A DNA stretch of 31,640 nt from Verrucomicrobiota bacterium (GTDB lineage Bacteria; Verrucomicrobiota; Verrucomicrobiia; Limisphaerales; CANJXF01), in assembly GCA_038214755.1 (NCBI GenBank), contig JBBQRQ010000058.1:1-31640 (forward strand). Reading direction: 5' to 3'. The translations under genes and the position numbers were made by a program. The notes under the pieces were generated by a model. The model was not told the DNA's origin. It did not search any database and worked only from the letters and a program-made list of their open reading frames with translations. Each line of letters begins with the position of its first letter. Position 1 is the stretch's first letter. Shown here in pieces: positions 1 through 31,640 of the stretch.

Positions 1-2
1 CG

Positions 3-392
3 CAAGCGGTGTATCGGCGCGTGGAATATTACCGCAAGGAACTGGCGATCTCGAACACGACGACGTCGCTCTGGCCGAGCGTGACGAACAAGGCGGTGCA
101 AAGCACCACGACCAACACGGTGATTGGCGCTGTGTTTGTGCCCAAAACGCCGGAAGTGTTGACGCATGACGCGGACGGGAACCTGACCAATGACGGGCGC
201 TGGACGCTGGCGTGGGACGCGGAGAACCGGTTGATCAACCTGACGGGCCGCACCAACATCCCGACTGCCGCGAAGTTGAAGCTGGATTTGACGTATGATT
301 ACATGGGGCGACGGTTGCAGAAGATTGTCTCGACGAACAACGGCACGGCGTATTTCGCACAAAGCACGAACCGTCAAGACGGCAACCAATAG
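3..392 (+). pseudogene. Rhs/YD-repeat protein fragment, runs in from the left edge and stops before the Rhs core
   Basis: Rhs-type motifs THDADGNLTNDGRW, WDAENRL and YDYMGRRLQK. It ends at STNRQDGNQ* where a further YD repeat and the core would be expected. Confidence 0.7.
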
Positions 393-616
393 CGAGGCAT
401 AATCCCCCTATTTGAAAGTCAATACCGAAGCAGCTTCACGTTACTCGCCTGCCCTGTCTCAATGGAGAGGAGTTTTCACTTATCATTCCGAACGCCTCAA
501 GACACGGGCCACCCACATCCAGTCCTGTCCAGGTCAACCCCGGGAAACTTCTTTTTGGATTTTTCGCCAGAAATTTCCCGGCCAACCGAGTTAGAGGCGC
601 GACTGCGCTGATAGCA

Positions 617-719
617 TAAGCGGGATGCCATTCAGTGAAAAGAAACGCTCGACCTCACCCCGGCCCTCTCCTCCGAGGAGAGGGAGAAAGTTATCCAGCG
701 CTGGAAAATGTTAACCGTT
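617..719. repeat. Inverted copy of 4083..4183 containing one CCTCACCCCGGCCCTCTCC...GGAGAGGG REP arm
   Basis: About 90% identical to the reverse complement of 4083..4183, with a ~50-bp identical core. Confidence 0.9.
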
Positions 720-1307
720 TCGTTACTAATCATCCAGTTCATGCAACAGATCGTTGATGCGATGACTGGTAACGCAAGCTACCCAACCCCAGCGCCGACA
801 CTATCGTCAGTGACGAATAAGATGATTGCATTAGGCAGCGCTTATACGGATGGGCAGGCAGCGCGGTTGGAGTCGCTCCAGAAAACACAAACCCTCGTTG
901 ACGTGGATACAGAGGCGGATGATCTGCTTGGATTGTTGGCCGCTTATGTCGATAACGCCAGTGGTGGTGATGCGACGGTGATTCAAAGCGCCGGGATGCA
1001 GGTGCGTAGTGAACCAGCGCCGGTCGGGCCTCTGCCCGCGCCAGAGAACCTTCGTCCTGTCGAAGGCGAGATGCCGGGCGAAGTTGCCTTGCAATGGAAC
1101 CCCGTGTCGAATGCGAAGAGCTATTCGTTGCAACAGACCCAGGACATAACCGTGCCTGCGTCATGGGTGCATGTGTTGAACTGCACAAAAGGAAAACTGT
1201 CCGTGAGCGGATTGACCGTCGGGCAACGCTACTGGTTTCGCGTCGCAGCAGTCGGTTCGGCAGGACAAGGTCCCTTTGGCGAGCCAGCCTCGCGCATGGT
1301 GACTTGA
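708..1307 (+). CDS. Fibronectin type III domain protein (helical N-terminus plus C-terminal FN3), 5' end possibly replaced by the repeat
   Basis: FN3 pattern PAPENL...VALQWNPV...Y...VSGLTVGQRYWFRVAAVGSAGQGPF. The ATG at 708 lies inside the repeat. Confidence 0.8.
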   Translation: MLTVSLLIIQFMQQIVDAMTGNASYPTPAPTLSSVTNKMIALGSAYTDGQAARLESLQKTQTLVDVDTEADDLLGLLAAYVDNASGGDATVIQSAGMQVRSEPAPVGPLPAPENLRPVEGEMPGEVALQWNPVSNAKSYSLQQTQDITVPASWVHVLNCTKGKLSVSGLTVGQRYWFRVAAVGSAGQGPFGEPASRMVT

Positions 1308-1328
1308 TAGTTCTTGTAGGTTTGAAAG

Positions 1329-1361
1329 AAAGGAGAGGCAAGCAGCCTCTCCTTTTTGTTT
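1329..1361 (+). terminator. Rho-independent terminator
   Basis: AAAGGAGAGGC-aagca-GCCTCTCCTTT followed by a T tract, about 20 nt after the FN3 stop. Confidence 0.8.
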
Positions 1362-1372
1362 GATTTAAAAAG

Positions 1373-1426
1373 CGATTCACCATTTAACGATTCACGATTC
1401 ACGCTTTAACGCTTTAACGCTTCACG
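1373..1426. repeat. Degenerate 7/8-mer tandem repeat (CGATTCA / CGCTTTAA)
   Basis: cgattcac catttaa cgattca cgattca cgctttaa cgctttaa cgcttca cg. Confidence 0.75.
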
Positions 1427-1491
1427 AAACACCACTTCCAGAGGCAAAGGATGGACAAAGCCCAGCCATTTGCCATACAACAGCCCGCACA

Positions 1492-2262
1492 ATGATTTCT
1501 CTTCAGCAACTCACCAAGCGTTTTGGGACGCAGCTAGCGGTGGACTCGCTCTCGTTCGAAATTCCCGCCGGGCAGATCGTCGGGTTTCTCGGTCCTAATG
1601 GCGCGGGAAAATCAACCACATTGAAGATGCTCACAGGAATGGTCGCACCCTCCAGCGGTTCTGCGAGGGTCTGTGGGTTTGATTTACTGCGCGAGCCGAT
1701 TGAAGTGAAGCGTCATGTTGGATTCGTGCCAGAGTCCGGCGCGGTCTTTGAATCTCTTACCGGTTTGGAATATCTCGAAATGGTCGCCGCCTTGTATGCT
1801 ATTCCGCAAGACGCCGCCCTTCTCCGGATTCAGCAGTTCATCGCTTTCTTCGACCTCAGCTTTGCCACACTCACCGACAAGCTGCTGGGGGCTTACTCGA
1901 AAGGCATGCGGCGCAAGGTAGTTATTACCGCCGCGTTGCTGCACAATCCGCCCGTGGTTTTTTTTGATGAACCACTCGATGGTCTGGATGCAAATGCTGC
2001 GGTTGGATTCAAGGCGCTCATCCAAACTCTGGCGCGCGAAGGGAAAACAATTGTCTATAGCTCGCACATTCTCGATGTGGTAGAGCGAGTGTGCGACCGA
2101 GTGATTATCATCGACAAAGGTAAACTGCTTCTGGATGGCAAGCCGGATGAGTTGGTTGCTTCCTCTGGCGCAGGCACGTTGGAAAGGTTGTTTACCAATT
2201 TGACGGGTGGCTCCGAACTGGAACGACGCGCGGAAGATTTCGCAAAAACCTTTCGACCATGA
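1492..2262 (+). CDS. ABC transporter ATP-binding protein (ABC-2/DrrA type)
   Basis: Walker A GPNGAGKST, signature YSKGMRRK, Walker B FFDEP, H-loop SSH. Confidence 0.95.
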   Translation: MISLQQLTKRFGTQLAVDSLSFEIPAGQIVGFLGPNGAGKSTTLKMLTGMVAPSSGSARVCGFDLLREPIEVKRHVGFVPESGAVFESLTGLEYLEMVAALYAIPQDAALLRIQQFIAFFDLSFATLTDKLLGAYSKGMRRKVVITAALLHNPPVVFFDEPLDGLDANAAVGFKALIQTLAREGKTIVYSSHILDVVERVCDRVIIIDKGKLLLDGKPDELVASSGAGTLERLFTNLTGGSELERRAEDFAKTFRP

Positions 2263-3905
2263 ACGCATTGGCCGCCGTAAAACCACCCATACTGAATCCC
2301 GCGCTGTCGCCGGGGCGAACCTTGCGCAAACTTTTTCTGACTCTCTTTTTGCGTGGGCGCACCTCGCGCGGCCTGCGCAAAGCGACTACGCCGAAGTCCG
2401 TGGGATCGAAGCTCGCCCTGACACTTGGATTGTATGCGCTGATCGGATTGGTTGCAGTCACTTTGCAGCGGCAACCGATCTTCACGCTGTCATTTTCGCT
2501 TCATGGGATGACCTTTGTTCTTCTAGGAATGTTTGTGGCATCCTCAGCGGGCGAGGTGCTTTTCAATAAGGAGGAAGGAGAGATACTTTCGCATCGGCCT
2601 ATAACATCGAGGACGTTGTTATGGGCCAAGGTCGCAGTGCTGATAGAAGTTTCTCTTTGGCTGGCGGGCGCGTTCAACCTGGTCGGATTCTTTGTAGGGA
2701 CAGCAAGCCCGCAAGGTAGCTGGCTGTTTCCTGTCGCGCATCTGGTCTCGACCACGTTGGAAGCATTATTTTGCACAGCGTGTGTCGTGATGACTTATCA
2801 ACTTTGTCTGCGCTGGTTCGGTCGCGAACGGCTTGACGGACTAATGACTACGGTCCAGGTCTTTGTGGCCATAGTCGCTGTTCTCGGTGGACAAATTGTG
2901 CCGCAAGTCATAGGTCGCTTTGGTGGGAAGATAACCTTCAACCTGCATTCCTGGTGGATAGCCTTGTTACCTCCCGCCTGGTTCGCCGGTTTCGACGATG
3001 CGCTGGCGGGACGCGGGACAAGCGGTTCATGGGCTTTGGCAATTTTTGGGCTGGTTGTCACGACCTTCGTGCTATGGCTGGCCTTTGGTAAACTAGCGAG
3101 TGATTATGAAACCGGCCTGCAAACTCTCAGTGAAGCTGTCGCGCCGCGAGAGCGTCAGTCGCCGAGTCGCCGCTGGCTGGCTCGCATTGTCTCTTCGCCA
3201 CCTTTTCGTTGGTGGCTCCGGGACTCCGTCGAGCGAGCTTCGTTTCTACTTACCGTTGCCTACCTCTTTCGTGATCGTGAAACCAAGCTGCGGGTCTATC
3301 CGGGTCTTGCTCCCATGCTCGTGATGCCGTTTGGTTTTCTCCTGCAAGATCGCGACGCTGCTGGTAGTAGTTGGAGTGGGTTCGATGTCGCCTTTTCTGG
3401 CGCTTACCTCGGACTTATACCATTACTTGCCCTCGGCATGTTGCCATACTCGCAGCAATGGCAGGCGGCAGATCTGTTTCGCGCGGCACCGATGCCAGGA
3501 CCCTCGCCGGTATGGGACGGCACGCGCAAAGCGGTGTTACTATTCCTGACATTTCCTTCGTGGATCTTGTTTGTAGCAATTGTCTTGTTGCGAAGAGACG
3601 CTTCACATCTCATGTTGCTGCTTCCGGGGATAATAGCGCTCCCTATCTACGCAATGGTTCCATGCCTCGGTGGAAAGGCTGTGCCTTTCTCCATGCCTTC
3701 GGAGGGAAGTAAGTCCGCCGGTGGTGGGTTCTTGAGAATGATTGGAGTCATGCTGATCTCGATGGCTTTATCGGCATTGGCTATGTGGTCGTGGAATAAA
3801 GGATGGTTTTCGTGGCTAATACTCGGTGAAATAATCGTTGTTATCATCTGCTATGCGGCGATGCGCGCCTCGCTCGCAAGGGTTCGATGGTCGTCTTTGG
3901 AATAG
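2259..3905 (+). CDS. Putative ABC exporter permease (polytopic membrane protein)
   Basis: Many hydrophobic segments in two halves; ATGA overlap with the ATPase gene. Confidence 0.8.
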   Translation: MNALAAVKPPILNPALSPGRTLRKLFLTLFLRGRTSRGLRKATTPKSVGSKLALTLGLYALIGLVAVTLQRQPIFTLSFSLHGMTFVLLGMFVASSAGEVLFNKEEGEILSHRPITSRTLLWAKVAVLIEVSLWLAGAFNLVGFFVGTASPQGSWLFPVAHLVSTTLEALFCTACVVMTYQLCLRWFGRERLDGLMTTVQVFVAIVAVLGGQIVPQVIGRFGGKITFNLHSWWIALLPPAWFAGFDDALAGRGTSGSWALAIFGLVVTTFVLWLAFGKLASDYETGLQTLSEAVAPRERQSPSRRWLARIVSSPPFRWWLRDSVERASFLLTVAYLFRDRETKLRVYPGLAPMLVMPFGFLLQDRDAAGSSWSGFDVAFSGAYLGLIPLLALGMLPYSQQWQAADLFRAAPMPGPSPVWDGTRKAVLLFLTFPSWILFVAIVLLRRDASHLMLLLPGIIALPIYAMVPCLGGKAVPFSMPSEGSKSAGGGFLRMIGVMLISMALSALAMWSWNKGWFSWLILGEIIVVIICYAAMRASLARVRWSSLE

Positions 3906-4013
3906 GTCGGCCCCTCTGCCCTGCACGAAGGATGAATCGTCCTTTAAATTTAAGATGCGTGCTTTGTTACCCGCATTCTTGAACTTCGCCGTCACTATTC
4001 CGTAGAGGAAGTT

Positions 4014-4155
4014 GCTCGCCCTCACCCTAACCCTCTCCCCCGAGGAGAGGGAATTGGAATCATCACGCTCGATCAGTCATTCAACGGTGAATATTTTCCA
4101 GCGCTGAATAAATTTCTCCCTCTCCTCGGAGGAGAGGGCCGGGGTGAGGTCGAGC
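4014..4155. repeat. REP doublet of the CCCTCACCC..CCCTCTCC...GGAGAGGG family
   Basis: Arms 4014..4052 and 4117..4155 are imperfect inverted copies, each with an internal hairpin. Confidence 0.85.
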
Positions 4156-4198
4156 GTTTCTTTCACTGAATGATTCCCGCTTAACCACTAGAAAACGG

Positions 4199-4510
4199 TT
4201 AGGCGGCTCCATCCCGCGCAGATGGCATGCACATGGCAAAAATAATGTAAGCCAAGAGGCCAATCCCTCCGCAAAACAACAAGAGAAGAAATATCACACG
4301 CCAAATCCAAGCGGGAATTGGAGTGTGCTCACCCAGTCCGGCGCAAACGCCCGCCAGCTTTGATTCGACGTTTGATGTCCTGATGCTCTTGAGTGTGCCT
4401 CCGATCCCTTGGGGACTAACTGTTCTGGTGGTGCTGGAAGCTATTATCGCCAGAAAAATCAATACGAGTAGAACGGCAATAATCAAGAGTGAGATTTCTA
4501 TGATGGACAT
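4199..4510 (-). CDS. PspC domain protein with an extra N-terminal TM helix
   Basis: PspC motif SKLAGVCAGLGEH...WRVIFLLL...GLLAYIIFAMCMP. Confidence 0.8.
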   Translation of the reverse strand: MSIIEISLLIIAVLLVLIFLAIIASSTTRTVSPQGIGGTLKSIRTSNVESKLAGVCAGLGEHTPIPAWIWRVIFLLLLFCGGIGLLAYIIFAMCMPSARDGAA

Positions 4511-4681
4511 AAATTGTAGTCGCCTAACAAAGTATTGAGCTAACGTGGTTGCAGACTAATTGGGTACATGTTTTGGATGTTAAATCTCGTCTCGGCCTTG
4601 TCCAGCGCAGAACTTCTTTACCCGCTCCCGATTTAATTATATTTTCGCAAAGGCTTGAGATCTGGTTAGCCTGCACAACAT

Positions 4682-5316
4682 CAGCCCAGAGGGCTACCGG
4701 AAATTAGCCGGGGATAACATCCCCGGTGACGTGTCAGAATAATATTGCGCCCTGAAAGGGCGCGGGAAAGATACTTCCATGTCCTCGACCCACCTCAGCC
4801 TTCATGCGCACGTTGTGTTCGGCGCCAAACATCAGCGTCCCTTGATCTACGCCGAATGGCGTTCGCGCCTCCATGCGTTCATGGGCGGCGCGATTCGCAC
4901 GTTGGATGTGGTTCCCGAATCCGTCGGCGGTGTGGCGGATCACGTTCATCTTTTAATTGGATTTCGCGCAACGCATCGGCTCGCGGATGTGATGCGGGAC
5001 GTAAAACGCACATCATCAATCTGGGTGCATGAAACAATTGGCGACAAAGACTTCCAATGGCAGGACGGATACGGCGCGTTTTCGGTCAGTGTGTCACTGA
5101 TTGAACAAGTAAAATCCTATATCGCCAATCAAGAAACCCATCATCGCAAGAAAACGTTTCAAGAGGAGTATTTGGAATTATTGAAATTGAGCGACGTTAA
5201 ATTTGATTCGAAGTATTTGTGGTAATTTCCACCGCCCCTGCCGGGGCGGAATATTTTTGGGGTGGCCTGACCGGGGATGTTATCCCCCGGCTAATTTCCA
5301 GCAGTCTTCCAGACTG
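4682..5316 (+). mobile_element. IS200/RAYT-like element: Y1 transposase flanked by mirror-image triple-hairpin arrays
   Basis: GGAAATTAGCCGGGGATAACATCCCCGGT (4699..4727) is inverted at 5270..5299 with one indel. Extra hairpins CAGCCC-aga-GGGCT and GCGCCC-tgaaa-GGGCGC on the left; CCGCCCC-tgcc-GGGGCGG and CAGTCT-tcc-AGACTG on the right. Confidence 0.85.
4779..5225 (+). CDS. tnpA: IS200/IS605-family (Y1, HUH) transposase, REP-associated-like
   Basis: HVVFGAK, HUH motif DHVHLL, WQDGYGAFSVS, catalytic Tyr in YIANQETHH; 148 aa. Confidence 0.9.
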   Translation: MSSTHLSLHAHVVFGAKHQRPLIYAEWRSRLHAFMGGAIRTLDVVPESVGGVADHVHLLIGFRATHRLADVMRDVKRTSSIWVHETIGDKDFQWQDGYGAFSVSVSLIEQVKSYIANQETHHRKKTFQEEYLELLKLSDVKFDSKYLW

Positions 5317-5332
5317 CCCCGCCGCCGTTCCA

Positions 5333-6895
5333 CTACGGTGCCTTGTCTTTTCGAGGAAACAATGCCGACGGCTCACCGATTTCGTGACCGGGTTGCAACT
5401 TGCCCCAAGTCGCTTCCGAAAATCTGTCCGGCGATTCTTTCAAGCCGAGTTGCGCATAAATTTTCGCGGACGTTTCGGGGATAAATGGGCAAAGCAACAC
5501 GGCGAGCACTCGACACGTTTCGCATAAGTTGTAGAGAACTTCATCCAGACGCGCAGCTTGCGCCGGGTCTTTGGCGATTTTGAATGGCGCGGTTTGATCG
5601 ACGTATTGGTTCGCGCGAAAAACAAGACTCCAAATATTTTGCAGCGCGGCTTGCAATTCGTTGTCGCGCAGATTCGCAATGGTTTCCTGTGCGGCTTGGT
5701 TGGCCTCGGGCGCGAGTTCATCCGAGCGTGTGGGAATTTTTCCAGCGCGATAACGTTTCAACATGGAGAGCGAACGGTTGACAAGATTGCCGAGACCATT
5801 GGCAAGTTCGGATTGATAACGGGACTGAAAACCCGCATCCGTCCAATTGCCGTCGGGACCAATCGCCAGTTCACGCACGACGTAAAAGCGAAACGCATCG
5901 AGTCCCCATTCCTGAATCACCGCGACGGGATCGACGCTGACGCCGGTGGTCTTGCTCATTTTTTCTCCGTTCTTGAGCCACCAGCCGTGCACGAGAATTT
6001 GCTTGGGCAACGCCAGTCCCATCGCTTTGAGCATGATCGGCCAATAGACGGCGTGAAATTTTGAAATGTCTTTTCCGATGAGATGAACGTCGGCAGGCCA
6101 GAGGTGGATTTGCGATTGAGGATTTACGATTGACGATCTCAGCGCGTTGCAAATTTCCCGATCGCCATGCGCGGCGGGGATGCTGATGTAATTGACGAGC
6201 GCGTCGAACCAGACATAGGTCACGTAGTTTTCGTCGAACGGAATGGGGATGCCCCAGTTCAGTCGCGACGCGGGTCGGCTGATGCAAAGGTCTTCCAGCG
6301 TGTTATTTTTCAGAAAGCCGAGGATTTCATTTCGCCGGGAATTCGGCTGAATAAATTCCGGCGTCGCTTCGATGTAGTCGATGAGCCATTGCTGTTGATC
6401 GCGCAGTTTGAAATAATAATTTTCCTCTTCGAGTTCGACGACTTTGCCCCAACTCGCGTCGAAACTTCCATCGGGCAACCGGTCTTTCTCGGTCAAAAAA
6501 GTTTCTGCGCCCAGAGAATAAAAGCCTTTGTAAATCGCTTTATAAAAAAATCCCGCGTCATTTAGTTTCGTGAGAATGGCTTGCACGACTTCCTGGTGGC
6601 GCGGTTCGGTGGTGCGAACAAAATCGTCGTTGGTCAAACCCAGTGTGCGCGCAAAACTTTTCCAACTCGCCGCCAATTCATCGCAATAAGCCTGCGGAGT
6701 TTTTCCTTCGGCCACGGCGGCTTGCTGAACTTTTTGTCCGTGTTCATCGAGACCGGTCAGAAAAAAAACTTCTTCGCCCAGACTGCGATGCGTTCGCGCG
6801 ATGACGTCGGCAATAATTTGTTCGTAGGCATGGCCGAGGTGCGGCTGGCCGTTGACGTAAAAGATCGCGGTCGTGATGTAGAAACGCTTGCTCAT
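5333..6895 (-). CDS. metG: Methionyl-tRNA synthetase (short form, no C-terminal tRNA-binding domain)
   Basis: FYITTAIFYVNGQPHLGH (HIGH), GLDEHGQK, YVWFDAL, KMSKT. Start taken at MSKRFY (6895). Confidence 0.95.
   Translation of the reverse strand: MSKRFYITTAIFYVNGQPHLGHAYEQIIADVIARTHRSLGEEVFFLTGLDEHGQKVQQAAVAEGKTPQAYCDELAASWKSFARTLGLTNDDFVRTTEPRHQEVVQAILTKLNDAGFFYKAIYKGFYSLGAETFLTEKDRLPDGSFDASWGKVVELEEENYYFKLRDQQQWLIDYIEATPEFIQPNSRRNEILGFLKNNTLEDLCISRPASRLNWGIPIPFDENYVTYVWFDALVNYISIPAAHGDREICNALRSSIVNPQSQIHLWPADVHLIGKDISKFHAVYWPIMLKAMGLALPKQILVHGWWLKNGEKMSKTTGVSVDPVAVIQEWGLDAFRFYVVRELAIGPDGNWTDAGFQSRYQSELANGLGNLVNRSLSMLKRYRAGKIPTRSDELAPEANQAAQETIANLRDNELQAALQNIWSLVFRANQYVDQTAPFKIAKDPAQAARLDEVLYNLCETCRVLAVLLCPFIPETSAKIYAQLGLKESPDRFSEATWGKLQPGHEIGEPSALFPRKDKAP
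6107..6141. repeat. Five degenerate heptamers (GATTTGC GATTGAG GATTTAC GATTGAC GATCTCA) inside metG
   Basis: Period-7 GAT spacing; encodes RSSIVNPQSQI just before the conserved WPAD motif. Confidence 0.65.
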
Positions 6896-6938
6896 CGGCG
6901 GACTACTTTGGCGAAGCGATGTGGGCTTGGCAATAGTT

Positions 6939-7045
6939 TGAGAAGGTGTGTGAGTGGGAAAGTGGGAAAGTGAGAAGATGGGACAATAAAAAAGATCCGT
7001 TTCCCACCTACCCACTCACTCACTTTCTCACTTTCTCACTTTCCC
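6939..7045. repeat. Octamer-based inverted repeat (AGTGGGAA/AGTGAGAA tract vs TTCTCACT/TTCCCAC tract)
   Basis: Purine-rich period-8 tract followed by the complementary pyrimidine-rich tract, between divergent metG and mgtE. Confidence 0.8.
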
Positions 7046-7080
7046 TTTCGCTCTTACTGTTTGTCGCTCAGAAACAAAGC

Positions 7081-8391
7081 ATGGAAACTCAAGCGGCAAA
7101 ATCCATTGAAGAATATCTGCCACTTCATCCGGCGGATTTGGCTGACCGCCTCCAACGGTTGTCCGCTGAAGAAGCGCGCGAAATTTTAACTCAGTTGCCA
7201 CGCTCGCTGGCGGCGGCGGCGGTCTCTGAACTCGAGCCGGAGAAATCCGCTGAACTTCTTTCGCAACTTCCCTCCGAACAAGTCACCGATTTTCTCCAAA
7301 AACTTCCGTCCCACGAAGCGGCCGACATCGCCGGGGATTTGTCCGTCCAACAACGAACCGCCGCGATGGCCGATTTGTCGCCGGAACAATCCGCCAAGGT
7401 CAATGCGCTGTTGCGTTATCGCGAAGATACCGCTGGCGGAATCATGAGCGACCGCTTCATCTCATTGCGCGCCGATCAAACGGTCCAGCAATGTCGGGAC
7501 ATGCTTCAGTCGCGCGCGGAAGAAAAGAACGAGGACGTTTCGTATTTGTATGTGACGGACGCGAAAAAAAAACTGATCGGCATCGTCTCGTTGCGCGATT
7601 TGGTTTTTCGCAAACCGGAACGGCGCCTCGACGAAATTATGAATCGCAACGTGAAAACAATTCGCGTCGATGCCGACCAGGAAGAAATCGCCCGGCAATT
7701 TGAACATTATCATTATCTCGGTCTGCCCGTGGTCGATGGCCACGGGCGGCTCATCGGCATCGTGCGAGCGAATGATGTTCTCGGCATCGCGCAACACGAA
7801 GCGACCGAGGACATGCAATTGATGGTGGGTTTGTCGGGCGAGGAACGCGCCTTGACGCCGTGGAATAAATCCATTCGTACTCGGCTGCCGTGGCTTTACA
7901 TCAATCTTGCCACCGCATTTCTCGCCGCGGCCGTCGTGGGCTTTTTTGAAAACACCATTGCTCGATGGACCGTGCTCGCGATTTTTTTGCCGATTGTCGC
8001 AGGGCAGGGCGGAAATTCCGGCGCGCAAACTTTGACTGTTATCATTCGCGATCTTGCGCTCGGCGAAATTTCTCCCGGTGACGGACGCAAGGCTTTGATG
8101 AAAGAACTTTTGCTCGGCACCATCAACGGCCTGGCGATTGGACTCGTTGTCGGCTTGATCAGTTACGTCTGGAAAGGTCAGGCGATCCTGGGACTGGTTG
8201 TCGGGCTGGCGATGTTGCTCAACATGATTGCGGCGGCGCTCTCCGGCGTGCTCATTCCGTTCGGCTTGAAAGCGCTGAAGATTGATCCGGCGTTGGCCTC
8301 CAGCATTTTCGTGACGACCGTGACCGATGTGGCGGGATTTTTTTTCTTTCTGGGGTTAGCCACGCTCGCGATGAGGTGGTGGGGAATTTGA
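7081..8391 (+). CDS. mgtE: Magnesium transporter MgtE
   Basis: HPADLAD N-domain, TAGGIM, CBS pair, RLPWL, GQGGNSGAQT, IDPALAS, TTVTDVAG. Confidence 0.95.
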   Translation: METQAAKSIEEYLPLHPADLADRLQRLSAEEAREILTQLPRSLAAAAVSELEPEKSAELLSQLPSEQVTDFLQKLPSHEAADIAGDLSVQQRTAAMADLSPEQSAKVNALLRYREDTAGGIMSDRFISLRADQTVQQCRDMLQSRAEEKNEDVSYLYVTDAKKKLIGIVSLRDLVFRKPERRLDEIMNRNVKTIRVDADQEEIARQFEHYHYLGLPVVDGHGRLIGIVRANDVLGIAQHEATEDMQLMVGLSGEERALTPWNKSIRTRLPWLYINLATAFLAAAVVGFFENTIARWTVLAIFLPIVAGQGGNSGAQTLTVIIRDLALGEISPGDGRKALMKELLLGTINGLAIGLVVGLISYVWKGQAILGLVVGLAMLLNMIAAALSGVLIPFGLKALKIDPALASSIFVTTVTDVAGFFFFLGLATLAMRWWGI

Positions 8392-8392
8392 T

Positions 8393-8560
8393 CAAATCAG
8401 AAATCCGAAATCCGAAAGAAATCCGAAATCTGAAATCTGAAATCCGAAAAGCAACTTCCTGACAACACTCCACAAAATGCTCTTCCACCACAGTGCCAAT
8501 CACTTTCGGCCTTCGGGCTTCGGATTTCTTTCGGATTTCGGGCTTCGGATTTCGGATTTG
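8393..8560. repeat. Heptamer (AAATCCG)n / (CGGATTT)n inverted repeat
   Basis: Left arm ~8393..8449, right arm ~8504..8560; both share the same internal irregularity (GAAAGAAATCCG / CGGATTTCTTTC). Confidence 0.9.
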
Positions 8561-8618
8561 GTATCCCGAGCCGTTGAAAAGCGCTAGTCAAACGCAAAAA
8601 AATTTCTAGCATCCACCC

Positions 8619-10496
8619 GTGCAGTCCTGGCGAAAAGCTTCAGAACCCTATCTCGAAAAAGCGGAGGAATTTCTTCGCGAGAACTGGCAACGCATCCTTT
8701 CCATTCGAGAAAAAATTCGTTTCAGCGAAGAGGCGTTTCATCTCGTCCTCGCCGGTGGAGTCGGAGTCATCGGCGGATTTACCAACCTCATATTTTTTAA
8801 CTGCATCCGTCTTGTTCAAATAATTATTTTCGGTCGCGCCGACGATCCGGTGGCCGTGGCTGAATCCATTTTGTGGTGGCAACGTTTTCTCATTCCGTTG
8901 CTCGGCGGCGTGGTGGCGGGCGGGATTCTTTATTGGGGAGTTCGCCTCGTGGGCAAGCAAGGTTCGACCAATTTTCTGGAAGTGGTTGTCGCCGGCGACG
9001 GTCGATTGCGCTTTCGCTCGGCCATCATTCGCGGCTTGTCGTCACTGATGAGCATCGCCAGCGGCGCATCGATTGGGCGTGAAGGCGCCATCACTCAAAT
9101 CACCGCCATGCTCGCATCCAAATGGGGACAACTCGCCCGGTGGCATCCGTATCGATTGCGTTTGTTGGTCGCGTGCGGCGCGGCGTCCGGGCTGGCCGCC
9201 GCCTACAATGCGCCCATCGCCGGAGCGGTTTTTGCCGCGCAAATTGTTCTCGGAAACTTTTCGATGAACCTTTTCGCCCCGCTGATTTTTTCCTCGGTCG
9301 TCGCGTCGATGCTGTCGCGAAATTTTTTCGGAATCAAGCCGTGGTACACCATGCCCGCTTTTGAATTTACGAGCGTCATTCAATTGCCGTGGTTTGTAGT
9401 TCTGGGCGCACTGGCCGGTCTGCTCGGTGTTCTCTTCATGAAAATGTTGCGGAGCAGCGATGAAATTTTCGCGCGCTTTTCCCCGCCGCTTTACGCGCGA
9501 CTGGCCGCGGGCGGCGCGCTGCTGGGCATCATCGCCATCGGCTATCCGCAGGTCTGGGGAAATGGCTATTCGGTGGCGAACGATATTCTGCACGACAATT
9601 TTGGACTCAAATTATTGCTCGGAATTTTTCTGGCGAAACTTTTGGCAACGGTTTTCGCCATCGGTTCCGGCGCGGTGGGCGGTGTCTTTACTCCTACATT
9701 ATTTCTGGGCGCGGGTCTCGGCGCGTTGTTCGGAAAAACTTTGTACTTGGCTGGGCTGGCGAAGAATCTTCCCATCGGCGTTTTTGCCCTCGTGGGCATG
9801 GGCAGTCTGCTCGCTGCCACCACTCGCTCGCCGCTGCTGGCGATGATCATGATTTTTGAAATGTCATTGAATTATTCGCTCATGCCCGCGTTAATGATTG
9901 CCAGCGTCATTTCAACTTTGGTCGCGCGCCGTCTTCACCCGGAATCTATTTACACCGAGCCGTTGCGCCAAAAAGGTTTTGCTTTCGATGCGGAGACGAC
10001 GCGGGCGGGAGCGGCCACGGAGCAAACTGTCGGCGATTTGATGCGCACGCCGGTCCCGCCGATTTATGAAACGGCCACGTTGCGCGAAATCGCCAATCGC
10101 TTTCTCACCAGCACAAATAATTTTTTGCCGGTGATCGATGCGCAACAACGATTGCTCGGCGTGGTGGCGTTGCAGGACTTGAAAGAATATTTAAACGCGG
10201 GACAGGAACTCAACGCGATCATCGCCTACGATGTGATGCGTCCGCCGCCGCCGTGTTTGACTCCCAATCAACGGCTGCTCGATGCGCTGCCGGTGTTGTT
10301 GAAAAGCGAACAACAAAATGTTCCGGTCGTGAATACGTTCAAAGAAAACCGGCTCGTCGGCGCGGTGGTTCGAGCGGAGGCGTTGGGCTTTCTTTCCGAG
10401 GCCATCGCCGCCCGCAGTCCCACCACCAAATCTCCCGAACCGCAGGCAACTAAAGAAGCGCCCAACATCCCGATAACGCCGACAGAAGCCAAATGA
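8619..10496 (+). CDS. ClC family chloride channel / H+:Cl- antiporter with CBS domains
   Basis: SIGREGA, GAASGLAAAYNAPIAG, GGVFTPTLFLG, SIYT, C-terminal CBS pair. Confidence 0.92.
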   Translation: MQSWRKASEPYLEKAEEFLRENWQRILSIREKIRFSEEAFHLVLAGGVGVIGGFTNLIFFNCIRLVQIIIFGRADDPVAVAESILWWQRFLIPLLGGVVAGGILYWGVRLVGKQGSTNFLEVVVAGDGRLRFRSAIIRGLSSLMSIASGASIGREGAITQITAMLASKWGQLARWHPYRLRLLVACGAASGLAAAYNAPIAGAVFAAQIVLGNFSMNLFAPLIFSSVVASMLSRNFFGIKPWYTMPAFEFTSVIQLPWFVVLGALAGLLGVLFMKMLRSSDEIFARFSPPLYARLAAGGALLGIIAIGYPQVWGNGYSVANDILHDNFGLKLLLGIFLAKLLATVFAIGSGAVGGVFTPTLFLGAGLGALFGKTLYLAGLAKNLPIGVFALVGMGSLLAATTRSPLLAMIMIFEMSLNYSLMPALMIASVISTLVARRLHPESIYTEPLRQKGFAFDAETTRAGAATEQTVGDLMRTPVPPIYETATLREIANRFLTSTNNFLPVIDAQQRLLGVVALQDLKEYLNAGQELNAIIAYDVMRPPPPCLTPNQRLLDALPVLLKSEQQNVPVVNTFKENRLVGAVVRAEALGFLSEAIAARSPTTKSPEPQATKEAPNIPITPTEAK

Positions 10497-11418
10497 GCAT
10501 CACGGCGCGAACGGGCGTCAATCCGCGCCGAGTGAGTTGATGAGAAAAATGATTGTTGTCGCCGAGGTAAATTGGTTTGCCCATTCGCCAGCGCAAAAGC
10601 ACGACCCAAACCAAATCGGCCAGTGGCACAGCCAGAACAAAAAGCGGAGTGAGGACAGCAAACTTTCTCGGATGTTTCTCGGTATAAAAATGCGGGAGGA
10701 TCGCCAGGACTGCGCACAAAAATCCGACCAGATGACTACCGGCATCACCGAGAAACGCCGAAGCTTTTGGAAAATTGTAGGGCAGAAAACCGAGCAGCGC
10801 GCCCGAAATGACCGACGCAAAAACCGCGACGAGATATTGGCCGGCGAGGGCCGCGCTGATGGCGAACCACGCCGCGCAAATCAGACCCACTCCGGCGCAA
10901 AGGCCATTCATGTTGTCGATGAAATTAAAAGCGTTCGTCACCGTCAGCACCCACAAAATCGTCACGGCGTAGCTGAAAAAAATGTTGGGCACGAAAAGCG
11001 TGATTCGCACTCCCGCCGCCGCCACCAGCAGCGCGATAAAAAATTGTCCGGCGAATTTATTTCTTGGGGAGAGTTCATGTTTGTCGTCCACCCAGCCGAG
11101 CAACAGCATTCCGACTGCGCCTAAAATAATCGCGATCAGTTCCACGGCGCGGGCACGAAGACCGTAGCGTAGTGATTCCATGGAATCTGATTTGGAAAAA
11201 AAAATGGCCAGCCCCCCGAAAAAAATTGGCAGCGCCAGACCAGTCATCACGGCAAAACCTCCGGCGAGAGAAGTTGGCCGGGCGTGGATTTTGCGATGTC
11301 CGGGATCATCCACCAGGCCGATGCGTTGACACCATTTTCGCCAGAACGGGAGGGCGAGCAGCGTCGCCAGGAACGCCGCCAGAAAGGCCGCTGAATAAAC
11401 GAGGAAGGAAAAGTTCAT
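10450..11418 (-). CDS. MraY/WecA/TagO family polyprenyl-phosphate HexNAc-1-P transferase
   Basis: DDPGHRKIH, GWVDDK, NAFNFIDNMNGL, FLGDAGS, DNNHFSH. Confidence 0.9.
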   Translation of the reverse strand: MNFSFLVYSAAFLAAFLATLLALPFWRKWCQRIGLVDDPGHRKIHARPTSLAGGFAVMTGLALPIFFGGLAIFFSKSDSMESLRYGLRARAVELIAIILGAVGMLLLGWVDDKHELSPRNKFAGQFFIALLVAAAGVRITLFVPNIFFSYAVTILWVLTVTNAFNFIDNMNGLCAGVGLICAAWFAISAALAGQYLVAVFASVISGALLGFLPYNFPKASAFLGDAGSHLVGFLCAVLAILPHFYTEKHPRKFAVLTPLFVLAVPLADLVWVVLLRWRMGKPIYLGDNNHFSHQLTRRGLTPVRAVMLIWLLSALSGCWALL

Positions 11419-12671
11419 GACACGTAGCGACCTTTTTCCGTGGCGGATTGGGCCGTCAGTTTAACGTAGAGCGAAAAAATAGTTTCCACCATTTGCTCCA
11501 CGGAAAAATTATTTTTCACCATAGCCTGGCCCGCACCGCCCAACCTTTTGCAAAGCGTTGGGTCGTTGATTAAGCGAATAATTTTTTCGGTTAAATCCTC
11601 TTTGTCACCGGGGCGGACCAAAAAACCCGTTTCATTTGGGATGCAGACTTCATTTGCACCATCGCAGTCGTAGGTGATCACGGGTCTTGCTGCGGCGAGA
11701 GCCTGGGGCAAAGCGCGAGGCAAACCTTCGCGGCGCGATAAATGGACCAGCGCGTTCATAATGCCGACGTGGCGTGGAACCTCATTGGGCGAAATGAGTC
11801 CGGTAAAAATAAAGTTTTTTTCCAGGCCAAGAGCGCACGCGCGCAATTCAAATCGATTCCGCCACAGCCCGTCGCCGACCAGCAGAAATTTTGTTTGGGG
11901 AAAACGTCGAACCAGTTGAGGCGCGATCACAAACAAATCGTCGTGACCCTTCAGTTCAAAGAGTCGCGCGATTTTTCCGACCACGAAGTCCTCCGGCTCG
12001 ATCCCAAGTTCTTTGCGAAAAGATAAATCGTTCGACGCAGTTAAAAATGGCTCGAGTGAAAAGCCGCTGAAGATGCGCGTGTATTTTTTCGGCGAGCCGA
12101 TTCCGGCAGCCAAATAATCTTTCGTCATCGCGTCGGCCACAGAAATAAAATGCGTCGTGCATTGCGCCGCATATTTTTCCGCCGAACGAAAAATAAAATT
12201 TGCGAAAGAATTTTGAAAGGAGCCGAACGAGGGGCCGTGAATGGTGTGTAAAATAATCGGGACACCGGCGCGCCGGGCGGCGAGCCGTCCGAGAATTCCC
12301 GCTTTGCCGCTGTGAGTGTGAACGATGTCCGGCTTCGTTTCGTGGAAAATTTTTGTGAGCTTTTGTAACGCGCGGCAATCGAGCCACGGACGAATGGGCC
12401 GAACGAGTTCGGGAATGATTGTGAGGAGCGGGGAGCATCTGCCTCCGGCGGGTGCGTCGTCTCCTTCAGCAAGCTGGTCATTTCGCACCCGCCGGAGGCA
12501 GATGCTACCCGGATGCAGCGTAGCTTCCAGTGAACCTTCCGGCCCGGACGTCGGGCCGGAAATTAAATCCACTTGCAGATCCGCTTTGGCTTGGAGACCG
12601 AGAACAGTTGCGATGGTGTTTTCCTGCGCGCCGCCAACGATCAATCGGGTGATGACGTGCGTGACGCGCAT
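11415..12671 (-). CDS. GT4 family glycosyltransferase with an in-frame palindrome insertion
   Basis: ITRLIVGGAQ, HTHSGKAG, HTIHG, ARLFELKG, REGLPRAL. Confidence 0.92.
   Translation of the reverse strand: MRVTHVITRLIVGGAQENTIATVLGLQAKADLQVDLISGPTSGPEGSLEATLHPGSICLRRVRNDQLAEGDDAPAGGRCSPLLTIIPELVRPIRPWLDCRALQKLTKIFHETKPDIVHTHSGKAGILGRLAARRAGVPIILHTIHGPSFGSFQNSFANFIFRSAEKYAAQCTTHFISVADAMTKDYLAAGIGSPKKYTRIFSGFSLEPFLTASNDLSFRKELGIEPEDFVVGKIARLFELKGHDDLFVIAPQLVRRFPQTKFLLVGDGLWRNRFELRACALGLEKNFIFTGLISPNEVPRHVGIMNALVHLSRREGLPRALPQALAAARPVITYDCDGANEVCIPNETGFLVRPGDKEDLTEKIIRLINDPTLCKRLGGAGQAMVKNNFSVEQMVETIFSLYVKLTAQSATEKGRYVS
12430..12510. repeat. 81-bp GTAG-type REP doublet inside the GT4 gene
   Basis: GGGGAGCATCTGCCTCCGGCGGGTGCG ... 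CGCACCCGCCGGAGGCAGATGCTACCC; same arms as the intergenic element at 23599..23740. Confidence 0.92.
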
Positions 12672-12676
12672 CCGAA

Positions 12677-15532
12677 TTATTTTTTAGTTTGCAAAGTTTT
12701 CAAACGCTTCTGCACGTCGAGATATTCCGGGGTGCCGGCGGGCGCGTATTTCAAATAAAGTTGGTAATTTTTGATGCCGCTGCGCGAATCATTTTTCTTT
12801 TCGGCCACTTGCGCCAGGCCGTAATAAATCTGGTAGGTGCTGGGCGGGACGGCTTCCAAAAGGATTTCGTAATCGCGTTTCGCGTCGTCGAGTTTTCCAC
12901 TCTGGAGGTTGGCGATGGCGCGGTTGAGCAGCGCGTTATAATTGCTGGGTTGCAGTCGCAACAGTTGATCGAGCGTTTCGGCCGCCAGAGCGTACTGGCC
13001 CAGATTCATTTGCAAAACGGCTTTGGTAAAAAGCGCTCGCGGATTGGCCGGCGCGACGCGCAATTGCTTTTGCACCGTGTCCAGCGCGTTGGTGTATTTT
13101 CCGATGTCGAGATAAAACTGGGTGAGCAGCGCGAGGTGCGTCTCGTCATCCGGTTTTTGTTGGCTGGCCGTGAGTAGAATTTTTTCGGCGGTAGGGAAAT
13201 CATTCTTCGCCAGATAGGCCAGCGATTCCACGCGCAGCAACTCCAGCTCGGCGTTGGTATTGAGGGAGAGCGTTTTCGAGTCGTTGCGCAATTGGGCGAT
13301 CAACTGGAGGGCGGCGTCGGCGCGTTGCAGTTCGATGTAGGTTTTGGCCAGGCCGATGCGCGCCCCAAAACTGTTGGGAACAAGTTCCAGCACCCGAATG
13401 AAAAGCTGGGCGGACTGTCGAAGATTTCCTCCGCGCGCAAAAATTTCGCCCAACTGCAAAGAAAAGTTCGGTTCATCGAAAGGCCCATTCCAATTCATGG
13501 CCGTTTGGATGTCGCGATATTGGCCGAGCTTCTTTTCCAGTTCATCGTCCTGCTCGACCGCGCGCACCTCTCCTTGAATCAGGCTGGCGTTAAACTGCTG
13601 ATTGATTTGGGCGACGACATTTTCTGGATTCAAGGCCACCGCCTGGCGGAAGGCGGAGCCGGCTTCGGTGAGCCGTTTTGCTTTTTGCGATTCGACGCCC
13701 CAATAGTTGAGCGCGCGCGAGTAATAAAGATTGATAAATCGCGCTTCAGAATTTTCTTTGGCCAGCGCGGAAAGGCGCGGGAAAAGTTCTTTGGCAAAAG
13801 AATTCCAATAGGCCCCGTTTTCCGTGAGCACTGCCGCCGAGAGGGGCGGCGCGGTCAACGAATTGGTCGGATAAATTTGAAATTGATAAACCAGTTTATG
13901 CGGCGTGGCGTAAAATCGTTCGAAGTAATATCCGAAGCTGGGATGCAAATAAAAAATCGGATGAGATTTGGCCAGGGTGTCGAGGCGAAAAATAAGTTCG
14001 CCGGGCGGCACAGCTTCCTTCGATGCCAGCGGCGGAAAATCGGTCGAGTGACGCGCGTGCAAAAACTTGTGATAACTGGGCGATTGCAGGGAAGAGGTGT
14101 CGAGGAAAATATTTTCAGAAACGTTGCTCGATCGCGCCACGAACGCGCGGAGCAAAAATAATCGCAGCGGATCATCGCTCAAAATAACGGCGCCACGCGC
14201 GGGCAGAGATTCGGCCATGGTTTTTGCGTACCGGGGCAGGGCATCGCCATTGAGCGCGCGAATCAGAGGAAGATTTTTTCGCGCGAGAAGGATGGGCACG
14301 GCCAACGCCGCAATCCAAACAACCACCAAGACAATCGGATGAATGATTTTGAAAGTTCCCCATGAGCGCGCCCACGCCTGTTCAGGCTGGCGGCCAAAAA
14401 CCACCAGAACGTAGCCGACGAAATAGCCCACGCTGAGCGCGGTCAAATAATAAAAAGTAAGAAAGGGCGCGATTTCAAAACCAAGCGAGCGCGCGCTGAA
14501 TTGCGGGTCGAAGAAAACCCAAAGACAAATCCCCAGAAAAACCAGATGCATCAGCCGGAACATAAAGGCGGCTACCCACGTTCCCGCTGGACTGATCTCC
14601 CCGGGATCCGCCGGCCAGCGAATGGCGATCATCAGCACGGGGAGCAGCGACGTGAGCGCAATCATGAACAAGTGCGACCGCATCACGGTGAATTGAACAA
14701 AGGGAATGGTTAAATAATTTTTCTGAAAACGCAGATTTTCTTTGAGCGTCTCAAAAATGGATTGGCTCGTGCTGGCGGAAAAACTGTTGATGAGTGGAAG
14801 AACCAAATAAAGTGATAGCCCAATTGCGCCACAAATAATAATTCGCAAAAGAAAGCGCAGGTTGAAAAAGCTCCGGCCTTTCGTCCAAATAAACGCCGTC
14901 AGAAAAAATGGAAAAAAGCCGCTCATCGCCCAGTTGTTCGCCACGCCCAACCCGTAAACCAACGCGAATTTCATGAGCCAGCGTTCACGTTGCGAGATGC
15001 GAAACTCCAGCAGGCAGCGGACGACATAGGCGAACAAAAGCAAATCCAACATCTCCCCGCCCGCCACAACCGCCGCCTCCCAAAAAGTCAGTTGCAGACC
15101 GCAAACCAGAACGGCCGCCACGGACGCAAGCCACGCTTTGGGAAAATTCAGCAAAGCAAATTTCCCCAGCTCACGCTGGCGTTGTTCGGGCGTGCGATCC
15201 TGCGGAAGCAAAGTGACCGAGCGCGCCAGAAGAGCCAAAGTCAGCGCGGCGCAAATCGCAGAAAAGAGATTCAGCCCGACGAATTGCGCGTTGCCCGCCA
15301 GCCAGTGCAACGGGTAAGTCAGCAGAAAATAAAGCGGGGCAATCGTCGCAGGATGCCAGTCCCAATCGGCTACTTTTGCCACGACCGGCAAACTCTTCAA
15401 GGTGACCCAATGATTGAGCGTGAAAAAATAAACCAGAAAAATTCCCAGGGCGATGATCCACGGCAGAACGCGCGCGGCGAAGGGGAGTTGAAATTTTTCC
15501 GGCGGGGGATTTTCGGTTTGTTCTGTCGTCAT
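12677..15532 (-). CDS. Polytopic membrane protein (DUF2723/GT-C-like) with C-terminal TPR repeats
   Basis: HPATIAPLY, NLFSAICAAL, TFWEAAV, GLGVANNW in the TM region, then multiple TPR helix pairs. Start taken at MTTEQ. Confidence 0.7.
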   Translation of the reverse strand: MTTEQTENPPPEKFQLPFAARVLPWIIALGIFLVYFFTLNHWVTLKSLPVVAKVADWDWHPATIAPLYFLLTYPLHWLAGNAQFVGLNLFSAICAALTLALLARSVTLLPQDRTPEQRQRELGKFALLNFPKAWLASVAAVLVCGLQLTFWEAAVVAGGEMLDLLLFAYVVRCLLEFRISQRERWLMKFALVYGLGVANNWAMSGFFPFFLTAFIWTKGRSFFNLRFLLRIIICGAIGLSLYLVLPLINSFSASTSQSIFETLKENLRFQKNYLTIPFVQFTVMRSHLFMIALTSLLPVLMIAIRWPADPGEISPAGTWVAAFMFRLMHLVFLGICLWVFFDPQFSARSLGFEIAPFLTFYYLTALSVGYFVGYVLVVFGRQPEQAWARSWGTFKIIHPIVLVVVWIAALAVPILLARKNLPLIRALNGDALPRYAKTMAESLPARGAVILSDDPLRLFLLRAFVARSSNVSENIFLDTSSLQSPSYHKFLHARHSTDFPPLASKEAVPPGELIFRLDTLAKSHPIFYLHPSFGYYFERFYATPHKLVYQFQIYPTNSLTAPPLSAAVLTENGAYWNSFAKELFPRLSALAKENSEARFINLYYSRALNYWGVESQKAKRLTEAGSAFRQAVALNPENVVAQINQQFNASLIQGEVRAVEQDDELEKKLGQYRDIQTAMNWNGPFDEPNFSLQLGEIFARGGNLRQSAQLFIRVLELVPNSFGARIGLAKTYIELQRADAALQLIAQLRNDSKTLSLNTNAELELLRVESLAYLAKNDFPTAEKILLTASQQKPDDETHLALLTQFYLDIGKYTNALDTVQKQLRVAPANPRALFTKAVLQMNLGQYALAAETLDQLLRLQPSNYNALLNRAIANLQSGKLDDAKRDYEILLEAVPPSTYQIYYGLAQVAEKKNDSRSGIKNYQLYLKYAPAGTPEYLDVQKRLKTLQTKK

Positions 15533-15583
15533 GCTGGTTGAGTTGAAACGATGCGCCAAATGTTGGCAAGTTTTTGCGCCGCG

Positions 15584-16714
15584 CTAGTTCGCCCGCAAGT
15601 CCGCCACGCACTCGACGTGCTGAGTTTGCGGGAACATATCCAGCGGCACAACCTTCGCCAGCTTAAAGACACCGCCCGCGCAGAGGATGTTCAAGTCGCG
15701 CGCCAAAGTCGCCGGGTGGCAGGAGACATAAATGATTTGTGATGGGCGAACTTGTTCCAGCAATTGCATCGTTTCGGGCGGACAACCGGTGCGTGGTGGA
15801 TCAAGAATCAGCGTCGTCGCGCTGCGATCAAATCGGCCGATTAACCCAGGCAAAAGATGTTCCGTGCGGCCGCCAATAAATTCACCGTTGGTTAATCCGC
15901 GCCGCGCCGCATTTTTTTTCGCGGCGGCAATGGCGGGCATATCGACTTCGATGCCGACGAATTTTTCGACGCGATCACCCAGTTCGATGCTGAAAAAACC
16001 GACGCCGCAATAAGTGTCGATCAGAAAACGCGATTTGCTTTCGCGCAAACGTTCGCGCACCACCTCGACCAGTTTGGGCAGCAGAAAAAAGTTGTTTTGA
16101 AAAAAAGAATCGCGCGGCAACTCCCAGCCTTCGGGCGGCACGCGCAACACGATTTTGATTCCGCCTTTGGGCGGGGGATTTTTTCGGACGCGCTGAATTT
16201 CCTGGTTCAACGACGGCTCGGCGATTTTACATTCTTCGATGTCCACGACGAGCCGGCTGTCCGCGCGCAGAAAACCGATGTTCAATCCTTGTTTGAATTT
16301 GTCCCATTGACTGCGAATCATGATGCGATTGCGATAGGCGTAGGGTCGCGGGCAGGGGACGACCGGATCAATCAGCGCTTCAGAAAATTTTCCGACGCGA
16401 AAAAAAAGATCGACGATCTGTTTGTATTTGATGCGAAGCTGCGCCGCGTAATCGATGTGTTGGTATTGGCAGCCGCCGCAATCGCCGAAGTAGGGGCAAG
16501 GCGGCGTGACTCGATCTGGCGAGGCAGAAATAACTTTCAGCAACTTCGCGCGCGCAAAACGTTTTTTAACCTCCGTGATTTCGACTTCGACCTCTTCACC
16601 CAAAGCGACGAATGGAACGAAAATGACAAAATCTTCCAGCCGCGCCACGCCTTCACCGCCAAACGCGATGTCGGAAATGGTCACGGAAATTTTGCTGCTG
16701 GGAACTAAATTCAC
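15584..16714 (-). CDS. rlmD: RlmD/TrmA-family RNA (uracil-C5)-methyltransferase with TRAM domain
   Basis: TRAM N-terminus, CPYFGDCGGCQYQH Fe-S motif, SFFQNN, DTYCGVG, DPPRTG, YVSC, DMFPQTQHVE. Confidence 0.88.
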   Translation of the reverse strand: MNLVPSSKISVTISDIAFGGEGVARLEDFVIFVPFVALGEEVEVEITEVKKRFARAKLLKVISASPDRVTPPCPYFGDCGGCQYQHIDYAAQLRIKYKQIVDLFFRVGKFSEALIDPVVPCPRPYAYRNRIMIRSQWDKFKQGLNIGFLRADSRLVVDIEECKIAEPSLNQEIQRVRKNPPPKGGIKIVLRVPPEGWELPRDSFFQNNFFLLPKLVEVVRERLRESKSRFLIDTYCGVGFFSIELGDRVEKFVGIEVDMPAIAAAKKNAARRGLTNGEFIGGRTEHLLPGLIGRFDRSATTLILDPPRTGCPPETMQLLEQVRPSQIIYVSCHPATLARDLNILCAGGVFKLAKVVPLDMFPQTQHVECVADLRAN

Positions 16715-16759
16715 CGGCGGAAGTTATGGGTGAGAGGAAGGTGGAAAAAGTTTTTTGTC
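16656..16759. repeat. Direct repeat copy 1: rlmD promoter plus first ~20 codons
   Basis: Aligns with 17303..17405. Confidence 0.9.
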
Positions 16760-16844
16760 GGGGAACAAAAGTCAGCTCATTTGAATTTGACCGACTTTGG
16801 GATCTATTCGGGTGTGATTTTAACTGGCGGTCAGTTGATCAGTT

Positions 16845-16995
16845 GTAGCGCAGGATTGCATCCTGCCGTAGCGCAGGTTTTCAACCTGCGAGATGCCGCC
16901 AGAACGGGGGACTTTCGAAAACTAAAGACTCTCTCTATTTGCGACGTTCAGCCGGTTCCAAACCGGCGATACAGCAGGATGCAATCCTGCGCTAC
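16845..16995. repeat. GTAGCGCAG-family REP element (four internal hairpins)
   Basis: GTAGCGCAGGATTGCATCCTGC ... GCAGGATGCAATCCTGCGCTAC; same family as 23778 and 28489. Confidence 0.88.
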
Positions 16996-17014
16996 GTTTG
17001 ACCGCCAGTTTGAA

Positions 17015-17239
17015 TCACACTTTGTTGCCAGTTTCGAGAGTTTTGGATAGAAGACCTGTCATCGTCAGAAGTGGTAGCACCGCGAAATGTCCGTCATCCT
17101 CATGGACGACCACATAGGATGCTTTCGGCGACAGCGAGATATAATCCCGATGGGGCACCGGATACTCCCTGCCATCCGCCATGCACAACGTGAAGGGATT
17201 TCCGCTCGCAATCGCAGCTTCAATTTGCTCTCTGGTCAC
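17015..17239 (-). CDS. Small hypothetical protein (PFxL...DGxxYxVxH type), paralog of 17437..17664
   Basis: MTREQIEAAIASGNPFTLCMADGREYPVPHRDYISLSP; GTG start at 17239. Confidence 0.7.
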   Translation of the reverse strand: MTREQIEAAIASGNPFTLCMADGREYPVPHRDYISLSPKASYVVVHEDDGHFAVLPLLTMTGLLSKTLETGNKV

Positions 17240-17361
17240 GCCAAATCCTTGCGCAAAATTCCCGGTCCTGCAAGCGCTTCTTCCCACCCGGCCGCACCAT
17301 GGCCGCCGAACGCGATGTCGGAAATGGTCACAGAAATTTTACTGCCCGGAACTAAATTCAC
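17236..17361 (-). pseudogene. Diverged duplicate of the rlmD N-terminus (41-aa mini ORF); direct repeat copy 2 is 17303..17405
   Basis: MNLVPGSKISVTISDIAFGGHGAAGWEE vs RlmD MNLVPSSKISVTISDIAFGGEGVARLED; its TGA overlaps the next GTG. Confidence 0.75.
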
Positions 17362-17436
17362 CGGCGCAAGTTACGGGCGAGAGGAATGTGGAATGTTTTT
17401 TTGTCAGGCGAGCGGAAAACAGCGGTTTCTCTTAAA

Positions 17437-17664
17437 TCAAGGTGATCCATTTTTCCTCGCAGCTTCTTTCTCGATGGCGGCAATATGCAAACCGGAGATG
17501 GTCACGCTGCTATCGTCGTCGAACCAGACGACCACTCGATTTCCGGACGGACTGACTCCAGCGTGATCGGTCGTGGCAACGCGGTAGCGATTGCCACTGC
17601 TCGTGACAATGAAAAACGGCTCGAACGGACCGGCTTGCAAATATTGGCGTATCTCCGCAGTCAT
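17437..17664 (-). CDS. Small hypothetical protein (PFEPFFIVTSSGNRYRV type)
   Basis: 75 aa; same motif spacing as 17015..17239. Confidence 0.7.
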   Translation of the reverse strand: MTAEIRQYLQAGPFEPFFIVTSSGNRYRVATTDHAGVSPSGNRVVVWFDDDSSVTISGLHIAAIEKEAARKNGSP

Positions 17665-17734
17665 ATTTGTTCAGATGTCGAATGTGATTTATAATCCTTC
17701 AAGGACGAAAGATTTCAATTTAGTTCCAGAAAAA

Positions 17735-17986
17735 CTACCGACTGTCTCCCTCTTTCGTTCCTTCCGTAACTTGAATTAGCTTTAACGCCGCGGCTGCACC
17801 ACTGCCAACTCGTGGATTTGCATCCTTCAATGCGGCCTGCAACGACTCTACCGCTGACGTAGCTGTTGAACCGAACTGCCCAAGGCTGGTGCAGGCCGTG
17901 ATTCGGACGCCACCATCGCGATCCTGCAAAGCTTGGATGAGCGCAGGCAGTGTCACCGTAGCCGAGTTTGTCAGTGTCCCCAACAC
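17735..17986 (-). pseudogene. HEAT-repeat fragment
   Basis: LPALIQALQDRDGGVRITACTSLGQFG and LQAALKDANPRV; only about two repeats and no credible 5' part. Confidence 0.6.
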
Positions 17987-18058
17987 CTTGGCTGCCTTTC
18001 GGTGACGCTGGCAATGTCAGACGCATGACGAATCTCCCGGAGTTTAAGTGCAACTTCT

Positions 18059-19087
18059 CTACTTCGCGTGCGGACTCTGTTCGTAATGCCTCCGCAAAAT
18101 ATCTTCGCCAAAATCATTTTCGAAATCGCGCCAGACGGCGTGGACGTGGTTCGCGTTATTTTGCGTGTTGTCGTATTCCATCAGAAACGTTGGACCTTGG
18201 ATTCGATAATAGTGCGGGTCGCCTCTCTTCTCTCCGCCCGCCCAGGCAAAATAAATTTTATCCACACCCGTTTTCTCAATTTTAGCCAAATCTTCTTTTG
18301 CGATTTCAGATCGGTAACGGGTCAAATATTCTTTGATCAATTTCATCAATAGCGCGGATTGCTCCTTCGTCATTTTCGTTTGCGGCAGGCCGGTCACTTC
18401 GAGCGCGCTCACTTTGCGTTTGTTGCCGGTGATCACTTCTTTCGGCGCGTCGGTGGAAAAAATCGCCACACTTTTCTGTTCTGGAGAAAATGATTGCAAA
18501 AGTTTCCGCCCCAAATCTTCTTCGCTCCCCAGAACACGAACACCTTTACGCGGCCCTTCCTTAACTTCTCCGGGATTAGATCCGAGAAACGACGGCGTCA
18601 CCAAAATATTTTTTCCGTCGGCAATCGTGAAGTTAATCGAAATGTGATGACCTTCCACGCGCCAGCCCCACGGTTTGTCCGCGCCGGGTTTTCCAAAAAC
18701 GGAAACGTAATACATCTCCGGATCGCGCTTCGGACTTTTATTTTCCATGTCGAACAAAACCAATTCGAGGCTCATGATATTCGTCACCTTCCCGTAACCG
18801 CGCCCGCTCAATCCCGATTTCAAAAGCGAATGAGCAAGCTTGCGTTGCGGCGCGGTCATTTCTTTCAGTGGCAAACCGTTCCTCGGTTTAGGAATAAAAT
18901 GCCAGTTCTCGCGTTCGTCACTTTTCAAATCAAACGACGCTTTCGCCTGCTGCTCCGGTTTGAGCGCGTTTAAAAAATCGTTCGCGGCTTTCGCCATTTC
19001 GCCCGCCGGATTGGCGGCGAGAATTGGCGCGGCGTTCAACCAGACGAAGGCCAGCACCAGAGAAAAAGTAGTTTGGGTAAATTTCAT
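18059..19087 (-). CDS. Secreted DUF3500 family protein
   Basis: Signal peptide; WHFIP, YYVSVFGKP, WGWRVEGHHIS, YYRIQGPTFLMEYDN, HVHAVWRD. Confidence 0.85.
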   Translation of the reverse strand: MKFTQTTFSLVLAFVWLNAAPILAANPAGEMAKAANDFLNALKPEQQAKASFDLKSDERENWHFIPKPRNGLPLKEMTAPQRKLAHSLLKSGLSGRGYGKVTNIMSLELVLFDMENKSPKRDPEMYYVSVFGKPGADKPWGWRVEGHHISINFTIADGKNILVTPSFLGSNPGEVKEGPRKGVRVLGSEEDLGRKLLQSFSPEQKSVAIFSTDAPKEVITGNKRKVSALEVTGLPQTKMTKEQSALLMKLIKEYLTRYRSEIAKEDLAKIEKTGVDKIYFAWAGGEKRGDPHYYRIQGPTFLMEYDNTQNNANHVHAVWRDFENDFGEDILRRHYEQSPHAK

Positions 19088-19144
19088 AACCGCAGAGTCA
19101 AATCATTTTTCGGCCAACGCAATTGGAAAATGGATGAAGTTCAA

Positions 19145-19425
19145 AACCACGAATGGACGCGAAGGAACCCAGCGCGACGGAGCCGCACCCCAAAAGCGTG
19201 TTTAACGCAAAGGTCGCAAAGGTTTTCGCAGAGGAGCGCAGAGGAATGACCTTTGCGTCCTTTGCGAGAACCTCCGCGCCCTCTGCGTTTAAATGGATAA
19301 TTCCCCAAAACAACGAGGAAAATTTTGCCGGATATGCGCGAGTCTTCGACGTAGCACTACGAATCGGAAGGTGGATAAGAAGCTTGGGTTTTCTTATTCG
19401 TGTTTATTTGTGTCCATTCCTGGTT
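19145..19425. repeat. Nested inverted repeats: outer AACCACGAATGGAC family, inner TTTAACGCAAAGG/CGCAGAGG family (19201..19293)
   Basis: Outer arms 19145..19163 and ~19407..19425; inner arms 19201..19244 and 19250..19293. Confidence 0.8.
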
Positions 19426-19475
19426 GTCGAATATCCAGATTAGACAACCATACCTTCCATTCATACTTTGCCGCC

Positions 19476-20258
19476 GTGAAAATTTTGTTTGTCGGAGACA
19501 TTGTGGGCGAGCCGGGGCGAAGGGCTTTGCAACAACTGGTGCCGAAATTGAAGCGCCAGCACGAAATCAATTTGGTCATCGCGAATGGTGAAAATTCCGC
19601 GGGCGGCGCGGGCATCACCGTTAAGACCGCGATGGAAATTTACGGCGCGGGCGTGGATGTCATCACCACCGGCGACCATCTTTGGGACCAAAAAGAAGTC
19701 ACCGCGCTGTTGCAAAATGAGCCGCGATTTTTGCGTCCGTGCAATTATCCGCGGGGCACGATTGGCCAGGGAAGCATGATCTGGCAAATCGCGAGTATGC
19801 CGCCGGTTGCGGTGCTGAATTTGCAGGGACGCACTTTCATGCCTCCATTGGAAAATCCATTTTCCTGCGCGCAAATCGAAGTCGAGCGACTCCGCAAAAT
19901 CACGCCGATTATTTTTGTCGATTTTCACGCGGAAGCGACTTCAGAAAAAATTGCGCTGGCGCGAATGCTCGACGGAAAAGTCAGCGCCGTCATCGGCACG
20001 CACACGCACGTGCAAACGGCGGATGAACAAATTTTTCCCGGCGGCACGGCCTATCTTTCCGACGCAGGTTTTACCGGCCCGCAAGCCAGTGTGCTCGGTC
20101 GCGAAATCGAACCGGTCATCAAAAAGTTTTTGACCAGCACGCCCCAAAAATTTGAGATCGCCACGGAAGATGTATTTTTGAAAGGCGTGTTGATCGAGGT
20201 GGATGAAGTCAGTGGCAGGGCGCTGAAAATTGAGCGAGTATCTCAGGCTGCGCCGTAG
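19476..20258 (+). CDS. ymdB: YmdB/TIGR00282 family metallophosphoesterase
   Basis: FVGDIVG, ANGEN, TTGDH, DFHAEATSEK, GTHTHV. GTG start at 19476. Confidence 0.92.
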   Translation: MKILFVGDIVGEPGRRALQQLVPKLKRQHEINLVIANGENSAGGAGITVKTAMEIYGAGVDVITTGDHLWDQKEVTALLQNEPRFLRPCNYPRGTIGQGSMIWQIASMPPVAVLNLQGRTFMPPLENPFSCAQIEVERLRKITPIIFVDFHAEATSEKIALARMLDGKVSAVIGTHTHVQTADEQIFPGGTAYLSDAGFTGPQASVLGREIEPVIKKFLTSTPQKFEIATEDVFLKGVLIEVDEVSGRALKIERVSQAAP

Positions 20259-20324
20259 CCGCCGACGTGAGGAGGCGGAGATCTTAATTCACAGAATCCG
20301 CCTCCTCACGTCGGCGGCTACGGC
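20252..20324. repeat. GTAG-type REP doublet with perfect 28-bp arms
   Basis: GCCGTAGCCGCCGACGTGAGGAGGCGGA / TCCGCCTCCTCACGTCGGCGGCTACGGC; the GTAG supplies the ymdB TAG stop. Confidence 0.92.
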
Positions 20325-20768
20325 ATGGCAAAAATTAGAACATCGTTTCAAAACCTGCTGCGCGAAAATGGCCGTCGTTGGTAAACGCTTTGGAAATCCC
20401 GAGCCGTCGCATGACAACAAAAGAAACGTGATCCACGATTCCGGCGGAGTCCGCTTCGCCACGCTCAAAAGAGAGCCATGCTTTTCGCCAGTCATCGGTC
20501 GTTGGAACAGTCAACCGTCCTTCCTGTTCCATGTGTTTACGCAATCTACTGACGACTGAACGATATGGACGGCGCGCGGCGGCGTTGTCGCATTCCAGGA
20601 GAACGAAAGTGGTGGCCACCAGGTTGGGACGTGTTCTTATTCCAAGTTGGTTTCAAGATGAGACTAATCTTGGAGACCCTCACCCCGCCTCGCGTGGGGA
20701 GACTGCCCGTTTGGAATTTGTTTGCTGACATTTCCGAGCCGCGCCAGCCCACGCCACGGAGGCGAGGA

Positions 20769-20798
20769 CTGATGCACACTTTGCAAAGTGTGCATCAG
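20769..20798. promoter_or_regulatory. Perfect 30-bp palindrome, copy 1
   Basis: CTGATGCACACTTTGCAAAGTGTGCATCAG. Confidence 0.8.
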
Positions 20799-20953
20799 GG
20801 TCCGTCGCTCCTGAGAGAATGTCCAGACTTCATTGTTGCGTAGTGACCATCGAGGATAGCCATGAACTTCACTCGCATGGCGCGCCGTGACCCCCGGCTT
20901 CAGTCGGCGGCCCAGCCGCCCCTCCGAAACCAGGCCGGAAGGACTGGGGAGGC

Positions 20954-20989
20954 TTGACCGAAAAAGGCACACTTTGCAAAGTATGCACC
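20954..20989 (+). promoter_or_regulatory. Putative leaderless promoter overlapped by palindrome copy 2 (20967..20986)
   Basis: TTGACC-17 nt-CAAAGT-7 nt-ATG; GCACACTTTGCAAAGTATGC covers the -10 box. Confidence 0.55.
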
Positions 20990-21562
20990 ATGACGACTCC
21001 CTCTGCCCCTACGCTCTGGCGCACCTGCCGTGTGCTGGCCAATCGGACGCGCCTGCAGATGCTCCGCCTGCTCTACCAAGACCCGCCCCTGAGCGTCTCC
21101 GCGGTGGCCCTGCGCCTGGAACAGCCGTTGCCCTTGGCCAGCCAGTCCTTGCGGGCGCTGGAAGCCCGAGGGCTGCTCAAAGTCCGCCGCACGGGTCGCC
21201 GGGTGGAATACCGACCCGCGTTGGGCACGAGCGGAGAGTCCGCGCCCGGACTGGGTCCCGCCTTGAGACGAGCGTTCCAACGCGAGCCCCATCCGATCGA
21301 GACGCTCTACCAACTGGCGACGGCCTTCACCCATCCGCGGCGGATTGAGATTTACCGCGCCCTGCACCCGGAAGCCCGGACCCTGGCGCAACTGAAAGTG
21401 GTCACCCGGATTTCTGCCCATCCGTTGCTGCGGCATCTGAGGAAACTGGAGGCGCGAGGATTCGTCGTGGAACGGCAGGGGCTTTACACCGTGGCCCAGC
21501 GGCCCGACGCCTTCGGGCGCGCGCTGGCGCGGCTGGCGGGTGGAGAGCCGAGGGAGGGTTGA
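20990..21562 (+). CDS. Tandem (two-domain) ArsR-type winged helix-turn-helix protein
   Basis: Two similar repeats: LANRTRLQMLRLL...SQSLRALEARGLL and FTHPRRIEIYRAL...LRHLRKLEARGFV. Confidence 0.8.
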   Translation: MTTPSAPTLWRTCRVLANRTRLQMLRLLYQDPPLSVSAVALRLEQPLPLASQSLRALEARGLLKVRRTGRRVEYRPALGTSGESAPGLGPALRRAFQREPHPIETLYQLATAFTHPRRIEIYRALHPEARTLAQLKVVTRISAHPLLRHLRKLEARGFVVERQGLYTVAQRPDAFGRALARLAGGEPREG

Positions 21563-21587
21563 TCCACACTTTGCAAAGTGTGCATCA
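21560..21587. promoter_or_regulatory. Palindrome copy 3, beginning with the stop codon of the wHTH gene
   Basis: TGATCCACACTTTGCAAAGTGTGCATCA (one mismatch). Confidence 0.8.
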
Positions 21588-21771
21588 CGGCCCGCCACGT
21601 CCGAGAAAATGTCCAAACTCCCGTCTCCCCACCGAGTGGGAGAGCGGAGCTTTGTCTCATCTTGAACGCTCATTGGAAATAGGAGTTGAGAAAAACTTTC
21701 TTTAGCCGGTGAATGCCATTGATCATCCTCATCCCAAAGAGCGATAAGACCCACTGTATCGAGGAACACCG

Positions 21772-21987
21772 TCATGGTTGGTGTTCATTCTGGCGAGCAG
21801 CCACATCGTGTTCGCCCGAGCGGAATCGCGCTGACAAAAGATCGTAGATGCCCTGCGTGTTTCCGGGCCTCACCTCTTCGTGTCCAACAATTTTCGGCTC
21901 AAACTCCACCCGCGTTTGTTCTGCCAACTCGACCGCTTCAAGCGGGCGAAACACTCCGTGCTCATAGATCGCGTGAATCGTTTTCAT
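21772..21987 (-). CDS. AF2212/DUF104-like antitoxin
   Basis: MKTIHAIYEHGVFRPLEAVELAE; ATGA overlap with the PIN gene. Confidence 0.85.
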   Translation of the reverse strand: MKTIHAIYEHGVFRPLEAVELAEQTRVEFEPKIVGHEEVRPGNTQGIYDLLSARFRSGEHDVAARQNEHQP

Positions 21988-22077
21988 CCCTGTTATTTAC
22001 TCTGTCGAATCAATCATTGCGACACGAATTTCCAGATTTGCTCCGCTCGCTATTCATGGCTTAATTAATTTTGAACG

Positions 22078-23547
22078 ATGAATAAACAAGTCATCTCACA
22101 ATGGGATTTTCGCGGCGAATTATTTCCCGAAGAAGCGATGCGTCACGTGCTGTCCGTCACGGAATTGACCGCGCAAGTCCGACGCCTGCTCGAAAAACAG
22201 ATCGGCAAAATCTGGGTCGCCGGCGAGATCAGCAATTTGCGGGCGCAAACTTCCGGCCATCTTTATTTCACGCTCAAAGACGCCAACGCGCAGTTGAATT
22301 GCATTTTGTTTCGGAGTGATTGCATCGCGCAACGCGAATTTCTCCAGGACGGCCGCAAAGCTTTGTTGCAAGGTGAAATGACCGTTTACGAAACACGCGG
22401 GCAATATCAGTTGCGTGTGGTCGCGATTGAATTACAGGGTGTCGGCGCGCTGCAAATTGCGTTTGAAAAATTAAAACAAAAACTCGGCGCGGAAGGTTTT
22501 TTTGCCCCTGAACGCAAACGTCCGTTGCCGCGTTTTCCCGAAACGATTGGCTTGATCACGTCGCCCACCGGCGCGGCGATTCGCGATGTCCTGCACGTGG
22601 TGCGTCGGCGCAATCCGTCTTTGAAAATAGTTTTTGTTCCGTGCCGGGTGCAAGGGGCGGGGGCGGCGGATGAGATCGCGCTAGCCATTCGGGCACTGAA
22701 TCAGTTTTCGGTTGGGGAAGAGGAGAAGGGGAGAAAGGGAGAAGGGGAGAGTGCCCCCTTTCACCTCTTCTCCTCTGCTCCCCGGCCATCGCTCGATTTG
22801 ATTTTGCTCACGCGCGGCGGCGGCAGTCTGGAAGATTTGTGGGCATTCAACGAGGAGGTGGTGGCACGGGCGATTTACGAATCGCGCGTTCCGATTATTT
22901 CCGCGGTCGGGCATGAAATTGATTTTACCATTAGCGATTTTGTGGCGGACTTTCGCGCGGCAACTCCGAGCGCCGCCGCGGAAATTATTACTCAAGGAAT
23001 TTTCTCCAGTTGCAAATTTGTTTGGGAAATCGGCGACTGGTTTCGCATCCGCACCCAACAAGTTTTTCGGCGCAAGAAAGATTTTTTACTCGGCGTTTCT
23101 CGACGGCTGGCGCGCGCGCATCCGCGACGGCGTATCGACGACCAACTCCAACACCTGGATGATTTGCAAACCAGCCTCGCGCGGTGTGTGCGACACGATT
23201 GGCGTAAGCAACAAATCGCTTCACAACTTTTGCGCCAACGATTGTGGCGGCTGCGGCCGCGACAACTTTTGTTGCAGCGCAAAGAGCTGATTGCCGCGAC
23301 CAGCGAACGTTTGTTGGAACAGGCGCGTCATCAGTTGCGCCTCGCGAAAAATAGTGTCGGCGATCTCGAGACGCGCCTGCGTTTGTTGTCGCCTAAGAAA
23401 GTTCTGTCGCGCGGATATTCCATCACGGCGGATGCGATGAGCGGAAAAGTGATACGTCATTCCAGCGAAGTGAGTTCGGGACAAAAGTTGCGGACGCGCC
23501 TGGCGTCGGGGGAAATCGGAAGCGTCGTCGAAAACAAATCAGACTGA
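22078..23547 (+). CDS. xseA: Exodeoxyribonuclease VII large subunit
   Basis: LSVTEL, GEISN, SGHLYFTLKD, TSPTGAAIRD, RGGGSLEDLWAFN, SAVGHEID, TPSAAAE, LSRGYSI. Confidence 0.95.
   Translation: MNKQVISQWDFRGELFPEEAMRHVLSVTELTAQVRRLLEKQIGKIWVAGEISNLRAQTSGHLYFTLKDANAQLNCILFRSDCIAQREFLQDGRKALLQGEMTVYETRGQYQLRVVAIELQGVGALQIAFEKLKQKLGAEGFFAPERKRPLPRFPETIGLITSPTGAAIRDVLHVVRRRNPSLKIVFVPCRVQGAGAADEIALAIRALNQFSVGEEEKGRKGEGESAPFHLFSSAPRPSLDLILLTRGGGSLEDLWAFNEEVVARAIYESRVPIISAVGHEIDFTISDFVADFRAATPSAAAEIITQGIFSSCKFVWEIGDWFRIRTQQVFRRKKDFLLGVSRRLARAHPRRRIDDQLQHLDDLQTSLARCVRHDWRKQQIASQLLRQRLWRLRPRQLLLQRKELIAATSERLLEQARHQLRLAKNSVGDLETRLRLLSPKKVLSRGYSITADAMSGKVIRHSSEVSSGQKLRTRLASGEIGSVVENKSD
22714..22783. repeat. 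Octamer-based purine/pyrimidine inverted repeat inside xseA
   Basis: GGGGAAGA GGAGAAGG GGAGAAAG GGAGAAGG GGAGA gtg CCCCCTTT CACCTCTT CTCCTCTG CTCCCC; encodes GEEEKGRKGEGESAPFHLFSSAP. Confidence 0.8.
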
Positions 23548-23598
23548 TTTCCTTTCCAGAATTTGAAGTCGCGGCGGCGGGAAGTTAAAACGAGCGGC

Positions 23599-23740
23599 GG
23601 GTAGCATCTGCCTCCGGCGGGTGGGAAGATATTTTTTGGAACGCCGATCTCCCGATCGGCTCGTTGCCGCGGTCCGTGCCGATCGGGAGATCGGCGCTCC
23701 GAATAGGTCTCTGCGCACCCGCCGGAGGCAGATGCTACCC
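23599..23740. repeat. GGGTAGCATCTGCC REP doublet with a second palindromic element (23638..23700) nested in its spacer
   Basis: Outer perfect 25-bp arms 23599..23623 and 23716..23740; inner GGAACGCCGATCTCCCGATCGGC / GCCGATCGGGAGATCGGCGCTCC. Confidence 0.92.
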
Positions 23741-23777
23741 CGCGAAATTCGCTTTTCCCGAGATTTTGCATCAGAGC

Positions 23778-23887
23778 CGTAGCGCAGGTTTTTAACCTGC
23801 CGTATCGCGGGTTTGCAACCCGCTGGACCTCGCGACACACTGCCGGTTTCAAACCGGCGATACAGCAGCTTGCAAAGCTGCGCTACG
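23778..23887. repeat. GTAGCGCAG-family REP element, inverted twin of 28489..28598
   Basis: 110 bp, 6 substitutions relative to the reverse complement of 28489..28598. Confidence 0.92.
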
Positions 23888-23898
23888 TCAAACCCCGT

Positions 23899-24444
23899 TT
23901 ACTCGCCTTTGGATGAAAACTGATCTTCTTTATTTTTGAAAAGGACATTGAACGTGGTCAACGAGCCGTAACATCGGCTGATGTATTGTTGCAGGTCCAC
24001 TTTCTCAGCGTCGGTCAAAACAGGGTGGCTGTTAATTTTTTGCTCCATCACGCGCAACTGATTCCGCACGCCGACGATTTTATGAAAGAAAATTTCCAGC
24101 GGAATTTCTTTCGTTTGCAACGCCGGATCGGCAGGGTGCAAGACTAATTTTCCTTTGTGCCAGCGCAAGCCCAGCTCCGACACGACTGAACCCGGCTGTT
24201 CCAAACCCAGGCTGTCGATGACGCTCGCCACCGTGTCTTCGATAAATTGTTGCAAAGGAATTTCCGTCCCGCCGATGTTCACGCGCGGTTCGGCCACGCT
24301 GATTTCCGCCATTTCGGGATCAATGGTTTTTAAAATATTTCCAAAACGAATCTCGGCGCCATTCGACGAAATTTTTTCCACGATCCCTTCGCCGTGTTGC
24401 GGATGATTTATTCTGAGACCGATGGTCAAGGATTCGATTTTCAT
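23899..24444 (-). CDS. Conserved hypothetical protein
   Basis: N-terminal GLRINHPQHGEGIV beta-barrel-like motif; C-terminal FFHKIV...EQKINSH...YISRCYGSLTTFNVLF; cotranscribed position after the TRAP permease. Confidence 0.75.
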   Translation of the reverse strand: MKIESLTIGLRINHPQHGEGIVEKISSNGAEIRFGNILKTIDPEMAEISVAEPRVNIGGTEIPLQQFIEDTVASVIDSLGLEQPGSVVSELGLRWHKGKLVLHPADPALQTKEIPLEIFFHKIVGVRNQLRVMEQKINSHPVLTDAEKVDLQQYISRCYGSLTTFNVLFKNKEDQFSSKGE

Positions 24445-24454
24445 TGGGTGCAAT

Positions 24455-26344
24455 TTATTTTTTAAACAGGGACGGGAGAAAAGTGGTGAGCGGCGGCAGA
24501 TAAGTAATCAGCAGCACGCCGATGATCAACACGCATTGCATGGGCAGGACGGAGCGCGAAATTTCCAGTACCGGTTTATTGAAACGATAAGACGATAAAA
24601 AAATATTGATCCCAGCCGTCGGAGTGAGAAGACCCAGCTCCATGTTCGCCAGAAAAATAATTCCCAGATGAATTGGATCAATGCCGTAGGCCAGGCCGAG
24701 CGGCACAATAATCGGGACGACCACCACGATGGCCGAAAACATATCCATCACGCAGCCGACGGCGAGCAAGCAGGCGTTGAGCGCGAGGAGGAAGGTGTAT
24801 TTGGAATGGACGGTGTGAGTCACCCACTCGACGGCGCGCGTGGGAATTTGCGCGTCGATTAAATAATTGGTGAAGCCGAGTGCCACGCCGAGAATCAACA
24901 ACACGCCGCCGACCAACACGCCGCATTCGGCCATGACGCGCGCGACGTCGCCGCGTTTTTTGAAATCGCGATAGACAAAGGTTTCGACGAAAAAAGCGTA
25001 AAACGCGGTGACAGCGGCCGCTTCCACCGGCGTGGCAAATCCGCTGAACAACGCGACGAGCGCGACGATGGGCAAAAGCAATTCCCATTTCGCAGCCCAA
25101 ATGGCGCGACCGGCTTCGACTCGATCAAAAATTTTTCGCTCAGATTTATTTTTCTTTTTCGGGCCAATCCAAATTCCCAGCCAGATCGCCATCGCGACCA
25201 GCAACAGCGCAGGCCCCAGTCCGCCGAGAAACATTTTTTCAATGGTGACGCCTGAGCCTCGAGAATTGGAACTGGCGACAATCGCGTAAAGAATCAGCGG
25301 CAACGATGGCGGAAAAAGCAGCCCCAAACCGCCAGAGCCGGTGAGCAATCCCAAAGTGGCGCGCTGCGAATACCCGGCGTTGAGCAACACCGGCATGAGC
25401 AATCCGCCCAGCGCCAAAATGGTGACGCCTGACGCACCCGTGAACGACGTAAAAAATGCGCAGAGCAAAACCGTGACGATGGCCGGACCGCCGCGCATCG
25501 AGCCAAGCAATGCCTGGAAAACGCGAATCAATCTTTTCGACGCGCCGCCTTCCGCCAGAAAATATCCGGCCAGCGTGAACAACGGCACGGTGGCCAGCGT
25601 GGGGTTGGTGACGATGGAGTAATGCGTTAACGAAATGGAAGCGATGGGCAGGTCTTCTCCCCAAAATAAAATCAGCGCCGCGCCTCCGAGCATGACAAAG
25701 ATCGGCGCGCCGAGCACCACCGCCACCAGCAAAGTCAGCAGGCCGGGCATGACTAATTTCTCCGGCGGAAATGGCGGATGAAAACCAATCCAAACCATCG
25801 CGCCCGCCAAGACGAGCGCAATCAAGCGTCCCGTCCAGTTTTTCGCTGAATGCCACAACAGCCGGAGCGCGATGACAGCAAAACCGATGGGCATGATCAA
25901 TTGAATCGCCCAAACGTGAATGCCATAGGCGAGAATTTTTCCTCCCTCGCGTTCCGATTGCACGAGTTGCACGGCGGCCAGACAGAGAAAAGTGGTGATG
26001 GCAACGGCGAAGGCGCTACTGAGAATTTGCGCGAGGATTTGCCAGCGGCCTTTTAAAAAATTCGTCAGCGTGGAGAGCGCGAGCAACCGGCCATCGCGCG
26101 CGGCCAACATCCCGCCGAGCAAGCCGATGATGAGAACCAGATGTTGCTGGAAGGCGGTTGAGCCAGTGATGCCGGAGTGAAAGGATTTTCGCAGAAAAAT
26201 TTCCGCCAGCGGTAGAATCATCAGCACCGCCAGCGTCAGTGCGATGAGGAAATTTTCTCCCTGGCGCAACCGAAGTCGCCAGCCGCGAACCTCGGCCACG
26301 GTCTGATCGGGCGGTGGATATTCCACAGCGATTTCGTCGCTCAC
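24455..26344 (-). CDS. TRAP transporter fused small and large permease (DctQ-DctM)
   Basis: Four-TM DctQ-like N-terminus, then LATVPLFTLAG, FTGASG, LFPPSLPLILY, TPVEAA, GIDPIHLG. Confidence 0.9.
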   Translation of the reverse strand: MSDEIAVEYPPPDQTVAEVRGWRLRLRQGENFLIALTLAVLMILPLAEIFLRKSFHSGITGSTAFQQHLVLIIGLLGGMLAARDGRLLALSTLTNFLKGRWQILAQILSSAFAVAITTFLCLAAVQLVQSEREGGKILAYGIHVWAIQLIMPIGFAVIALRLLWHSAKNWTGRLIALVLAGAMVWIGFHPPFPPEKLVMPGLLTLLVAVVLGAPIFVMLGGAALILFWGEDLPIASISLTHYSIVTNPTLATVPLFTLAGYFLAEGGASKRLIRVFQALLGSMRGGPAIVTVLLCAFFTSFTGASGVTILALGGLLMPVLLNAGYSQRATLGLLTGSGGLGLLFPPSLPLILYAIVASSNSRGSGVTIEKMFLGGLGPALLLVAMAIWLGIWIGPKKKNKSERKIFDRVEAGRAIWAAKWELLLPIVALVALFSGFATPVEAAAVTAFYAFFVETFVYRDFKKRGDVARVMAECGVLVGGVLLILGVALGFTNYLIDAQIPTRAVEWVTHTVHSKYTFLLALNACLLAVGCVMDMFSAIVVVVPIIVPLGLAYGIDPIHLGIIFLANMELGLLTPTAGINIFLSSYRFNKPVLEISRSVLPMQCVLIIGVLLITYLPPLTTFLPSLFKK

Positions 26345-27378
26345 TTTTTGTCCCCTGAATGCGCGGCGCGAAATATTTTCAATTGATTAAGCACCTCGTC
26401 GAAGATGTCCGCTGGAACACTGGTTCCGCGAATTTTTGGATAAACCGATTCGGCGATTTGTTTCCACTGCGCCTCAACTTCGGGCGTGACCGGATGAACT
26501 TTCAGGCCGCGCTTGCGCATGGCTTCGACGGACTCGATCCCTTCGCGCCGTCCGTCCGCCTTGATTAATTTTCCGGCATCGGCTGCCGCTTTGCGCATCG
26601 TTTCGCGTGACTCCGCCGGAATGGAGTCCCACGTTTTTTTGGTAATGATGGCCGCGCCGACCAACGGCACCCAATTCAGGTCAAGCATGTGGGGAGCGGC
26701 GTTATCGACTTGCAGAGCGAGGGCAATGCTCGGCGGCAGGCAGACGGCATTGATCAATCCCGTTTGCAGATTTGGCAAAATATCGGTGACCTCCAACGGG
26801 ACGGGATTGCAACCGGCCGAGCGATAAACATTTTCTTCTGCCGGACGATTGGCCGCGACAAAGAGTTTGGTTTTCTTGAGGTCATCCGGCGTGACAATCG
26901 GTTGTTTGGAAAAAAATCTGACCCAGCCGGTGTCTGACCAAAACAAAACGATAAAACCTTTTTCGGCCAAACGTTTCTCCAACATCGGCTGCAATTTTAC
27001 GGCGACGTAATCCACTTCTTCGAGCGATCGAAAAAACATCGGCACGCTTTGCAAACCCGTCGCACCTGGCTCGATTTCCGAAAGACCGGTGGTCGTGACC
27101 ATGGCGGCCTGCAACTGGCCGAGCTTCATCCGTCGAACCATGTCGGCTTCACTGCCCATCGTGCCGTCAGGATAAATCGTGAGCGTCGCTCCGCCGCCGG
27201 GGGCTTTCCGCCATTTTTCGCCCATGAGCTGGAGATGTTTGTAATAAGACGACCCATTTGGCGCGAGGGTGCCGAGCCGAATTTTCACAGGCGCAGCGAA
27301 AACGGAATTGAAGGAAAGCGCGCCGAGGCCGAGCGCCAATGCGACTGCGTAAATTTTTTTGCCAGATAATATTTTCAT
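26341..27378 (-). CDS. dctP: TRAP substrate-binding protein DctP (TatP-like)
   Basis: Signal peptide; IRLGTLAP, IYPDGTMGSE, LQTGLI. Confidence 0.88.
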   Translation of the reverse strand: MKILSGKKIYAVALALGLGALSFNSVFAAPVKIRLGTLAPNGSSYYKHLQLMGEKWRKAPGGGATLTIYPDGTMGSEADMVRRMKLGQLQAAMVTTTGLSEIEPGATGLQSVPMFFRSLEEVDYVAVKLQPMLEKRLAEKGFIVLFWSDTGWVRFFSKQPIVTPDDLKKTKLFVAANRPAEENVYRSAGCNPVPLEVTDILPNLQTGLINAVCLPPSIALALQVDNAAPHMLDLNWVPLVGAAIITKKTWDSIPAESRETMRKAAADAGKLIKADGRREGIESVEAMRKRGLKVHPVTPEVEAQWKQIAESVYPKIRGTSVPADIFDEVLNQLKIFRAAHSGDKK

Positions 27379-27390
27379 TCGTTTATATTT

Positions 27391-28350
27391 TTATTCTAAA
27401 AACAAATCCGCTTTCCGTGACAATAACCAACGCGCGCGCCGTTGCATAATCGTATTGACCAAACGCGTGTCGGGATTGGCGTCGGGATCAATCGCCAGGG
27501 CTTGATTCAGCAACGACTCAAATTCTTTCGCATTCTGTTTTTGGATCGTGACTGCTTCCGCCAACGCGACGAAGGGCGACGCATTTTTTCCGCGCGACAA
27601 CGCGACGGCGCGCTCGAAATGTTGGCGCGCCCGCAAGGTGGCGTCGCCGGTCAAACCTTGCCGGCTCATTTCGTAGGAAATTAAAAAACTGTGGATGGCG
27701 CCGTCGTTATAGTTTTCATCCAATTCCAGCGCACGATCGATCAGCGCTTCCACCGCTGGAATTTCTCCGATGAGTTCGGGATTATTTTTGGAAAGTGAAA
27801 TCGCCGAAGCCCATGACGCTGCCGTCCAGTAGAGCATGGGGACATCCGTTTTTTTCAACGCGCGAACGGTCTGTTTCGGATCCGAGAATAACGCTTTTGC
27901 AAATCCAGGATGTTTTACTTGCAAAGCGCGCAGGCCGTATTTTTGCGCGCGCAAATAAAGTTTTCGCGCGCGCGTGCGCAACGCTTCCGCCGCCGCGAGG
28001 TCGCGCTCCTCGATTTCATCGGCCTCTTGTTGGACGAAGGCAAAAGCGTATTGGGTAAAGCCGCTCGCCGCCGCGGAGAGCAAACCGGCGTGACGCGGAT
28101 TTTCGGCGAGAAAACTTTCCATTAATTTTAAACTGAACGGCGCGGCGGCTTTGATTAAATCAGGATCATCATCGCTGGCAAAAGTAGTTCCGCTTTGGGC
28201 AATCGCATCGGCCGCTTTGTTCATCGCGAAACGACGGATCGAACAACCGCTTCCGGCGACGCACCCCAGCAAAAGGCCGCAGAGAATTACGCGTGAAAAA
28301 AAGAAGGCGTTATGGTGCGAACGATTTTGCATGGCGATCTTCAAGAACAT
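27391..28350 (-). CDS. TRAP-associated TatT component (TPAT system), probable lipoprotein
   Basis: Lipobox-like GSGC, DDDPDLIKAAAP, FTQYAFAF, YWTAASW, helical repeats; directly upstream of dctP. Start uncertain (28350 has GGAGA upstream; 28332 is an alternative). Confidence 0.85.
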   Translation of the reverse strand: MFLKIAMQNRSHHNAFFFSRVILCGLLLGCVAGSGCSIRRFAMNKAADAIAQSGTTFASDDDPDLIKAAAPFSLKLMESFLAENPRHAGLLSAAASGFTQYAFAFVQQEADEIEERDLAAAEALRTRARKLYLRAQKYGLRALQVKHPGFAKALFSDPKQTVRALKKTDVPMLYWTAASWASAISLSKNNPELIGEIPAVEALIDRALELDENYNDGAIHSFLISYEMSRQGLTGDATLRARQHFERAVALSRGKNASPFVALAEAVTIQKQNAKEFESLLNQALAIDPDANPDTRLVNTIMQRRARWLLSRKADLFLE

Positions 28351-28372
28351 TTCTCCAATTAAATAAATAAAT

Positions 28373-28397
28373 GCGGCGCTCACAAAGACGCCGCTAC
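28373..28397. repeat. Solo GTAG-type REP arm
   Basis: GCGGCGCTCACAAAGACGCCGCTAC: hairpin ending in CTAC. Confidence 0.5.
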
Positions 28398-28488
28398 AAA
28401 AAATATTTCCACGGTTGATTGCGATTCAGTCATTCCCAGAGACGCGGAAAGTAAACATTTCCAAAAACGTTTCAACCCGGATTTTCCA

Positions 28489-28598
28489 CGTAGCGCAGCT
28501 TTGCAAGCTGCTGTATCGCCGGTTTGCAACCGGCAGGGTGTCGCCAGGTCCAGCAGGTTGCAAACCTGCGATACGGCAGGTTAGAAACCTGCGCTACG
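28489..28598. repeat. GTAGCGCAG-family REP element, inverted twin of 23778..23887
   Basis: Direct alignment, see twin. Confidence 0.92.
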
Positions 28599-28635
28599 GG
28601 TTTTCACGTTGAACAAAACCGCGAGTTCGTATCTC

Positions 28636-30435
28636 ATGCCGCGCGAAACCCGAGTGAGAAACCCACCCCACCCCACCAAAAAAAATCGCGCCGCCCTCTT
28701 GCTCAACTGGTTTTTCTGCGCGTGGGTCGCCGCGCTGGCCTTCTATAATTTTTCGGAAAACACGGTTGACCCGGACCTCTGGGGTCACGCGCTTTTCGGT
28801 CGGGAGATGCTCGCCACGCATCACCTTGAAAAAACCGAGCCGTATTCCTGGACGGCCCATCACGGACCCTGGATCAATCACGAAGTTCTGGCGGAAATCG
28901 CGATTGGCGCGTCGCACCTCTGGCTCGGCGGGACTGGCATTTGGCTTTTGACCGTGATCGTCGGCCTCGTGACTTTCGCAATCGCGTTGCGGCTCGCTCT
29001 GCAAAATCTGGAAGGAGCCAATCGCGCGCTGGCCTGGGCGGTGGGAGCATTGGCGGTGGTGGAAATCGCGTTTGGTTTCGCTGCGCGCCCGCAAATTTTT
29101 ACCGCGCTCGGTCTGGCGGTTTTACTTTGGCTGCTGCGAAAAATTCACGAAGGGAAACTCGCGTGGGCCATCGTGTTGCCCTTTTTATTTTTAGTTTGGA
29201 TCAACACGCACGGCGGCGCGCTGGCCGGAATTGGTTTGCTTTTCGGCGTGTGCGGCGCGAGCACACTGCAATTTTTTTGGAGCAAAAAAAACAAACCGGG
29301 CCGAAAGTTTTCCGCACCTCGACTCGCGACTGAGAGTCCGGAGCGCGGCGTTCACGCCGCTTCAAGCCACGAAAGTCCGCGAGATACGAAATGGTTCCAA
29401 CGCCCCCGAAGCTTTCGCATTTTGAAGCGGCGTGAACGCCGCGCTCCTATCGCCACATTCGACTTTCGAATCCTTTGCGTCCTGTGGATTTCCTGCGGCG
29501 TTTCCATCGCCGCGCTTTTTTGCAACGCGTGGGGCGCGGAACTGGTTTGCTGGCTGATCAAAAGTGTGTCGTGGTATCGCCCGGAAATTGAAGAATGGAA
29601 CCCGCCGCAACTCGGCTGGGACCATGGCCCGATGTTTATCCTCGTCGCGCTGGCAGCTATTGCTTTTTTATTTTCGCGCCGTCGGAAATTTCTTTGGGAA
29701 GTTAGCATCTGCGGAGTGCTGGCGATCATTGCTTTGCGCTCCGTGCGACACACTCCGCTCTTCGCGATTGCCGCGCTGGCCTTTGTTCCGCCTCATTTGG
29801 CTGACGTGCTGTTGCGTTTTCGCGAACACTTCGCGCGGCTCGAAGAATTGTTTCGCCGCGCCGCCGTTCAATCGGTCGTCGCTGGGTTGTTGGCGATTGC
29901 TTTCGTCGCAACTCTCTACGCCTCATTCACGCTCGGCAAAGAGCACCCGTTCACGATGGAAGCGCCGCGAAATAAATATCCGGTGGCTGCGGTAAATTTT
30001 ATTCGCGAACACGAATTGACAGGAAACATGCTCGCGTTTTTCGATTGGGGCGAAATGGTTTTGTGGCAATTGCCGGACTGTTCGCCGTCGATTGATGGGC
30101 GGCTCGATACGTGTTACTCGCGCAAATTAATTTCCGAGCATTGGAAATTTTACAACGGCGAAACGGTGGATTCCGAGGTGCTCGACCTTTCCAGGGCCGA
30201 CCTCGCGTTGCTCCCGGTCAAGCTGGCCGGCGCGCACGAGCTTGCGAAAATTCCCGACTGGAAAATAATTTACAGCGATTCGCTCGCGCTCATTTTGGTT
30301 CGGCGGGCGGAGCGTTTTCCAAAACTTAGCGGATTAAATTTTCCTATTCTTGGTGATGACAACGCGACTCGTGGGCGAGAACCGTTCCCCATTGGCAGAG
30401 GCCACTCGCGCGTCAAACAGTTCGCCAATTTTTGA
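28636..30435 (+). CDS. Polytopic membrane protein, GT-C-like, with an in-frame palindrome insertion
   Basis: DPDLWGH, WINHEVL, ARPQIFT, WINTHGG, IEEWNP, FDWG, IDGRLDTCY. Start uncertain. Confidence 0.7.
   Translation: MPRETRVRNPPHPTKKNRAALLLNWFFCAWVAALAFYNFSENTVDPDLWGHALFGREMLATHHLEKTEPYSWTAHHGPWINHEVLAEIAIGASHLWLGGTGIWLLTVIVGLVTFAIALRLALQNLEGANRALAWAVGALAVVEIAFGFAARPQIFTALGLAVLLWLLRKIHEGKLAWAIVLPFLFLVWINTHGGALAGIGLLFGVCGASTLQFFWSKKNKPGRKFSAPRLATESPERGVHAASSHESPRDTKWFQRPRSFRILKRRERRAPIATFDFRILCVLWISCGVSIAALFCNAWGAELVCWLIKSVSWYRPEIEEWNPPQLGWDHGPMFILVALAAIAFLFSRRRKFLWEVSICGVLAIIALRSVRHTPLFAIAALAFVPPHLADVLLRFREHFARLEELFRRAAVQSVVAGLLAIAFVATLYASFTLGKEHPFTMEAPRNKYPVAAVNFIREHELTGNMLAFFDWGEMVLWQLPDCSPSIDGRLDTCYSRKLISEHWKFYNGETVDSEVLDLSRADLALLPVKLAGAHELAKIPDWKIIYSDSLALILVRRAERFPKLSGLNFPILGDDNATRGREPFPIGRGHSRVKQFANF
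29340..29447. repeat. 108-bp GGAG-type REP doublet inside the membrane protein gene
   Basis: Perfect 26-bp arms GGAGCGCGGCGTTCACGCCGCTTCAA / TTGAAGCGGCGTGAACGCCGCGCTCC. Confidence 0.92.
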
Positions 30436-30439
30436 CCGT

Positions 30440-30625
30440 AGCCGCGCGCATTGGAAGTGGGGAGTGACCAACGCCTTCCTGGAAGGATTAAACAGCGTCT
30501 TTAGCGGGACCAAACGCAAAGCGCGCGGCTATCGTTCAACCACGCACCTGATCACCATGCTCTACCTCGTCGCCGGAAAACTTCGCCTCCCACAATTCTA
30601 ATTCCACTGAAAACAGCGAAGAACC
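30440..30625 (+). mobile_element. ISL3-family remnant: transposase C-terminus plus right end
   Basis: TNAFLEGLNSVF...KRKARGYRS...YLVAGKL followed by TTCCACTGAAAACAGCGAAGAACC, an ISL3-like end (GGTTCT on the minus strand). Confidence 0.8.
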
Positions 30626-30676
30626 AACAAGAATTCATCTGCGCCCTGAAAATCAACGACTTGCGCGTCTTATTTC

Positions 30677-31135
30677 TTAAGAGGCCTGATTGAATTGCGA
30701 CTCATAACTCCACTCCCATATCTTTCCGTCTTCTGGATGGTCAACTTCGCCAGAGAATACAAAACCAAGCTTTTTCAAAATGTGATTGGACGCATTCTCC
30801 TCGGTCAAGGTGTGCGCGATGATCCTCACCGACGGATCACACTCCTGAGCAATCGAAATGAGACGCTGCGCCATACGCGTCGCGATACCGCGCTTCTCGA
30901 AATCAGGATAGGTAAAGTACGCGATCTCGGCAACTCCTCCCGCCGGGGGTGAAGTAAAACCACAGCTCCCAACAAAGTGGCCTCCATCAATAGCCAAGTA
31001 TCCAATCCAAGGCTCAACATAGCTACGCCGCTCATACATCTGCACGGTCGCTGCGACTATGGACGTAACCACTTCCGCAAAGACAATGCCTGATAGGCTG
31101 ACATTACCGTCGCGTGGAATTGGAAGGAGGTGCAT
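30677..31135 (-). CDS. GNAT (RimJ/RimL-like) acetyltransferase
   Basis: VGSCGF, EIAY, FEKRGIAT, NASNHILKKLGF. Confidence 0.88.
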   Translation of the reverse strand: MHLLPIPRDGNVSLSGIVFAEVVTSIVAATVQMYERRSYVEPWIGYLAIDGGHFVGSCGFTSPPAGGVAEIAYFTYPDFEKRGIATRMAQRLISIAQECDPSVRIIAHTLTEENASNHILKKLGFVFSGEVDHPEDGKIWEWSYESQFNQAS

Positions 31136-31140
31136 GGCCT

Positions 31141-31415
31141 AGTCAGTATGGCTGGCGAAGTTTGAGCCAAGCGTGTCTGCTTTCTCTAAGCGTGGGTTGC
31201 GCGCCGACGTGTGTCGGAGAGCCGAGCCACCTTTGTTGGTCGTTAACACAAACAAAGAAAGGAAAGCAGACACATGAACGTTATCCAAGATATCGGGCTG
31301 GATGTCCATAATGATTCCATCGCCATTTTCCTCGCGCCCGGCGACAGCGCCGATGTGCGGCGCTACGGGATGATCGGCGGGCGGCATGAGGACGTGTGCA
31401 AGTTCATCCAAAAGA
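31141..31415 (+). mobile_element. IS110-family remnant: left non-coding end plus first ~47 codons of the DEDD recombinase (ATG 31274)
   Basis: IGLDVHNDSIAI is the IS110 N-terminal motif; similarity stops after KFIQK. Confidence 0.75.
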
Positions 31416-31442
31416 TGCCATCTCTACCGGCAACTGGCGGGC

Positions 31443-31640
31443 ATGGCGGCGCGGGTCAAAGCCAACCGTGGGATCATGAAGTTAAGGAAGGCGCTGGTGG
31501 AACATCCCTTTGGCACGATGAAGCGAACGATGAACGCGGGTTACTTCCTTTGTAAAGGACTGGCGGGAGCAGGAGCCGAGATGAGCCTGACGGTATTGGC
31601 CTACAACTTGAAACGAGTATTGAACATCGTGAGCTTCGCG
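31443..31640 (+). mobile_element. IS1182-like transposase C-terminal fragment, runs off the window
   Basis: MAARVKANRGIMKLRKALVEHPFGTMKRTM...F...G...EMSLTVLAYNLKRVLNI (not in the ORF track). Confidence 0.75.

Follow-up and report, generated by a model that had tools for sequence, protein, structure and literature searches.

MIC231 of Bacillus cereus is a mobile insertion cassette, and in REP/RAYT (TnpA-REP) systems a gene lies between two palindrome copies, many more of which are scattered in the same genome, with gene and palindromes co-occurring. In IS1, with its InsA protein, and in Sleeping Beauty, with its IR/DR ends, the sites are bound by the transposase itself or by part of it. Mobile insertion cassettes and MITEs are described in the excerpted text of PMC3129680 as IS-derived, transposase-less elements that are activated by a cognate transposase in trans. 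The locus reported here resembles such cassettes and MITEs in its IS-type inverted-repeat ends, its target duplication and its lack of a transposase gene, and in the presence within one genome of a long form with a passenger gene and of gene-less short forms. It differs from them in that the passenger is a DNA-binding protein, presumed to be autoregulated, with predicted sites in both arms, in that the ends are of the IS630 rather than the IS231/IS4 type, and in that the cognate transposase is absent from this assembly. We consider it likely that the locus is a non-autonomous mobile insertion cassette of the IS630 family, mobilised in trans into a TTA within vapC, with a cargo protein predicted to bind palindromes around its own gene.

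As read from the sequence, a 1,039-bp element at 20640..21678 interrupts a PIN/vapC gene in the window (the whole 31,640-nt stretch of Verrucomicrobiota DNA that was analysed). It lies between TTA (20637..20639) and ATA (21679..21681), which differ by one mismatch and probably represent a 3-bp target duplication of the TNA type, a pattern recognised at the level of the element family. On the reverse strand, the 5′ part of vapC (21682..21775) encodes residues 1–31 and the first base of codon 32, and the 3′ part, including the stop codon, follows at 20335..20639; the gene was identified from a weak PIN Pfam match, homologs and the frame obtained on excision. Upstream of vapC, and overlapping its start by 4 bases, is an antitoxin-like, AF2212-like gene of 71 aa (21772..21987, reverse strand; PF01954, E 5.4e-9). 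When the element and one 3-base flank are removed in silico, a PIN frame of 132 codons results in which ...SQLL continues across the junction into RTRPNLV..., as expected from the precise insertion proposed in the first-pass annotation. The interval given there, 20640..21679 plus one TA, excises the same 1,042 bases, but the element itself is 1,039 bp and not 1,040 bp long. Two intact vapC homologs were found and both align across the junction, one of them without gaps (G042:C25) and the other, from the same genus, with its own single-residue gap close to the junction (G003:C466).

Both junctions are bridged by independent contigs of one public DNA run, possibly the source sample of the assembly, which cover 20300-20680 and 21570-22000 with no differing letters. 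The same run contains two skips of 706 and 724 nt that most likely derive from short-form copies elsewhere in the genome. G+C content is 0.61–0.70 within the element and 0.47–0.56 in the flanks, in line with the earlier impression of GC-richer codons, and none of the nine other genomes of the same family (0/9) contains the gene, the palindrome or element DNA. The G+C contrast and this absence together point to a foreign origin of the element.

The ends are imperfect inverted repeats of the IS630 type. The left arm (TTCCAAGTTGGTTTCAAGATGAGAC..., 20640..20670, forward strand) and the right arm (TTCCAATGAGCGTTCAAGATGAGAC on the reverse strand, 21648..21678; recovered by an inverted-repeat search and an end scan of genomes) are each 31 nt long, are 77% complementary and share an exact 13-nt core, TTCAAGATGAGAC. 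A second shared block, GTGGGGAGAC (20694-20703 and 21623-21632), is identical at 10/10 positions and is followed by GTTTGGA; both the core and this block had been picked out from the letters alone. With ≤1 mismatch allowed, the 13-nt core occurs 11 times in the 5.1-Mb assembly; 10 of these occurrences mark ends of family copies and the other (C78) lies elsewhere. The left subterminal block (20679..20735, forward strand) consists of a hairpin, CTCACCCCGC..GCGTGGGGAG, followed by a GTTTGGA...ACATTTCC motif, and the right one (21603..21644, reverse strand) consists of a GAGTTTGGACATTTTC motif, read on the reverse strand, followed by a hairpin, GTCTCCCCAC..GTGGGAGAG. Other genomes contain a separate MITE family whose end motif, CTGGAGTTTGGACATTTT, is this left subterminal one, and the inner hairpin and GAGTTTGGACATTTTC blocks may be the ends of a second MITE family. 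Elements bearing the wHTH gene have only ~20 bases in common with the CTGGAGTTTGGACATTTT-motif MITE family, and no partner transposase for this inner motif was found at the motif in 14 stretches beside single motif copies (G343 and G231). Further inward lies a direct repeat, D1, whose two copies (20764..20829, forward strand, and 21554-21619) are 82% identical and 790 bp apart.

The element holds no transposase gene, and its only conserved ORF (20990..21562, forward strand) encodes a tandem ArsR/SmtB-type winged-helix protein of 190 aa. Pfam HTH_20 (E 7e-13) and NCBIfam NF033788 ArsR/SmtB (71.7 bits; cut-off 55) each match it in two stretches, MarR_2 and HTH_5 match as well, and a PDB profile search returns the ArsR family (E 7.5e-10). 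The AF2 model (pLDDT 92, pTM 0.86) is composed of two helix-helix-helix-helix-strand-strand units. Structure searches with Foldseek and VIA-align return single winged-helix regulators only and no catalytic fold; the HUH/Y1 fold is absent from the structure matches, and Pfam gives no Y1_Tnp match. The two-stretch profile matches and the two-unit model uphold the earlier description of two ArsR-like wHTH repeats without a recombinase, and the structure searches, which recover winged-helix folds only, do so for the absence of a hidden catalytic site. An invariant Cys13 was noted in the protein. PADLOC registers only a winged-helix similarity to Csa3/CasR regulators. The protein family comprises >800 protein clusters, none of them named beyond ‘HTH/ArsR’; no match to the protein was found in plasmid and phage collections, and no description of the element, the protein family or the palindrome, its letters included, was found in the full-text literature outside subscription journals.

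With the ArsR/SmtB repressors (PDB 2kko/3gw2, 6uvu, 1r22 and 4omy) the protein shares the winged helix, a palindromic predicted operator over its own promoter and probable autorepression. Unlike these repressors, which are homodimers of ~100-aa subunits, it fuses two domains in one 190-aa chain, and no resistance gene adjoins the wHTH gene here. The chain may act as a covalently linked pseudo-dimer, with one molecule occupying one 18–30-bp palindrome.

The gene sits between copies of the palindrome CACACTT-N4-AAGTGTG. One palindrome per side had been described; there are three in all and not two. Palindrome 1 (20769..20798), a perfect 30-bp palindrome with the core CACACTTTGCAAAGTGTG, and palindrome 3 (21560..21587), which overlaps the stop codon, are predicted binding sites of the wHTH protein, and palindrome 2 (20967..20990), which adjoins the ATG at 20990, is its predicted operator. 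Rfam yields two sub-threshold miRNA-family matches only, both on palindrome 1. A promoter-like motif on the forward strand (20954..20985) consists of TTGAC (20954-20958), a 17-nt spacer and CAAAGT within palindrome 2. Its position is conserved: TTGAC lies 12–14 nt ahead of the upstream palindrome in 55/65 loci, against ≤3/60 at any offset for downstream palindromes, and an ATG follows the upstream palindrome by 2–6 nt in 58 of 65 loci. A strict sigma-70 scan of the element returned no promoter.

The identification of the palindromes as binding sites of the wHTH protein is a prediction that comparison strongly supports. As the upstream palindrome overlaps the conserved TTGAC-N17-CAAAGT motif, which is read as a promoter from its conservation alone, autorepression by the wHTH protein is likely. 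Binding at this palindrome would cover the spacer and the −10-like hexamer of a promoter giving a leaderless mRNA, and would turn the protein's own gene off. The remaining palindromes would be extra binding sites, with candidate roles in looping, in insulating against read-through or in restraining transposition.

Further copies with the same boundaries, as envisaged in the first-pass annotation, do occur in the source genome (G000), which holds four more copies and one solo end (C59:10952, from an end search). The five copies in all have the same ends and different flanks: besides the window copy there are three gene-less short forms, of 316 bp (C37:26762-27077, flanks TTA/TGT with two mismatches), 250 bp (C5:30097-30346, flanks TAA/TAA) and 337 bp (C118:10122-10458, flanks TAA/TAA), and a truncated copy with the left end and the 5′ part of the gene (C80:20025-20478, 89% identical). 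The 3-bp flanks are identical in two of the four complete copies, and differ by one mismatch in the window copy (TTA/ATA). By the strict MITE feature of being small and noncoding, the C5, C37 and C118 copies belong to that class and the window copy, at 1,039 bp and with an intact 190-aa gene, does not. All four other copies retain one or two palindromes. The palindromes of this family in G000 (≤3 mismatches) amount to 11 sites, all of them within element copies or one remnant at C9, a confinement that leaves room for a role of the palindromes in the element's own life. Recombination between the D1 copies would yield a 250-bp form (1,040 minus 790), which is the length of the C5 copy, and the short forms may have arisen by recombination between these 66-nt direct repeats, which hold palindromes 1 and 3.

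A transposase-bearing IS with matching ends is present in another genome of the order (G028), where contig C407 carries a 1,114-bp IS630-family IS with Pfam HTH_33/HTH_23/HTH_29 and DDE_3 domains and TAA/TAA flanks. Its left end, TTCTAAGTTGCAATCAAGATGAGACTAAT, matches the element end at 27/29 bases. MITE families bearing these ends occur in G028 (42 ends) and in G343 (34 ends), the latter with five end pairs that are 145 bp long. The matching IS ends, the gene-less copies and the MITEs in G028 and G343 agree with the earlier proposal of a non-autonomous IS630/Tc1-mariner-type unit with a catalytic partner in trans. The ends are shared with an IS630-family IS and with IS-derived MITEs of other genomes, a match that had been named beforehand as refuting, and the alternative put forward alongside, a novel kind of element whose ends are bound or paired by the wHTH protein, is not supported.

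The TA duplication that had been suggested is better described as a 3-bp TNA flank next to symmetric ends, TTCC..GGAA, the 2-bp reading fitting fewer copies; among the G028 MITEs the flanks are identical in 9/12 (TCA in four, TTA in three and TAA in two). The element thus agrees with IS630/Tc1-mariner elements in its ends, which match at 27/29 bases those of an IS with HTH_33/HTH_23/HTH_29 and DDE_3 domains, and in having TA inside the target, and departs from them in duplicating TNA (TCA, TTA, TAA) and not the classical TA. TAA duplications are reported in the excerpted text of PMC7386202 for fungal Fot elements, members of the wider IS630-Tc1-mariner group. No report of a TNA duplication in bacterial IS630 members was found in the full-text literature searched. 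On this model an IS630-type DDE transposase would bind the 28–31-bp ends, excise the element and paste it at TNA. A tblastn search of G000 with the G028 transposase returned nothing at E ≤ 1e-3, and the sole DDE_3 match in that genome (C7:233-601) contains two stops and has no matching end. Because the assembly consists of 175 contigs at 97% completeness, the partner transposase may be unassembled or lost. An IS5 (IS1031/IS427) or PIF/Harbinger partner, considered on account of the TNA, was dropped once the ends had been matched to an IS630-type IS; PF13586 has a single match in G000 and is absent from both G028 and G012, and the ends of that match, compared with two TIR motifs at ≤2 mismatches, gave no convincing match.

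Across genomes, the gene and its palindromes form a module that recurs in patchy fashion among Verrucomicrobia and their relatives, found in 15/401 genomes of the order and at 289 loci in a one-genome-per-species collection. At least two palindromes surround the gene in 19/23 loci of the order. Among 78 species-wide loci with room on both sides, 54 carry the palindrome on each side, 10 have it only upstream, 3 have it only downstream and 11 lack it, which places an upstream palindrome in 64/78 and a downstream one in 57/78. Symmetric half-site variants (CATACTT..AAGTATG, CAGACTT..AAGTCTG and CACACCTT..AAGGTGTG) are common to both sites of one locus. Exact palindromes number 3–54 in 13/15 gene-bearing genomes, some of which hold 18–54 scattered copies; of the 386 gene-less genomes, 375 have no palindrome, 6 have one and 5 have 4–7. 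A reversed-pattern control gave 1 match in 401 genomes. Short palindrome-bearing repeats in G200 allowed no boundaries to be defined from 8 copies.

The terminal repeats do not follow this distribution. G028 has 42 ends, 0 palindromes and 0 gene matches, the gene is present with 0 ends in G200, G231 and G093, and IS630-type ends flank 0/80 wHTH loci of other genomes. Thus, of the features proposed to travel with wHTH homologs, the palindromes do (both sides in 54/78 loci) and the terminal repeats do not (0/80). Because the IS630 ends and the module occur independently, the wHTH protein is, as judged from these distributions, probably cargo rather than an end-pairing factor. The module may be a separate, older unit that an IS630-type MITE of this lineage took up as cargo or that came to sit inside one.

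Other explanations of the locus were weighed against a trans-mobilised IS630-family cassette, a reading that has points against it as well: G000 as assembled contains no partner transposase, the flanks of the window copy (TTA/ATA) and of C37 (TTA/TGT) are not identical, and no empty-site contig or joint was present in the one public DNA run examined. An assembly artefact or chimeric contig, in which case the insertion would be unreal in the organism, is very improbable: mis-joining of repeats is possible in a 175-contig metagenome-type assembly, but contigs of the public run, which may be the source sample, bridge both junctions with unchanged letters, the vapC halves join exactly in frame, and the boundaries are clean and common to five copies. 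We also find it improbable that the wHTH protein is an accessory of the transposon, one that occupies the subterminal palindromes in each arm and would either pair the two ends for a trans-acting transposase or, as an inhibitor encoded by the element, block them. Palindromes 1 and 3 do lie 130 and 92–119 bases inward of the ends, a site is present on both sides of the gene in 54/78 loci, one or two palindromes are kept in all four other G000 copies, and those of G000 all fall in element copies or one remnant. Their retention would, however, be expected anyway if the short forms result from recombination between palindrome-bearing direct repeats. Moreover, MITEs with the same ends do without palindromes (42 ends and no palindrome in G028; five 145-bp pairs in G343) and without the gene, the transposase-bearing IS in G028 has neither such a gene nor such a site, and 0/80 wHTH loci elsewhere carry flanking IS630-type ends, which argues against the earlier suggestion of binding or pairing of the transposon ends by the protein.

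Somewhat more plausible, and still unlikely, is that the palindrome-gene-palindrome module is itself mobile or self-spreading in an undescribed way, with a noncatalytic binder marking its own palindromes, and with both the unit and solo palindromes spreading via MITEs or through recruited host or foreign recombinases. Its occurrence is patchy (15/401 genomes of the order, 0/9 in its own family), five of the 15 genomes have 2–4 protein matches, and of the 23 protein matches 6 or more are truncated or contain a stop, G012:C223 being in this set; a further, internally deleted copy (G012:C265) is a DNA match only. G093 and G012, from different families, are 82% identical in DNA over 746 bp. Exact palindromes are concentrated in gene-bearing genomes (13/15 hold 3–54), wherever the palindrome centre is asymmetric and the relation exact the two sites are inverted (5 cases) and never direct, the module occurs in two different MITE frames (IS630-type in G000, CTGGAGTTTGGAC type in G012 and G343), and no neighbour gene is conserved, the largest shared cluster covering 7/80 loci. 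Against this, the protein lacks a catalytic domain, the module on its own showed neither a target duplication nor defined ends, and the solo palindromes of G000 are explained by deletion within IS630-type copies. The one complete chromosome examined (G401) has only 5 palindromes, all within ~3.2 kb of its two gene copies; one of them separates the gene from a divergently oriented thiolase gene, an arrangement that suits an ordinary local regulator. In a quick tree, a 22-row Chthoniobacterales clade has a mostly vertical appearance; the phylum labels of this tree are those of the submitters, some plainly wrong (‘Bifidobacterium’ bins), and the tree is not evidence of transfer. It is doubtful, to the same degree, that the module represents a new selfish DNA of PVC bacteria, encoding only a single-chain ArsR-type binder of its own 18–30-bp palindrome, that seeds genomes with tens of palindromes and passes between lineages in MITEs of several families or with borrowed host recombinases. 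Were this true, the module would resemble REP/RAYT, the enzyme being replaced by a DNA-binding protein.

The likeness to REP/RAYT lies in a palindrome-flanked gene, scattered palindromes and their co-occurrence across genomes; the differences are that the HUH/Y1 fold is absent here and that the scattered palindromes of G000 lie inside IS630-type copies. The layout of the module also resembles that of Xer-dependent dif modules, minus an element-encoded enzyme. With IS1 InsA and Sleeping Beauty the locus has in common binding sites, here predicted, within the end regions of an element of the cut-and-paste type that encodes a small helix-turn-helix protein, but the protein is here of an unrelated ArsR type and same-end elements do without it. 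Taken as an IS630-derived cassette without a transposase, the transposon itself belongs to an ordinary class, to which the 3-bp TNA duplication and the spread across one Verrucomicrobiota order add minor new points. The cargo is more interesting, as a fused two-domain ArsR-type protein whose gene is retained with copies of the predicted operator to either side. If the protein binds the palindromes, mobile elements would be spreading a regulator together with its binding sites, a simple way for new regulatory networks to arise or for a transposon to police itself. As a separate observation, two G231 loci contain a RAYT (Y1_Tnp) cassette, accompanied by REPs of its own, ~160–220 bases from the CTGGAGTTTGGACATTTT motif.

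A 1,039-base insertion (20640..21678), with TTA as its left flank and ATA as its right, separates two pieces of a PIN-domain vapC gene on the minus strand (21775..21682 and 20639..20335), downstream of an AF2212-like, antitoxin-like gene (21987..21772, minus strand; PF01954, E 5.4e-9). In-script removal of the insertion plus one 3-base flank gives a 132-codon frame (...SQLL|RTRPNLV...), with which an intact homolog from another genome (G042:C25) aligns gap-free and a same-genus homolog (G003:C466) aligns with its own one-residue gap near the junction. The precise insertion into vapC described in the first-pass annotation is real. Both junctions are bridged by contigs (spanning 20300-20680 and 21570-22000, no differences) from the one public DNA run that holds the stretch, which may be its source sample. 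Between a YmdB-like gene and the vapC end lies a near-perfect 27-nt inverted repeat (CCGTAGCCGCCGACGTGAGGAGGCGGA ... TCCGCCTCCTCACGTCGGCGGCTACGG; 20253-20324), which looks like a REP-type repeat common to different families, since very similar hairpins (GTAGCAGCCGACGTGAGGAGGC...) occur at three loci (L095-L097) of genome G093.

Over their 31 nt, the terminal arms (20640-20670 and 21648-21678) complement each other at 77% and contain an exact 13-nt core, TTCAAGATGAGAC; farther in, both ends share a second block, GTGGGGAGAC followed by GTTTGGA. The palindrome earlier noted on each side is present, as is a third that had been missed: the core CACACTTTGCAAAGTGTG occurs at 20769-20798, 20967-20990 and 21560-21587, the first and last within a 66-nt direct repeat (20764-20829 and 21554-21619, 82% identical). 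With up to one mismatch allowed, the 13-nt core has 11 matches in the 5.1-Mb assembly of the window's own genome (G000), 10 of them at ends of family copies. Besides the window's element, this genome holds a 316-bp copy joining element positions 1-182 to 906-1039 (C37:26762-27077), a 250-bp copy equal to 1,040 minus the 790-bp direct-repeat spacing (C5:30097-30346), a 337-bp short form without the gene (C118:10122-10458), a truncated 454-bp copy with the left end and first part of the wHTH gene (C80:20025-20478, 89% identical) and a solo end at C59:10952. All copies start TTCYAAG... and finish ...CATTGGAA, and their flanks differ; given symmetric ends, these are TAA/TAA at C5 and C118, TTA/ATA in the window and TTA/TGT at C37. 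The window insertion is thus a repeated, bounded element.

When 40 relatives were scanned, the element's last 28 bases turned up in two genomes, G012 and G028. The latter holds 42 such ends, mostly in 160-bp MITEs, along with a 1,114-bp IS630-family IS (G028:C407) that starts with TTCTAAGTTGCAATCAAGATGAGACTAAT, matching 27 of 29 bases of the G000 left ends, and has an inverted copy at its far end and TAA/TAA flanks. This IS encodes an N-terminal HTH_33/HTH_23/HTH_29 protein, with DDE_3 in a second frame after an eight-A run, and it interrupts what, judging by its motif, is probably an ISXO2/IS1595-like transposase gene, left in two parts (L078:366-911 and 2006-2455). Related MITEs occur in G343 (34 ends) and G366 (4 ends). 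Several G028 MITEs, at contig ends (L034, L036, L038, L039 and L041), are cut at an internal CTAG by a repeat starting TATTACTATGTTATGTA, within which the contigs break; a second IS seems to favour the MITE as an insertion target. At one further locus (L043, G028:C569:26121 onward), an IS630-type end is followed by an ORF of ~130 aa in place of the MITE interior, and the locus may represent a further cassette whose cargo differs.

Two readings had been put forward, a non-autonomous IS630-type unit mobilized by an enzyme in trans and a new type of element centred on the wHTH protein. The matching IS and MITE ends bear out the former: because its ends are common to the transposase-bearing G028 IS and the MITEs, the window element is assigned on sequence grounds as a non-autonomous IS630-family derivative, and its gene makes it a mobile insertion cassette, a concept described in PMC3129680, rather than a MITE. 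The TA duplication proposed with it needs correction, as the flank repeat is a 3-bp TNA and not the classical TA: 9 of 12 G028 MITEs have identical 3-base flanks (TCA in four, TTA in three, TAA in two), the other three being one base apart, and the IS is flanked by TAA/TAA. Within the same superfamily, Fot elements are recorded with TAA duplications (PMC7386202). No matching transposase was found in the G000 assembly, whose sole DDE_3 trace is broken and lacks the element's ends.

The second reading is not supported for these ends. IS630-type ends flank 0 of 80 wHTH loci elsewhere; G028, with 42 ends, lacks both the palindrome and the wHTH gene, whereas in G200, G231 and G093 the gene and numerous palindromes occur with zero IS630-type ends. 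As each occurs without the other, the evidence argues against a functional tie between protein and ends. Gene-bearing units in G012 and G343 have different termini, a GC hairpin plus CTGGAGTTTGGAC. The CTGGAGTTTGGAC motif is likewise found at the ends of a distinct MITE family, 100-470 bp long and free of the palindrome (matches with at most three mismatches: 47 in G343, 51 in G231, 19 in G012, 15 in G366). Since each arm of the G000 element also has a hairpin-plus-CTGGAGTTTGGAC block within it, that IS630-type cassette may be a nested composite.

MITEs ending in CTGGAGTTTGGACATTTT (L117-L130, from G343, G231, G366 and G012) adjoin GC-rich hairpins whose sequence varies by copy, and in L127, L118 and L124 the same hairpin stands on both sides in direct orientation, which suggests that these MITEs inserted beside REP-like hairpins or duplicated them. 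The search for their partner enzyme turned up none. In G231, two IS200-like Y1 transposase genes of RAYT type, each bracketed by REP hairpins of its own (L141:323-784, Pfam Y1_Tnp E 6e-22; L142:262-672), lie ~160-220 bases from a CTGGAGTTTGGACATTTT end, and small elements are nested within one another in these genomes.

The 190-aa cargo protein contains two ArsR/SmtB-type winged-helix domains. Pfam HTH_20 matches in two stretches, the NCBIfam score is 71.7 bits (cut-off 55), and a PDB profile search assigned residues 13-91 to the ArsR family, with a weak AspA match for the second domain. A confident AlphaFold model (pLDDT 92, pTM 0.86; 35 input sequences) contains a helix-helix-helix-helix-strand-strand unit twice; Foldseek and a full VIA-align pass (48,161 chains) matched single winged-helix regulators only, and neither found nuclease, recombinase or transposase folds. 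The protein belongs to a large, unnamed family in Verrucomicrobiota and Kiritimatiellota: 804 clusters (E <= 1e-5), nearly all of 185-192 aa and carrying the label 'helix-turn-helix' or 'ArsR'. At one genome per species, 289 relatives come from Verrucomicrobiota, Kiritimatiellia, Lentisphaerae and one Planctomycetota bin. Full-text searches of freely available literature turned up no description of the system.

Within the order, the gene occurs in 15 of 401 genomes, with 2-4 protein matches each in five of them, and in 0 of 9 other genomes of the G000 family; apart from one complete chromosome (G401), the genomes compared are draft bins. At least 6 of the 23 protein matches, G012:C223 included, are truncated or carry a stop, and another internally deleted copy (G012:C265) was detected by DNA only. 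In 19 of the 23 loci the gene is enclosed by two or more palindromes, and between-genome DNA similarity spans palindrome to palindrome, about 620 bp. Among 78 loci of other species that extend far enough on either side of the gene, palindromes (at most two mismatches) lie on both sides in 54, upstream only in 10, downstream only in 3 and on neither side in 11. Half-site variants are symmetric and common to both sites of a locus (CATACTT..AAGTATG, CAGACTT..AAGTCTG, CACACCTT..AAGGTGTG). Where an asymmetric 4-nt centre shows an exact relation, paired sites are inverted in five cases and direct in none; 33 further pairs are symmetric and alike, 2 symmetric and different, and 14 show neither relation. 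No neighbouring gene is conserved, the largest common cluster covering 7 of 80 loci.

TTGAC precedes the upstream palindrome by 12-14 nt in 55 of 65 loci (no offset from downstream palindromes gives it in more than 3 of 60), and an ATG follows the upstream palindrome by 2-6 nt in 58 of 65. The resulting promoter-like layout is a -35 element, a 17-nt spacer and a CAAAGT hexamer within the palindrome, with the start codon near the expected transcription start, from which we infer that the gene is probably leaderless and self-repressed. A strict sigma-70 scan made no call at the TTGAC-N17-CAAAGT site, so this reading draws on conservation.

Exact CACACTT-N4-AAGTGTG palindromes were counted in all 401 genomes. 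Thirteen of the 15 gene-bearing genomes hold 3-54 (G231 54, G012 27, G093 25, G366 23, G343 21, G200 18, G000 9); among the 386 without the gene, 375 have none, six have one and five have 4-7, four of these five being 67-75% complete. A reversed-pattern control matched once in the 401 genomes. All G000 sites lie inside element copies or a 35-bp remnant at C9, and several of 14 sites fetched from G200 lie within short repeated units. The complete chromosome of G401 has five palindromes only, all within about 3.2 kb of its two gene copies: one separates the wHTH gene from a divergently oriented thiolase gene, the placement expected of an ordinary local regulator, and the others stand in a tandem array repeating the thiolase 3' end. 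This array (L230:3560-5540) consists of four ~490-bp units, each with the last ~200 bases of the thiolase gene, a spacer and one palindrome, and adjoins a Vsr / GIY-YIG restriction enzyme / C5-methylase cluster. In G231:C211 (L070:1241-2694), a 170-bp unit with two palindromes 115 bp apart occurs as a direct copy on either side of the wHTH gene; a third unit stands 380 bp further, for seven palindromes in 1.4 kb.
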